A stretch of 64,000 nucleotides of DNA, taken from positions 160,001-224,000 of the forward strand of contig JAWBYA010000002.1 in the NCBI GenBank assembly GCA_038867615.1, read 5' to 3'. Below, piece after piece: positions 1 through 64,000 of this stretch (position 1 is its first letter; every line of letters starts with the position of its first letter). The notes below the pieces were generated by a model, which was not told the origin of the DNA, searched no databases, and was given only the letters and a program-made list of their open reading frames with translations. The DNA comes from Sulfolobales archaeon. Its GTDB lineage: Archaea > Thermoproteota > Thermoprotei_A > Sulfolobales > AG1. A program made the translations under genes and the position numbers.

Positions 1-1007
1 GCTTCCAATAGCTTCTTCATAATCAGTGGGACGCCTCCAACCTCATCTAGATCCATCATTGTGTATTCGCCTCCCGGCCTCATACTGGCTATAAGGGGAA
101 CCTTTCTCGAGATCCTTTCAAAATCGTCTAGCTCTAGCCTAACGCCAGCCTCGTGAGCTATTGCGAGTAGGTGGAGAACAGCGTTCGTTGAACCTCCCAT
201 AGCCATGAGGACTGCTATTGCGTTCTCGAAAGCCTCATATCTCAATATATCCCTTGGCTTTATCCCTAGCTCTAGTAGTCTCATTACAGCTACACCGCTC
301 TCCCTAGCATACCAGATCCTTTTAGCTGATGTTGCTACCGGCGACGCGCTTCCTGGAAGGCTTATTCCGAGAGCCTCTGAGATAGACGCCATAGTATTTG
401 CTGTAAATAGCCCTGCACATGTCCCGTAGGTTGGGTGCGCTGCTTTCTCAAGCTCTAGAAGCTGCTCCTCAGAGATCTTGCCTTTTAGATAGGCTCCAAC
501 AGCCTCGTGTATATCCTCAATAGTAACCTTTTTACCATTGTAAAAGCCGGGCTCTGCACTGCCTGCGTAGAGATATATGGAGGGCTTGTTAATCCTAGCC
601 ATAGCCATAATAGTCCCGGGCTCTGTCTTATCACACCCAGCTATGCCTACAAGCGCGTCGAACGCGTGGGCCATGAACTGGGCCTCGATCATATCTGCTA
701 TGAGGTCTCTGCTAACAAGGCTATACCTCATACCTTCGGTACCCATACCTATGTTATCGTTAACAACCATTGCCGGGAAGGCTAGAGGTGTCCCGCCACC
801 TCCTCTAACACCTTCTTTCACATAGGCAGAGAGAGTCATTGTATGTATATTACATGGCCCTGCCTCGCTCCACGCAACAGAGATCGCTACTAAGGGCTTC
901 CCTATCTCCAGATCTGTGAGACCGATAGATCTGAGGAAAGCCCTGTGGGGCGCGTTGAGAACACCGTGATACCTCTCTCTACTTGGGAGACTACTTCCAA
1001 TCCTCAC
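1..1007 (-). CDS. ilvD: Dihydroxy-acid dehydratase (5' part; runs off the window start)
   Basis: Manual translation: [83 protein letters not shown]. Absent from the ORF track because it has no stop in the window. Start uncertain (GTG 1007, TTG 1010 or GTG 1019). Confidence 0.95.
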
Positions 1008-1220
1008 CAATGGGGGCACCGACCTAAGTGGGTTTCAGACATATTTAAAGCTAAGTACTAAAACCATTCTTTCCAATAGCCTGTTTCTATAAATATATTT
1101 CGATCGGTTCTATGCTTGTTAATAGCAAGGAACAGCTGATCCCGGATCTATAGTGTGCGTGGCTATATGTGGTAGTGGTTATTAATACTCACACACAGAG
1201 ATATTATTTAGCGGATCCCC

Positions 1221-1595
1221 ATGAGCCTCAGTTTTGTTGGGAGAGTCGATTTTAAAGGAAGAATCACTATACCCCTCCCTATACGTGATCTTTTAGGGAT
1301 ATATGAGGGAGCAACGGTAATGATCTATGCAGATCTCGATGAGAGAAGCATAAAGATAAAGCCTGTGCAACCCATGGGTGTCCTGACAAAGATCTCTAGG
1401 GAGTGTGGAGAGAGATCATGCATAGGAGAGCTAATAGCACGCCTCGAGAAGCTCGAAGGCTTCAAAGATCTCGTGGAGATTAGGTGCACCAGGAATCTTA
1501 AAGGGTATAAATGCTATGCAATAGCACTCATAAGCCAACAGTATATAGAAAAGCTAAAGAGCGGTGAAGGTTACACAATAGAGATCCTCAAATAA
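1221..1595 (+). CDS. AbrB/MazE/SpoVT-family DNA-binding protein with C-terminal extension
   Basis: N-terminal VDFKGRITIPLPIRDLLGIYEG swapped-hairpin motif. Confidence 0.8.
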   Translation: MSLSFVGRVDFKGRITIPLPIRDLLGIYEGATVMIYADLDERSIKIKPVQPMGVLTKISRECGERSCIGELIARLEKLEGFKDLVEIRCTRNLKGYKCYAIALISQQYIEKLKSGEGYTIEILK

Positions 1596-2026
1596 ATCCT
1601 GCCTCTACAAAGCCGAGAGCCTAGCCACGCACGCCCTCACCAGAGAGTTAGTCTCAATCTATAGGGATCGACCAACTGATCCTAACCATAAGGTTATCCC
1701 GGCACACACGTAGATATCGAGACTATCACTTATCCCTAAATACCAATCCATATTCTTTGTCGCCATTCCATAGCAAGAAAAGATACAAAGCCTGCAGGAT
1801 CACAAGATATGGTTAAGCCGATGGTATATGACTTTTATCTGGCGTGGAGTAATCTCAGGAGACACAGAACGATGCATCGCAACTAGGTACTCATCTCACG
1901 AGTAATTCTATTATTAAAGATCCACAAGCGCTAAGATCTTTTCGGAGGAATTAATACGGGAAAAACCCTGTCATGGAATTAATCTTTATGTTATATACGG
2001 CGCAGCTCACTATATTTTGATGCGAT

Positions 2027-2647
2027 ATGAGCATGCCTACAGATCTTTCAACAATAGTATCGATAGCAGTATCGGTCTTCGCTATAATGGATCCTGTCGC
2101 TGCTATACCAACTATGATCACATATATCGAAGAGATGAGGGGCAGAGGCTCCAACGATATCGAGAGCTTTGTGAAGAGGGTGATTAACAGGACAACCATT
2201 GCCGTTTTTATAATGATCACGGTCTTCTCACTAGCTGGGGAATACATACTTAGAATCTTTGGTGTCAGCTTATTAGCTCTAAGAATAGCTGGGGGCGTGA
2301 TCCTAATGGCGATAGCGATCGAAATGCTCATGTCAAGTGATAAACCAGAGAGGGTTAGCAGTGGTGATTTTGCAATAGTCCCTATAGCTACGCCTCTGAT
2401 CGTTGGTCCCGGAACTATGAGTACCCTTATACTATACTCAAGGATCTACGGATCAATACTAACGCTATTAGGAGCATATGTAGCCCTCCTAGCAACGTAC
2501 CCCCTACTGAGATATTCTTACAAAATCATGAGATATATGGGAACCACAGCCCTTAGAGGGATCGGCAAGTTCATGGCTATTATAATAGCTGCTATAGCCG
2601 TTGAGCTCTTCGTAGCAGGGCTAAGGGATCTAGGGCTAGTTAGATAG
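2027..2647 (+). CDS. MarC-family membrane protein
   Basis: FAIMDPVAAIP, LRIAGGVIL and AIVPIATPLIVGPGT motifs; about 6 TM helices. Confidence 0.9.
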   Translation: MSMPTDLSTIVSIAVSVFAIMDPVAAIPTMITYIEEMRGRGSNDIESFVKRVINRTTIAVFIMITVFSLAGEYILRIFGVSLLALRIAGGVILMAIAIEMLMSSDKPERVSSGDFAIVPIATPLIVGPGTMSTLILYSRIYGSILTLLGAYVALLATYPLLRYSYKIMRYMGTTALRGIGKFMAIIIAAIAVELFVAGLRDLGLVR

Positions 2648-2671
2648 TGGAGTAGGTCGTGAGAATCGCTA

Positions 2672-2857
2672 CTAACTATCATGGCACTCTGTCTTCATTC
2701 TCATTATATTGAGACCGCCGCTGAGTGCTAGTAATCCAGATGCCAGGGACACTATTGATGCAAGCACCATGTTATTCGCTATAAAATATATCGATAGACT
2801 CATGAAGATTATCGACGATATAACCAGGATCAGTGCTGCTATATGCGTATGCTTCAA
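2672..2857 (-). CDS. Small two-TM hypothetical protein
   Basis: 61 aa with two hydrophobic helices; AGGTG upstream of the TTG. Confidence 0.55.
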   Translation of the reverse strand: MKHTHIAALILVISSIIFMSLSIYFIANNMVLASIVSLASGLLALSGGLNIMRMKTECHDS

Positions 2858-3179
2858 GACACCTATCCCTAATGCTACTTAACATTCTATTTTTTATTTT
2901 CATAGCAAGGGATCTAAACCTAGGGGCATTGTTTTTCATTACCAGGGTCTGGGGGTAAGCTTGTTTCCAAAAATATGCTAACAGGATCCGTTATAGATCT
3001 TTTACTACTTAATAGTATTAGTGGAAGCTGTTTTCTAAAGGGTTCTATACACAAGCAGCTCCCAAGAATATCGGAAGGAAACCGCTTGCTATGTTAGGCA
3101 AATTTATGCTCGGCGAGTCCGTGGGTTTGGTTATTTTCCGGCCTGATAATATATATTTCTCCCCATAACAAATTATGCT

Positions 3180-3794
3180 TTGGGAGATATTTTGGTTAGA
3201 GTTAAAAGAAACCTAGATGCTGTGGATATAGAGATACTCAAAATACTAACCCAGAACTGTAGGGAGAAGCTTGAGAGCATAGCCTCTAAGGTGGGGTTAA
3301 GTGCTCCAATGGTTAGGAAGAGGATCGAGACCATGGAGAGACTAGGGATCGTTAGGAAATGCTCGGCTAAAATAGATCTAGAGATGCTCGATGGCGTGGT
3401 AACCAAAGCCCTAATTATAAAGCATCGAGGTGTTGAGAGAATAGCAGACGATCTTTATAGGAATAAGGGTGTTGAGAGGATATATGTATCCAGAGCAGAT
3501 GATACGATCATAGCGATAGTCAGGGCTATCAATGAGCAGGAGGTGAGGAGTCTTGTTGAGACGTTACAGAAAGAGATCCCGGGTGTCGAGATCATAGATA
3601 TAGATCTAGTTATGGAGAAAGAGTGGGTTCCCGAGAAACCCGGGATCGGGATCATATATAGATGTAACTTCTGCGGAGGCGTAATAATAGGATCGCCCCA
3701 CGTTGTAACCATCAATGGGGTTATAAGAACATTCCACGGCAAGGAGTGTGCCGAGGCTTATATTCAGAAAAGACAGCTAAGACTAACAACGTGA
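3180..3794 (+). CDS. Lrp/AsnC-type HTH regulator with C-terminal TRASH metal-binding domain (CopT/CopR-like)
   Basis: LDAVDIEILKIL...IASKVGLSAPMVRKRI HTH; C-terminal YRCNFCGG...TFHGKECAEAY. Confidence 0.8.
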   Translation: MGDILVRVKRNLDAVDIEILKILTQNCREKLESIASKVGLSAPMVRKRIETMERLGIVRKCSAKIDLEMLDGVVTKALIIKHRGVERIADDLYRNKGVERIYVSRADDTIIAIVRAINEQEVRSLVETLQKEIPGVEIIDIDLVMEKEWVPEKPGIGIIYRCNFCGGVIIGSPHVVTINGVIRTFHGKECAEAYIQKRQLRLTT

Positions 3795-3815
3795 TTCAAT
3801 AATCCTAGTAACTCT

Positions 3816-4670
3816 CTAACTGCTTTGCCGAGAAGCTATTCTCCTCTTGATCCTCTTCATATATCTGAAGGTGGGTTCATAGACCGCTACGAAGAGGAGT
3901 AAGAGGATCACTGTAGTGAGGTCTGGGAAGAAGAATGCTATAATCACCCACGCTAGGGCGTATATCAGCTTCTTGTTTCTAAAGAGATCCGAGTCAGGAT
4001 CTATGATTCCTAACTCTGTGAGCATGAGAAACACGGCTGGAGCTACGAATATAGCCACCGTACCCATAATGGATGTCATGAGATCGCTTATAAAGCCCTG
4101 AAGAGTTATCCAAGGCTCTGCACCAGCAGCAGCTCCCCAGTATAGCCCCGCCCTTATCACAGTATATGCTGTTATGAAGAATCCTGCCAGCATTCCTCCC
4201 GCTATGTATATTGATGATATTGCTAGGTATTTCTTAACAACCCTCTTCTCATGATCATATAGTCCTGGCCATACGAATGCTACAATCTGGTATATTATAT
4301 AGGGTAGTGTGACTATTAAGGCTAGTATCAATGCTACCTGGAGAATCGCTGTAAAAACAGATCCTACAGAACCTATTATGAGTCTCGCCTCAGGAGGCAG
4401 TATATACTCCCTGCTATATCTTATGAAAAGTGTTGTGAGGCTCTCATAACTGCCTCCCGAGGTAAGGTTGGTTGAGAAGACAGAGCCCGGGTTCTTTATA
4501 ATATTAGCTACAAAACCAACCACGCTCTCCTCCGAGCTAAACATGCCGGCTAGGTTTATTGGTGCTATGAATATTGCCACAGCTATTCCGAGGACTATCA
4601 TAGCCCTAAACATCCTCGCCCTAAGCTCCTCCAAGTGCTCATGCAAAGGTGCTTCTCTATCCTCTGACAA
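3816..4670 (-). CDS. tatC: Twin-arginine translocase subunit TatC
   Basis: PLHEHLEELRAR and FVWPGLYDHEK motifs; multi-TM. Confidence 0.92.
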   Translation of the reverse strand: MSEDREAPLHEHLEELRARMFRAMIVLGIAVAIFIAPINLAGMFSSEESVVGFVANIIKNPGSVFSTNLTSGGSYESLTTLFIRYSREYILPPEARLIIGSVGSVFTAILQVALILALIVTLPYIIYQIVAFVWPGLYDHEKRVVKKYLAISSIYIAGGMLAGFFITAYTVIRAGLYWGAAAGAEPWITLQGFISDLMTSIMGTVAIFVAPAVFLMLTELGIIDPDSDLFRNKKLIYALAWVIIAFFFPDLTTVILLLLFVAVYEPTFRYMKRIKRRIASRQSS

Positions 4671-4748
4671 GAGAGGGTTGCTCCTCTAATATTAGCTCCC
4701 CCACAGGGCATTTATTTGTTACCAAACCCTACTATGCTTGGTGATGGC

Positions 4749-5165
4749 GTGAGCATTATAGACGACTACGGCTATCTGTTAGAGAGGGCCTATTCGAAAC
4801 TACAGGTTCGTAGAGAGGCTAAGCCCATAGATCTACCGGATCTCGATGTTGACTACGCAGCCAACAAAACCATTGTCAAGAACCTCCAGCAGATCTCCCA
4901 GAGGATAAATAGAAACCCAAGGATACTTGCTAGGTATTTCCTCAAGGGATCAGCACTTTCTGGGGCAATAAACCCCTCAGGAGCCCTAGAGATCTATGGT
5001 AAGGTGTCTAAAAAGAGCCTACAGGATCTCTATAGAAGGTTTATACAAACATATGTCAGATGCCCCACATGCGGCTCGATAGACACGGATATGATTAAGA
5101 AGGGTAAGATATGGATTATAAAGTGCCTGGCATGCGGCGCTGAATCCACAGTAGAGGCGATCTAG
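4749..5165 (+). CDS. eif2b: Translation initiation factor aIF-2 beta subunit
   Basis: YGYLLERAYSKL, YVRCPTCGSIDT...KCLACGA zinc finger; GTG start chosen from GGTGA at 4740. Confidence 0.9.
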   Translation: MSIIDDYGYLLERAYSKLQVRREAKPIDLPDLDVDYAANKTIVKNLQQISQRINRNPRILARYFLKGSALSGAINPSGALEIYGKVSKKSLQDLYRRFIQTYVRCPTCGSIDTDMIKKGKIWIIKCLACGAESTVEAI

Positions 5166-5480
5166 ATGACAGGACTCTTCAGAGTAAAGATCATGAATAT
5201 AGGTGAGGAAAGGATAGTGAGTGTATGTGATGAAGAACTTCTGGGAAAGGTTTTGGTCGATGAGAAGAGAAAAATAAAGATCAGGATCGATGAACCGTTC
5301 TATGGAGGAGATCTCATGGAACTCGACGAAGCCCTCGGAGTTATCAGCTCCTCAACACAGGCAAACCTGATCGGGAACAGGATAGTTGAGGCTGCTATCG
5401 AGAGAGGGCTGGTCATAAGGGAAGGTGTGATCGAGATCGCTGGCGTGAAACACACACAGATCATACTAGATAAAGTATAA
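5166..5480 (+). CDS. DUF424-family protein
   Basis: VSVCDEELLGK, FYGG, ANLIGNRIVEAAIERG. Confidence 0.85.
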   Translation: MTGLFRVKIMNIGEERIVSVCDEELLGKVLVDEKRKIKIRIDEPFYGGDLMELDEALGVISSSTQANLIGNRIVEAAIERGLVIREGVIEIAGVKHTQIILDKV

Positions 5481-5602
5481 CCATAGCGGGAACAGCATCC
5501 CAACCCCCAACAGATGTTGTTTTAAATAGAAATGATAACCTGCATAGAGGATCTCAATAGATCTTATGGCCGGTTTAGCATAAGATCCAGCCAGGATATC
5601 TG

Positions 5603-6742
5603 TTGATTATATACCCACACAACATACTAGATAACGGGATTTCCATAGAATCGAGAAGAACAGCCCTGGTTATACTCAATAAGGATAATGCTGAAGGGCT
5701 TAGAAAAGCCCTAGAGAGTCTTGAGACCCAGAGCTGCCCACCATGCAAGTGCTTCGATATATATATTGTTGATGGGGGGAGCTCTGATCATTCATTCCTA
5801 GTTGCTAACGAGATGGGTAGTAAGATTCCCTGTATATATTGGTTCGATCAGAGTGTGAAGGGGGGTACAGGACCAGCTAGGATCGAGATCCTTGAAGTAC
5901 TTAGAAAAAAAGGGTATGAATATATAATCTGGGGTGATTCCGAGAATATCTATTCGAGGGAGTATGTGGAGAGAATCCTGGCTATGCTGGATCGTGGATG
6001 TGATATAGCATCAGGAAGGTCTGTAGTTGCTAGGCAGAGCATATGGTCTGAGGCCTTTTATTGGTACCATGCATTTCACAACCTCTTCCCCAGAATCGTT
6101 GGCTCAAGACACGCCCCAGGAAACAACATGGGTGTAAAGATCAGCGTATATAACTTAGCCTCATACCCTCCCTCAAAGAGATCCGATGATTATATATTCA
6201 CATTCAGCCTCATAAAGAACGGTTCAGGGGGTGACGAGATAAATAGGGTGAAATACTGCATAGATGAAAACGCTGTAGTTCATGTAAGCATGGCGGAAAA
6301 CATACGCGGGATCATTTCATGGCAGAGATCAAGGGTCTCGGGGTTAGTCAAGGGATCCTTATATATAGGGCTCAAAATTCCTCCGGATCTCCTCAGCTGG
6401 AGCATACCTCTAGTAGTATTCCTAACACTATTAACGCTCTCAATAGTCCTTCTAAACCCAGTATTACTAACAATACCTATAATAGGTATCACATCCCTCT
6501 CAGTATTCCTACATATAAAGTCTAAGAGATATCTCGACAGGAGAACATATGCAACAGGGCTAATAGCGACTCTCGGCATGATCCTTCACGCTGTTTTCAC
6601 AACGGTCTATGTTTTGGAGGATCTCATCAAGATCTATATTAGCGGTGGTGTTGAGAAAACACTGACGATCATGAGAGAAGCTGAGATCAAGGCTAAAAGC
6701 AGTACGAAGGAAGGGCTACGCCTTCCGGTCAAGAGCACCTAA
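5603..6742 (+). CDS. Family 2 glycosyltransferase with C-terminal TM helices
   Basis: IVDGGSSD, WGDSE and SDDY motifs; hydrophobic C-terminus. Confidence 0.85.
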   Translation: MIIYPHNILDNGISIESRRTALVILNKDNAEGLRKALESLETQSCPPCKCFDIYIVDGGSSDHSFLVANEMGSKIPCIYWFDQSVKGGTGPARIEILEVLRKKGYEYIIWGDSENIYSREYVERILAMLDRGCDIASGRSVVARQSIWSEAFYWYHAFHNLFPRIVGSRHAPGNNMGVKISVYNLASYPPSKRSDDYIFTFSLIKNGSGGDEINRVKYCIDENAVVHVSMAENIRGIISWQRSRVSGLVKGSLYIGLKIPPDLLSWSIPLVVFLTLLTLSIVLLNPVLLTIPIIGITSLSVFLHIKSKRYLDRRTYATGLIATLGMILHAVFTTVYVLEDLIKIYISGGVEKTLTIMREAEIKAKSSTKEGLRLPVKST

Positions 6743-6939
6743 TGCTCTTAGCCCTTTGTAAGAGATCTCTCCAACCATATTATATTAGCAATCACTCTAA
6801 ATGACCCTGTTGATTATATACAAACACGCCCGTGATAAACCTTGATCCTAGATCTTATGAGTAGCATTTCACAAAAGCACCTAATTGTTTAGGTTCATAT
6901 CCTAAATTCTCTTTATGTAATAAGAGTAAGGGTGTCTTT

Positions 6940-7290
6940 ATGGGTGAAGCAGCACCCCACGGCGAGGGCCTTAGAAAGTATCAGAGAATAGTTATTGACA
7001 TGGATATATGCATCAGCTGTGGCGCCTGTGTAGCTGTATGCCCGGTACAGGCTTTAGAACTGGATCAGAATGCAAAGGCAAGGCTAATCTGGGATAAATG
7101 TGTAGACGACTTCAGCTGTGTGAAGGTATGTCCAGTTAACTGTATATGGCCTGCCCCAGAGGCTCCCGAAGCTTCAAAGGCTAAGAGTGGTTGGTATAGG
7201 TTTAATAGGGTGTTAGAGGATCTCGAGAAGAAGATCTTCGAGGAGTGGAAAGCCAAGTACGGTATTACGGGAGCACCTGCAGAAGTATAG
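6940..7290 (+). CDS. Dicluster ferredoxin
   Basis: CISCGACVAVCP and CVDDFSCVKVCP motifs. Confidence 0.9.
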   Translation: MGEAAPHGEGLRKYQRIVIDMDICISCGACVAVCPVQALELDQNAKARLIWDKCVDDFSCVKVCPVNCIWPAPEAPEASKAKSGWYRFNRVLEDLEKKIFEEWKAKYGITGAPAEV

Positions 7291-7299
7291 ATAAAGAAT

Positions 7300-7332
7300 C
7301 AAAAAAGTATTTTGATCTTTTTTATATTTTTT
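7300..7332. terminator. Bidirectional A/T-tract terminator region between convergent genes
   Basis: AAAAAA followed by several T-tracts between the ferredoxin stop and the small-protein stop. Confidence 0.45.
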
Positions 7333-7480
7333 ACTTAGCTCTTCCTGTTATAACGTATACTTTTGTTCCACAGCTAGGACATGTACCTACTATAGCCTTG
7401 GCCTTGTTCTTAAGCACTGTCTCTGTCGGGTTCTTCAGCTCAACCTTTTTCCTGCACTTTAGGCAGAACCCAGCCGCCAT
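7331..7480 (-). CDS. 49-aa basic zinc-ribbon protein (DUF5679-like), not in the ORF track
   Basis: MAAGFCLKCRKKVELKNPTETVLKNKAKAIVGTCPSCGTKVYVITGRAK; two CxxC motifs; GGTGA 5 nt upstream of the ATG. Confidence 0.8.
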   Translation of the reverse strand: MAAGFCLKCRKKVELKNPTETVLKNKAKAIVGTCPSCGTKVYVITGRAK

Positions 7481-7750
7481 GTTTTCACCAACATATTCTC
7501 TTGTAAGGTGAAATTTAAATATTTACCCCCCGGGATCTTTATAAATCGGTTTCAAAAGTGATGCGGAGAATAAACATCGAGGCATAAAAAAGTATTGCGA
7601 ATGTTGCCTTTTATTAGAAACATATTATTTGCACCTGGTTATTTTGTATATTTATTTTTAACGCCCCCCGCTCCTAGTAAGATCTGGTCGTGATCGTTGA
7701 TATGAGGTAATACAGGGCTCATGAATCGTTATAGAAGCGATAGGAAACCA

Positions 7751-8452
7751 TTACTCCTGGAGTATACCCATGTCTGTTAGGTATTTTCTCACTATCTTCT
7801 TAAGAGCCCTTCTAACTATATCTCTGAGCGATGTGGTTCGGATCCCCATAACTCTGGCCATCTCTGCTAAGGAGGTTTTTCTAGGTGTGTCGAAATACCC
7901 CTTTTTATAGGCGAATAGAAGAACCTCCAACTGCCTTGGGGTGAGCTCGCCGGGTTCCGCGTGTTCAGCCCTTCTGACCACAACTGGCTGTAAACCTGCA
8001 TCTGCGAGGGATCTTATTATGTCTTTCAGGGCTCCGAGGCCGGGGACTAGGAGTCTATAGCTTATCTCGGTACTTGAGACCGGAATGCCTTCTATAACTA
8101 CGCAATCCTCTCTGCTGAGTAGCGAGCATGCAGAGCAGCTCCTAGATCTAACCCAGAGTGTATTGTTGCCAAGTATCCTTACGATCTTCACACCCTTTCT
8201 TATTAGCATGGCTCTTAACTCTTCCGGATCTCCGTTATAGATCCTGATCATGTGGCTTGACATCGTCCTACCCGGGCTTGTTCTGAGCATCCTTATATTA
8301 CCCCCACTGGGATCGATTCCTGTTATTGTGTTAGTAACATCGCAATCCTTCCTAGTAACCCTTATCCATACATCCAAAAGCGATGATGACACTATCTGCA
8401 TTCCCGCGTACCTATTTATCTCGGAGATACATAAGTAAACACCTATGCTCAA
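7751..8452 (-). CDS. HTH-10 (bacterio-opsin activator-type) transcriptional regulator
   Basis: LTPRQLEVLLFAYKKGYFDTPRKTSLAEMA...LRDIVRRALKK. Confidence 0.88.
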   Translation of the reverse strand: MSIGVYLCISEINRYAGMQIVSSSLLDVWIRVTRKDCDVTNTITGIDPSGGNIRMLRTSPGRTMSSHMIRIYNGDPEELRAMLIRKGVKIVRILGNNTLWVRSRSCSACSLLSREDCVVIEGIPVSSTEISYRLLVPGLGALKDIIRSLADAGLQPVVVRRAEHAEPGELTPRQLEVLLFAYKKGYFDTPRKTSLAEMARVMGIRTTSLRDIVRRALKKIVRKYLTDMGILQE

Positions 8453-8506
8453 TTACTATTTATATAAAAGAGTTGTTATTTATCTTATTAGAGTAGGTGA
8501 GGGATC

Positions 8507-9730
8507 ATGCAGCAGGGAAGGAGCATTGTTGTAGAGGAGATAAACTACATACCTGTAGAGAAACTAACCGTAGAGCTTGTCGAAAGAAAAGGCGTTGGTC
8601 ACCCAGACTACATAGCTGACGCCGCGTCAGAAGCTTCGAGCATAGCCCTATCCCTCTTCTATAGAAAAGAATTCGGCTACATATTGCATCACAACTTAGA
8701 CAAGACCCTAGTAGTAGGTGGACAATCCAGCCCTAGGTTTGGGGGCGGAGAGGTGATCCAGCCGATATATATCCTTGTATCTGGGAGAACAACTACGACT
8801 GTTTTTAAAGATGGTAAGGTTATAAAGATCCCTGTAGGACCCCTGATCATAGGTGCTGTTAAGGAATGGATCAAAAATAACTTCAGATTCCTAGACCCCG
8901 AGAAACACGTTGTTGTAGACTATAAGGTTGGGCAGGGAAGTACCGATCTTTCTGGGCTATATGAGCTTGGTAAAGAGAAAACTCCTCTAGCCAACGATAC
9001 AAGCTTTGGAGTCGGTTTCGCACCACTATCAAATCTCGAGAGAACTGTTCTTGAGATTGAGAGGATGCTTAACTCGCGGGACTTCAAAGCCAAATACCCC
9101 GAGGTTGGCGAGGATGTCAAGGTTATGGGGCTAAGGATAGGGAGTAGTGTTAAAATAACTGTGGCTGCATCTATGATCTCCCACCTGATCGATGACATGG
9201 ATCACTACCTCTCGGTTAAGGAGGAGGTTAGAAACAGGATTGCAGACCTCGTAGCGAAAATAGCAGAGTTCAATGGGGTTGAGGTGTATCTCAACACAGC
9301 TGATAGGCCTGAGAAAGGGCTTGTCTACCTAACAGTGACAGGAACATCTGCCGAGCATGGTGATGATGGTATGACTGGGAGGGGTAATAGGGTTAATGGG
9401 CTTATAACCCCCATGAGGCCTATGAGCCTTGAGGCAACCGCGGGTAAAAACCCCGTCTCGCATGTGGGTAAGATCTATAATGCTCTTGCCACAATGATAG
9501 CGAATGATATATATAGAAAGGTTCCTGGAATAGTTGAGGTCTATGTAAGCCTCCTAAGCCAGATAGGAAGACCAATAGATCTACCGCTAATAGCGTCAGT
9601 AAAAATCGTGCCAGAGAAAAACCTGACAGCAAATATCAAGAGCGAGGTGGAGGAGATCGTCAACAATCATCTTGAGAATATAACGAAACTCAGGGATCAG
9701 TTCATCTCTGGGAGCATAATGATATTCTGA
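8507..9730 (+). CDS. mat: Archaeal S-adenosylmethionine synthetase
   Basis: [50 protein letters not shown]. Confidence 0.97.
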
Positions 9731-9763
9731 TCTACTAATAAAGCCTAGGGAGTAGAGGATCTT

Positions 9764-10453
9764 TTACTCTCCTCCGCTATCTATAACCATGCTTTTACCC
9801 AAATCGCTGGGGGCCTCGCTCTTTACGTCCCGAAAGGACTCGCTCGCACGCATAGATACCCTCGACCTAAGTTTTCTAGCAAGCATGAATATCTCCTCAA
9901 TACTCCTTATATAGGAGCCCCATTTCTCGGGATCCTCCTGGATCTTCCTATATATCCTCAGAAGCTTGGGTAGTTTTTTAAAGCTTATCTCGTAAAGCCT
10001 CTTATAATCTGAATCACTCCACCTCTTCTTCTCTGCAAGGTTTTTTAGGCTTCTAGCAATGTCTTCTAATCTCAAGGACTCGATCTGGAGCCTTATAACC
10101 ACAGCCTCCGGATCCTCGTCGCCCCCACTCCTAAGCCTCTCTACATACTCCTCAAGCGCCTCTCTATTAGATATAGTATACCATCTCTGGCTGCTTGTGT
10201 GGAGGGTTGTTTTGATCAAGCTATATTCCTTCTCAAGAATCCTTAGGAGGGGCGACGGGTTATAGCTATAACCCATTATGCCGAGTTCTTCTACAATAGA
10301 TCTATAGTCAAAATCTCCTGGAAGCGGTGGTGTAGAGGTTCTGGAAAGTCTCTGGGCAGCCCTAACAATAGCCTCAAGAACAGCCTTGCCCCTCTCACCA
10401 TACCTATATACGAAATCAGAGATCATGGCCTCTATATTATCCCCTTTAAGCAT
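9764..10453 (-). CDS. Hypothetical protein (possible N-terminal wHTH)
   Basis: 229-aa ORF with genome-typical codon usage and a TATA-rich segment about 40 nt upstream. Confidence 0.65.
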   Translation of the reverse strand: MLKGDNIEAMISDFVYRYGERGKAVLEAIVRAAQRLSRTSTPPLPGDFDYRSIVEELGIMGYSYNPSPLLRILEKEYSLIKTTLHTSSQRWYTISNREALEEYVERLRSGGDEDPEAVVIRLQIESLRLEDIARSLKNLAEKKRWSDSDYKRLYEISFKKLPKLLRIYRKIQEDPEKWGSYIRSIEEIFMLARKLRSRVSMRASESFRDVKSEAPSDLGKSMVIDSGGE

Positions 10454-10500
10454 AAATCCAAGCCCTATCGATCTTTCCCCAACAAAGAATAATATATATA

Positions 10501-10635
10501 GGGTGCGGAGAAAAGAGGGGTAACCTCTGTCAAAAAGGTATTACCATTCACACCGACCTGACATAGGATCCTGCTATGTCGGGTTAGTCCTCACCATCGA
10601 GTTTCCCTAAACCGATAGCTAGAATCGTCGCATCC
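10501..10635 (+). ncRNA. Candidate structured non-coding RNA
   Basis: 8-bp terminal stem enclosing three hairpins, one of 12 bp; G-U pairs favour the + strand; no credible ORF. Confidence 0.3.
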
Positions 10636-10774
10636 CCCTCAAGAATTGATAATTATCCAAACAGGATCCTCTTTTTACACTGGCGCACCATAAACAATGA
10701 TCAATACTAGATAGGTGGTTCCAAAATATCATTGACCGAAACACAATACCAGCCTTATCTCTATTATCCCCCAC

Positions 10775-11506
10775 ATGGTTATCACTATAGGGGCGTGTTT
10801 GCACTCTAAGAACACCGAGAGCATTATTGAGAGAGCCGATGGTGATACTATCTACTCTATTCTCTCCAAGAGTATCAAGGTTGATTGGAGGGAATATGTA
10901 GTCCTTGTAGCTAAGGCGAGAAGCCATGGTCTCTTCCCAATACTTGTGGGGATTATACTGAGCCAGAATACCAGTGATAGGAGCTCTATAAAGGCTTTTG
11001 AGAAGCTGAGAAACAGCGTAGGAGTCGATCTCGATGATATACTTAAAGCGAGCATAGATGATATCGGGAAAGCTATAAGGGAGGCTGGGCTCTGGAGGCA
11101 AAAAGCTGAGACTATTAAGAGGGCTGCCGAAGCAATCTCGAGAATAGGTGGCGAGGATTATCTATCTAAAGAGGATCCGGAGAGATTGAGAAGCTTCCTA
11201 ATATCGATAAAAGGGATAGGTTTTAAAACCGCTGACGTCTTCCTCTCAGTAGCCAGAGGAGCACCGCTGTTCGCTATAGATACCCATGCCATGAGGATAG
11301 CCATGAGATGGGGGCTTATAGAGAAGAGAAGCTATGCAGATGCTTCAAAAGCCCTTCTCAGACTCTTCGGCCCAGAAAGGGCTGAGGAGGCCCATAGGTT
11401 GTTGATAGCGCTTGGCAGGAGATACTGCAGGGCTAGGAATCCGAGGTGCAATGAGTGCCCGGTAAGGGATCTATGTCCAAGCTCCGCGATATATCTTAAG
11501 GAATAA
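10775..11506 (+). CDS. nth: Endonuclease III / HhH-GPD DNA glycosylase
   Basis: ILSQNTSD, GIGFKTAD, IDTH and CRARNPRCNECPVRDLCP 4Fe-4S motif; true start may be slightly downstream. Confidence 0.9.
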   Translation: MVITIGACLHSKNTESIIERADGDTIYSILSKSIKVDWREYVVLVAKARSHGLFPILVGIILSQNTSDRSSIKAFEKLRNSVGVDLDDILKASIDDIGKAIREAGLWRQKAETIKRAAEAISRIGGEDYLSKEDPERLRSFLISIKGIGFKTADVFLSVARGAPLFAIDTHAMRIAMRWGLIEKRSYADASKALLRLFGPERAEEAHRLLIALGRRYCRARNPRCNECPVRDLCPSSAIYLKE

Positions 11507-11540
11507 TAGAGAATATAAGCCCCGCCAACAACTCTATGTA

Positions 11541-12731
11541 GTGATTTCCTTGAACTGGCTCGAAGATCTCAGATCGAGAATAGATATTACCAAGAATAAA
11601 ATCTACCTAGACAACGCAGGAGCAGGACCTCTCTCGAGAGACGTTGTTACAGCTATAAGCAGCTTCATAGACCTGTGGAGCCGTGAGGGGGAGCCATGGG
11701 ATGAGGCTTTAGAGCATATTGTGGAGGCTAGGAAAGAGTTTGGAGAACTCATAGGGGCTAGTGTTGATAATATAGCAGCTACACCAGGCGTAACCTATGG
11801 TCTTAACGCTATCCTCTCGTCCATAGAGATAAAGCCAGGATCCAATGCTGTTGCAAGCCCCCTCAACTTCCCCACAGGGATCATATCCCTCCAGGCTATG
11901 AGGTCAAGGGGGATCTTGAAAGAGGTAAGACTCGCAAAACCAAGGAATGGTTATGTGGATATAGAGGAATACGAGAGGCTGATAGACGATAGAACCTCCA
12001 TAGTTCTCGTGGACTATGTATCGTGGATAACTGGATATAGGGAGAGGGTTAGAGAGGTCTCAGAGATCGCCCATAAAAGAGGTGCGTTGGTTATAGTAGA
12101 TGCTTTCCACAGTGTAGGTGTGCTTGAGATCGATGTTAAGAAGGAGGGGATCGATGCTCTCTTATGCGGCTCTTATAAGTGGCTCATGGGACCACATGGT
12201 GCTGGCTTCGCATACATATCGAACGAGCTTCTCCAAAACCTAAAACCCATGTTCTCGGGATGGATGGGTATAGAGGATTCAGTGATCAAGAGGAGGGCTA
12301 GGGGTGAGAAGCTTTTCGAGAGACCCTTCAACATAGAGGGCTTCTCCCCAGCGAGGGATGCAACCATACTGGAGTGGGGTACATGGCCTGTGATAGCTTT
12401 TGAGGGAACCCTGGCCTCTATGAGGCTTCTAAAGAGGTTTGAAGCTATATATAGATATAATACACATACCTCAAGACTTGTTAGAAGGCTTATGGATGGT
12501 GTGGAGGATCTCGGGTTAAGGTTAAAGACCCCGAGGGATAGTCATGCAGCCATAGTTGTGTTTGAATATAGAGATCCATACGGCCTTGCGGAGAAGCTCA
12601 GCTCCAGAGGGATCATCATATCCCCGAGACCGGGGATTATAAGGGTATCTCCCCACCTGTATAACACCATAGAGGAGATCGAGATCTTCCTAGAACAGCT
12701 CAAGAAAAACATAAAGACCAGCGGGGCTTGA
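11541..12731 (+). CDS. Class V PLP-dependent aminotransferase-fold enzyme
   Basis: YLDNAGAGP, VDAFHSVG, GSYKWLMGPHGAG, RVSPHLYN. Confidence 0.88.
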   Translation: MISLNWLEDLRSRIDITKNKIYLDNAGAGPLSRDVVTAISSFIDLWSREGEPWDEALEHIVEARKEFGELIGASVDNIAATPGVTYGLNAILSSIEIKPGSNAVASPLNFPTGIISLQAMRSRGILKEVRLAKPRNGYVDIEEYERLIDDRTSIVLVDYVSWITGYRERVREVSEIAHKRGALVIVDAFHSVGVLEIDVKKEGIDALLCGSYKWLMGPHGAGFAYISNELLQNLKPMFSGWMGIEDSVIKRRARGEKLFERPFNIEGFSPARDATILEWGTWPVIAFEGTLASMRLLKRFEAIYRYNTHTSRLVRRLMDGVEDLGLRLKTPRDSHAAIVVFEYRDPYGLAEKLSSRGIIISPRPGIIRVSPHLYNTIEEIEIFLEQLKKNIKTSGA

Positions 12732-12791
12732 GAGAGGGCTCTAAGTGTTAAGAAATATGCCGCCTCTTACCAATACCACTATGGTGCTACT

Positions 12792-13046
12792 GTGTACCCC
12801 TCTAGCCAGGATCTCCAGATAATAGCATGGCCATTAATAATCATGGGAGCACTAATACTCCTGATAGGATTGCTTCTCGCCATAGGCCCCCAGATAGCAT
12901 CGATGCTCAGAGAAACAAGCCTCCCAGAGCCTGTTAGAAGCCTTCTCCTTATAGGAACAAGGATCGGGGGTATCGAGATCTATACCTCACCACTGCTAAT
13001 AATAATCCTAGCAATACTATACAGCATAGCCTTTATCAGAAGGTGA
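12792..13046 (+). CDS. Small membrane protein
   Basis: Two hydrophobic segments; operon position. Confidence 0.65.
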   Translation: MYPSSQDLQIIAWPLIIMGALILLIGLLLAIGPQIASMLRETSLPEPVRSLLLIGTRIGGIEIYTSPLLIIILAILYSIAFIRR

Positions 13047-13050
13047 TCTT

Positions 13051-13716
13051 TTGGGCGTGCTTGAATTCCTCGAAGAGATCTTTAGATCCAGGGTTGCGTT
13101 TATATCGAAAAACAGATTCGCACTAGGCGTCATAATGGGGCTCCACATATCCAGGCTCCTTAGATCTGGTTATGGGAGTATTCGTGTTTGTGACCTATGG
13201 GGTGTGAGGGAGGAGAGCCTCACAGCAGGAGGGTATCTAAGAGCCGAGGATCTCTCCAGGATCGTGTATGGTTGTGGCGAGCACCACATGGTATATGCTT
13301 CGTGGACAAGCATAATTGATAGAAGAGGTTTTGTCGACAAAGCACTAGGCATATACACAGATGGCGGTAGAGCTATTCTTCTATCAAGGGGGTTTGTGGT
13401 GGTGGGTTTAAAGCAGATGGATATGGGTGTTGGGAGATATATTATAGAAACACCCAGTGGGATCCTCCACGCCCATATAGATCGAGATGGTGTCAGGGAT
13501 GTAAAGATCCCTAATAAGCATGCTATGGCTTATGAGAGGATTGTCGAGGCTTTCAAGGTCTATGGCTCTTTTAAGGTTATAGATGCTGTGAACATCCTCT
13601 CAAGGGATCTCGGGGTTGATAGGGCTGAGGCTAGGAAGATAATAAATGATCTCATAGGAATGGGGTTGATAGAGATCTCAAGCGGCTATATACAGCCTCA
13701 AGAGGGGCGGGAGTAG
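13051..13716 (+). CDS. Hypothetical protein with C-terminal winged helix
   Basis: DAVNILSRDLGVDRAEARKIINDLIGMGLIEISSGYI; stop overlaps the next start. Confidence 0.65.
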   Translation: MGVLEFLEEIFRSRVAFISKNRFALGVIMGLHISRLLRSGYGSIRVCDLWGVREESLTAGGYLRAEDLSRIVYGCGEHHMVYASWTSIIDRRGFVDKALGIYTDGGRAILLSRGFVVVGLKQMDMGVGRYIIETPSGILHAHIDRDGVRDVKIPNKHAMAYERIVEAFKVYGSFKVIDAVNILSRDLGVDRAEARKIINDLIGMGLIEISSGYIQPQEGRE

Positions 13717-14540
13717 TGCAGAAACGCACACTAAAGATCTCTCTGATCCAGTCGAGGATCGAGAAGGAGTATAGAGAAAACCTGGCAAGAGTTAGGGATA
13801 TAGCGTCAACAGCATCTGCACCAGATCTTATGGCTATTTACGAGAACTGGCTGGGAAGATCCCCGATCACATATGGGGAGTATTTGGAGGCCTCGCAGGA
13901 ACTGATCGACGCATCTAGATCGAGGGTTCTCGTATCAGGATCCTCATATATCAAGCAGGAAGGCGTGGTTACATCTAAGAGCCTGATAATAGATAGATCT
14001 GGCAGCATCTCAATCGGAGGAAAGGTTTTCCCCAGCGCCGCTACCGGCGAGAGGGCTAGGATATCGCCTGGAGGTCCTCCAGCCTTTATGAGAACCCAGC
14101 ATGGGTTTTCGGTAGCATCTGTAGTATGTGTTGATGCAGCGTACCCCGAGATCGTGAGGATCGCTGCTCTCATGGGTGCTGATATTATCGCTAACCCGAG
14201 CATAATACCAGCCAACAGATCTTACCTCTGGAGATCCATAGGATCTTCGAGGGCTGCTGAAAACACTGTATATTTTATCCACATAAACCCAACAGGTATA
14301 ACCTATGTAGATGGAAGAGAGGTGCTTGGGGGGAGCTTTATCTCAGACCCCCAGGGTAGAATCGTCAGTGAGATGGGTTCCGAAGAAGGGATTCTCGAGG
14401 TGGTTGTAGAGCTAAGCGAGATAGATGTTATAAGGAATAGGTGGAGATATCTAGAAGACGTGAGAGGGATCTTAGAAGAACTATACCTAGGAGCCCTAGA
14501 AAGGATTAAAGATCGTGCTGAAAAAAGATCTAGTTTTTAA
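13716..14540 (+). CDS. Carbon-nitrogen hydrolase (nitrilase superfamily)
   Basis: E-K-C triad: IYEN, GKVFP, VCVDAAYPE; RAAEN; GGSFISDPQG. Confidence 0.88.
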   Translation: MQKRTLKISLIQSRIEKEYRENLARVRDIASTASAPDLMAIYENWLGRSPITYGEYLEASQELIDASRSRVLVSGSSYIKQEGVVTSKSLIIDRSGSISIGGKVFPSAATGERARISPGGPPAFMRTQHGFSVASVVCVDAAYPEIVRIAALMGADIIANPSIIPANRSYLWRSIGSSRAAENTVYFIHINPTGITYVDGREVLGGSFISDPQGRIVSEMGSEEGILEVVVELSEIDVIRNRWRYLEDVRGILEELYLGALERIKDRAEKRSSF

Positions 14541-14544
14541 GTTT

Positions 14545-16014
14545 TTAGTGGAGACTTGGCAGCATGACGAAGTAGAGTATAAATATCAGGGTTATCACTA
14601 TAGTTGCAGGCGTTATATCCTTAAACCTTCCTGAGAGGAGCTTCACCAATGTATATGTTATAAAGGCAAGCCCTATCCCCGTAGCTATACTGTATGTGAG
14701 TGGTATTGCTATTATAGCCATGAAGCTCGGTATAGCTTCCGTGAGATCTTCAAGATCGATCTTCCTTATAACGCTGAGGAAGAGCAGCCCCACAAGGATC
14801 AGAACCGGTGCCGTAGCAAAACCCGGTATAGATGCCGCCAAGGGGGCTATTGGGAGGAAGCATAGGAAGAGAATCCCCGTGACAAGAGCTGTAAGACCAG
14901 ACCTCCCCCCAGCCTCTATCCCCGAAGCAGACTCTATATATACAACAGTTGTCGTGGTACCCGCAAGAGCGCCCACAACCGTTGCAGATGCATCTGTATA
15001 TAGAGCTCTATCTATGTTGACTGGCCTACCACTCCCATTCACAAGCCCCGCCTTGGTTGCTAGTCCTGCTATAGTTCCTATCCCGTCGAAGAACTCTACA
15101 AGGAATAGCGAGAAGGCTATCGGGAATGCGAGGAATATGAGGTCTATATACGCTTTAATAGCATTCGGCATCACCGGGACTAGCGATGTTGAAAAACTAG
15201 GTATTTCAAAGATCCTCTGGGGGATGCTCACAAGACCCGCGACTATACCAACTATTGTTAGGATAACTATTGTTACGAGGAATGCTGGCGAGAACCTCTT
15301 TATATATAGTATAGATGCTAGCACAAGACCCGCGAAAGCTATTATGGATTGGGGCTCGACAAAAGCCTTAACATTAAAGGTAACAGGGGTTCCGACACCG
15401 GGTTGGACAAAGCCTGCTAGTGAGAGGCCTATGAATGTTATGAAGAGACCTATACCGGCACTGATCCCGTAGGCAAGGTTAGGCGAGATCGTTCTAAGCA
15501 CTCTCTCCCTAATCCCAGACCATGCTGCGAAGAGAAATATTAAGCCGTCTACAAAGACAGCGAAGATCGCTGCATACAGTGCTGTTAGAGCTGCTGCCTC
15601 TCCCTTCAACCCCATTCCTGCGAGAACAGCTGTGAACGCAGGGATCACTGAGAACCCTATAAAGCTATTCTCACCCATCCCCGGTGCCATTGCGAAGGGG
15701 AGTTTCGCGTATAGCGCCATCAAGATGGATCCGAAGGCTGCTGCCACGATCGTTGCAGCAGCAATACCAACCTTAACGTTGTTAACGAGAGCCATCTGCT
15801 CTGGCGAGAGGCTCTGAACACCTAGAGCGTTCTTTAGTGCTAGCTCGAAGCCGGATCCAACGATCAGTGGGTTTACGAATATTATGTAGGCCATTGTGAG
15901 GAACGTTGTAATCCCGGCGATTACCTCTCTCCTAGGCTGGATCTCGATCTTGGCTGGAGCAAGGATCCCTAGCTTTCCACTCAATATTATCCCATTTAAT
16001 GTAAAAATAAACAA
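14545..16014 (-). CDS. NCS2/AzgA-family purine permease
   Basis: EVIAGITTFLTMAYIIFVNP, MAPGMGEN, FFDGIGT, YIESASGIEAGGRSG; start probably a few codons downstream. Confidence 0.92.
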   Translation of the reverse strand: MFIFTLNGIILSGKLGILAPAKIEIQPRREVIAGITTFLTMAYIIFVNPLIVGSGFELALKNALGVQSLSPEQMALVNNVKVGIAAATIVAAAFGSILMALYAKLPFAMAPGMGENSFIGFSVIPAFTAVLAGMGLKGEAAALTALYAAIFAVFVDGLIFLFAAWSGIRERVLRTISPNLAYGISAGIGLFITFIGLSLAGFVQPGVGTPVTFNVKAFVEPQSIIAFAGLVLASILYIKRFSPAFLVTIVILTIVGIVAGLVSIPQRIFEIPSFSTSLVPVMPNAIKAYIDLIFLAFPIAFSLFLVEFFDGIGTIAGLATKAGLVNGSGRPVNIDRALYTDASATVVGALAGTTTTVVYIESASGIEAGGRSGLTALVTGILFLCFLPIAPLAASIPGFATAPVLILVGLLFLSVIRKIDLEDLTEAIPSFMAIIAIPLTYSIATGIGLAFITYTLVKLLSGRFKDITPATIVITLIFILYFVMLPSLH

Positions 16015-16161
16015 TCTTAAAAATAACGCCCGCTTTTACCACAATTAGTCTTTACATAAATGATTTAAAAAGATCCCGAGGTTTAGAAACTCTCTATGCA
16101 CGATCCGTGAAAGCCCACAAACCTATATTGTGCGAGAAGCAATACACAGTAGTGGGTATTA

Positions 16162-16584
16162 ATGGAGCGTGGAGGAAGTTCTGATCTTGTTAAGAAAATG
16201 AGCGAGCTATTAAAAGCAGGTGCTGCAATGCTCGCAGAGACATGCCCGTCATGTGGATCTCCACTCTTTAGATTAAGGGGAGGTGAGGTTATATGTCCTT
16301 TGCACGGGAAAGTCTTCCTGGTAAGGAGTGATGAGGAGGCTAGTACTGTCTCTGTCATATCTGTCCTTTCAAAGATAGAGGATCTAGCTTCTGTTAAGAT
16401 GATGGAGCTCGTCAAAAAACTCTCCACGAAAAGCGACCCCCTGGATCTAGAGTCCCTGGCTAAGTGGCTTGAGATAGTCCAGAGGATCCAGGAGATAAAG
16501 AAAGGACTAGCCCAGATAGGACAGATAGGAGGGGTTCAGCCTGGGAGAAAGGAGAAGGAAGAGATCGAGAAAACGGGATCTTAA
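16162..16584 (+). CDS. UPF0148 / autoantigen-p27-like zinc-ribbon protein
   Basis: KMSELLKAGAAMLAETCPSCGSPLF...CPLHG. Confidence 0.88.
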   Translation: MERGGSSDLVKKMSELLKAGAAMLAETCPSCGSPLFRLRGGEVICPLHGKVFLVRSDEEASTVSVISVLSKIEDLASVKMMELVKKLSTKSDPLDLESLAKWLEIVQRIQEIKKGLAQIGQIGGVQPGRKEKEEIEKTGS

Positions 16585-16690
16585 ACTCTAAGATCAAGTC
16601 CCATATATATTGCAGGGATGAAAGCATAGCCACTATTGAAGCTTCAACAACGCCTAATTCTCCCACAGCGAAGCATTTGCGGAGAGCAAT

Positions 16691-17686
16691 ATGAGCTGGG
16701 TTGAAGTTACAGGGTATCTGGAGAGGCTTAGAGATCTCTTCTACGGATTAGCAGAGATAAGGGATACTATTAAGAGGGAGCGATGCATAGGATCCTGCGG
16801 AACTGTCAGAGTGAAGATAGGCTTTCCAACCATGTTTAGAAACGGAGTCATAATGGATGTCACAAACCCCGAGCAGGCTGGCATAGCTGAGGATGCCGGA
16901 GCCGTTGGGGTCATGGTGCTCGATAAGCTACCCTATGATGTTAGGAGAAGCGGCGGCGTTGCTAGAATGGCTGATGTTAAGGCTATAGAGGAGGTGATGA
17001 ACTCCATAACAATACCCGTTAGCGCTAAATGCAGGATAGGGCACTACATGGAGGCAGTCATACTTGAGGAAATAGGTGTCGATCTGATCGATGAGTCTGA
17101 GGTGCTTACACCAGCGGATGATCAGCATCATATTAATAAATGGATATTTAAAGTCCCGTTTGTAAATGGTGCGAGAGACCTTCCCGAGGCTCTGAGGAGA
17201 ATAAGCGAGGGGGCATCCATGATCAGGACAAAGGGAGAGGCTGGGACAGGAAACGTTGCTGAGGCTGTGAGGCATATGAAGACCCTTAACAACGATCTAA
17301 GAACCCTTGCTTCTAGGAGAGATGATGAGGAATTCCTGAGGGACTATGCGAGAAGCTCTAAGGTATCATATGAGCTTGTCAAGCTCGTAGCAGACCTCGG
17401 AAGACTGCCTGTTATAAACTTCGCAGCAGGAGGTATAGCGACACCTGCTGATGCTGCCCTAATGATGTGGCTCGGGGCTGATGGCGTATTCGTAGGCTCT
17501 GGGATCTTTAAATCAAGCGACCCGAGGGCTAGGGCTGAAGCCATAGTTCTTGCAACATCTAGATGGGATGATCCCGAGGCCGTTGTTGAAGCCCAGAGAA
17601 TGGTTTCTGAGAAGAGCGCGATGCAGGGTATAGATATAAAGTTGCTAAAGCCTGAGGAGCTTCTCCAAGTGAGGGGTTCTGGTTGA
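16691..17686 (+). CDS. pdxS: PLP synthase lyase subunit
   Basis: [47 protein letters not shown]. Confidence 0.97.
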
Positions 17687-18294
17687 GGATCGGGGTTCTA
17701 GGTCTTCAAGGGGATTATGAGGAACACATATATCTTCTGAGAAAGGCTATGGGTAAGAGGAGTGTCTCGGGAGAGGTTATCCCGGTTAAGGATAGATCAA
17801 TGCTTAGAGGGCTCAGCGGTATAGTGATCCCTGGGGGAGAGTCTACGGTTATTGGAAGGCTTATCGAGAGAAGCGGCATGACCGAGGAGCTGAGGGAGAT
17901 GATAACCCAGGGTCTACCAACGCTCGGAACATGTGCAGGCGCAATCCTCATGGCAAAGAGGGTTAGGGATAGGGTTGTTGGCGAGGTAACTCAACCCCTG
18001 CTCGGCGTGATGTCAATAGGTGTTGTGAGAAACGCGTTTGGGAGGCAGAGGGAGTCTTTCGAAACCGAGGCTGATGTTGAGGGGGTTGGGAGGATAAGGG
18101 CTATCTTTATCAGGGCTCCGGCGATTGTGGAGATCTGGGGTAATGCTAGATCTCTCTCCAGCATCGAGGCCCCAGATCTTGGGAAGATTTCGATCCTCGC
18201 TATTGAGGGCAGCATGATCGCATCAGCCTTCCACCCAGAGATCTCTGGCGAGACAGCTATTCATGAGATGTTTATAGATATTATTAAGAGATAG
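17683..18294 (+). CDS. pdxT: PLP synthase glutaminase subunit
   Basis: [33 protein letters not shown]. Confidence 0.97.
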
Positions 18295-18309
18295 CTAGGT
18301 AGGTTTTTA

Positions 18310-19446
18310 ATGGAATATATATGCGGCATATGCGGCTATAATACGAGAAGCCTGAGAGAAGGTCCTAGATGCCCCTCATGCGGAGCCCCGCTAGAGATCC
18401 TTATTAACAGGAGATGGAGTATAGCTAGAAGCACTCCAAGCATGTGGAGATACGAGACCATGCTCCCAAGATCAGGGGGTATTGTGACTCTGGGAGAGGG
18501 CCTCACCCCTGTTAGGAGGGTTAGGGGCGTGCTTATCAAGGATGAGACGAGGAATCCAACAAGGTCTTATGTCGATAGAGGATCAAGCGTTCTCGCGAGC
18601 AACATATGTATCGATAAGGCTGTTATTAGTTACTCACCAGATCTCTCGATATCCCTTGCAACCTATCTAGCAAGGAGAGAGATCGATCTAACAGTCTCGG
18701 TAAACGGTCCCGTAAGCTCCTCGAACGAGATAATCGAGATCAGCAGGCTTGGTGTGAGGATAGTCTTCGGGGATCTAAATCCTAACATATACTATGAGGA
18801 TCCATATATGATAGAGGGCTTCAAAACCATATCGTATGAGATCTATGAGCAGCTGGGGCATGTGAAACGCGTATGCATCCCAGCAGAAGAGGGTGTGCTA
18901 GCCTATAGCATAGCCAGGGGCTTCAAAACCTTAGAGGAGCTCGGCATAGCCCAGGAATCCCCTGAGATTGTTGCCACAACAACAAGCCATAGGGGAGTGG
19001 TTGGAATGCGTGATGTATTGCTAAAAATAGGGGGAGTAAGGATCGAGAGGATCGATGATCAGGATATAGTTGAGGCTATAATAGAGCTCTCGTCGAGAGG
19101 TATCTATATGAGGCCTATCTCAGCAACATCATATGCGTTTTCAAAGAGGATGAGGAACTGTGTTGCAGTGATAACGGGCTCTGAGATAAAGAGGATACCC
19201 TACATGAACCCGAGAAGAATCTATAGCGGGTCGAGGGTGACAGAGCTTCAGAAAAGGATCGTTGAGGTTTTGTCAAGATCAAATGAAGGGATGACTGCAT
19301 ACGAGGTTTGGAAAAGAATTGGTGGTGATAGCTCGCTCAGAGGTGTATATACATCGATAGAAGCACTTGTTAGAAGAGGCATGCTTACAGCAACTCTGAG
19401 TCTCAGAGGATCCAGGAAGATCAAGCTATATAGGGTTAAGCAATAA
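18310..19446 (+). CDS. Degenerate threonine-synthase-like protein with N-terminal zinc ribbon and C-terminal wHTH
   Basis: CGICG/CPSCG, SMWRY, TLGEGLTP, DETRNPTRSYVDRG, EGFKTISYEIYEQLG; C-terminal TELQKRIVEVL...MTAYEVWKRI. Confidence 0.8.
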   Translation: MEYICGICGYNTRSLREGPRCPSCGAPLEILINRRWSIARSTPSMWRYETMLPRSGGIVTLGEGLTPVRRVRGVLIKDETRNPTRSYVDRGSSVLASNICIDKAVISYSPDLSISLATYLARREIDLTVSVNGPVSSSNEIIEISRLGVRIVFGDLNPNIYYEDPYMIEGFKTISYEIYEQLGHVKRVCIPAEEGVLAYSIARGFKTLEELGIAQESPEIVATTTSHRGVVGMRDVLLKIGGVRIERIDDQDIVEAIIELSSRGIYMRPISATSYAFSKRMRNCVAVITGSEIKRIPYMNPRRIYSGSRVTELQKRIVEVLSRSNEGMTAYEVWKRIGGDSSLRGVYTSIEALVRRGMLTATLSLRGSRKIKLYRVKQ

Positions 19447-19505
19447 CAGGGCTTGAATCAGCTATTTCAGATTTATAAATTTTAAGCTCTGATTCGCTAA
19501 TATAA

Positions 19506-20426
19506 TTGGTGTACTTAATGGGTATAGCTTCCATAGAGAATAAGCTTCTTGAAGCCACGGTAAAACTTATAGAAGCCGCAGCTGTATGGCTTCCCGATGA
19601 TGTCGAGAATGCCCTTCTAAAGGCATACGAGATCGAGAATATCCCTGCCACTAAGAGCTTCCTCAAAGCCATGATCGATAATGTAAGGATTGCTAGAGAG
19701 AAGGGGCTACCTATATGCCAAGATACCGGTGTTGTTATGTTCCATGCAGCTGTTGGTGATAAGTTCCCGTTCACAGCCCTCTTACCATCGATCCTCAGGA
19801 AGGCTACTGTTGAGGCTACAAAGAGAATACCCCTGAGACCCAACACCATAGATGTCTTTACAGGCAAGAATCCCGGAGATAATACTGGGCGTTATATGCC
19901 ATGGATCGATTGGGACTTTGTTGAGGGTAGCGATACAGCAGAGATCACTGTTCTGCTAAAAGGCGGTGGTAGCGAGGTTATTGGAAGGGCTAAGAACCTC
20001 ATACCCGCTGAAGGGTTGAAGGGCGTTATGAAATACGTTATCGAGGCCGTATACGAGGCCGGGCCACAACCGTGCCCCCCGATAATTGTCAACGTTGGTA
20101 TAGGTCCCAATGTTAGCACTGCTATGAAGCTCGCCTACAAAGGACTCCTAAGACCGGTTGGTCAGAGACACGAGGTTCCCGAGGTTGCTAAGTTTGAGGA
20201 AGAGCTCCTCAGAGCTATAAACGACATCGGCTTTGGAGCCCACGGAATGATGGGTAAGGTGACAGCGTTAGATGTGCATGTGGACTACGCACCAAGACAC
20301 CCGGCAACACTGAGTGTTGCGGTTGTTATAAATTGTTGGGCTGCTAGAAAAGCCTCTATGAGGATATACCCAGATGGCAGGGTTGAATACATAACACATC
20401 CACACCTGAACAAGGAGGTGGCGTGA
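19506..20426 (+). CDS. Class I fumarate hydratase, alpha subunit
   Basis: PICQDTG, KGGGSE, QPCPP, NCWAAR. Confidence 0.92.
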   Translation: MVYLMGIASIENKLLEATVKLIEAAAVWLPDDVENALLKAYEIENIPATKSFLKAMIDNVRIAREKGLPICQDTGVVMFHAAVGDKFPFTALLPSILRKATVEATKRIPLRPNTIDVFTGKNPGDNTGRYMPWIDWDFVEGSDTAEITVLLKGGGSEVIGRAKNLIPAEGLKGVMKYVIEAVYEAGPQPCPPIIVNVGIGPNVSTAMKLAYKGLLRPVGQRHEVPEVAKFEEELLRAINDIGFGAHGMMGKVTALDVHVDYAPRHPATLSVAVVINCWAARKASMRIYPDGRVEYITHPHLNKEVA

Positions 20427-20427
20427 C

Positions 20428-21033
20428 ATGGCGGAATATAGCTTGAGAACCCCCCTGTCTGAGGGGGATGTGAGAAAGCTCGACATAGGAGACGTTGTAT
20501 ATATCACAGGCATTGTCGTAACCCTGAGAGATGCTGGGCATAGGAGGGCGTTAGAGCTCCTAGCCAGGGGCGAGAAACTCCCAGTAGATCTAAAAGATCT
20601 CGTGCTATACCACGCGGGACCTGTGGTGAAAAAAGTTGACAATAGATGGGAGGTTGTTGTAATAGGACCGACAACGAGCACGAGAATGGAGGTCTACGAG
20701 TACGAAATGATCGAGAAGACCGGATTGAAAATGATCATAGGTAAGGGTGGTATGGGGCCTAGAACCGCTGAAGCCTGTAAAAAATACGGAGCCGTCTATG
20801 CAGTATACCCTGGAGGGGCAGCAGCACTACAGGCATCACAGGTAAAGAGAGTAGTAGACGTATACTGGCTAGACCTAGGAGTACCGGATGCTATGTGGGT
20901 TCTGGAGGTGGAGAACCTAGGACCCTTAACAGTGGTTATTGATTCGAAGGGAAGGAACTTCTATGACGAAGTATATGCAGAGGCTAGGAGGAAGATAGAT
21001 ACCGAGATATACCCAAGATTGGGTATAAAGTAA
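20428..21033 (+). CDS. Class I fumarate hydratase, beta subunit
   Basis: LRDAGH, YHAGP, GPTTSTRM, IGKGG, VIDSKG. Confidence 0.92.
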   Translation: MAEYSLRTPLSEGDVRKLDIGDVVYITGIVVTLRDAGHRRALELLARGEKLPVDLKDLVLYHAGPVVKKVDNRWEVVVIGPTTSTRMEVYEYEMIEKTGLKMIIGKGGMGPRTAEACKKYGAVYAVYPGGAAALQASQVKRVVDVYWLDLGVPDAMWVLEVENLGPLTVVIDSKGRNFYDEVYAEARRKIDTEIYPRLGIK

Positions 21034-21041
21034 AGCCCAAA

Positions 21042-21054
21042 CTCTTCTTTTTTA
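21042..21054 (+). terminator. Pyrimidine/T-tract terminator after the fumarase operon
   Basis: CTCTTCTTTTTT shortly after the stop, facing convergent rad50. Confidence 0.45.
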
Positions 21055-21078
21055 ACCCTTCAGACCCTGGGTTTCTGG

Positions 21079-23412
21079 CTAGGTATATACCTTGCTAACA
21101 CCATTCTCGATAGCCACTCTTACTATCTTGTCAGCCTTCTCTATTATCTCTTCATCATGGGTTACCACTATAACTTGATCTAGGGAGCCTGCTATCTCTT
21201 TAATCATGTCGAACAACCTTGATTTGTTCTCCACATCGAGGTTCTGTGTAGGCTCATCGAGGATCATTATGCTTGGAAGCCTGCCTAGGAGTATTTTTGC
21301 GAGGGCTATTCTGAAGGCTATAGCCAGCATTGTTCTCTCACCCCCGCTCAGGCTATTTATACTCAGAGTCCCCCTAGAGCCTGTCTTTATATTTATGTTG
21401 AAATCGCTCTCTATCTCCACCATGAATTCTCTCGAGAAGGTCTCCAGAGATCTGTTAACCTCCTCCTCTAGAGCCTTGATAACCATCTGGGTGAGCATCT
21501 GAGCTATCAGCCCCTCGCCCCCGAGGATCTTTTTCTCAAGAACCCTGAGGATCTTTAGGGCATTCTCTATAGACGGCTTCTTCCTTATCTTCTCCTCTAT
21601 CGATGCTATCTCCTGCTCCCTCTCCCTTATACTCTTGTCAAGCATCTCTATATTGCCCCTTATAACACCTATCCTTGTTCTGAGCGCCTCTATCTCCCCT
21701 TGGATCTTATACCTCTCCCTTTCTAGAGAAGATTTCAGAGCGCTATAGCTAGTGCCCTCTCTAAGCCATTGATTGTTCTTAATAATCTCCTCAACCTCTC
21801 TCCTAAGGCTATCAAGCCTTGATGAATCGTAAAGGCTCTTCGCATCCCTCAGCCTCTTTTCAAGAACCTCTCTCCTCTCGATCAGTCTTCTTACTTCACC
21901 CTCGATCCCTTCTAGGAGTTCTTGGCATTCCGCATCTAGGCCCTCCTGATACCCGATATTCCTTAGCTTGTTGACCAGCGATACGCATATCTCTCTACCA
22001 TCGTTAGCGCATCTCTCGATCTCCTTAAGCTCTCTCAAACTATCTTCGAGCTTCTCTAGGTGGTTTTTAAGCTCTCTCAAACCAGTCTCGATCCTCGATC
22101 TAGCGGCTTTAGCCTTCTCAATACTACTCCTAACCCTTCTCTCCTCGGCCTCAAGCCTATCGATCTCGAGCTTGTGTTTCTCCGAGATATGGCCCAGAGT
22201 ATCGAGATCCAGGTCTCTTCCACAGAAGGGGCACTTATTACCCTCGGGTTTTATCTCGTGTAGCTTTCTATACATATCGAGCAGACCCCTGATCTCGCCG
22301 AGCCTTCTCGCCATAACTTCTATAAGCCCCTCAAGCCTAGCCAAGATCTCGTCGGGATTAAGACCAGGATCTATTCCAAGACCCTCGAGATCCCTCCTGA
22401 TATCCTCGGAATAGATCTCGTGTTTGATCCTATCTATAGATTCTTCGTAGAACTTGATCTTCTTCCTCAACTGCTCCTCCCTCTTAACACACTCATACGA
22501 TGATCTATAGGCTGTACCTAGCTTCCTAACAGCCTCTAAATCTAGTCCCGCGCTTTTTAGAAGACCTAGCCGGGCATCCACCTCCCTGATCTCGTTCTCA
22601 AGATCCTTAACATCCCTCTCAGCCCTTTCGAGAGCCTCTATCTCCCTAGAGATCTCCAGGATCCTTTCTAAAACGCCCAGTCTGGAAGCTATCTCATCCC
22701 TCCTGTTCTCGAGCTCCGAGACCTTCCTAACCTCTGTCTCGAGAACAGATGCGAGCCTCTGCCTCTCCTCCCTATCCCTTACAAGCGTCTCTCTAAGCCT
22801 CTTGAGGTTTGCTTCATAGCTGCTGAGCTCTCCAAGGATCCTCTCAGCCTTGTTAGCAGTCTCTCTGGCAAGATCCCTCGCCTCCTCGAGATCTTTAAGA
22901 CCGAGGAGACTCAGGATCTTTGACTTCCTCTCGCTGGGAGGCATTTCCAGGATCTGGCTGAGCATATCCTGTCTAGAGAAGATTGTTGACGTGAAGATCC
23001 TTGGATCCTCGGCACCGAGGATTTTGGAGATATATTTAGTAACATCAGAAACCCCCCTAGCCAGTATCCTCTCACCATCACCAATAACCTCTGAGAGTGT
23101 GTGGAGCAGGCTACCCCCATCAGCGTCATACTCCCTCCTAACCCTGTATAGCTTGCCACCAACCTCGAACTCGAGTATGATTATGGCTCCGCTGGCACCG
23201 ATCCTCACGACCCCCCTCTTACTCCTCCCAGTCCTAAGGATCTCATGGGACATCTGCGAGCCGCTGTCGAAAAGGGCTAGGAAGATCGCCTCTATTATTG
23301 AGCTCTTACCAGCACCGTTGGGACCCACTATTGCTGTGAGACCCCTATCAAAGCTTATCTCTGTTTTTCTATGTGAGAACAGGTTCTCCATATAGATCCT
23401 CTTTATAATCAT
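21079..23412 (-). CDS. rad50: DNA double-strand break repair ATPase Rad50
   Basis: GPNGAGKSS, Q-loop, coiled coil with CPFC hook, LSGGE, ILDEPT, VTHD. Confidence 0.95.
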   Translation of the reverse strand: MIIKRIYMENLFSHRKTEISFDRGLTAIVGPNGAGKSSIIEAIFLALFDSGSQMSHEILRTGRSKRGVVRIGASGAIIILEFEVGGKLYRVRREYDADGGSLLHTLSEVIGDGERILARGVSDVTKYISKILGAEDPRIFTSTIFSRQDMLSQILEMPPSERKSKILSLLGLKDLEEARDLARETANKAERILGELSSYEANLKRLRETLVRDREERQRLASVLETEVRKVSELENRRDEIASRLGVLERILEISREIEALERAERDVKDLENEIREVDARLGLLKSAGLDLEAVRKLGTAYRSSYECVKREEQLRKKIKFYEESIDRIKHEIYSEDIRRDLEGLGIDPGLNPDEILARLEGLIEVMARRLGEIRGLLDMYRKLHEIKPEGNKCPFCGRDLDLDTLGHISEKHKLEIDRLEAEERRVRSSIEKAKAARSRIETGLRELKNHLEKLEDSLRELKEIERCANDGREICVSLVNKLRNIGYQEGLDAECQELLEGIEGEVRRLIERREVLEKRLRDAKSLYDSSRLDSLRREVEEIIKNNQWLREGTSYSALKSSLERERYKIQGEIEALRTRIGVIRGNIEMLDKSIREREQEIASIEEKIRKKPSIENALKILRVLEKKILGGEGLIAQMLTQMVIKALEEEVNRSLETFSREFMVEIESDFNINIKTGSRGTLSINSLSGGERTMLAIAFRIALAKILLGRLPSIMILDEPTQNLDVENKSRLFDMIKEIAGSLDQVIVVTHDEEIIEKADKIVRVAIENGVSKVYT

Positions 23413-24662
23413 AGCCTCCCACCCAGGCTTCTAGAGACTCCTAGCTGTAGGTGTCTCCTTATCTCGGGCTCGTTGAGGATTTTGCTTGCAAGACCCTGTT
23501 CCACGAGTCTTGAGAGGATCTTGTCTGGATCTAGTTCTCCCCTAATGATCTCATCGACCATAAACCTCCTAACATCAGGATCTGAGAAGAGCTTCTCAAC
23601 AGCCTTCTCAATACTCAACTGGGTCTGAAGGATCTCTCTCCCACCAATCCCAAGACTCTCCCTAGTCTGTGGAACCTCTACCTCAGGCCCCTCATACCTC
23701 AGGATCTTCTTAGCCTCCACTAAGTTGTCAAGAACCCTGACTATATTGATCCTCTCGTTCCTGGATAGAGGGCTCTTGATCTTTAGAACCACTATGGGGG
23801 GTTTGGTGTATCTCTTCACAGCACTCTCGAGATCCGTTGATACTATTCTAATAGCCTCTTGGTAATCCCTAGCCTCTATATTTATCCACGGTCTCACCTT
23901 CTTCAATGGTATCTCCTTAACCTCCACTCGCACTCTATCGATCTCTGCTAGAAAGACTACTTTCCGCTCTTCATAGTCATCCCTAGATATTGCCTCAGGA
24001 GATCCTGGGTATATTATCGGAGAGCCTTCGTAGATGTTTCTCCAGCTTTTATGGAGATCTCCTAGAGCATAGTATGAGAAGCCTTTGGGAAGCCTCTGGA
24101 TCGTTGGTATGAAGTCCTTCTCAGATGAACATATGCTCTGATCTCTTCCATAACGCTGTGACCAGGCGTCGCATAGCCTTACATGGGCTAGGAGTATAGA
24201 TCCAGGCCTTGGCCTTGATCCCTCGCTGAGAAGATGATCCAACGCTTTATAGGAGTAACCATGGATCTCGACAACATCTCCAGATCTCCCAACAATCTTA
24301 TCGAAACCAGGCTCTTCGTGATCAGACAATACCTTAGCATATCCCAGCTTTCCAAGAAGCTCTAGAGGGCTATTCCTAGTAGGCTTAGCAGCGTCATGAT
24401 TACCAGCAACTATGTAGAATGCTATGCCAGCCTGCCTAAGCCTGTCTAGACCAGCTATAGCATATATATATGGCGTTGGGAAGAGCTCCGCGCTGTGGAA
24501 CATGTCGCCAGCATGTATAACAGCGTCTACTCTGTTCTCAATAGCTATGTCTATGATCTCGAGAAAGACATCGTATATATCCCTCTCCCTCTCAATAGAC
24601 CCCCTCGGCCTTGCACCGAGATGAGTGTCAGATATATGGAGGATCTTCAAAGAAGCCACCAA
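23409..24662 (-). CDS. mre11: Mre11 nuclease
   Basis: HISDTHLG, HAGD, GNHD, YPGSPE; operon context. Confidence 0.93.
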   Translation of the reverse strand: MVASLKILHISDTHLGARPRGSIERERDIYDVFLEIIDIAIENRVDAVIHAGDMFHSAELFPTPYIYAIAGLDRLRQAGIAFYIVAGNHDAAKPTRNSPLELLGKLGYAKVLSDHEEPGFDKIVGRSGDVVEIHGYSYKALDHLLSEGSRPRPGSILLAHVRLCDAWSQRYGRDQSICSSEKDFIPTIQRLPKGFSYYALGDLHKSWRNIYEGSPIIYPGSPEAISRDDYEERKVVFLAEIDRVRVEVKEIPLKKVRPWINIEARDYQEAIRIVSTDLESAVKRYTKPPIVVLKIKSPLSRNERINIVRVLDNLVEAKKILRYEGPEVEVPQTRESLGIGGREILQTQLSIEKAVEKLFSDPDVRRFMVDEIIRGELDPDKILSRLVEQGLASKILNEPEIRRHLQLGVSRSLGGRL

Positions 24663-24682
24663 TCACCCACATAATATTTAAG

Positions 24683-26317
24683 CTAGACATCTATTTTGAA
24701 TTTCTCCTCAATAACCCTCCCACGAGATCTAGATCCTGAGCTCCATATCCCATAGAGATCAGGCGTAGCCCCCCTCCTCTTACCCCTATGCTCATCTATA
24801 TCAACAAGAACAGGGAATCTACCGACCCACTCACCCATAACTATAGCCCTTCCCTTGGGAAGGCTTGGCAGTATGCCCGCCAAACTCTCCTCAAGGGAGT
24901 CTGCTATATTCATAACAGCCCTAACATCCTCCTCCTGGACAAGCTTCAAGAACACGAAGTTCTGTAGCTGTGAAGCCACATTAGGATCCAGGGATCTTGG
25001 TCTCTGGCTAACAATACCAAGCACACCGCCGAATTTCCTCCCCTCCCTAGCAAACCTCTGGAGGCTATCCTTAGCAGGTGTTGAGGCATTTACTGGCAGA
25101 AATAGGGGTGCTTCCTCAACTATGAATACAACGGGCATCTTTGATGCTCCTAGCCCAAACGACGCTCCTCCCTCTTTGAGGTATGCTAGGAGGTTATCTG
25201 CATATAGTCTCAGGATCCATGACTTCTCCTCATCGCTTAATTCCGAGACATTGATAACGATCACCTTGCCAGGTTCTATAAGATCAGTGATCCTTGGTGC
25301 TTCGAGATCTATTGGCGATGTTTCAAAGAACTCCTCAACCTTATCTACAGTGCTTTCCACTATTCTCTTCTCGTAGTTACGCTCTCTCGCCACGTTCTCT
25401 ATCTCTTTTAGGAGTAGCGCTAGATACTTATCCTTTACCTCGAGGGCTGCTTCCTCATCTTCGGCGTCTACAAGACCGTGGATCTTTCTCTCCTCATAAA
25501 GCCTCTCAACAGCTATCGAGAGACCTAACCCCTCTTTAGAGGTTTTCTCTTCTATAGCTTTATTGAGTCTTCTAAGCGCCCTCCTCAGAAGCCTTCTCTG
25601 CTTTGTCGCTGCAGCCTCTCTCACGATCATAGATGCAAGGATCTTTGGCGGGATTTTGTAAGGGCTGATAGTGGCTTCACGCTCCACAACCCTCGAGGAA
25701 TTCTTATCCTCTGGCTCAAGACCAACATACTCGCCATGGACATCGAATATTATTACAGGAGCACCGATCTGGGAGAGCCTGTCGGCTAGAATAGCTACGG
25801 TATTGCTCTTACCAGACCCCGTAGCTCCCGCTATTAGGAAGTGCCTCGATAGCTCGTTAACACTAACACCTATCTCTATCCCTCTATATTCGGAGAGGAA
25901 TCCTATTTTTATAAAGCCCTCGTGTGGTGATGTGTAGAGGATCCTTAGCGCCTCGGGCGGGGCTGGGTGTATAGGTGTTCCGGGGGGTATTGGGTATCTA
26001 GGGGTTTCGGGCTTCTTGTCCGTGATATCGGCTACCACGTAGACGAGGATCATTGATATGGATGGAACCCTGTAGTCGTGAGGTATATCCTCCCTAAGAT
26101 CTGTTAGGGCTGGCCTCTCCATTAATGGTGAGTAACTACTGTTCGAAACAATACCCACAACCTTTCTAGCAACACGGGATCCCGTGGCCCTATCAATCAC
26201 ACTGAATTCTGTATATACATAGGTTCCTAGTGGCGCTGGAGAGTCTGAGTAAACCCAGCAGAAAGAAGGAGAGTCGGATTTAAGAACCCTTCCGAGGATA
26301 GGAAGGCTCATGATCAC
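24683..26317 (-). CDS. herA: Bipolar helicase HerA
   Basis: HAS barrel, GATGSGKS, FDVHGEY, REGRKFG, SQRP. Confidence 0.95.
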   Translation of the reverse strand: MIMSLPILGRVLKSDSPSFCWVYSDSPAPLGTYVYTEFSVIDRATGSRVARKVVGIVSNSSYSPLMERPALTDLREDIPHDYRVPSISMILVYVVADITDKKPETPRYPIPPGTPIHPAPPEALRILYTSPHEGFIKIGFLSEYRGIEIGVSVNELSRHFLIAGATGSGKSNTVAILADRLSQIGAPVIIFDVHGEYVGLEPEDKNSSRVVEREATISPYKIPPKILASMIVREAAATKQRRLLRRALRRLNKAIEEKTSKEGLGLSIAVERLYEERKIHGLVDAEDEEAALEVKDKYLALLLKEIENVARERNYEKRIVESTVDKVEEFFETSPIDLEAPRITDLIEPGKVIVINVSELSDEEKSWILRLYADNLLAYLKEGGASFGLGASKMPVVFIVEEAPLFLPVNASTPAKDSLQRFAREGRKFGGVLGIVSQRPRSLDPNVASQLQNFVFLKLVQEEDVRAVMNIADSLEESLAGILPSLPKGRAIVMGEWVGRFPVLVDIDEHRGKRRGATPDLYGIWSSGSRSRGRVIEEKFKIDV

Positions 26318-27306
26318 ACCTCGCCCAAAACCTCCCTCCCGGTTTCAAGCAGAGCTCCATATGCGTTTAGGAGTTTGATAAACTCGCCCCTCTGGATCTT
26401 GCTGTGGAGATGACACTGTCTAAGAGGCTCGGGGTATCCGGGGATACTGTGGTATCTAAGCATCTCAAGGATCTCGGCTACCTGGTCTACATCAAGATCG
26501 CCTGGGATTGTTATCTGGTACGCTGGAGCCTCTCTGGATAAAACCGCATAGGTTAATGTATATGTGACACCCTCAACCTCGTTAGAGATCTTTATAGGCT
26601 CTATGAATCCCGGCCTGCCTCCAGAACCTTCGAGAACCTTGCCTATCAACGCATAGTCAGGAATCACTATCAGCCTCCCATTGAGCTTTGGTTCGAGGTA
26701 TTTATAGAGGACATGCCTAGAATGGGTCTTTGATATGAATACAAGCCTCGAGAATCTCTGGAGGATCTTTAAGGTCTCAACCCTCTCCTCCAAGCCCTTC
26801 CTCATATCTTCCGAGAAAGCCGTGCTTCCCCTAAACCTGCTGTAGAGAAAAGATCTCAGCGAGCCGTCGAAGAGAACAAGATCTGGAGGATCTTTTATCG
26901 AGTCTATAACGTGCTTGGCGGCCTTCACCTCGAGATCTTTGGCTATATGTGTAACAGCCTTCCTCCCAATCCCCAGAGAGATCTCTTTCACCTTGTTATC
27001 GGCATGAAGAACCAGGGGGCCTATGAGATCGAATTTAGCTAGATATTTAGAAAACCTTATAGTATCCTCGGCAACTCCCGTGAAGAGAGATGAGAAAGCC
27101 CTTATGCCATATATATATGCATATCTTGTAAGGATCCCTGTAAAAGAGGAGTCAGAGGCTACTGCTGTGCTTCTCCTAGTATTCTGGATCTCGATCCATT
27201 TGGGCTTGTTAGAGATCTCGATCCTCTTATAAAGCTCCATACCCTCAAGGATCTTGCTCCTCAGGCCACGCAGTTCAGCATCTATTATGCTTGATATCAT
27301 GAGCAT
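26314..27306 (-). CDS. nurA: NurA nuclease
   Basis: ASDSS, LFDGSL, ISKT, GYPEPL..CH, C-terminal GREVL. Confidence 0.9.
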   Translation of the reverse strand: MLMISSIIDAELRGLRSKILEGMELYKRIEISNKPKWIEIQNTRRSTAVASDSSFTGILTRYAYIYGIRAFSSLFTGVAEDTIRFSKYLAKFDLIGPLVLHADNKVKEISLGIGRKAVTHIAKDLEVKAAKHVIDSIKDPPDLVLFDGSLRSFLYSRFRGSTAFSEDMRKGLEERVETLKILQRFSRLVFISKTHSRHVLYKYLEPKLNGRLIVIPDYALIGKVLEGSGGRPGFIEPIKISNEVEGVTYTLTYAVLSREAPAYQITIPGDLDVDQVAEILEMLRYHSIPGYPEPLRQCHLHSKIQRGEFIKLLNAYGALLETGREVLGEV

Positions 27307-27581
27307 CCCTACCGATTCTTAGCATAAGAGAGAGAAAATATTGCTAAAAACACCATCTATAGATGTCGCGAGTGATACCCAGCGATAAAAAGCATGAAGA
27401 ATAATACCAAAGCCTTTGTTAATACAACTATAGCCTTACAGCCCATATAGCGATCCAAACATGTTTTAATGCTGACAAAGGGTTGTTTTAACACTAACTA
27501 CGCTGACGCGAATGCGACAAGCCCCAGGGTGGTGGTAAATATTTATGATTTGCACGGCTATATCACTGAGGTGCCTGGAGA

Positions 27582-29294
27582 TTGAGTATAGGGAAGCTGT
27601 TCTCAAGCATAACCATCGGTAATGTTAGGATCAGGAACAGGATAGCCATGGCCCCCATGATATCAAACCTAGCAGCTCCAGATGGCTATCCAAGCGATGC
27701 CCACATAGCCTATCTAGCTGAGAGGGCTAAGGGGGGTGTTGGTCTAATATTCACGGAATACACCTATGTTAATAGAATCGATGCCAGGGGTTCTCTAAAC
27801 CAGCTCGGCCTCTACTCAGACGAGCTTATACCGAAGTTCAGGAGACTCACCGAGGCTGTTAAAGCCCACGGTTCAAGGATCTTTGTCCAGCTAGTCCACG
27901 CTGGTAGAAAGACTAGGAGGAGCATCATATGGGGTAATACCCCTATAGCACCATCACCAATACCCCTGCTAGATGATGTTAGGGAGATGAGCCTAGAGGA
28001 TATAGCTAGGGTTAAGAGGGACTTTGCAGAGGCAGCCCTCAGGGCTGAGAGATCCGGGTTCGACGGGATAGAGATCCACGGCGCCCATGGATACCTCGTC
28101 GCCCAGTTCCTCTCACCAGCTACTAACAAGAGGAGCGATGCCTATAGAGATGGGGTCAGGTTTGTCGTCGAGCTTGTTGAGGAGATGAGGTCGAGGGTAT
28201 CGATACCAATAGGTATAAGGCTTAGTGTAACTGAGTTCGATCCACAGGGTCTTAATCCACAAATGGTTGCCGAGATAGTCTCTAGACTTGAGAAGGAAGC
28301 CGGCCTCGACTATATCAACCTCTCAGCCGGGAGGGATGGGCCTATAGCATCATCAATGCCATTCTATATGCCGAGAACACCGCTTATAGATGATGCCAAG
28401 ATCGTTAGGAGGGTTACAAAGCTACCCCTACTCCTAGTAGGCTCGGTAATAGATCCCGAAGACTCTCTCAGGATCCTCGAAGTAGCCGACATGGTTGTGC
28501 TTGGGAGACAGCTCCTAGCAGACCCGGCATGGCCTGTTAAAGCAGCCAGGGGGCTCCCAATAAGACCATGTATAAGGTGTAACCAGCTGTGCAGGGCTAT
28601 AACGCTGAGCGAGGTTAGATGTGATGTGAACCCGGAACTCGGCTGGGAAGCCTTCTCACACCTAGAGAGAAGCTCTGGAGAGGTTTCCGTAGTTGGGGGT
28701 GGTCTTATGGGGTTGGAGGCTGCTAGGATCCTTGCCCTAAGGGGTTTCGATGTCACGCTGTATGAGAAGAGCCATAGGCTTGGCGGGCAGCTCAACCTAT
28801 ATAGAGATCCCTATAAGGCTAGGGAGTTTGGACAGCTGGTTGACTATTATGAGAAGACTTTAAGAATGCTTGGCGTAAAGATCGTGCTCGGTGTTGAGAA
28901 GAGATGTGGCGAGGATGAAGACTGTATATATGCTGTACCCGAGGAGGAGCCCCCGAAGATGCCTGAGATCAAGGGTGGAAGGATCTTGATCGACAGCAAC
29001 CTCTACCCATACCACGACTACGCATTCGAGCTTGCCAAGTACAATGAGGTTTATATGACTAGGAGAAGCCTAAGGGATCTTGAGAGAAGCAGAGCTTTTC
29101 TAATGGAGAAAAAACTAGCAGAGCTGGGTGTTATATTTATCGAGGAATCTGGTGAAGGGTCTAAATACGATCTCATGATCAGTGAGTTTAGGAGGGAGCA
29201 GCCATCAATAGCCTCAGCGATAAGGAGAGGATATATTGCTGGGAAGTACTATGGATCTCTAAATAGGTTTGGAAAACATATCAAGAACCTATAA
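27582..29294 (+). CDS. NADH:flavin oxidoreductase (Old Yellow Enzyme / 2,4-dienoyl-CoA reductase-like)
   Basis: [25 protein letters not shown]...CDVNP Fe-S motif, VVGGG. Confidence 0.9.
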
Positions 29295-29374
29295 AGAAAA
29301 CCAAGATGAGCTATAATTAATTGATACACAAAAAGTAGTTATACGATCCTGGATGGTTAGGATGCTCGAGCGCC

Positions 29375-30994
29375 CTACCCCTTTCTTCTAGCTATTATCA
29401 GGATCGTTGTTATTAGTGCGAGGACAGCTATGACCAGGGCTGCAACGATTAATGGGCTCTGGATGCTTTGAGCCCCGCTCTGTGCTGCTACCTGGCTCTG
29501 CTGTGCTTGGCTTATGGGTTGCTCGACTAGCTGTAGCTTGCTCTTTGGTACAACCACTATTTCTCCAGCCATGTATGGGTGTATGGAGCATAGGTAGCTA
29601 TAGAGGTCTGAGTTCTCTGTGACTATTGGGACGAAGTTCTTGTATGTCTGGAGCTGGGCTCCACCGATTCTATATACTCCTGCTTTTGTAAATGTGTATG
29701 ACCAGCTTCCGCCATGTTTTAGGAGAGGTGATTTGATCGTCTCGTTACCCATGCGTATAACCACGTCGTGAAGCCCTATAAGCTCTCCCCCTGCTCCTGG
29801 CAGGCTTATTATATCCTCATTGATCCATACTACGGTTGTGCCCTCTGGTATAACAAGTCTCTTTGGATAGTACGAATTACCTATTATCCTTACATATACA
29901 GTCCCCTCACCATATACTGGCGTATCTATCTCAGGAGATCCTAGGCCGAATGGGTCTATGATCCTCACGGGCTTCTCAGGTAGTGGTAGTTTGGGGCCTT
30001 GGGCATCCACAACGTCTGTTCTATTAGCATCCTTGCTAGCCTTAAGCAAGCCTATAGCTCCCCTCACGGGCTGGTTAAACACGTGAGTCACTATAGCGTA
30101 GGGTCCTTCTTCAGGAACCCTGAACTCGACAACCCATGAATCGCTAGGTCCTGCGAGTACCGTCTGGCCGCCGTATATTACGTTCAATGGATGCCCCTGG
30201 TAGTATGCGAAGTCCCATACTATGCCTACTAGATGGAATGTCGATACTAGGTTGGGTCCTACGTTTAGGAAGTATATCCTTACATAGTCTCCTGGTCTAG
30301 CCATTATCGGGTTGCTGAGATATCTCGCTATGTACCCGTTGAATAGAACGTATAGGGGCTTTGCTGTTACGAAGTCAGCACCGCTTCCATAGATCTCGTG
30401 CTGGATTAAATAGATCTCTATATCGGGCTTTCTACCAAGGATCTCTTCCAGCTTGTATTTATAGATCTTAGGCTTGACAACGATCATCCCATACTGGCCT
30501 GACATCGTGTGCACAAAGATCCCCTGACCCCCTGGGGCACAGTGATACATATAAACCCCGGGATAGCTCGCATTGAATATAATCCTCTTGGTAGCTCCAG
30601 GGGCTACGTTACCTATAAATGGCGATGTCGCCCTATAGATCGCATGCACCGAGAGACCGTGGGCCACATCATCCTTGTTAACAACAATAAGCTCAACAAT
30701 ATCCCCCTCCTCAACAACTATAGTAGGCCCTGGCACAGTACCATTTATTGTGAAGGTGTCGAGCACAACCCCATCGCCTATAACAACCTTAGTTCTGTAG
30801 AGCTCTATAACAAACCTCTTGTTAGGCTCGGTACCAGGTGGTACAAAGCTTGTTGGAGGCAGCTCATAACCAGGCTGGGAATCGCTTCTAAAAGCCTCTA
30901 TAGTGGGGCTCACTATCGATAGTACTATCAGTGATACCAATAGTGCTATAAAGCCTATCCAATTCCTACATATCATACCAATCCCCAGATCCAC
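29375..30994 (-). CDS. nirK: Copper-containing nitrite reductase-like multicopper protein with C-terminal cupredoxin and membrane anchor
   Basis: NGTVPGPTI, HGLSVH, YMYHC...HTMSGQYG, NVGPNLVSTFHLVG, YAIVTH; extra domain HDVV...YLCSIHPYM; N-terminal signal and C-terminal TM. Confidence 0.8.
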   Translation of the reverse strand: MDLGIGMICRNWIGFIALLVSLIVLSIVSPTIEAFRSDSQPGYELPPTSFVPPGTEPNKRFVIELYRTKVVIGDGVVLDTFTINGTVPGPTIVVEEGDIVELIVVNKDDVAHGLSVHAIYRATSPFIGNVAPGATKRIIFNASYPGVYMYHCAPGGQGIFVHTMSGQYGMIVVKPKIYKYKLEEILGRKPDIEIYLIQHEIYGSGADFVTAKPLYVLFNGYIARYLSNPIMARPGDYVRIYFLNVGPNLVSTFHLVGIVWDFAYYQGHPLNVIYGGQTVLAGPSDSWVVEFRVPEEGPYAIVTHVFNQPVRGAIGLLKASKDANRTDVVDAQGPKLPLPEKPVRIIDPFGLGSPEIDTPVYGEGTVYVRIIGNSYYPKRLVIPEGTTVVWINEDIISLPGAGGELIGLHDVVIRMGNETIKSPLLKHGGSWSYTFTKAGVYRIGGAQLQTYKNFVPIVTENSDLYSYLCSIHPYMAGEIVVVPKSKLQLVEQPISQAQQSQVAAQSGAQSIQSPLIVAALVIAVLALITTILIIARRKG

Positions 30995-31548
30995 GGCCAG
31001 TCAAAAAGCATATAGTGGTAACCTAACCTTTTAGTCTACATCTAATATTTACAGAATAGCTTTGTATAGACAATCATATATGGATCCTGTTATGTTTTAT
31101 CCAACTAAATATATCTCGATATGAATCTATATAACATAACCTCATTACAAGATATATCATCTCGCAGATCTGAGGAAACCAATCACCGCATTATTATTCT
31201 ATATAATGTCGTTTGGCATACTCCCCAGATCTCTGATAATGTGATCTATGAGAGGAAAATAATAAGAGCAACCCTAAGGCTTGTTACAATATACCCATGG
31301 ATCTTGAAGCAACGACCAGGGATCACCATGATAGGACTTGGAGGATTGCTGGGAGAGCTGTTAATACGGGACTTGGAGACCTGTTGAGAAGGGCTGCGAT
31401 GGATATAGCTTATCTTGATGATGCTAGAGGTTCCGAGAGATTTTCTAGCTGAGGATAGCATAATCATAGAACTAGAGCTCACGACCTCTGGAGATATGGT
31501 TGATCAGGACCTCGTGATAGGTGTTGGTAGGTATTATGACTGGCAGAT

Positions 31549-31720
31549 CCGTTTGTCCTCGGATGTTCGTTCCAATCACTCTATCTTTATTCATGGTCAT
31601 ATCCAGGGACTTCAACCTCGCCCACAGGATCTCCAACCCTGTAGTGTCGTGAGTAATCATCGATCCAAACGGCACACGACTCCCATCTAGGGCTTGTGTT
31701 GAGAGACACGCACCGGGAAC
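31549..31720 (-). ncRNA. Putative omega-RNA scaffold (orphan copy)
   Basis: Homologous to the tnpB 3' end; stems GTCCCTGGAT/ATCCGAGGAC and ACAGGG/TCCTGT; CCGTTTG complementary to the terminal CAAACGG. Confidence 0.6.
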
Positions 31721-31834
31721 AATCTATCTCAAAGCTAAAGCCTATAAATACCCCTAGGCATCTATGGCGAGGCAGCCCTCGGGCATGCCGTCCCCAAAAC
31801 CTATCAACCTCCATGTATATCAAAGAAAACAGCC
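31549..31834 (-). mobile_element. Non-autonomous mini-element of the tnpB element at 43164-44655 (left end + promoter + omega-RNA, no tnpB)
   Basis: Shares with the 43-44 kb element the GGCTGTTT left end, the second left repeat containing TTTATA, TGCCGTTTGG, CCTGTGGGCGAGGTTGAAGTCCCTGGATAT and the GGACAAACGG right end. Confidence 0.85.
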
Positions 31835-31883
31835 CATGTATAGGGGGTTGGTTCTAAAACCTTCTCCAGTCTCTCTAGGATTG

Positions 31884-32324
31884 CTAGTGGGTGTGCATAC
31901 TCCCTTGGGCTGTCTCTTTTATCGGGACTGTTATCCTTATATCGCCGCTTCTCTGGAAGTGGAGTATTAATACTATCTCCTTTATACTATCCATTATCTC
32001 TGTATAGTTCCCCATGATCATGATGTGGTATCCTCCAGGCTCTAGCCTAGCCTCTGATCTGCCTGGTATGCATATAGAATCCACAGGCTCCATCCTGGCT
32101 ACACCGCTGCTCATAACAGTTCTATGGATCTCTGCCTTCATCTTCATGGGGCTTATCATTTCAACACCTACCAAGCAGTCCTGCCCAAACCCGTGGTTAT
32201 GGATCATCATATAGACACCTATTACCCTTGGCGTTATTTTCCCATACTGGTCGTGGATCTCTATGGATGGTGCTGCAAAATATGGGATTGCTAGATATAG
32301 AGACGCAACTGCTATTACCACCAC
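31884..32324 (-). CDS. PCuAC-family copper chaperone
   Basis: GVYMMIHN, AEIHRT...ARM, LEPGGYHIMIM: H-x10-M...HxM pattern. Confidence 0.9.
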   Translation of the reverse strand: MVVIAVASLYLAIPYFAAPSIEIHDQYGKITPRVIGVYMMIHNHGFGQDCLVGVEMISPMKMKAEIHRTVMSSGVARMEPVDSICIPGRSEARLEPGGYHIMIMGNYTEIMDSIKEIVLILHFQRSGDIRITVPIKETAQGSMHTH

Positions 32325-32443
32325 AACCGCTGCTAGGATTAATAGCTCTCGCTTCTCTATAATAAACCACCATGCATAAGCCTGCTGGGAATTATATAAG
32401 TGTTCTTAAAGATCTGCATATAGTTATATAGATCCTTATAGAG

Positions 32444-32821
32444 CTACCTATTAGCAGCCTCAGCCTCCTCACCAAACACGGCTTCGTAGATATATAGTAC
32501 TGCCACGGCTACTCCTCCTATGAGGGCTATTGTCAGCATGATCTCCGATGCCATGCCAGCAACCCCAACCCTGTTTATCCCTAGCAATGAGGCACAGAAT
32601 GCTATGAAATCCGACAAGACCCCCCTATCTATCCCCAGCCTTATCATTATCGAGACGAGTATTGGGACTCCTACTAGGAAGAAGCTCAGCAGCGCTATGA
32701 ATGGTAACGGTAGTGTTTTCCTACCCATGCTCCACCTAGAATCCATATCCCTCTGGGGTAGATATGCTTGGCATCTATAACGGTTATAAGCCTCTATTTC
32801 TATAAGCCCTTGGGGTCTCAT
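32444..32821 (-). CDS. Hypothetical membrane protein (start likely at MDS or MGR)
   Basis: Two to three hydrophobic helices. Confidence 0.5.
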   Translation of the reverse strand: MRPQGLIEIEAYNRYRCQAYLPQRDMDSRWSMGRKTLPLPFIALLSFFLVGVPILVSIMIRLGIDRGVLSDFIAFCASLLGINRVGVAGMASEIMLTIALIGGVAVAVLYIYEAVFGEEAEAANR

Positions 32822-33044
32822 GACTCTATCAAGGATCAGGCTCTATGTGCTGGGTCTAGCGCTAACAGCCCTCATAATGTCGGCTGTTTTTGGAGCCATA
32901 TTCATCTTTATCCACGAGATCAACATAACCCTCATAATAGCAGCTGTTGCTGTGATCCTTGTTGTTTGGGGTGTTAATACATACTATCTATTAAGGATCA
33001 TCGATGAAGAGGAGAGGGTTGGGGCTAGGGCTGGAGAGGACTAG
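32820..33044 (+). CDS. Small two-TM protein
   Basis: Hydrophobic hairpin; abuts the next gene. Confidence 0.6.
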   Translation: MTLSRIRLYVLGLALTALIMSAVFGAIFIFIHEINITLIIAAVAVILVVWGVNTYYLLRIIDEEERVGARAGED

Positions 33045-33046
33045 CC

Positions 33047-33616
33047 TTGCCAAGGCTATTCGTCGCTGTCGAGATCGAGGATAGCTCTACGCTCTCAAGG
33101 ATTATTGGGGTTAGGGATAGGATCTCTGGTTTGGGTGTTGATCTAAAGCCTGTTGAGGATGAAAACATACACCTCACACTAAGGTTTCTCGGGGATGTCG
33201 AGGATTCACTGATCCCGAGTATATATAGGGCTGTTGACGAGCTCTCATCCTTCGGATCTTTTGTAATGAGGGTAAGGGGCATAGGGGCTTTTCCAAGTAC
33301 TAAGAATCCCAGGGTTGTCTGGGTTGGTGTTGCTGATGGGAGCGAGATTCTCAGGTCTATGAGGAGCGCTCTTGACAGGGGTCTCAGAGGGCTTAGGGTC
33401 CATGAGGATGAGCATGCCTTTCACCCACACATAACAATAGCCAGAGTTAGGGGTAGGTCTAACCTCGATATCCTCTCGAGATATATCGAGGAGAACATAG
33501 ATCTAGAGTTTGGAGTATCCCCGGTCACCAAGGTTGTTCTCAAGAAGAGCACACTAACCCCAAGGGGACCTATATATTCCGATCTCAGGGTAGTGGTTCT
33601 CTCGGGCCCTAGGTGA
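33047..33616 (+). CDS. thpR: RNA 2',3'-cyclic phosphodiesterase (2H phosphoesterase)
   Basis: RLFVAV, HLTLRFLG, HPHITIAR, STLTPRGPIY. Confidence 0.93.
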   Translation: MPRLFVAVEIEDSSTLSRIIGVRDRISGLGVDLKPVEDENIHLTLRFLGDVEDSLIPSIYRAVDELSSFGSFVMRVRGIGAFPSTKNPRVVWVGVADGSEILRSMRSALDRGLRGLRVHEDEHAFHPHITIARVRGRSNLDILSRYIEENIDLEFGVSPVTKVVLKKSTLTPRGPIYSDLRVVVLSGPR

Positions 33617-35032
33617 TCAGTCGCTCCGGCTTGTTTGGAGATCTATAAGGTATCTTGGGAGCGATGCTAGGAAGCATGCCAGCCATTCCTTAAAACCCTT
33701 GCCTCCCTCCCAGGTTTTAAGGATCTCTTCCGGGTCTAGGTAGATCCTGTCAACCCCTACTATATCCCTCGGTAGTTGGGATGCGATTATGATCCTCTCT
33801 ATAGCATCTATAACAGATCTATTCCTCTTCCTAACTCCGTGGAGCCTTCCATGATCGTCTATCCAGAAGCCCTCGCCCATTGATAGTTGTTTCTCTATAA
33901 ACTCTATGGAGTTATCGACATTCGCGGGAGGCCCCTCCACATGGATCGGTTCTTCTGGGTTGCATGATAGGAGTTCTAGGATTATTAGAGCCTTGTTAGA
34001 AGCCTCATCCCAGTACTCGTCTCTCCTAAGTACTGGGTAGTTCTCTGACGAGAGTATATTATATATTCTCCTCGATAGGCTCTTAACCTCCCCCCATATA
34101 TTGTCTGGAGCATTTTGCCCGAGCTTTAGCTGGATGGCAACTATACACGACCCCCTTTCCCTCTGCTTCGAGATAGCCGTTTTAAGGCGAGTCTCGCTGA
34201 TCTCGGGGGGTTCGAAGAAGAACCTCCCGGGTTTTTCTAGATATAGCTTTGAGGCTAGGATAAAGCTTGAGAGGCTCTTAATAGTAACAGCGGCTCCCGC
34301 GTTTCTCCTAACATCGACTGGGTCTGGTATTATGAGTGCTGATCCCTTGAAGAGTCTTCTAGCATCATCCACAGAGATCTTATCCTCAGCCCCTGGGGGT
34401 ATTACGACTACAGGGGGTCTCCATCTAGAGGCTCTCTCAAGAACCTCGAGGAAGCCTCCATAGCTTATTATGAGTAGCTCTGCAACATACCCCGAGAAAC
34501 CGCCAACCTTTATCTCGGCACCATATACCTCGACACCCTTCATGAACTTCTTAAGAAGCCTCACATGGTCCTTGAGATCCTCTCTAAGCATTTTCCTAAC
34601 ATATTCTGTGTGGAATGGCGTTCTATCAGCCGCTGTTAGAGCTTCTGAAGCCTTCTCGATCTTTATAGCGGGAACTATATCTGCTTCGAAACCCTCTATC
34701 CTTGCCCTGAGGTATGGGTGCTCGGCATATCTCTCTTCAACCTCTATGTCGCCTAGGGCTTTTCTGGCAAGCCTTACAAAGTTATCCCTGATCCATTTCC
34801 TCCCAAGCTCTCTCGGGATTAGGACAAAGACGTCTAGATCCAGATCCCCTGAGATAGCCGTCCCCTTAGCTATAGATCCGTAGAGATCTATTGAGAAACC
34901 GTCTCTAAAAACCTCTGAGAGTCTCTCCCTGATAAGATCATAGATCCTATGGGCTTTCCTGATCTCCTCCTCAGATGGTCTGATCCTCTCTAGAATCTCT
35001 AGAGCTATTTTCCAAGCATCACTGCTAGGCAA
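33617..35032 (-). CDS. cca: Archaeal class I CCA-adding enzyme
   Basis: GSIAKGT...DLDLDVF, YAEHPY, ADRTPFH, YGAEIKVGGFSGY, DPVDVRRNAG. Confidence 0.96.
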   Translation of the reverse strand: MPSSDAWKIALEILERIRPSEEEIRKAHRIYDLIRERLSEVFRDGFSIDLYGSIAKGTAISGDLDLDVFVLIPRELGRKWIRDNFVRLARKALGDIEVEERYAEHPYLRARIEGFEADIVPAIKIEKASEALTAADRTPFHTEYVRKMLREDLKDHVRLLKKFMKGVEVYGAEIKVGGFSGYVAELLIISYGGFLEVLERASRWRPPVVVIPPGAEDKISVDDARRLFKGSALIIPDPVDVRRNAGAAVTIKSLSSFILASKLYLEKPGRFFFEPPEISETRLKTAISKQRERGSCIVAIQLKLGQNAPDNIWGEVKSLSRRIYNILSSENYPVLRRDEYWDEASNKALIILELLSCNPEEPIHVEGPPANVDNSIEFIEKQLSMGEGFWIDDHGRLHGVRKRNRSVIDAIERIIIASQLPRDIVGVDRIYLDPEEILKTWEGGKGFKEWLACFLASLPRYLIDLQTSRSD

Positions 35033-35188
35033 GCCGTTCTCCAGAGATCATTCCCAGGAATCGCTTATAAGTAGGAGCAAGCCTGTTAGAGTATTATCTA
35101 CTCAGTGACCAAATAGATCTATGGATTAAATAGGTAAACAAAACAGAGGAGAAATATTTGAGAGAAAAAACATATCTAGTTCTAAGCC

Positions 35189-36550
35189 TTACTTCGCAGC
35201 AACAGCCTTCCTTACCTGGAGGAATGTTAGCAGTGCGAATACGAATGCCAGCAGAGCTAGTACTATCGCAACCGCTATAGGTGTCATTAACCCGCCAACG
35301 CTGGAGTTAACACCGTCTATCTTGCCACTGAGATCCCTGCTAACAGTATCGAGCTTTGAGCTGACGCCAGCTACTGCAGATGATAGTGCGTCTCTAGCAG
35401 AGGTTATCGAGCCCCTCAGGTCGGAGGCTACTGTGTCTAGCTTGCCAGATAGTGTGTCTAGCTTGCCTGAAAGGTCTCTCTGCCCTGTTAGCAGTGTTGC
35501 TATGTCTGTCCTCATCCCTGTTATATCTGTTCTCAAGCCAGCCACCGTTGCTCTGAGATCGTCTAGAACAGCTATCCTAGTCCTTATATCTGCCACAGCA
35601 GATGATACACCTGCTATCGAGCTGTTTAGGCTAGCCACACCGCTCTTGAGATCGCTTGATATTGTGTCAAGCTTTGAGGATATATCGCTCAGAGCTGTTG
35701 TCAGTGCTGCCTGTGCTGCCTGGAACTGCTGCGTGAGGCTTGCCACCTGTGATGATAGGCTTGCCACCTGTGCTTGTAGGGCTGATAGGCTTGTGTTGAG
35801 CTGCTGGAGTGTTGACGCAACAGCACTTGTCTGGGTAGATAGTGCAGACAGCTGTGCTTGTACGGCTTGTAGCTGTGCTTGTACTGCTGCTAGCTGTGAT
35901 GATAGGTTAGCGTTCTGCTGCTGGAGCTGTGCTATCAGGCTTGCTAGCGATGTTATCTTTATATCGCCCACGTTGTTGACGCCAACAGATACTGTGACTC
36001 TAACGGATGTGCTTAGATAGTTCGGGGCACTTACCGCCAGTGTGTAGCTGCCTGGGTTGACGCTCACACTGAACCTACCGTCAGCACCTGTTGTTGCTCT
36101 CACACCTGCTTCGACGAGCTTTACAGTAGCACCCTCCACTGGGGCTCCTGTCTCGTCGATCACTCTCCCGGTTACAGAGGCTAGTGCCGCTAGCCTGAAT
36201 GTTGTCTCGGCAACAGCTGCGTCTTGCTGTGCCCTCACCCTATAGGTTCCCGGTGGGAAGTTGGGGTCTGGCGTTGTTGGTAGTGTGAAGCTCGTTGTTA
36301 CTGTACCATCGGTCCCTGCTGTCCTCTGGTCTAGGAATACTAGAGCGTTGTTAGGGTTATACACACCTATAACGACATCCCTGTTAGGGGTTGCCCCCGA
36401 TACTGTTATAACCACTGTCTCCCCACTGACATATTCTGATTTGTTTGTTGCTACTGCTAGCTGTGCCAGCGCTATTGGCACCATGCTTGCTAGGATTATA
36501 GCGGTGATCGCTATTAGAGCGGCTTTGGCAGTGCTTCTCATGGTAGCCAC
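35189..36550 (-). CDS. S-layer stalk/anchor protein (SlaB-like): Ig-like domains, long coiled coil, C-terminal TM
   Basis: Signal peptide, carboxypeptidase-regulatory-like domain (VTGRVIDETGAPVEGATV), about 220-aa heptad region, C-terminal TM plus basic tail; directly follows the S-layer gene. Confidence 0.7.
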   Translation of the reverse strand: MATMRSTAKAALIAITAIILASMVPIALAQLAVATNKSEYVSGETVVITVSGATPNRDVVIGVYNPNNALVFLDQRTAGTDGTVTTSFTLPTTPDPNFPPGTYRVRAQQDAAVAETTFRLAALASVTGRVIDETGAPVEGATVKLVEAGVRATTGADGRFSVSVNPGSYTLAVSAPNYLSTSVRVTVSVGVNNVGDIKITSLASLIAQLQQQNANLSSQLAAVQAQLQAVQAQLSALSTQTSAVASTLQQLNTSLSALQAQVASLSSQVASLTQQFQAAQAALTTALSDISSKLDTISSDLKSGVASLNSSIAGVSSAVADIRTRIAVLDDLRATVAGLRTDITGMRTDIATLLTGQRDLSGKLDTLSGKLDTVASDLRGSITSARDALSSAVAGVSSKLDTVSRDLSGKIDGVNSSVGGLMTPIAVAIVLALLAFVFALLTFLQVRKAVAAK

Positions 36551-36552
36551 CT

Positions 36553-39459
36553 CTAGATCCTCACGGCAGCCCTATAGCTTTGCTGAGATATAGCTGAGGC
36601 CGCGATCCCGGGCGCCACAGTGCCGCCAACAACTGTTACCGTGAACTCAAGCTTATCAGCTAGAGGCGTTAGGTCTGTGAGGCTCTTGACAGCAGTTATC
36701 CTCACGGTATAGCTGCCTGGGGCTGGGAATGCGAATGAGAACGTCATACCGATCGTCTGGCCAGCCGGTATTGTTATCACCAGGGCCTGGATTGTTAGCG
36801 GTACTCCTCTAGCATCTAGCACCTGGAAGAGGAATGTTGCTGTGGTTGCCACTGGGTTGTTGTTGGTCGCGTTGAGTGAGAATAGCACTAGCCTTCCAGC
36901 AACAGGCTGTGTCACAGGAGTACCATCGGCATAGGTCATTGTAGCTGTTGGTGGGAACGATACTGGCTTCTCCAACACCTGACCAACAGTTGCCCTAGCA
37001 ACTATATCCTTAGCTCTCCCAGTTGCAGCATAGTCAGCTGGATACGAATCTGTGTATGTCACTGTTATCACATCACCGAACCTGGCGAATATGTAGCCAG
37101 ACCTGCCGAAATCTTCAGGTCTGTTGGAGACCGTGATATAGCCTATGAATGTCCCAGGTACTAAGAATAGCTCGTTCAACGTAACAGACACGCCTATAGG
37201 ATCGCTGGTTGATGTGACTCTGACAGTAACAGTCCCAATAGCGTCTGGATCAGTTACATTTATAGTTATAACATCGCCAGGCATGTAGAACGGCTTATCA
37301 AGCCTAACCACACCGTCGAAGCTTACGAAGAATACCGTGGATGTCACAATAATAGGCCCTGCAGGTGTTGATGGATCTGTGTATATTATCTCGATCCTCC
37401 CACCCAGCAATAGCTCTCTAACAGTTGGTGCGAACAAGCTCTTACTAGGCGTATCTCTAAACACGCCTGTGTTCTTATCGGTCTCAGTGGCTGTCCTAGT
37501 TATAACTGTGCCGTTCCATAGTCTAATGCTATAAGTTATAGTATCCTGGCTGTTTATGTTCCTATTCATATCAGGATCCCTTATTACCACATTAAGACTG
37601 CCATGAGGCCCTGTCCTGGTACCATCAGCAGGGCTTTCTATAGAACCAGCTGTGGCTAGAACTCTAACGCTGGCTGTAACAGTCCTAGACACCCAGCTCG
37701 AAGCACCCAGAGGAGTCTCTACTGAGTTGTTGTGCACGTAGCTAAACGTAATAACCTTCCCTGGATCAGCATATATATTGCCATCATTAGCAACCGTTAG
37801 GAGAGCTGTGAACACACCGCTGTTTGGAGCAGTCTCATTAAGCGTTACAGTCGTTGGGAAAGCAGCTCCCGAAACCTTCACAACCAGTGTGTCGAATTTC
37901 GATGTGTCGTTGTTGGCCGCTGGGTTGACAACTGTAATACTTATAGCATTTCCATATACCACATTAACAGAGGCTGTTTCGTTAACACTTATAGATACAT
38001 CAACAACCCTTATAGGTATGTCTCTGCGCTCCTTCACACCAGATGGGGATAGATACTCCACCCTCAAGAAGCCATTCTGAACCTGGTATGGCGGCTGGAA
38101 AGCAGCACTACCATTAATCAATATCACCACAGACACGGTGGGAAGCCTGGGTATCACATGCGGTGTAGTCGCGTTCAGCTGCAGATTACTCTTGAAGGCG
38201 TTTCCTACAGCATTATAGATCGTTATGTTGAGCGTCTTACCAAACACAACCTGGTTAGAGGCGTCTGTTATATAAGGATCTACTATGGTCACATTGATCG
38301 ATATGTTATAATCAGTAGTAGCTGGTATGAAATCCCTATCAACAAACACACTAACCGGGGCAGGAGGCGCCACAGTTATAGTTACATTGACAACGTCGAA
38401 GTAATTCTTAATAGCTGAAGCACCAAAGTCCGTGATCTGCTGTGCATCAATACCTGTGCCAGCACCGAATAACGCGCCAGCTAGGTCAAATGCTGGTGTT
38501 GAGTTTGCCTTAGGCACCAGTATCGATATGTTATAGCTACCCTCCTTAAGTATCTTGCCTGTGGCGAAGAATCTCCCGGTAGCATTAACACCAGTACTAT
38601 TCACAAGCATACCCAGAGTATTCACACCAGTATTCCAGAACTTCCCAGTATTTCTACCAGTCTCGATCAGGGTGAAGTTGTTCGTCAGATAGTATCCAAG
38701 GCTATCATTACCAAACACGATATATATAGTCGTATTATCCCTCAAATTCCACCATACATTGAGATCTGGTGCCGTCACATTAAATATACCCGTTAGAGGA
38801 ACATCATCAACACTAGCTCTTGAAGACACCGTGCTCGGAATCCCCTCAACACCTGATGCTGCTGTGTGTTTGAAGATCAGCTCCTTGAATACCACAGGAG
38901 TCCCAGCAAAGCTTGTGTTGAATATCTGTATAATGTCACCACTACTCATATTAAGTGCTGGGGCAACAAATGCAGGCGAGCATGTTGCGTTCCTGAAATC
39001 TGTTAGGCTTGTCGGTCCGGGGGGTGTTGCGTTATGGAAAGCCAGGTGCGTGTTGTTTATAAATACTGTTGTGCTATATACGCTTACAAGAGCGCCGTCA
39101 ACGGCTGGTCTTGCTGTTACTTCACATGTGAATCTTATAACCGTCCTATCGGGTGATAGAACTCTTAGACCTATTTTTACTGTTGGGAATGTGGTCGTAT
39201 TTACGAAATCATTGAAGGTTATGTTTACCAGCACTGTGTTGTTGAACCATATGTTGCCGTTGAATGGAGCGCCATCCCTTGATGTAGTTACTGCGGAAAC
39301 ATTATCTGCCGCTACTGTCTGGGCGCTTGCTATTAATGGTCTTCCCAGTATTGATACTAGGGGTGCTGGTGCTACTCCGAGTATTGATGCTACTATTAAT
39401 CCTAGGATTGTTGTTCCAACTATTCTTCTAACCAGATCTAATCTAGATCTTCCTGCCAC
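36553..39459 (-). CDS. Probable major S-layer glycoprotein (repeated Ig-like domains)
   Basis: Signal peptide, many N-x-S/T sequons, Thr/Val-rich, repeated ETxxN(T/S)GxF and DPD-like motifs. Confidence 0.75.
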   Translation of the reverse strand: MAGRSRLDLVRRIVGTTILGLIVASILGVAPAPLVSILGRPLIASAQTVAADNVSAVTTSRDGAPFNGNIWFNNTVLVNITFNDFVNTTTFPTVKIGLRVLSPDRTVIRFTCEVTARPAVDGALVSVYSTTVFINNTHLAFHNATPPGPTSLTDFRNATCSPAFVAPALNMSSGDIIQIFNTSFAGTPVVFKELIFKHTAASGVEGIPSTVSSRASVDDVPLTGIFNVTAPDLNVWWNLRDNTTIYIVFGNDSLGYYLTNNFTLIETGRNTGKFWNTGVNTLGMLVNSTGVNATGRFFATGKILKEGSYNISILVPKANSTPAFDLAGALFGAGTGIDAQQITDFGASAIKNYFDVVNVTITVAPPAPVSVFVDRDFIPATTDYNISINVTIVDPYITDASNQVVFGKTLNITIYNAVGNAFKSNLQLNATTPHVIPRLPTVSVVILINGSAAFQPPYQVQNGFLRVEYLSPSGVKERRDIPIRVVDVSISVNETASVNVVYGNAISITVVNPAANNDTSKFDTLVVKVSGAAFPTTVTLNETAPNSGVFTALLTVANDGNIYADPGKVITFSYVHNNSVETPLGASSWVSRTVTASVRVLATAGSIESPADGTRTGPHGSLNVVIRDPDMNRNINSQDTITYSIRLWNGTVITRTATETDKNTGVFRDTPSKSLFAPTVRELLLGGRIEIIYTDPSTPAGPIIVTSTVFFVSFDGVVRLDKPFYMPGDVITINVTDPDAIGTVTVRVTSTSDPIGVSVTLNELFLVPGTFIGYITVSNRPEDFGRSGYIFARFGDVITVTYTDSYPADYAATGRAKDIVARATVGQVLEKPVSFPPTATMTYADGTPVTQPVAGRLVLFSLNATNNNPVATTATFLFQVLDARGVPLTIQALVITIPAGQTIGMTFSFAFPAPGSYTVRITAVKSLTDLTPLADKLEFTVTVVGGTVAPGIAASAISQQSYRAAVRI

Positions 39460-39728
39460 TATCTAGTCACCTTCGTTATTTGTATTAGGGGTAGGCGTAT
39501 AAAAAGGTTGTGTGCATTTGTGTGCACAACTGTATCCAGATCTTAATGTTGATCCTAGATCCTCATTCTAGTTATGGATTTGGGCTTTCATCGCCCCATT
39601 TTCGTGTTCCAGGCGGGTCTTTCTCACAATCTATCATCCAGGTTCACATGTAGATCTCTATTCCGTTTTATTGTGATATGGTTTGTTTTGATTGGTTCTT
39701 TGCTAGCCGGGTTTTCTGAGTACTCCTG

Positions 39729-41030
39729 CTACTTGGTTTTTATGATCGATATGTCGTCTATGATGTAGATCTTGTTTCCATTGCTAGCTGTTACAAGCCC
39801 GTCTTGTTTTTTGTAGATTGTTGCGTTGCTATAGGTTTTCGCTGTTCCTTGTGCTGTTAGTCCGTAGATCCATGTGTGGGTAGGTGTTGCCGGGAGTGGT
39901 GGGTAGATGTAGCAGTCTCTGTCTGTTGGTATGTATAGTATTTGGATGCCCAGGGATATTGAGAGTGTTGTTTGTGTGCTGCTATAGCTTGCCACCTGTG
40001 CTGCCCATGTTGGTCTGTAGTATAGGTATCCCCAATCGTAGTAGCATATGAGTGTGCTGGCACCCACGATCCCTAGGTCTCCTGGTGAGAGCCTGTTTGT
40101 TGTTATAGATATGCTCCAGCCGCTTGGCATGTCTGCTAGTGTGAGGGTTGCTGTGTATGTTGCGCCCCATGATAGATATGTTTCTCTGGACACGCTTCCC
40201 ACAGCGCTTGAGGGGATTATTACGATCTGTCTCGATACCTTAACACCGAGTATCGGGTCGTATGTGTAGCTAACAGTATCCATTAGCACGGAGTAGAGAT
40301 CATGGGTTCTCGTAGCACTCCACGGTGGTGGGAAGCTTATTGTCACGCTCGGCTTCTGGTAACTAACGCTCGGCGGGTTGAACCAGCTTGTTGTATTGAG
40401 CATCCCGAGCTCTGCCGGGGTTTCCTCGAGATATATATACCCATCGATTGGTGATTGGAATATTATGTATCTATTATCGATATCCCACCTATATGTCGTT
40501 ATATTCATCCTCACACCATTCTGGTAATAATATGCTGAATAGCTCGTCAAGCCAGTGTTTATGGCATAGTAGATCCCCCTAACAGCGCTTAACACAATAG
40601 ATGTGTTAGCGATACCTCCATCCCCAAACCTATATATATAGACCCTACCCCTCTCGGTAAACACTGCTAGAAAGCCCCTGCTGGATGCTGCTTGCTGCAA
40701 CTGATCCTTTGAAAGAACCTCAACCCTGGATCCTGGCTCTAGCTTTATAGATTTATTCATAGCCATTACTATCGATGAGCCGTTAGACACAGCTATATAG
40801 ACAATCCTAGCACCAGATCCTGTGTAGGCATAGATGCCCCCGGAGCTCGTGTTGAGATAGAGATCTAGATTCTCCGAAGAAGCCTCTAAAAGACCCCTAA
40901 AAGCCTCTCTATAAGCCTCACCCTGCCTAGAGAGATTAGCCACAGCTGATGAGTATAGAGAAGCAAAGATCACAAGGATCAGGGACATAACTATAGCACC
41001 ATATAGCGAAGAAGCCTCGCCCCTAACCAA
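39729..41030 (-). CDS. Large pilin-like/adhesin protein with class III signal peptide
   Basis: Re-assigned TTG start (GAGGT upstream) gives MVRG|EASSLYGAIVMSLILVIF; Tyr/Thr/Ser-rich C-terminus. Confidence 0.6.
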   Translation of the reverse strand: MVRGEASSLYGAIVMSLILVIFASLYSSAVANLSRQGEAYREAFRGLLEASSENLDLYLNTSSGGIYAYTGSGARIVYIAVSNGSSIVMAMNKSIKLEPGSRVEVLSKDQLQQAASSRGFLAVFTERGRVYIYRFGDGGIANTSIVLSAVRGIYYAINTGLTSYSAYYYQNGVRMNITTYRWDIDNRYIIFQSPIDGYIYLEETPAELGMLNTTSWFNPPSVSYQKPSVTISFPPPWSATRTHDLYSVLMDTVSYTYDPILGVKVSRQIVIIPSSAVGSVSRETYLSWGATYTATLTLADMPSGWSISITTNRLSPGDLGIVGASTLICYYDWGYLYYRPTWAAQVASYSSTQTTLSISLGIQILYIPTDRDCYIYPPLPATPTHTWIYGLTAQGTAKTYSNATIYKKQDGLVTASNGNKIYIIDDISIIKTK

Positions 41031-41388
41031 CAACCTCAACAGAAACAACCCCCGAAGAGCTATTGCTAACAATATAGAGGGGCCTCGAAGAGACAGAGAT
41101 CTCAAGAGTCCTTGCAGAACGGGCTGGGATATAGATACCAAGCCCAACAGAAGACCCGTCTGAGAGGATAAGACTAGCAACAGATGAATCAACAGAACCG
41201 TAGTTTACCAAAACCAAAAGCCATGAAGAACCATTAGCAAGAGCATAAACCCTAAGCATAGAGGGAACCTCGACAGAGGGTTGAGTATTAAGAACACCCC
41301 TAGACCTCTCAACAAGGACAACACCTATAGGGATAACAATAGCAAGCATAACAAGAGAAATAACAAGACCCGAAACACCCCTAACCAC
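41023..41388 (-). CDS. Type IV pilin-like protein
   Basis: GTG start gives MVRG|VSGLVISLVMLAIVIPIG; LVLVNYGS beta-sandwich motif; 8-nt overlap with the next gene. Confidence 0.65.
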   Translation of the reverse strand: MVRGVSGLVISLVMLAIVIPIGVVLVERSRGVLNTQPSVEVPSMLRVYALANGSSWLLVLVNYGSVDSSVASLILSDGSSVGLGIYIPARSARTLEISVSSRPLYIVSNSSSGVVSVEVVG

Positions 41389-41672
41389 ACAACCCCCAAG
41401 GAAAAAGACCACCTAAATATAAGTGAGAGGGCAGAGCGAAACTAAAGCGCTGGAAACAATCCTGCCAAAAAGATCTCTCCCCAAGCAGAGCCCAGCAACT
41501 CTATGTAATAACCATAGAACAGCCCAAAGCTATCCTAGGAGGAAACATGCCTGGAGAATAGCAACAGGCTGCATGGACCTGAAATCGACGAAGAACTCTA
41601 GATCCTTGCAATGAATCCCTAACGCTGCAAAGGCTAATGCTGGGTAAAGGTGGTTTAGGAAAACACGCTGGA

Positions 41673-42437
41673 TCATGAGGCCCGGGATCTTCTCCCTCTA
41701 GCCCCTCCCCTCCTACTAGCCTTTCTCTTCTCATCCCCCTCTTCTTCCCTCTCTATCTGTTTCCTCCTTGCAAGCCCTACTGCTATGCTTGAGTATAGGT
41801 GTAGCTTCCAAGCCTCTATCCTATCACCATGCTCCTCAAGCACCTTCTTAGCAAGATCCCTGAGCTCCAAAGCCTCTTCAAGACTGAGCTCCTCCCTATC
41901 CAGGAGCTCTCTAACCCTCCCCCACCCCTCCTCGGTTGAGAAGGAGTCTGGCGAGAGCTCTATGATCTTCCTAACCACCCCTAAAGTGAGATCCCTCCCA
42001 CCCATAGCTATAAAACCCCCGCTGGCGAGGAGCTCGGCTAGGGATGCATAGTAGCTGGATAAACTATGCCCTAGATCCTCAACCTTCTTCCCAACAGAAT
42101 TAACACTAGATCTAAGATCCTTAGCCTCGGACACAAGACCATCTATCCTTGAATCATGGATCTTGGCAATGGTTCCGAGATTAGAGAGCCTTGATTCGAG
42201 AATATTTACCCTGGATTCGAAGCCATCCAAACCCGATCTTAGATCCTCAACCCCGGATCTGAGATCATAGACATCCTTACTAATACCACCAACGCTCGCC
42301 TCAAGACCACCAACCCTGGTCTCCATACTTTCAAGCCTACCCTCAAGAGCCGAGATCCTTCGCCAGAGAAGATAGCCAAGACCTGCCGAGGAGAATATGA
42401 AGACCGCTATGATCGATACTATAGATACCAGATCCAT
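41673..42437 (-). CDS. Membrane-anchored coiled-coil protein, paREP15-like
   Basis: N-terminal TM, heptad repeats, C-terminal ELLDREELSLEEALELRDLA...EAWKLHLY. Confidence 0.7.
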   Translation of the reverse strand: MDLVSIVSIIAVFIFSSAGLGYLLWRRISALEGRLESMETRVGGLEASVGGISKDVYDLRSGVEDLRSGLDGFESRVNILESRLSNLGTIAKIHDSRIDGLVSEAKDLRSSVNSVGKKVEDLGHSLSSYYASLAELLASGGFIAMGGRDLTLGVVRKIIELSPDSFSTEEGWGRVRELLDREELSLEEALELRDLAKKVLEEHGDRIEAWKLHLYSSIAVGLARRKQIEREEEGDEKRKASRRGGARGRRSRAS

Positions 42438-42730
42438 TAAACCATCATCTCAACATCACTTAAAAATCTCTATAACACACCTCAACATATATCCTTTTCG
42501 CCCAATTAAAGATCCCGGTGTAGGGAAGCATTACAAAAATATGGTAGCACTAAGAAACAAGGACTGAGGTGCTTCTTATCGATACTCATAGGAAAAATTC
42601 ATAAGCTTTGATCGATATTGTTTCTGGTGATGATTTGGTCTCCGTAGTGACTCTGGATGGCGATAGGAGCAAAGCTCTAAGCCATCCAGGGGATGATCTC
42701 CCAGTAGATAGGAGCCTCCTTCTGCTACGC

Positions 42731-43089
42731 TCAAGCGCACATAAACCTATGGGATCGATCTACTATAGAATTGAAATACCTAGCACCTAAAGCTAAGATC
42801 ATGTTGCTGAGCCTGGCTTCAAGTTCTCTGAGATCTTCTTTAGTAGCCATGATACTCCTCAAGCTGGAGAGCTCTTTTTCGAAACCCTTTTGGTAACAAT
42901 TGTATCCTTTATATCGGTGATCTCTGTTCTTAGGGCTTCTATGTCTTTCTTTGTAGCGAGCTCTCTCCATGGTGTTAGTTTTGTTATTGCTTCATATATG
43001 ATCTCTGGGTGTCTAAGGATGACTCTCTCTATCAGATCGATCCTCCTCTCCAGGATCCTCTCTATAGCCTCTTCTAGTCCCTCTACCAA
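42731..43089 (-). pseudogene. Frameshifted, truncated ATKED-repeat coiled-coil protein (paREP7/DUF3782-like)
   Basis: LTPWRELATKKDI in one frame continues as MATKEDLRELEARL...ALGAR in another; the C-terminal nuclease domain expected after ALGAR is not seen. Confidence 0.65.
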
Positions 43090-43110
43090 TACCCCTCCAC
43101 AATATCTATA

Positions 43111-44513
43111 TCACGGAGGATTATATCTAGGACTGATCTTTATAACATCTATGGTAACAGGCACCGTTTGTCCCTGGATATTCGTTGATATTGTTTGATG
43201 TTCTTTTATATCCAGGGACTTCAACCTCGCCCACAGGGATCTAGGTATCCCTGTGAGGTCATGGGCTGCCGTCGAGCCAAACGGCACGTGGCTCCCATCT
43301 AGGATTAGCCCTGGGTGGCTTGGAGCGCTGCTCCCATCACCACCCAGGGCTTTGAGTAACAGGTTATAGCATGCGGCGACATCTCTATGCCACTTCTCCT
43401 TGCCAGCAGAGCATACACCTATTCTTGAGCCATTATATTTTATTTCTGATCTATGTATTGGGCATTGTTTCGATGTATTCCTAGGATTAATATAGATTAC
43501 TGGTACACCATGCTCTTTAGCCTTCTCCTCAATGGCTCTCTGGATGCCTTTGAATGCTGCTTGGAAGATCCTGTGTCTTAATTGCTCATCTTTGATCCTA
43601 GAGATCATGTTCTCAGCGGGCTTATCGCCGAGATCCTCGAGGACAACTCCATATCCTTGTTTTAATACCTCTCTAACTATTATGTTCGCTATCTTCCACC
43701 TAGTATCCTCTTTCCTCTCTTCCTCCCTAAGCTTCCTCAAGATCTTCCTCTTAGCATGGCATTTAACATTGCAGATCTTATCGTATTTCTTCTGAATCCT
43801 CTTCCTCCTATAATAATAGCCGAGAGTGATTCTCTCGATATTTGTTTCTAGTAGATATGCTTTTCCGTCTAAAAGCACTGCTACGTTGTTCTCATTAACA
43901 TCCACAGCTATATAGTCATTAGGCTTGTATAGCCTAACATTCTTTCTAAAAATGAGATATATGATCAATCTTTTTTCTTTTCTATCAAGCTTTATCTTTG
44001 CCTCGGATGCTAGCTTCCAGCCAGAGTTGATATACCTATAGAACTGCTTGTGAGGAACTAGATCTACCTTGATCAATCCTCTATGCGTTGATATAGCTAT
44101 CCTTGTTAAGCCCTCAAGCCTCCATAGGTGGTCGTCAAGCCATATCGAGATCCTCCTAACACTTGGATACTCCTTATTCGTTGATCCCTCCTTCTTCAAT
44201 TTTAGAAAACTCTTAACCTTGTAGATGCATCCTGACAAGCCGTGTGAACATAGTGCGATGGTAAATGTGGGTAGAGGTTACGCATCTCCCTATATTTTAA
44301 AGCCCTAAGCTTTATGAAAGATGTTATCCCCTCCCTAGCAGAATATATCACTAGCTGTTCAACCATATTCCTATACATACCCTCAAGCTCAATGAAAATC
44401 CTGAATAGCTTTTTAGAAATCCTCTCAGACCTAACAATAACAGTCCTCGTAACAATCGAAGCATCCTCATCATTAGCAGCAAGCGCTAGAGGTGCTTGTG
44501 GGAAGCAGCCCAC
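43111..44513 (-). pseudogene. tnpB: TnpB RNA-guided nuclease split by a 1-nt frameshift near 44215
   Basis: Upstream part LPSHYVHTACQDASTR; downstream part VKSFLK...IAVDVNEN, VLEDL, TSKQCPIH, HRDVAACYNL; RuvC D-E-D intact. Confidence 0.88.
43164..43350 (-). ncRNA. Putative omega-RNA overlapping the tnpB 3' end
   Basis: Stems GCCCTGGGTGG/CCACCCAGGGC, CACAGGGAT/ATCCCTGTG and GTCCCTGGATAT/ATATCCAGGGAC; CCGTTTG/CAAACGG pseudoknot potential. Confidence 0.7.
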
Positions 44514-44534
44514 CAGGATATGTTTGGTGAGGAC

Positions 44535-44550
44535 CTTATAAACTTTTCCC
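44535..44550 (-). promoter_or_regulatory. BRE/TATA promoter of tnpB inside the inner left-end repeat
   Basis: GGGAAAAGTTTATAAGG about 25 nt upstream of the GTG at 44513 (leaderless geometry); TTTATA is conserved in the mini-element at 31743-31748. Confidence 0.6.
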
Positions 44551-44685
44551 TATAGCATCGATAGAGAAACAGCCCATTAGATATACTGCCTCTAATACCC
44601 ACAAAAATTTCAAAAACCTATCAATTACCCCTATGGATATCAAAAAGAAACAGCCTACAGGTATTGTGGAAAGTATATTAGGGGT

Positions 44686-46221
44686 TTGTGCACACCGAAA
44701 TATGGGGTGTGTTTACCAGCTTTGGGTGATAGAAGAGGTAGCAGCGCCGACAAAGCCTACGAGGTCAGATCGCCTCTGAGCAAGAGTTATAAGGGTTTGA
44801 TGATAGCCTCGAGGATCAGGATAACTCTACTTGACGCTAACAACGTATTAAACAGGCTAGCAGACCATGCCGGCTCCATACTGGCTGAGAGTGAGGCTAG
44901 CGATGAGGGGGTAAGGATCTTCAGAGCATCTCTAGACACTCCAAGGCTTGAGGATATAGATCTTGAGGCGGCCTCTGCATACGCGCTGGCTAGGTTTCTA
45001 TCAACAGTAGCCCCGCTAGCCATAAGGGAGGTTGATGAAGAAGGCTTCGGTGTCGCCCTAGCCTTTGTAGATGCTTCTGAGGAAGAGCCCAGGATAATAG
45101 CCCTCGGCATTGGTTCTAATAAATGCCAGCACGACTGCTCCAGAATAATTGTTAGAAGCGTTATCGCTGTGATAACCCAGAAGAGCTTTGAGAATAAGGA
45201 TGAGAAGAGGAGAATACTGATCGAGAGTGTCAATAAGGTTCACAAGATACTCAACACAAGCACTGTGATTAACTTCCTAGACGGGCTTGGATACCAGAGC
45301 TACGAGATAGTTAGAATGCCCATAGCGATCTATATAGTCACAAGCGAGAGGGGCGAGAGTGAGGGAGCCGAGGTTGTTATCAGGGAGGGTATGGAGACCT
45401 TCGTTGTAAAGCTACCAACAAGATCTCCTGAGTGGAGCCTATCAATGTTCCCCAAGAACCTAGTCTCAGATCTAGAGACAATGATTATAAAGCCCATAAA
45501 GATGGGCTATAGCTTCGCACCCAAGGGCGTGATACTCATGGGACCCCCGGGCGTTGGTAAGAGCGTTCTAGCCGAGGCCATAGCCCAGTCCCTTGGAAAG
45601 AAGGTGGTAGATCTAAAGCCATCGGTCTATAGATCTATGTGGTACGGTATGACAGAAAAGATCCTCGACAGGATCTTGAGGAGCATAATGAAGAGAACAG
45701 ACATAACCCTGGTTATAGACGATGCAGAGTTCCTCCTAAGCAGAACAATGGCTGTGCATGAAGTCCATATAAGCGAGATCTCACAGATCCTTAACTTCCT
45801 CCAGAGAAGCACAAGACCACTAACAATACTAACATCAAACACACCAACACTCATAGACCCAGCAATACTGAGACCCGGGAGAATAGATGTCGCAGTAGTC
45901 ATAGGCTATCCAGACAGAGAGGCTAGGAAAACAATAGTGGAGAACCTATTGAAGAAATACAACGCACCAAGAGACGAGAAGATCGTGGAGGAGATAGTGA
46001 GGGCAACAAGATGGATGAGCAACGCCGAGATAGACGCCCTCATAAGAATGGCTCTATCCAAAGGAGAGGGCAAGATAACACAGGAGACTATAGACTGGGC
46101 TAGAAAGAGATTCAGAATAGACCATAACGTCAGAGCCTCGGAACACCAGTTCCTAAGATGGAGCATATCTCATATGCCAGGCCTGGTAATATCCTACATA
46201 CCCCAGGACCACGAGATCTAG
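44686..46221 (+). CDS. AAA+ ATPase with uncharacterised N-terminal region
   Basis: GPPGVGKS, LVIDDAE, TSNTPTLIDPAILRPGRID; start uncertain. Confidence 0.88.
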   Translation: MCTPKYGVCLPALGDRRGSSADKAYEVRSPLSKSYKGLMIASRIRITLLDANNVLNRLADHAGSILAESEASDEGVRIFRASLDTPRLEDIDLEAASAYALARFLSTVAPLAIREVDEEGFGVALAFVDASEEEPRIIALGIGSNKCQHDCSRIIVRSVIAVITQKSFENKDEKRRILIESVNKVHKILNTSTVINFLDGLGYQSYEIVRMPIAIYIVTSERGESEGAEVVIREGMETFVVKLPTRSPEWSLSMFPKNLVSDLETMIIKPIKMGYSFAPKGVILMGPPGVGKSVLAEAIAQSLGKKVVDLKPSVYRSMWYGMTEKILDRILRSIMKRTDITLVIDDAEFLLSRTMAVHEVHISEISQILNFLQRSTRPLTILTSNTPTLIDPAILRPGRIDVAVVIGYPDREARKTIVENLLKKYNAPRDEKIVEEIVRATRWMSNAEIDALIRMALSKGEGKITQETIDWARKRFRIDHNVRASEHQFLRWSISHMPGLVISYIPQDHEI

Positions 46222-46395
46222 ATAGGAGTTCATTTGTCCAAGCTTCACTGTTGTAGGGCATATTATCTCGGCCTCTTTTAACCCGCTCTTCCCAATAAAG
46301 CAAAGATCCTGCTATGTAGACCAGTATCAGATCATCTGGGACTATATAAGTTAATGCAGAGTGTTTTTTACCCCCTCCCGTATTATTAATTATAT

Positions 46396-46462
46396 GGGGC
46401 CCGGACCCAGGGAACCCCACCCCCGATGACGTTCACACATAGGTTGCCTGGGGCTGGGCCCC
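46396..46462 (+). ncRNA. Candidate GC-rich stem-loop small RNA
   Basis: GGGGCCCGG/CTGGGCCCC, CCCAGG/CCTGGG and AACC/GGTT stems in AT-rich intergenic DNA; loop contains CGATGA; TTTTTA about 26 nt upstream. Confidence 0.5.
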
Positions 46463-46531
46463 GCTGTGTAATGTTATTCAGCTTTGGTTTTTCATGCTTT
46501 TATTACTACGAGGTGTTTTTAAATATAGGTT

Positions 46532-47623
46532 TTGTTTTTGAACACCTGCCCCAAGAGGATGATCAACGGGCCATGTGGTGGTTATAGAGATACCGTGTGT
46601 GAGGATGAGAAGCTAACCTGTGTCTGGATCATGGCTTACTATACGGCTATTAAGAGGGGGACTGTTGATAGGATGTTCACACTCAAGCTAGACTCTGGTT
46701 TTAAGATCAATAACTACTATCCAGCGCCCAGAAGACCTCGCGGGGCTGTTGAGAAGATCCTTGGTGGGAGGGTTTTTATGGTGTATGAGTATACGCCCAA
46801 GCCTTATTCAAGCCCCCTCAATATACCCAGCGAGCTTAGTGGTATAGCCTCTATATATGATGGTGTCGATTTTGTCGATAATCCCGGGGGCTATCCTATC
46901 CCGAGCTCTCTACCATATGCATCTATGGCTAAGAATAGCTATAGGGATATGCATGTGAGCATACAGCTTACTGCTAGAAATAGGGATAGGAGCCAGATAG
47001 CCTCAGAGATCCTTGCAGCATCCCTCAGCGGGGTAGACGCTATTGTAGCAACGACAGGGGATCTCGAGGATAGTGGCAAGGGCGTCTGGGATCTAGATGC
47101 TCCGAGGATAATCTATCTAGCAAGACTCATACTAGACCTCGGTCTAGACCATATGGGCAGAAGGGTTGGCTTAGGCGGTGAGGGGATGGCAATAGCATGC
47201 TCGGTTAATATAAACGCACGCCCCCTAGAGCCAGAGATCCTCAAGCTAAGGGTTAAGAAGAGGGCTGGAGCCGAGATCGTTATAACACAGCCTGTATTTG
47301 ATTCAGAGATCCTTGGGAGGTTTAGGAGAATGACCAAGGATCTCTTGGGGGAGGAGATGCCAATGATCCTAGGGATCATACCTATAATGAGTAGAAAGAT
47401 AGCAAGCTTCTTCCAAAACAAGGTTGGGATAAAGATCCCGGAGAAGATATCTAAGATCCTCTCAAGCGAGAGGATCGATAAAGAGGAGCTTCTCAAAACA
47501 AACATAGAGGTTATAGAAAACATTGCAAGAGAAGTAGCACATAACGCCTTCTACATATCAGCCTTCGGAGACCATAAACTGGGCTACGAGATAGGACGCA
47601 CAATCAGGAAAGCACTATCTTAA
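46532..47623 (+). CDS. metF: Methylenetetrahydrofolate reductase with N-terminal MetV-like Cys domain
   Basis: CPKRMINGPCGG...CVW, QLTARNRDR, TGD, KKRAGAEIVITQPVFD. Confidence 0.85.
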   Translation: MFLNTCPKRMINGPCGGYRDTVCEDEKLTCVWIMAYYTAIKRGTVDRMFTLKLDSGFKINNYYPAPRRPRGAVEKILGGRVFMVYEYTPKPYSSPLNIPSELSGIASIYDGVDFVDNPGGYPIPSSLPYASMAKNSYRDMHVSIQLTARNRDRSQIASEILAASLSGVDAIVATTGDLEDSGKGVWDLDAPRIIYLARLILDLGLDHMGRRVGLGGEGMAIACSVNINARPLEPEILKLRVKKRAGAEIVITQPVFDSEILGRFRRMTKDLLGEEMPMILGIIPIMSRKIASFFQNKVGIKIPEKISKILSSERIDKEELLKTNIEVIENIAREVAHNAFYISAFGDHKLGYEIGRTIRKALS

Positions 47624-47686
47624 TATAAAGCCTATGAGAGCTTTCCAGTTCTATGAAAACACCAAAGGGTTAATATACCAGGAGAT

Positions 47687-48181
47687 CTAGGATTGTGCTC
47701 GTTCCCCTATGTATTGATCCAGATCTTTGGTTCCGAGAACCTCTGCATGTAGGTATTTAAGCGACACGGCTTTTGAGAGGGCCTCGTCGTCTAGCTTGTA
47801 GTTACCGCTCTTTGTTTTCTTCAGCATCTCTAGAGGGACTAGTTTCCAGCCTCCCGTCGAGCCTATGATCTTTACTGCTATATATCCCTTCCCGCCAGAT
47901 CTTTTTATGAATTCCACTAGCTTTTCAACCTGCTCCTTCTCTATATATATAGGCTCCTCCTTGATCCTTGTTTTCACCTCAAACACATAGATCTTCCCCG
48001 ATCTTATTGCCACTAGGTCTGGGTAGAGGAGTCTCTTAGCCTTAGCACCACTAGCAGGTGCCCTGACCACTGCGAAACCCATTTCCCATAGCCTTAACGC
48101 TAGATCCCTCTCCTGCTGAACCCCAGCCCTACCCCTTCTAGGAGCCTTACCCACCCTCCCCTCCAAGACCCTACTCCTCAA
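47687..48181 (-). CDS. hjc: Holliday junction resolvase Hjc
   Basis: ERDLALRLWEMGFAVVRAPASG, PDLVA, FEVKT. Confidence 0.93.
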   Translation of the reverse strand: MRSRVLEGRVGKAPRRGRAGVQQERDLALRLWEMGFAVVRAPASGAKAKRLLYPDLVAIRSGKIYVFEVKTRIKEEPIYIEKEQVEKLVEFIKRSGGKGYIAVKIIGSTGGWKLVPLEMLKKTKSGNYKLDDEALSKAVSLKYLHAEVLGTKDLDQYIGERAQS

Positions 48182-49733
48182 TCCTTAGTTTAACGTTAAC
48201 CCCATACTGCTTCTCAATCTTCCTCTTAACCTTAACAAACTTCTTACCAATATCAACAACATTATCCCTGCTAACACTCACCCAGAGCGTATCTCCCTCG
48301 AGAGAGACGCCGGCGCCTGGCAATAGTCTCTCAACCTCGCCCAGGATCCTTGCCTCGACAGAGCCGGCATGACCCCTAGCCGAGGGTCTAAGCCTCTTCA
48401 CAGGGACTACTATTGTTTGCTCGCCGAATGTGTAGATCTCGTACTCAAGCTCCCCGCTCAGGAAATCCCTAACCTCTACCACGGGTCTAGCAAGCTCCGC
48501 CTCTCTAAGGCCTGTTGGCAGCTTCACAGTCATCCCGACCTCGTAGACCTTCTCAACATTACCCCTGTTTATATAGATCACTGTATCTACTATGCTTGGG
48601 ATCATCCCCAGATCGACTCTCCTCAAGAGCCTCTGCACAGCATCTATAGGCGATGCAGCATGGACAACACCAACCATGCCTATACCAGCTAGTCTGAGGT
48701 CTATGTATAGATTGAAATCAGGATCATCCCTCATCTCGTCAAAGAACGTATAGTCAGGCCTGCTTAGAAGCAGTATATCGTGCAGCTCCTCAGCACTAGC
48801 ATATACTTTAGAGTACTGGGAAGCCTCTCTAGGAAGCCTCATATCCCTCGGACTCTCTATAGTCTTAACAACCCTCCCCATCCTCATATAATACTCAGCA
48901 AGAGCCTGTGCAAATGTCGTCTTACCCATCCCTGGAGAACCTGCTATCAATATACCCTCAGCCCTCTCTGTAAGCCTTCTCAAGAGCTTCTCAGGGAGCC
49001 TATAATCCTCAAGCCTAGGCCTCGCTATAGGTCTCGTAACCGTGATCTCATAGCCATCCCCAAGCGGGGGTCTCACAATAACCACTCTATAGTCGCCTAG
49101 CTGAACTATCGTTGATCCTCTCCTCTCGCTCTCAACAAAACCACCATCCCTAGGACTCTGGGCCATCTCAAGAATCTCCCTAGCTATCCTCTCAACCTCC
49201 TCCCTAGTCATAGGCTCCTCCCTAAGCCTTACGAAATACCAATTCCCAGGAGACCCCTTCTTAGCCCTCGGTGGAGCCCCTTCCTTGAGATGAACAGACA
49301 TCGTATCGCCATCGAAGAACGCCTCTATAGATAATCCTGAATGCTTCTTACTAACCTCGATCACATCGACACCCATAGCCCTCGAAGCAGACGCCTGGAT
49401 CGGGTCTGCTGTTATTATCTTCCCACCAACTTCGTAGGCATATCTCCTCACAACCTGATCAACCGTCTGGTCAAACCTAGCCCTCGGGTAATCAATAATT
49501 GCGAGCTCGATAGCGCCCTGATCCGAGAGCCTTCTAAGCCTAGAGATCTCGTCAAGCCCTGCAGAAGCTATAGTACTCCCCTCCCTAGCAAGTCTGGCAA
49601 GCTCCTCAACAACCGGGATTATAACGTGGATCTTACCCCCTATCCTCCCCTCCTCGACAAGCCTGGATACGCCTTCCTCCATCAGGGCTGAGAGGTCAGC
49701 CACATAGATCTCTTCAAAAGCGGTTCTAGCCAT
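48171..49733 (-). CDS. PIN-domain ATPase PINA (PIN + ATPase + KH-like)
   Basis: TMSVHLKEG, GSPGMGKTTFAQA, TIESPRD, FDEMR, GVVHA; adjacent to hjc. Confidence 0.92.
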   Translation of the reverse strand: MARTAFEEIYVADLSALMEEGVSRLVEEGRIGGKIHVIIPVVEELARLAREGSTIASAGLDEISRLRRLSDQGAIELAIIDYPRARFDQTVDQVVRRYAYEVGGKIITADPIQASASRAMGVDVIEVSKKHSGLSIEAFFDGDTMSVHLKEGAPPRAKKGSPGNWYFVRLREEPMTREEVERIAREILEMAQSPRDGGFVESERRGSTIVQLGDYRVVIVRPPLGDGYEITVTRPIARPRLEDYRLPEKLLRRLTERAEGILIAGSPGMGKTTFAQALAEYYMRMGRVVKTIESPRDMRLPREASQYSKVYASAEELHDILLLSRPDYTFFDEMRDDPDFNLYIDLRLAGIGMVGVVHAASPIDAVQRLLRRVDLGMIPSIVDTVIYINRGNVEKVYEVGMTVKLPTGLREAELARPVVEVRDFLSGELEYEIYTFGEQTIVVPVKRLRPSARGHAGSVEARILGEVERLLPGAGVSLEGDTLWVSVSRDNVVDIGKKFVKVKRKIEKQYGVNVKLRIEE

Positions 49734-49951
49734 ACAACACCATTCTCTATAGAATCTACGTTAAATAGGTTAATAGGGATACAAACACCAATAAGAAATA
49801 TGGAATAAACAGGGATCTACGTTAGAAAGACCTTACAATAACGCCACAGATCGAGAATCTATCCTAGAAGATCTTCTAGCATGGGGCGAAAAATAATGCA
49901 ACAGCTACTCACCATAGTGTGAAAGCGATCCCGGGATCCTCGCTAATCGTT

Positions 49952-50329
49952 CTAAGAACTCGACGCCTCAACAGCCTCTTCACCAGTTTTTCCCATTAAG
50001 CCAGCGTTACCGTGGATCTCAGTACCGCTATCACTAACCCCAACGCTCTTCTCAACGAGATCCTCTAGAGAGCCTCCATCCATGAGGACCCTGAGAACCT
50101 TTCTCCCCAGGTCTGATAATGTGTATAGTTTATAGTTATTCCTACTATGCACAATGCTCACAATCCCGAGGGCTTCTAGGGTGTGGAATGCGCCGAGCAC
50201 CTCGTATCTAGGCAGCCCTGTCTTTAGGACAACATCTGAAGGGGCTAGGATATTCCCATCGAGGTGGGATAATATAGATACAAGCTTGGCTCTAGGATCC
50301 ATTTCAACACCGAATCCCTTATCAAGCAT
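49952..50329 (-). CDS. Winged-helix DNA-binding protein
   Basis: PSDVVLKTGLPRYEVLGAFHTLEALGIV...YTLSDLG. Confidence 0.75.
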   Translation of the reverse strand: MLDKGFGVEMDPRAKLVSILSHLDGNILAPSDVVLKTGLPRYEVLGAFHTLEALGIVSIVHSRNNYKLYTLSDLGRKVLRVLMDGGSLEDLVEKSVGVSDSGTEIHGNAGLMGKTGEEAVEASSS

Positions 50330-50440
50330 GGCAAGGCTTAAAAGCTATACCACTAATAAAGCGGGGCAGAAGCATCTATAAGACCTAATATGCATCCAAT
50401 AGGGTTAGGGCTTGATATGACTGGACGCCTTATCGAGATC

Positions 50441-52024
50441 TTATCCACCTGTTTCCTCAGACCCCCAGCCACCGCCTCCCGGCGTCTCTACCACCACCTC
50501 ATCCCCAGCCTCCAGATCTATTGTGAACTTACCTGGCATGATGAGCTCTCTACCATCCCTCTTCCTTATAGTGATCCTGCCAGGCTTGCCAGGCTCGCCT
50601 CCCCAGAGACCCCATGGCGCTCTCTCGATCCTCTCCGCCATTATTGAGAGCCTTGCTGGGCTGAGGAGCTTGAAAGCCCTTATAATACCATCCCCACCCC
50701 TGTATTTCCCCTTCCCACCGCTATTCTCCCTGATCATATATGCCGTGTAGATCACGGGATACGCTCTCTCAGCAACCTCTATGGGAGTATTTAGAGTGTT
50801 TGTCATATTAACATGAACGCCCGAGACACCGTGCTTCCCAGGCCTCCCCCCAGTACCCCCGCCTATAGTCTCATAATAAGCCCAATACCCTTTAGAAGGA
50901 TCATTACCCCCCATCATTACATTAAACATAGTCCCAGAACCTGCCGCAGGAACCCTCTCAGGTACCGCTATTGAGAGGGCTTTGAGAACAGTGTCAGCTA
51001 TTCTCTGTGATGTCTCAACATTACCTCCAGAGACTGGGGCTGGTTTTACAGGGTTCACGAGACTCCCCTCAGGAGCCCTAACCTCGACGAGGCTGTAGAA
51101 ACCCTCGTTAACAGGGATCTCGCCCTCCATTATACTCCTCACAGAGAATACCGTGGCTGCATATGTCACCCCATATACAGCGTTATATGGAGCCTCGATC
51201 TGCTTGCTAGTCCCTGTGAAATCAGCCTCTACACCGCTATCGCTTATCACAAACCTCACTCTTATCACTGGATCGTTATCTCCTTGCCCAAGCTCCAAGC
51301 GATCCTCAGCCTCGAAAGACCCTCTTCTCCAGCTAGAGATCTTCTTAAGAGCCATCTCCCTACCATGCTCAATAGCCCTTTCCCAAGCATCCTCAACAGT
51401 AGTGACGCCGTATTTCTCTATAAGCTCCAAGACCCTCTTAACACCGACGATGTTGGCCGCTATCTGGGCTTTCGTATCGCCCTCAGTAACCTTAGGGGTC
51501 TTTGTGTTAGACACGATCATGCTTAGGGTCTCGTTATCAATAGATCCTCCCTTAACAATCCTAACCGGGGGTATTATGAAGCCCTCCTCATATATAGTCC
51601 TTGCAAGAGGGTTCATACTACCTGGTACAGGGCCTCCCACATCGACCTGGTGGGCTTTGTTGATAACATAGCCCATAATACCCCCTCTATAATATATCGG
51701 GGCGATCACTGTAACATCGTTTAGATGAGTCCCAGATATATATGGATCGTTGAAAATTATCATATCACCCTCGCCCATATAGATCTTACCCTCGTTTAGA
51801 AGCCTCATAATATTCCTAACACAAACCCTGAAAGACCCTAGATGGACCGGTATATGCTCAGCCTGGGCTACTATCAAGCCATCCCTGTTAACTATAGCAC
51901 AGCTATGATCCATCCTCTCCCTTATATTCGGTGAGAAAGCAGATCTCTTTAGAGCAACACCCATCTCCTCAGCTATATATACAGTGGCTTTATAGATAAC
52001 CTCCCAGGATACCATATACATCAC
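50441..52024 (-). CDS. Hydantoinase B / 5-oxoprolinase subunit
   Basis: [48 protein letters not shown]. Confidence 0.95.
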
Positions 52025-54004
52025 CTAGATCCTCTCGATCAAGAGCTCCCCATAGCTCCCAACCCTCACACCCCAGCCCTCGGGAACAACTGTAGTTGAT
52101 CCATACTCGTCTATGAGTACAGGACCCTTGATATGAGAACCAGCACCTAGATCCTCTCTCCAATATACCGGGACTTCAACCCAGCTACCACCTATATTAG
52201 CCCTCCTATACCCCCTAGGAGATACAGAGCCAGAGCCAGCAGGGGCCTTGAGCCTAGGCTTCCTCCTCCTAACTATAGCGAAAACCCTTATAGTAACAAC
52301 CTCAACAGGGTTATCAATCCTAAAGCCATAGATTGCTAGATGCCTCTCCTCAAAAGTCCTCGCTATATCCTCAAGCGATGCAGGTCTCCCCACGGGTACC
52401 GTGACCTCCCAGCCCTGCCCCGCATACCTTGCATCCGCGTATCTTATAAAGAGATCCACTCTGCCAAGCCTCTTGAGAAGCCTCTCTTCAAGCTCTCTGA
52501 AAGCACCCTCTATATCTCTTGGGAACGAGGCTCTCAGCTCGAACCTCCAGTCAGCTAGTAGGAGGCCTAGTGCGCTGAAAACGCTGGGGAGCGGTGGTAT
52601 GACCACCCTCTCAATCCCCATCTCCTCAGCAATCCCCACAGCATGCTGAGGCCCTGCGCCTCCGAAAGCCATTAAGGCGAACTCGGAGGGGTCGAGACCT
52701 CTCTCAACCGTGACAAGCCTTATAGCCCTCGCAGCCTCTAGATCTGCTAGCCTTATAGCCTCTAGAGAAACCTCGTAGGGATCTCCAAGCCTGGAGAGAC
52801 CCTCTAAAGCCTTATCACTATATAGCCTCATAGAGCCTCCTAGAAGGGACTCTCCAAGCCTTCCAAGCACTAGGTTTGCATCAGTTATAGTAGGTCTAGA
52901 GCCTCCCCTCCCATAGCATATAGGCCCTGGGTCCGAGCCAGCACTTATAGGCCCGACCCTCAGGGCTCCTGCCTCGTCCCTCCAGATAATGGTACCCCCG
53001 CCTGCCGATACCTCAGCAAGATCTATGAATGGGAATCTCACCGGGTAGCCTGAGCCCTTAACAATCCTCCCATAGTTAGCCTCGCCACCAACCTCATACT
53101 CGCCAGTGATCTCTATCTCGCCATCAACTATAGTCCCAGCCTTTGCTGTAGTACCACCTATATCAAGGCTGATCACCCTCCTCTCCCCAATCATTCTAGC
53201 CAGCTCTGCTGCTGCAACAACCCCCGCAGCCGGGCCGCTCTCTATAACCTGGATCGGTCTCTCAACAGCCTCTCTGGTATCGATGAGACCCCCAGAGCTT
53301 GACATAATATAGAGCCTCGGTTCCCCGAAGCCCTTGAGGCTCTCCTCGAGGGAGCCTATATATCTGGAGACGAGAGGCATGAGGACCGCGTTAACCACAG
53401 CTGTTGATGTCCTCTCATACTCCCTCGGCTCTGGGGCTATCTCGTGTGATGCCACTACGTATCTAAACCTCCCAGCAAGGATCTTTTTAACGGCGATCTC
53501 GTTTGAGGGGTTTATATATGAGTGGAGGAACGATATCGCGATCGAATCAACACCAGCCTTAGAGATCTTCTCCGCGATCAGAGATATCTCACCAGGATCT
53601 GGGGGAATAATGATCTCTCCTGAAGGTCCTGTTCTCTCATTAACCTCGAACCTAAGCTCTCTGGGAACAAGTGGTTTTGGTTTTTCGAAGAACTGATCAT
53701 ATAGCCTCGGTCTATTCTGTCTACCAATCTCTATAACATCCCTAAAACCCTTGGTTGTTATCAAAGCGACCCTGGGGATCTCGAGCCCCACCTGGCCTCT
53801 CAAAGCATTGGTAGCTATGGTTGTTGCATGCATAATCTCCGATACTCTAGCCCCGATCATCCCCAACCCCCTAACAATAGTCTCTTCAGGTCTCCTGGGG
53901 TTGGTAAGGATCTTGAAGGATCTCACAGTACCATCGTCATCCATGAAAACAAAATCCGTGAATGTACCCCCAACATCGACCGCAGCAATCAGTGTCAAAA
54001 CCAC
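52025..54004 (-). CDS. Hydantoinase A / 5-oxoprolinase ATP-binding subunit
   Basis: [37 protein letters not shown]. Confidence 0.95.
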
Positions 54005-54260
54005 ATCCCCACCTTTCTGTCTTTATCTTAATAGCATTAAATGTTACAGAGACCCTGAATAATGCCGCAAGAAACATAACCAAGGCTAAGGAAACGATCT
54101 TTACTCTGTCTGTTAAAACCGCAAGGCTGCTAAAGCGTACTATCAACGAGACCCACAAGCCTACTGGTGATTAGTATATTAAGGCGCGAGAGACCTCCGT
54201 CAAGTGAGGGGGATAACCGGGCTACATGCGATAGTGATTGTTAGGATAGCTAGCTCTATT

Positions 54261-54716
54261 CTATATCTCTATGAACTCTACCATGCCGCATGCTGCTAGC
54301 TTTACAGCTGTGACTATATGGATCATGTGTACATATCCCCTCCTCAACCTTATATTTCCCATCGATAGATCCGCCTTTGATCTCACAGGAACCCTCTCAT
54401 AAGGATCCATGGGATAGCCTTTGAACATCGATGCATAGCTCTCAACAAGATGAGAAACGCTTCTAAGTATCTCTTTATCGAAAGAGTCTCCAGGATCTAT
54501 GCCTCCGAGGGTCTTAAAGATTCTGAGCTTTGCGAGAGAGCTCGCAGCACGATCCAGTGCTTCTATAAGCTCACCACAGATGCTTTTCTCACCCCTCCTA
54601 GAACACCAGGAAAGCGTCCTAGAGATCTTCTCGATCTCCTCGGCTATGTTTGCATAGCCGACCTCATAGATCTTTCTCAACATAACCTCCTCCTCAAGGA
54701 TCTTGCCCAGCTCCAC
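54261..54716 (-). CDS. GINS (Gins15/51-type)-like protein
   Basis: Helical A-domain with LAKLRIFK followed by B-domain-like VPVR...RRGYVHMI..AVKLAACGMVEFI. Confidence 0.45.
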   Translation of the reverse strand: MELGKILEEEVMLRKIYEVGYANIAEEIEKISRTLSWCSRRGEKSICGELIEALDRAASSLAKLRIFKTLGGIDPGDSFDKEILRSVSHLVESYASMFKGYPMDPYERVPVRSKADLSMGNIRLRRGYVHMIHIVTAVKLAACGMVEFIEI

Positions 54717-55065
54717 AAGATCACCGTATTAATATTTTAGAGAACTCGTTTATTTTTGATAAACATAAGAGAGAAGAGCGATCCATAGCTTTGTTGATAT
54801 TGCCTTGCAACTAAACGTTTCCATATTACCCTTGATAGTAGTGAGAGCAATGCTCAAAACCACCTGGGGGATAGACCATCTATTGATAAGAGCCCACACC
54901 ACTGGGTCTGTGTCAAAACCAAGACACAAGAAAAGAGATCCCCTCATATAGATAGAGACCTGATAAAAAGCACCAAAACACCGGGATAGATTGCTATAAC
55001 AAAGATACCTATGGCTCGCCATGTCTAGGTGGGAAAACAACCGTTCGACAGATCTGTTAAAAAAT

Positions 55066-55392
55066 CTATCCGAAGAGAGCTGAAAGTCCTTGCTCCAGCT
55101 CCTCCTCGCTGACCTCTTTCTTCTCCTCTTTCTTCTCCTCCTCTGGCTTGGCTTGCTTCTCCTGCTGTGCTTGTGGTGCCTGTGGTGCTGGGGCAGCAAC
55201 AGCAGCCGCTGGTGCAAAGACAGCTGTTTTGATAACTTCGTCGATGTTTATCTGCTTTACAGCCGCCACCAGGCTTTTCAGCCTTACCTCGTCAACCTCT
55301 ATCCCAGCTGATAATAGGATCTTTCTCACATTATCTTCGCTAATCTCTTTACCCGCCGAGTGTAGGAGGAGGGTTGCGTAGACGTACTCTAT
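55066..55392 (-). CDS. rpl12: Ribosomal stalk protein aP1 (L12), apparent ATA start
   Basis: (M)[20 protein letters not shown]...AAPAP...EEKKEEKKE...GLSALFG; GGTGA 6 nt upstream of the ATA. Confidence 0.93.
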
Positions 55393-55456
55393 ACTGATTC
55401 ACCTATTAACAATACTTATCGGAGGGATATAAGTGTTAATCACCTGGTATAGATCC

Positions 55457-56170
55457 TCATATCTCTATATTGGCATGCCTCTTCCCAAGATCCTCCTCAC
55501 TAATACCCAGCCTCTCCATCAACTCAACCACAAGCCCGTCGAGGAAAACCATCGCCGTATCCTCAAAGAGTGTTCCCAGGGGCGCTAGGGGCTCGTGAAT
55601 CCCCAGGATCTGTCTCATGAAGTAATCCTCCTCACGAGCAACCTTGGTTCTGCCAGGCACTACTATTACCGCATCGCATAGCTGGGCTAGCGGTGAGTCT
55701 GGGAAAGATGTTATCCCTAGTATCAAGGCACCAACGGTTTTAGCAGCCTCAGCAGCTGTTACTATAAGCTTAGTCCTCCCCGAACCGCTTATAGCTATCA
55801 CGAGATCCCCCTTACTTATAGGCGGGACTATAGTGTCCCCAAGCACATTGACCTGGTAGCCTAGGTGTAACAGCCTCATGGCAAAGGCTCTACCAACCAA
55901 CCCGCTTCTACCAGCACCCATAACAAGGATCTTCTTCTTCTGCCTATATACATCAAGGAGTAGAGAGATAGCTCTTGAGATCTCCTCGCTCGAGATCTTC
56001 TCAGAAGCCTCAAGTATAAAGCGGGCTATATTTACCATAGATCTTCTAAATGTCTCATAATTACTCTTGCTAGATAGATCTACTTGTGATCTGGGTCTTG
56101 GTGAGGGATTATCCACAGCTTCCCTAAATAGTGATATTCTAGAATGCTTATATAATCCAGCTGCAGCCAT
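55457..56170 (-). CDS. phi: 6-phospho-3-hexuloisomerase (SIS domain)
   Basis: [42 protein letters not shown]; true start probably downstream. Confidence 0.92.
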
Positions 56171-56213
56171 AGATCCTTAATAGCATGAACATGTAAATTA
56201 CGAACGATGGGAT

Positions 56214-57470
56214 CTAGAAGTCTAGACCATGCGTACCACCACTCCTTATAGCAATCATCTCCTTCCTAAGCCTGGAGAGCCTTATATTATGCATGAGGAA
56301 GAACACAACTATCGCAAGCCCTGTGAGAGGCGCTGAAGCCGCAGTAACCCCCTGGATCCCTGTGATGTCATAGATAGCCCTTAGGATAAGTGATGTGTTG
56401 AACAAGAGATAGGGGATATAGCTAGGCCTGGGGACTTTCCTAAGGCTAATCCCTGCATGGCTATACATAAGCACAGCATCCACGCCAAATATAGTGTTGA
56501 ATATAAAGCCAAGCGCCATAGCATGTATAGCAAGATCCCTTGGAAGGCTTGATACCTCGGTGAGGAGGGGTGTTAATGCAAAAAGAACCCCTCCCAACAG
56601 AAGCCATGTGAACGCTGTCACCATATGCACCAATGAATACCTAGCCATATAGATTGGGACAAGGCCTCCCCTAACCCCGCTTCTAAGGCTTGAGAGAAGC
56701 CCTAGATCCTTGAACGCTAGAAGCGAGCCGATGATCACTAGGAAGCCTCCAGCAACATCTTTATAGGGGATCTTGGCTGAATATATAATAACACCTATAA
56801 CCACCAACACATAGCCAGCCATGATCATAGCCCTATAGGGTGGGCGTTTCCCACCAACCTGGCCCGTGAGAAGCGGTATGTCTCTCGACTCGACAGCCAG
56901 TATAGCTCCGAGAGGGAATACAAGGCTGGCGATTCCTATCTCATATATAGGTGATCCTAGAAAGACCCTCTGAAGGATCCAGAGTAATAATACCAAGAAT
57001 GTTATTACAGGTGTTAAGACCAAGAGGATATTGTATTGAGTTGGTCTGAAACCAAGCCTGCTGGGTCTTAGAAAGACAGATGATCCATATGCTGATAGCA
57101 GAGCCATATTGATCGATACCAAGGCTAGGGAAGCAACAACCTCGCCATAGATCCAGAGGATAACAGACCCCCAGAAGAGGGCTAGGTACAAGGCTATATA
57201 GTGGGTAGGAGCAACCCTGCCCGACCACTCAAAGGATAGGAGGGAGAATATCTCTAAAGATATTAGTGAGAGTAGAAACCCATAGATCATTAGAAACCAG
57301 TGGAAACCAGCTCCCGGGAGGTTCTCTGCAAAAGCGATATCTATTCCTTGGTATTTGAGCATCAAGATAATCCCGACAAACCCTCCCAGCAACAGAGTAA
57401 CCATTCCCGAGAGCATTATCGGCCTTCCAACGCCTAGGGGATAAAAAGATCCGCCTACTCCCAAGATCAC
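56214..57470 (-). CDS. NnrS-like multi-pass membrane protein
   Basis: About 12 TM; FHWFLMIYGF and AIHAMALGFIFNTIFG resemble NnrS His motifs. Confidence 0.55.
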   Translation of the reverse strand: MILGVGGSFYPLGVGRPIMLSGMVTLLLGGFVGIILMLKYQGIDIAFAENLPGAGFHWFLMIYGFLLSLISLEIFSLLSFEWSGRVAPTHYIALYLALFWGSVILWIYGEVVASLALVSINMALLSAYGSSVFLRPSRLGFRPTQYNILLVLTPVITFLVLLLWILQRVFLGSPIYEIGIASLVFPLGAILAVESRDIPLLTGQVGGKRPPYRAMIMAGYVLVVIGVIIYSAKIPYKDVAGGFLVIIGSLLAFKDLGLLSSLRSGVRGGLVPIYMARYSLVHMVTAFTWLLLGGVLFALTPLLTEVSSLPRDLAIHAMALGFIFNTIFGVDAVLMYSHAGISLRKVPRPSYIPYLLFNTSLILRAIYDITGIQGVTAASAPLTGLAIVVFFLMHNIRLSRLRKEMIAIRSGGTHGLDF

Positions 57471-57544
57471 CCCTGATTAATGACACGACACGCCCTATAT
57501 AGCATCAACCTAATCTTTTAGTCTGTGATCTTTGGGCCAGCGTT

Positions 57545-57961
57545 CTACCCACCATAGCTGGCACAGTAGTCGTCTGTCTCGCAAACCTCAACCTCTGATA
57601 AGCCCTTTATACCCATGTTCTCAAGAGACTCATAGATCCACCTGGATAGCTCCTCAGCAGATGCTATCTTTATGGGAAGCCTTACGTTCTTGGCGCCAGC
57701 TATGTCCTCCTGACCCTCTGATAATATATATGAGTGATCCAGGGGTTCGAGGAGGGTATTGACGGCTTTGCTAAGCTCATCAAGATCCATAACCCATGGC
57801 GTGCTCCCATCAGCACATACCTTCACCCTAACAAGGTAGTTATGCCCATGTATCTTTGAACATTTCTGGCTAAGATTCTCGGGAACCCTGTGCCCAGCGA
57901 TAAACCTGGATCTCACACTTATGCATGTCCTCAAACCCGCCGCCTCCGCAACTACCAACAC
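57545..57961 (-). CDS. queD: 6-carboxy-5,6,7,8-tetrahydropterin synthase / PTPS
   Basis: FIAGH, KCSKIHGHNY, LDH, SAEEL, VCET. Confidence 0.88.
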   Translation of the reverse strand: MLVVAEAAGLRTCISVRSRFIAGHRVPENLSQKCSKIHGHNYLVRVKVCADGSTPWVMDLDELSKAVNTLLEPLDHSYILSEGQEDIAGAKNVRLPIKIASAEELSRWIYESLENMGIKGLSEVEVCETDDYCASYGG

Positions 57962-58159
57962 AGTATAGCTGTAAGGCCCATAAATACCCGCCGTTTTCCT
58001 CTTACGTATGATCTTCCCTGCTATATAGATCTAAATGTGTGAGGGTTTAGATCAATAGGACTAAGAAAAGAGCTATTAATATCTAGCGTGGAGCAGTATA
58101 ACGAATACCAAGTAAACGTGCGTGATAGCCTTAGTTCTTTGGGCTATGGTGCTTTAGAG

Positions 58160-59173
58160 CTAGGATGCACGCCCTTCTACTCGATCTATTCTGACGCATC
58201 CCACGCTTTTCACTACATTATTTACTCTTGATAATATGTAGTCATGGAGGGGTTTCTCGATCCTGATCTTATATAATAGTTTGTATATAGCTGGTATTCC
58301 TATAAAAGCTCCAGCCGCTGGTTTATGTCCTCCCCCGCCTAGACCGAGGGCTATTAGTCTTACATCGCATTTCCTAGACCTCAGGCTTAGGGGGCCTGAA
58401 GGGTTTATTATCAATGCTATATCGCTATTACTTATTGATAGAATATAGTGGGCTAGCTGGCTAGCCGAGATCTCTCTATGTCTCTTAACAACAGAAGCTA
58501 GAGAAACACTATCGATCCTAGTGATCCTGGTTTTTCTCCTATAGTGATTATATAGCCTCAGCTCCTTATCTACGAGCTTCTCAACATAAGGCCTTCCCCA
58601 GGCTATGATATCCTCAATACTCTGTGATTTGATCAGCAGGTTTAGGAGAAGCCTTCTCCAGAGATCATCCTTCCTATATATTGAGATCCTTAGGAGCCAT
58701 GGTGATAGTGGGTCATCGAACCTCCACAGATCTATGGAACATACTGCTGAGATAAGGCTCTCGATAAAACGATCCCTGTTCTCCGAGGCCGAGGCCACGA
58801 CGCCCGTGGCGCACATGGATCTATCGATCTTTATTCTAGCATATCTAGAGAGCGAGTTGAACACATTCTCATCCCATACGTGGTGGTCGTACCACTCAAC
58901 CTCGACTCCCTTGTTCTTGAAAGCACCAAGTATAACTCCTATTCTTTCGGCATTGTTAGCATTTGGCGAGAGATCTGTTATAACAACCCTCTCGGCAGAG
59001 CCCCCGTAGAGATCCCAGGCTTCTTCAACAGCGTATTCAAGATCCTCGGGCTCTGTGAAGATAACGACGTATCTCTTCCCCTCAAGCTTTAGCCTTATAT
59101 AGGCTGCAGCACTCCCGATCCCGTCTATATCGGTGTGGGTTATTATCACATTGACACTACTGCTCAAAAACAC
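58160..59173 (-). CDS. DHH/DHHA1 phosphoesterase
   Basis: THTDIDG, ITDLS, YDHH, SLRS, GGGHKPAAG. Confidence 0.9.
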   Translation of the reverse strand: MFLSSSVNVIITHTDIDGIGSAAAYIRLKLEGKRYVVIFTEPEDLEYAVEEAWDLYGGSAERVVITDLSPNANNAERIGVILGAFKNKGVEVEWYDHHVWDENVFNSLSRYARIKIDRSMCATGVVASASENRDRFIESLISAVCSIDLWRFDDPLSPWLLRISIYRKDDLWRRLLLNLLIKSQSIEDIIAWGRPYVEKLVDKELRLYNHYRRKTRITRIDSVSLASVVKRHREISASQLAHYILSISNSDIALIINPSGPLSLRSRKCDVRLIALGLGGGGHKPAAGAFIGIPAIYKLLYKIRIEKPLHDYILSRVNNVVKSVGCVRIDRVEGRAS

Positions 59174-59211
59174 ATCAGCTCTCTAGATCAGTGATTCGAT
59201 GCTTATAAAGG

Positions 59212-60138
59212 TTAGCGCCGAGACTTCTTATCCCTAAACCTCTTGCTATATATATAGGACGCCACCTCGAAAACAATTTTAGCTCCAAGCATCGAGGTTA
59301 CTCCGGAAGGGTCTGCCAGTGGGTTTATCTCAACCAAGTCAAAGCCTGTTACCCTTTCATCAACCACATCATATAGAAGATCAAGAAGATCCCATGTAGC
59401 TATTCCATCAGGCTCAGGAGTCCCTGTCCCGGGAGCGAAGGAGGGGTCGAGCACGTCTATATCTATGGATAGATAGATATGCTTATGATTATCCATGAAC
59501 CTGAGGATCTTCCCTGCAACAGCCCTTCTACCCTCCCTCCTAAACTCAAGGCTTGTCACATAATCAACACCGCTTTTAGCAGCAACTCTCATCTCCTCCT
59601 TAGTATATGCCCTCACACCGACTAGGAGCACGCTTCCGGGACCGAGGAGGTCTGCTATTCGTTTTGAGACACATGCATGGCTAAACTTATTACCCATATA
59701 CTCATCCCTAAGATCCATGTGGGCGTCTAGAACAACAACCCCTGTGTCTCGGGGGAGGGCTCTTACAGGCCCTAGCGTTACTGTGTGCTCGCCCCCAACA
59801 ACTATCGGGATCCTCCCCTCTGATACGAGATCCTTAACAACCGCCTCTATAGCCTCTATAGTCTTCGCAGAATCGCCGTGGAATACCGCTACATCCCCCT
59901 CATCATAGACCCCGATCTCCTCCATATCAACACCAGACCTGGGGCTGAAGAGCTCGAGGCTTCTTGAATAAATCCTAAGATAATCCGGAGCGAATCTAGA
60001 GCCTGGTTTAAAGGTTGATGTGCTATCGAAAGGAACTCCTAAGAAGCTGAAGATCGTTTTATCCCTATTCCACTCATAACCGCCAAAGGCTGTTGGTCTC
60101 TTCACTAAATATAGATCCTTTAAACCCACCTGGAGCAC
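59212..60138 (-). CDS. speB: Agmatinase (ureohydrolase)
   Basis: GGEH, DAHMD, SHAC, SIDIDVLDPSFAPGTGTPE. Confidence 0.92.
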   Translation of the reverse strand: MLQVGLKDLYLVKRPTAFGGYEWNRDKTIFSFLGVPFDSTSTFKPGSRFAPDYLRIYSRSLELFSPRSGVDMEEIGVYDEGDVAVFHGDSAKTIEAIEAVVKDLVSEGRIPIVVGGEHTVTLGPVRALPRDTGVVVLDAHMDLRDEYMGNKFSHACVSKRIADLLGPGSVLLVGVRAYTKEEMRVAAKSGVDYVTSLEFRREGRRAVAGKILRFMDNHKHIYLSIDIDVLDPSFAPGTGTPEPDGIATWDLLDLLYDVVDERVTGFDLVEINPLADPSGVTSMLGAKIVFEVASYIYSKRFRDKKSRR

Positions 60139-60153
60139 CTATAATGCATGGTG

Positions 60154-60621
60154 CTAAGCACTGCTTCTTTCCTTGCTCTGTATAATAACCTCTCCCCCAG
60201 AGCTCTTTATAGCCTCCACAGCTTTTTCTGTAGCGTATTTAACTATAACCTTAAGCGGTGTTGAGATCCTTCCAGATCCTAGGAGTTTGTTATAACCATG
60301 CTCCCCAAGATCTATTACAGGCATTTCTCCCTCGGTCTTGAGAGCCCCGGAGATCCTGAGCTTCTCTACAAGCTCTTCCAACTGTGATAGGTTTATACCC
60401 CTTATCTCTTCCCAGTGCTCGGGACCTCTTGGTGTAAAGCCCCTCTTTCCATACCATTCTGGGAAGTATTTCAGAACCCACATCCATTTATGCTTGTGGA
60501 AACCCACTGCACCCTTACCGCCCCTGCTTCCCGACTTTCTATGCTGGCCCACATTACCCCAGCCCATTGTTCTTGTCCTACCCCTCAGCTTTCTACTCTT
60601 CCTCCTCCTCCTAACCACCAT
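60154..60621 (-). CDS. rpl15: 50S ribosomal protein uL15
   Basis: RKLRG.RTMGWG..GQHRKSG, KLLGSG. Confidence 0.96.
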   Translation of the reverse strand: MVVRRRRKSRKLRGRTRTMGWGNVGQHRKSGSRGGKGAVGFHKHKWMWVLKYFPEWYGKRGFTPRGPEHWEEIRGINLSQLEELVEKLRISGALKTEGEMPVIDLGEHGYNKLLGSGRISTPLKVIVKYATEKAVEAIKSSGGEVIIQSKERSSA

Positions 60622-61110
60622 CTAGATCATCCTCCTTATGAGATCATTTATATCCTGACCCCTATAGCCCAGCTCTCCACCATTCCCATATGGCTTTTTA
60701 ATAGAGCCCTTAAATCCGCCGCTTGGTGGGTGGAGTCTGAAGACAGGCTTTACTATGTTATCGATCTTGTGGAGCATCTCCTCACCCTTATAGATCGCTG
60801 TGGCAAGCTCCTCTATAGATTTATACTTATTATTAGTAGCCCTGGCTATATAGTCATCGCTCAAACGCCTATTCCCAGGAGCCCTGCCCCTCTTCTTTAT
60901 AAGATCCAGGAGTGTTTCGTAGCTAATCTCGCCCCATGTTATCCACATAGCTGCCTTTCTAAGCATACCCCCCACACCAGGGAGGCTGTCTGGATAGAGT
61001 GTCGCGTGGAATTTCCTATAAAGCCTCAGCAACTCTAGTGTTTTCTCAACATCAGGCGGTACGTCAACCCTTCCTCTAAGCCTTATTATTGCTAGGAGAG
61101 CCATGATCAC
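60622..61110 (-). CDS. rpl30: 50S ribosomal protein uL30
   Basis: [29 protein letters not shown]. Confidence 0.96.
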
Positions 61111-61769
61111 CTACCCCACTCACTCACAGAGACAAACCTATATGCACGCCTAAGAGCGTCAAACACCGCTTGGGCGAAATTAATAGTCGTTGAAGTCTTA
61201 CCCCTACTCCACGACCATATATCACTTATACCAGCATATCTCAGGATAACTTTAGCAGTATCCCCAGCAACAAGCCCTGTCCCCTTGGGTGCTGGTTTCA
61301 ACACCACATCAACACTGCCAGCCTTGCCCCTGACTTGGTAGGGTATTGAGTGGGGCTCTGAGCACCCGCACTCGAAGCTACCGCAACCCCTTCTCACGGG
61401 GATTATGTTGAGCTTAGCATCTGCTAAAGCCTTATCAACAGCTATTCTCAGCTGCCTAGCCTTACCAACACCGAGTCCTACGAAGCCATTCTGGTTGCCG
61501 ACCACAACAACTACCCTGAACCTAGTGATCCTGCCCGCGTCTGTCATTTTCTGCACCATATTTATATCTATGATCTCGTGCTGGAGCTCTCTGCCAAGGA
61601 GAGCGTCAACGATCTCTGGCTCTTTTATCCTCATATTCATATCGAATATCTCTTTAAGAGATCCTATCTTACCCTCCTTAACAAGCCACCCAAGCCTTGT
61701 CCTGGGTTTCCACTCCTCTATAGCCTCGTATGGCTGTATCTTCTCACCAAACTCCTCAGCGCTCACCAA
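61107..61769 (-). CDS. rps5: 30S ribosomal protein uS5
   Basis: [31 protein letters not shown]. Confidence 0.97.
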
Positions 61770-62382
61770 CCCTCACCTCCACACCTAGTTTCTTCCCAAG
61801 CTCTACTATTCTTGAAAATACCTGGTCAAAATGCTCGGGGAGCTTTCTAGGGTCAAGCCCTCTGCTCAGGATCTCTGAGAACTGCCTCTTAAACGCCTCG
61901 GGATCGTTTGACGAGAGCTGTTCAGCGTACCTAGCTATATCCTCACCCCTGATCCTCTCCCAACTCGGGATCATATCCTCATCCACAGGGATCTTAAGCC
62001 CGGCATCGATAGCGCCCTTAACAACAGCATAGATCCTAGAGCCTCTAACACTCGCGTGAAGCCCTATATCTAGCACTGCTTCCTCAACACCCATCAGCCT
62101 TGCCTTGATACCGAGGAGAAGCCCTGCTAGATAGGCTGCGGGTGTGCTCTTACCACCCCCCATCCAGCCTAGCTTTTTAATAAGCTCTGAGGTGTTGGTT
62201 GCTGCCAGGGTTATATCGCCTATAGGGGTTGGTCTGATGATCTGTACTGTTATGTATCTATTGCTCCTTCTAACAACAAGTCTAGTGGCTCTCGAGAGTA
62301 CATAGGTATATCTCTTATAATAGTTAGTCTTACCCTCCCTCTTCCTTCTCCTTGGAACCCTATATGTTGGTCCCCTAGCCAT
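61756..62382 (-). CDS. rpl18: 50S ribosomal protein uL18
   Basis: [33 protein letters not shown]. Confidence 0.96.
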
Positions 62383-62383
62383 G

Positions 62384-62851
62384 CTATCGACCCTCCTTGA
62401 TAACACCTATCGATTTGAGGTACATCTTGAGAGAAGATATATCGTGAAACGCTCCTCCCTTAATCTTCCTATAGAGGGATCTATAGAGCTTTGTATCTAT
62501 AACGCCCTTCTCTCTGAGCAGCTTTATATAGATCCTCATCCTCCTAACCCTATTGATCCAGTCCCTCTTCTTATCAAGCCTAGCCCCAGCATTACCTTTC
62601 CTACTACCATGTCCTCTCCTCCTACCCTTCTTCCTCTTCTCGTGGAGAACCTTATACCTACCCCTACTATTCCTCGAAGGATCTATGGCGTATATGGCTC
62701 CATCTTCTATAAGAGCTTTAATCTCATCCCTCCTGAAGGCTTTCTCTATATCCTCAAGCCTCTCAGGATCGAATCTAATGTTATTAACACCAACGCCCAG
62801 GATATCTGCCGCAAGCCTCTTCTGGAGAGAAAGGTCTGGCATAAGGCTCAC
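62384..62851 (-). CDS. rpl19e: 50S ribosomal protein eL19
   Basis: LQKRLAADILGVG, GRRRGHGSRKG, YRKIKGG. Confidence 0.96.
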   Translation of the reverse strand: MSLMPDLSLQKRLAADILGVGVNNIRFDPERLEDIEKAFRRDEIKALIEDGAIYAIDPSRNSRGRYKVLHEKRKKGRRRGHGSRKGNAGARLDKKRDWINRVRRMRIYIKLLREKGVIDTKLYRSLYRKIKGGAFHDISSLKMYLKSIGVIKEGR

Positions 62852-63306
62852 CCGTTAGCCACCTTAAAGCCTCTCTCAACAGCTATTTTAAGCACCTCGC
62901 TCCTCTTTCTAGAGCCGAGGGTTGATGCTATATAGATAATGTGCCTCTTTGGATCAAGACCCTCTAGATCCTTAGGATTAGCTATAACAACAGGCTCCAG
63001 ACCGCTTGGGTGAAGCCCCCTAATACTGCTAGGAGTTCTATAACCAACCTCGGCTATCGGCGGGTAGCCCTTGATCCTTAGTCTCATCTTGTTATCCTTA
63101 CCCTTAGGCTTAACCCACTTCAGGTTGTTCTCGAATTTGGGGAACTTCCACCAAAGTGTTCTCAGAAACTCTACCCTCTTTTTACCACCAACCCTCTCCT
63201 GGATCTTTCTAAGCCTCTTCAGCTCCGAGAGGATCTCATTCCTTCTCCTCATAATATCCTCAAGACTAAGACTCTCAACAGGACTCTGGCTCTCAGCGGA
63301 GCTCAC
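62848..63306 (-). CDS. rpl32e: 50S ribosomal protein eL32
   Basis: WVKPKGKDNKMR, GYRTP..IRGLHPSG. Confidence 0.95.
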   Translation of the reverse strand: MSSAESQSPVESLSLEDIMRRRNEILSELKRLRKIQERVGGKKRVEFLRTLWWKFPKFENNLKWVKPKGKDNKMRLRIKGYPPIAEVGYRTPSSIRGLHPSGLEPVVIANPKDLEGLDPKRHIIYIASTLGSRKRSEVLKIAVERGFKVANG

Positions 63307-63866
63307 GATCCTATCACCTCCTTCTTATATATATAGATCCCGTCGACAAAGATCCTTCTATCCTTATCGCCAACACTGGTGGCTGACTCTATATTGGCTG
63401 CTGTTTGTGCAACCGCCTCTAGATCGGCGCCCTCAACTATTATATCCCTATCCTTCACACTAACCTTCACACCGGGAAGGATCCTTGCCACCTTTACATC
63501 CTGCCCCCCGAGGAATCTTGTTATAATAACCCTATCCTTCTCCACACTAACACCTATTGAGAAGTGGGTGAATACGATCTTTAGATAATACCTATACCCC
63601 CTGGTCACCCCGGTTATCATGTTCCTTATATGGGATGCCACAGTATATACAAGAGATCTTTCCCTCGAGCTCCCCATATAGCTTTTCACAACAATCTCGC
63701 CATCTTCTAGCGAGATAGAAACCCTTCTAGCATGAGAAAAATCCCTTGAAACCTCTCCCTTAGGACCCTTAACCCTTACTAGCTTACCATCTATACTGAC
63801 CTCAACGCCCTCTGGTACTGCGACCCTTTCTTCGAGCCTAACAAACCTAGCTGTCCTGCCGCCCAC
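63303..63866 (-). CDS. rpl6: 50S ribosomal protein uL6
   Basis: VKGPKGE, HIRNMITGV, DRRIFVDGIYI. Confidence 0.96.
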   Translation of the reverse strand: MGGRTARFVRLEERVAVPEGVEVSIDGKLVRVKGPKGEVSRDFSHARRVSISLEDGEIVVKSYMGSSRERSLVYTVASHIRNMITGVTRGYRYYLKIVFTHFSIGVSVEKDRVIITRFLGGQDVKVARILPGVKVSVKDRDIIVEGADLEAVAQTAANIESATSVGDKDRRIFVDGIYIYKKEVIGS

Positions 63867-63877
63867 ATTCTGTCACC

Positions 63878-64000
63878 TCAGTATACATATGCTATGGCAA
63901 CACCACCTATCCTGCTCTCAAGAGCCTCTCTATGGCTTATAACACCCTTTGTCGAGGTGCTTATAATAATAATCCCTATGTCTCTTGATGGTAGGTATCT
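63878..64000 (-). CDS. rps8: 30S ribosomal protein uS8 (3' end)
   Basis: Manual translation [40 protein letters not shown]. Confidence 0.93.

Follow-up and report, generated by a model that had tools for sequence, protein, structure and literature searches.

The window analysed here is a stretch of 64,000 nucleotides (G000:C2:160001-224000) from the 2.22-Mb genome of a Sulfolobales archaeon (G000, 28 contigs), which the sequencing runs containing it mark as a hot-spring metagenome bin. Within it, positions 31549-31835 of the minus strand are a discrete mobile insertion of 287 bp without a protein gene: no ORF of at least 80 aa lies on the strand of the element, and the sole overlapping ORF (31415-31690, plus strand) has no Pfam match. 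A PCuAC copper-chaperone gene on the same strand lies upstream of this mini-element and ends ~49 nt before it. A first-pass annotation of the sequence had drawn its span as 31549..31834; the right border agrees with ours, but the left border falls one base short of the actual start at 31835. The order of parts given there, an outer left repeat, an inner left repeat with TTTATA (31743-31748) and then the scaffold, is the order that we find, each part being located as described:

31835, minus strand: left end, beginning GGGCTGTTTTC..
31800..31835, minus strand: outer left end GGGCTGTTTTCTTTGATATACATGGAGGTTGATAGG, reading GGGCTGTTTTCTTTGATAT..TTGATAGG, homologous to the outer left end of a full tnpB element (44655-44617)
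31741..31767, minus strand: remnant of the inner left end, a purine-rich stretch running into GGGGTATTTATAGG and the TATA box
31748-31743, minus strand: TATA box TTTATA
31696..31714, minus strand: degraded 5' hairpin (family consensus GUGUGGG/CCCACAC), placed by alignment and by comparison with the full element
31695-31683, minus strand: deletion junction, AAGCC joined to CTAGATGG
31549..31690, minus strand: core omega-RNA-like scaffold of 142 nt, placed by its match to the covariance model R1 (defined below) and by covariation
31682-31677 with 31667-31662, minus strand: scaffold stem GAGUCG/UGGAUC
31646-31621, minus strand: scaffold hairpin
31609-31601 with 31564-31556, minus strand: long-range scaffold stem
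31672-31666, minus strand: loop CCGUUUG, opposite the tail CAAACGG at 31555-31549
31549, minus strand: right end, finishing ..GGACAAACGG
31548-31530, minus strand: right flank, the putative guide ATCTGCCAGTCATAATACC

The initial G's of the outer left end belong to the G-run target of the insertion, and comparison with the full element derives the 5' hairpin from the 5' end of the tnpB transcript. Archaeal promoters follow a spacing rule from TATA box to transcription start, and the position of the TATA box would place the start near 31720. A search of the window against Rfam returned no match at the gathering score and two chance-level matches (E 1.4 and 2.8).

Relation to full tnpB elements

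A full tnpB element of the same family lies ~12 kb from the mini-element, with the following parts:

43164..44655, minus strand: full tnpB element
44655-44617, minus strand: outer left end
44575-44548, minus strand: inner left end
44543-44534, minus strand: TATA box
44513..44202 and 44238..43111, minus strand: tnpB, in two frames owing to a 1-nt deletion near 44220
43302-43164, minus strand: omega-RNA scaffold (R1 128.4 bits, this copy being in the training set)

The ORF at 43111-44238 (minus strand) encodes a Cas12f1-like TNB domain (Pfam PF07282, E 2.3e-12). The mini-element had been described as sharing the architecture of this element minus tnpB, and the comparison bears the description out: the outer and inner left ends, the TATA box and the terminal region are common to both, and BLAST aligns 31599-31691 with 43208-43303 (79% over 96 bp, E 2.4e-16). 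The mini-element profile also recovers the left end of the full element (window 44655-44494; E 1.1e-11), and the ends of both the window tnpB element and a tnpB element on contig C1, left as well as right, are matched by the same profile. Because left ends, TATA box and terminal region are shared, sequence comparison identifies the mini-element as an internal-deletion derivative of a tnpB element.

By tblastn, a tnpB body adjoins three of the 48 scaffolds found in the genome; the gene is intact in one case, frameshifted in another (the window copy) and in the third split at contig ends, between the starts of contigs C7 and C6. Relative to the C1 copy, the window tnpB lacks 1 nt near 44220, a loss that breaks the reading frame, and, without a shift of frame, another 6 nt; the 1-nt loss may reflect a genuine pseudogene or a fault in the assembly. 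The notion that this neighbouring gene, 12 kb off, might supply TnpB fares poorly, since the 1-nt frameshift that breaks its frame makes it an unlikely source. An intact cognate gene, which the first reading presupposed, is present elsewhere in the genome at C1:754-2175 as an open frame of 474 codons. Its product has a TNB domain (PF07282, E 5.5e-11) and keeps D205, E293 and D378, which we take to be the RuvC catalytic triad and which are invariant in 18/18 aligned clade members (row L146, in the wrong frame, was left out of this alignment). The only solved relative of the protein by sequence is Cas12f1 (PDB 9i8y), and the match is weak (E 2.3e-4). R1 matches C1:783-927, overlapping the 3' end of the gene.

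Copies of the element and structure of the scaffold RNA

A search of the 2.22-Mb genome with the mini-element profile marks 72 places, 19 of which are full length from left to right end (287-351 bp). The proposal that the mini-element belongs to a family of cassettes is upheld by the count from R1, which finds not a single copy but 48 scaffolds, 45 of them tnpB-less and 3 tnpB-joined. In the alignment of the 19 full-length copies, similarity starts at GGGCTG (GGGCT in 16/19) and stops at CAAACGG, with unrelated flanks and sharp borders. A long and a short form, the latter including the window copy, are one hairpin (CCCUGGGUGG..CCAUCCGGGG) apart, and this hairpin lies within the tnpB coding region in the parent; some other copies begin only at the inner left end. 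The promoter element said to be retained is conserved, the ATTTA of the TATA box being invariant in 19/19 full-length copies and found also in the aligned copies; conservation per 20-nt block is nearly uniform along the element (0.77-0.93), so the promoter is not strongly outstanding. The window copy is among the more decayed ones, with 34/41 pairs formed, 82% identity to the consensus and rank 25 of 48 by R1 score, and clearly degraded copies include L022 and L032-L034. Full-length copies are abundant in two further genomes, G002 and G003, and scaffold matches occur in 15 of the 31 genomes searched, G000 counted in.

The mini-elements of this family (family A, to tell it from a sister family, B) keep company with other elements. 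A 3.6-kb segment holding A-type, B-type and third-family mini-elements (L173; G000 C7:65200-68800) is 100% identical in G002:C44 and G003:C15, in chromosomal surroundings that are only 85-95% identical between the three genomes. The pattern suggests that a mobile element was exchanged recently, or that bins share contigs, and the complete identity meant that no empty site was obtained there. At L166 (G003:C16:64425-64620), orthologous to a short-left-end A copy (L024, G000 C3:36789-36985), stands an element with a similar left end and another interior and right end, which is a fourth family with the common left end. The genome also holds a second, unrelated tnpB-only element (L075, G000 C1:11137-12700), which encodes a TnpB of 457 aa and has the right end ..CCCGAACCCC; its own miniatures of ~350 bp (e.g., L165:361-713) occur in dozens of copies in G000, G002 and G003.

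The scaffold structure was drawn by per-segment consensus folds, RNAalifold on the gappy 280-column alignment having yielded only 12 pairs. In the within-genome alignment (33 scaffolds, 57-pair consensus structure) 88.2% of cells pair, and two-sided changes occur at 19/57 pairs, against 10.8 +/- 2.6 in shuffles (0/500 reach 19) and 9-13 with slid partners; this covariation is modest, and the structure was drawn from the same sequences. The covariance model R1 was built from 30 core scaffolds of G000, the window copy included, with 138 positions and 35 pairs, and it scores that copy, a member of its training set, at 121.5 bits over 138/138 positions. The outside test of R1 comprised 79 loci from other genomes that encode relatives of the C1 TnpB at 42-94% identity: 69 matches were found in 68 of the 79 tnpB loci; 68 sit at the 3' end of the ORF, and the remaining one falls on the opposite strand of L088.

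Across the clade, with stem 1 revised, 93.3% of cells pair and two-sided changes are seen at 27/37 pairs, in 343 cells against 101 +/- 7 in shuffles, and the pairs reach a covariation score of 0.382, where slid partners stay at 0.040-0.083; the alignment was fitted to R1 and hence favours the model pairs. The helix GAGCCN/NGGCUC is absent from R1, so that the alignment was not fitted to it; 98.2% of its cells are paired, with two-sided changes at 6/6 pairs. This covarying helix replaced the inner pairing first drawn for stem 1, a GCC/GGC apical hairpin. The check by covariance model that had been suggested for the element thus came out in its favour, the helices covarying above shuffles and slid partners both within the genome and across the clade, and on this comparative evidence we judge that the scaffold is a structured RNA found at the tnpB 3' end throughout this TnpB clade.

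The loop of the revised helix could pair with the last bases before the guide. This CCGUU/AACGG pairing is 98.5% paired and invariant across the clade, and the CCGTTTG/CAAACGG pairing noted earlier in the window copy is present at 7/7 positions. A search for covariation in it gave one two-sided change within the genome, not above shuffles, and none across the clade. A pseudoknot next to the guide is known from published TnpB omega-RNA structures, and the pairing here is compatible with such a pseudoknot, though not proven to be one. Family B provides a natural control, for in these elements, which have no CAAACGG tail, the loop CCGUUUG is no longer conserved. The statement that stems were kept while loops diverged holds for the family and less so for the window copy (34/41 pairs, 82% identity to the consensus). 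For the predicted 172-nt RNA of this copy the folding energy, -48.3 kcal/mol, does not surpass that of shuffles, -48.7 +/- 4.1 kcal/mol (z = 0.09).

Insertion sites, guides and the proposed mechanism

The site of the window copy is vacant in two sister species, represented by G003 and G002. The empty allele reads ..GCAGATCC joined to CCATGTATAGGG.. in G003 (also given as ..GGCAGATCC joined to CCATGTATAGGG..) and ..GGCAGATC joined to CCTATATACAGGG.. in G002. In the orientation of the element, these are CAT-GGGG-ATCTGCC and ATA-GGG-ATCTGCC, respectively, and the occupied allele is CAT-GGG[CTG...AAAC]GG-ATCTGCC. Contigs from metagenome run X9 show both joined forms with letters equal to those of G003 and G002, and hence are no independent evidence. 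Three further sites were read: L004 is empty in G003 (TTTGAA-CCCC-TCTCTAAC); in place of a composite at C2:148361-149009, G003 has 23 nt, the last four of them GGGG, with the guide match following immediately; and L009 is empty in both G002 and G003, with a joint of GTAAC (5 nt absent from the occupied allele) and not of G's. At three of the four sites, then, GGG(G) stands directly 5' of the guide match in the empty allele, where the occupied allele has ..AAACGG. These G-run joints point to insertion into a G run, with no target duplication, and suggest GGG(G) as a candidate TAM. No simple empty alleles were found for the L016 site and the family B sites.

A Y1 (HUH) transposase (PF01797) has no match in G000, G002 and G003, whose completeness of 94, 86 and 94% leaves its absence unproven; among the 14 genomes of the host family, PF01797 matches occur in three (G004, G005, weakly, and G007). 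Despite the lack of a detected Y1, insertion sites differ among G000, G002 and G003, the genomes richest in miniatures.

The right flanks of the mini-elements, their putative guides, differ in 44/44 copies with a right end and are unrelated to one another. A second match (up to 2 mismatches over 18 nt) exists for 14/44 guides and for 28/110 random genomic 18-mers; the guide at C2:82492 has seven extra matches, which are right-end copies of the second tnpB element family adjoining the guide. A search of viral contigs for the window guide found no exact match. The first-pass annotation had gone on to picture a dispersed guide repertoire, and with no excess of off-site matches this is an overstatement: the lack of enrichment fits self-retention (homing), not a targeting library. 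Metatranscriptome run X20, the sole RNA run among 24, was read over 30500-33500 and gives coverage only at 30500-30667.

The best explanation, which we hold to be probable while leaving appreciable room for doubt, is that the mini-element is a non-autonomous MITE or PATE, derived from tnpB, that borrows TnpB for its own retention. It would have arisen by internal deletion of a tnpB-only insertion sequence of the IS200/IS605-IS1341 type, a deletion that would have fused the left end, the tnpB promoter and ~45 nt of leader to the last ~140-215 nt of the element, that is, the omega-RNA scaffold and the right end. The internal TATA box would drive a minus-strand RNA from ~31720 through 31549 into the flank, and TnpB made elsewhere (C1:754-2175) would bind this RNA. 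The complex would be guided to cleave the element's own locus after excision, where the flank would be preceded by GGG(G) and not by ..AAACGG; the form predicted for cleavage at the vacated site is GGGG followed by ATCTGCCAGTC.. Recombination with an occupied copy would then restore the element, and each mini-element would thus borrow TnpB to secure its own retention and spread. Homing would be of use to the element once excision has taken place, and a Y1 that could carry out this step was found in none of G000, G002 and G003, which tells against the reading; the family thereby brings into focus how tnpB-only elements, and the miniatures derived from them, leave their sites in genomes that yield no TnpA.

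Three other readings have to be set beside retention through a borrowed TnpB. Somewhat unlikely, in our view, is that the mini-elements are inert, that is, deletion derivatives which keep the scaffold as right-end transposition DNA or by founder chance and make no functional RNA, the window copy being in decay. The fold of that copy (z = 0.09), its 34/41 pairs, the uniform conservation along the element, the confinement of X20 coverage to 30500-30667, outside the element, and the clear degradation of several copies (L022, L032-L034) are all in keeping with inertness. It is harder to square with the copies within the genome, which keep pairs by two-sided changes above shuffles and slid controls, with conservation that extends more than 140 nt inward from the right end, with the invariant ATTTA of 19/19 full-length copies and with a loop partner of the tail that is unconserved only in the tail-less family B. 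We think it very unlikely that the elements are transcribed for a purpose independent of TnpB, as a mobile promoter or as a small RNA regulating neighbouring DNA, here downstream of the PCuAC gene. The flanks of 44 right-ended copies are unrelated and the conserved part is exactly the TnpB-linked scaffold, which speaks against such a role, even though the promoter is directed outward over the right end into the flank, the copper-chaperone gene lies ~49 nt upstream on the same strand and sense-overlapping transcripts at the 3' ends of tnpB genes of the IS1341 type reportedly entered the literature as functional ncRNAs (PMC4615843).

Runs of G at the two junctions, as well as in the empty sites, would also suit an IS607-type element, moved by a serine recombinase with a GG-dinucleotide crossover. 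That such an element is at hand is extremely improbable: a GG-core crossover would leave one G fewer than the GGGG empty sites show, and the sole resolvase-family gene (C23:6616-7053) has an N-terminal catalytic domain, read as the layout of a resolvase or invertase. Resolvases and invertases, with their N-terminal catalytic domain, differ in protein layout from the IS607 TnpA. Assignment to IS607 was rejected, as no IS607-type tnpA stands beside tnpB and the resolvase-type gene on C23 lies away from it.

Guide-RNA genes without an adjoining effector have reportedly been met before, in the stand-alone omega-RNA loci of OMEGA systems that Altae-Tran and colleagues are said to have described in 2021 as having no adjacent effector and being used in trans; the mini-elements resemble these loci in being guide-RNA genes of this sort. 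The kind of element is itself already described, as orfB-derived MITE-like elements (You et al., 2011) and as omega-RNA-bearing PATEs (Meers et al., 2023), and the idea of TnpB acting in trans is in print. In the available text of a preprint (Meers et al., 2023, PMC10055086), PATEs, the subject also of Dyall-Smith et al. (2011, PMC3119063), are stated to "often encode omega-RNAs", for which TnpB has to be provided in trans. The published model has each guide directed solely at the site that its own element has left, and the lack of off-site enrichment here fits that model. Like PATEs as portrayed in the preprint, the mini-elements have no gene, hold ends in common with a tnpB parent and occur in many copies, with an omega-RNA scaffold that adjoins a flank-derived guide and with TnpB in trans (PMC10055086). 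Unlike PATEs, they reside in a hot-spring Thermoproteota host, have an archaeal TATA promoter fused straight to the scaffold and use a G run as target and candidate TAM, and the three genomes rich in copies (G000, G002 and G003) yielded no Y1 TnpA. Acidianus hospitalis W1 has a MITE-like repeat of 10 copies that at one end corresponds to the orfB downstream end; its describers (You et al., 2011, PMC3119797) proposed an origin in orfB elements and reported the repeat from further crenarchaeal genomes. Compared by description, both are multi-copy and have an end that matches the downstream end of orfB/tnpB (PMC3119797). The work on A. hospitalis predates the omega RNA and, in the text available, shows no mobility, whereas the empty sites here show insertion (PMC3119797).

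The CRISPR-repeat family and wider implications

The window holds one member of the sister family B, with these features:

42566-42776, plus strand: family B mini-element, its left end related to family A
42597-42605, plus strand: TATA-like box
42651-42691, plus strand: 5' scaffold hairpin
42754-42776, plus strand: right end, a copy of the host CRISPR repeat

About a dozen copies (10 full and 1 remnant, L056-L066 on C1, C4, C5 and C7) are present in G000, and orthologous copies in G002 and G003. They share the left end, TATA box and 5' hairpins with family A; their terminal sequence beyond ..CCCACAGG is GTCGATCTACTATAGAATTGAAA, past which the flanking sequences diverge. These right ends agree at 20-24/24 nt with the repeat of the mini-array at C1:487888 (two repeats) and at 17-21/24 nt with that of the 122-repeat array at C1:626893-634752, which is flanked by type I-A genes, Cas1/Cas4/Csa1 and Csx1. 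Within family B, mean column identity is 0.93 in the repeat and 0.79 in the rest of the element. Cas6 (PF01881) has no match in the genome, nor has it one in a Sulfolobus control; TIGR01877 gives two matches at 20.8 bits, below its cut-off of 58.65, and the unnamed ORFs beside the cas genes have no Cas6 family match.

Two other origins of family B were considered and set aside. It is not a deletion derivative of the second tnpB type, as in G002:C65 (L070/L072) that element is nested inside the orthologue of the window B copy. Nor is it a CRISPR leader with its first repeat, as what immediately precedes the leader-end repeats is unlike B in sequence and the mini-element profile has no match at the end of the main array.

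Several loci document how the copies vary. A single locus carries B in G000 (L063, C1:143540-143920), an A-type element with TnpB scaffold and CAAACGG in G003 (L184:2560-2960), and in G002 (L185:2500-2860) no element, only ~190 nt of unrelated sequence. At L061 (G000 C5:93900-94260) a B copy ends ..CTATAGGATTGGATGGAGACAAACGG, where a CRISPR-repeat-like stretch runs into the final bases of an A-type right end, and may be a recombinant or an intermediate of A and B. Relative to two B copies of L159 (1410-1625 and 7638-7857; G000 C1:232909-233124 and 239137-239356), G003:C4 has ~600 and 320 bp more, the missing 320 bp being the middle of a 163-codon membrane-protein frame that is intact in G003, and these two copies look like insertions accompanied by deletions, not like clean insertions. 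With the CCN PAM rule as background, CCT stands 5' of the flank match in one of the two ancestral alleles read (B_239k and B_233k).

It is decidedly doubtful, though conceivable, that the mini-elements are interchangeable guide modules, in which B transcripts, cut by the repeat-processing enzyme, would give flank-specific crRNAs to the type I-A or type III system. Family A would present its flank to TnpB; family B would have swapped the TnpB-binding 3' scaffold for a CRISPR repeat, so placed that the flanking DNA would sit at the position of a spacer. If this is true, the transposon would co-opt host CRISPR-Cas, and not TnpB, to police its own insertion site, as homing or addiction. Mobile elements with a CRISPR repeat include solitary repeat units, virus-borne mini-CRISPR arrays and CRISPR-associated transposons. 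Like mini-CRISPR arrays and CRISPR-associated transposons, B carries a CRISPR repeat that could feed the host Cas machinery; unlike them, its single repeat is the right end of the element, in place of the TnpB scaffold, and the flank replaces the spacer. The literature searched yielded no published description of mini-elements ending in a CRISPR repeat.

If functional, family B would link transposon guide RNAs with host CRISPR immunity, a link that we did not find described. For family A, the genome offers a dense archaeal example of gene-less guide-RNA cassettes, 45 of them against one intact, one frameshifted and one contig-split tnpB. By its record title, "Desulfurococcaceae archaeon AG1" is a cultured relative; its TnpB copies reach 94% identity with the C1 protein in the best segment. 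The empty sites define the borders of the element and suggest a G-run TAM, which makes a direct test of homing by a trans-acting TnpB in a thermophile feasible.
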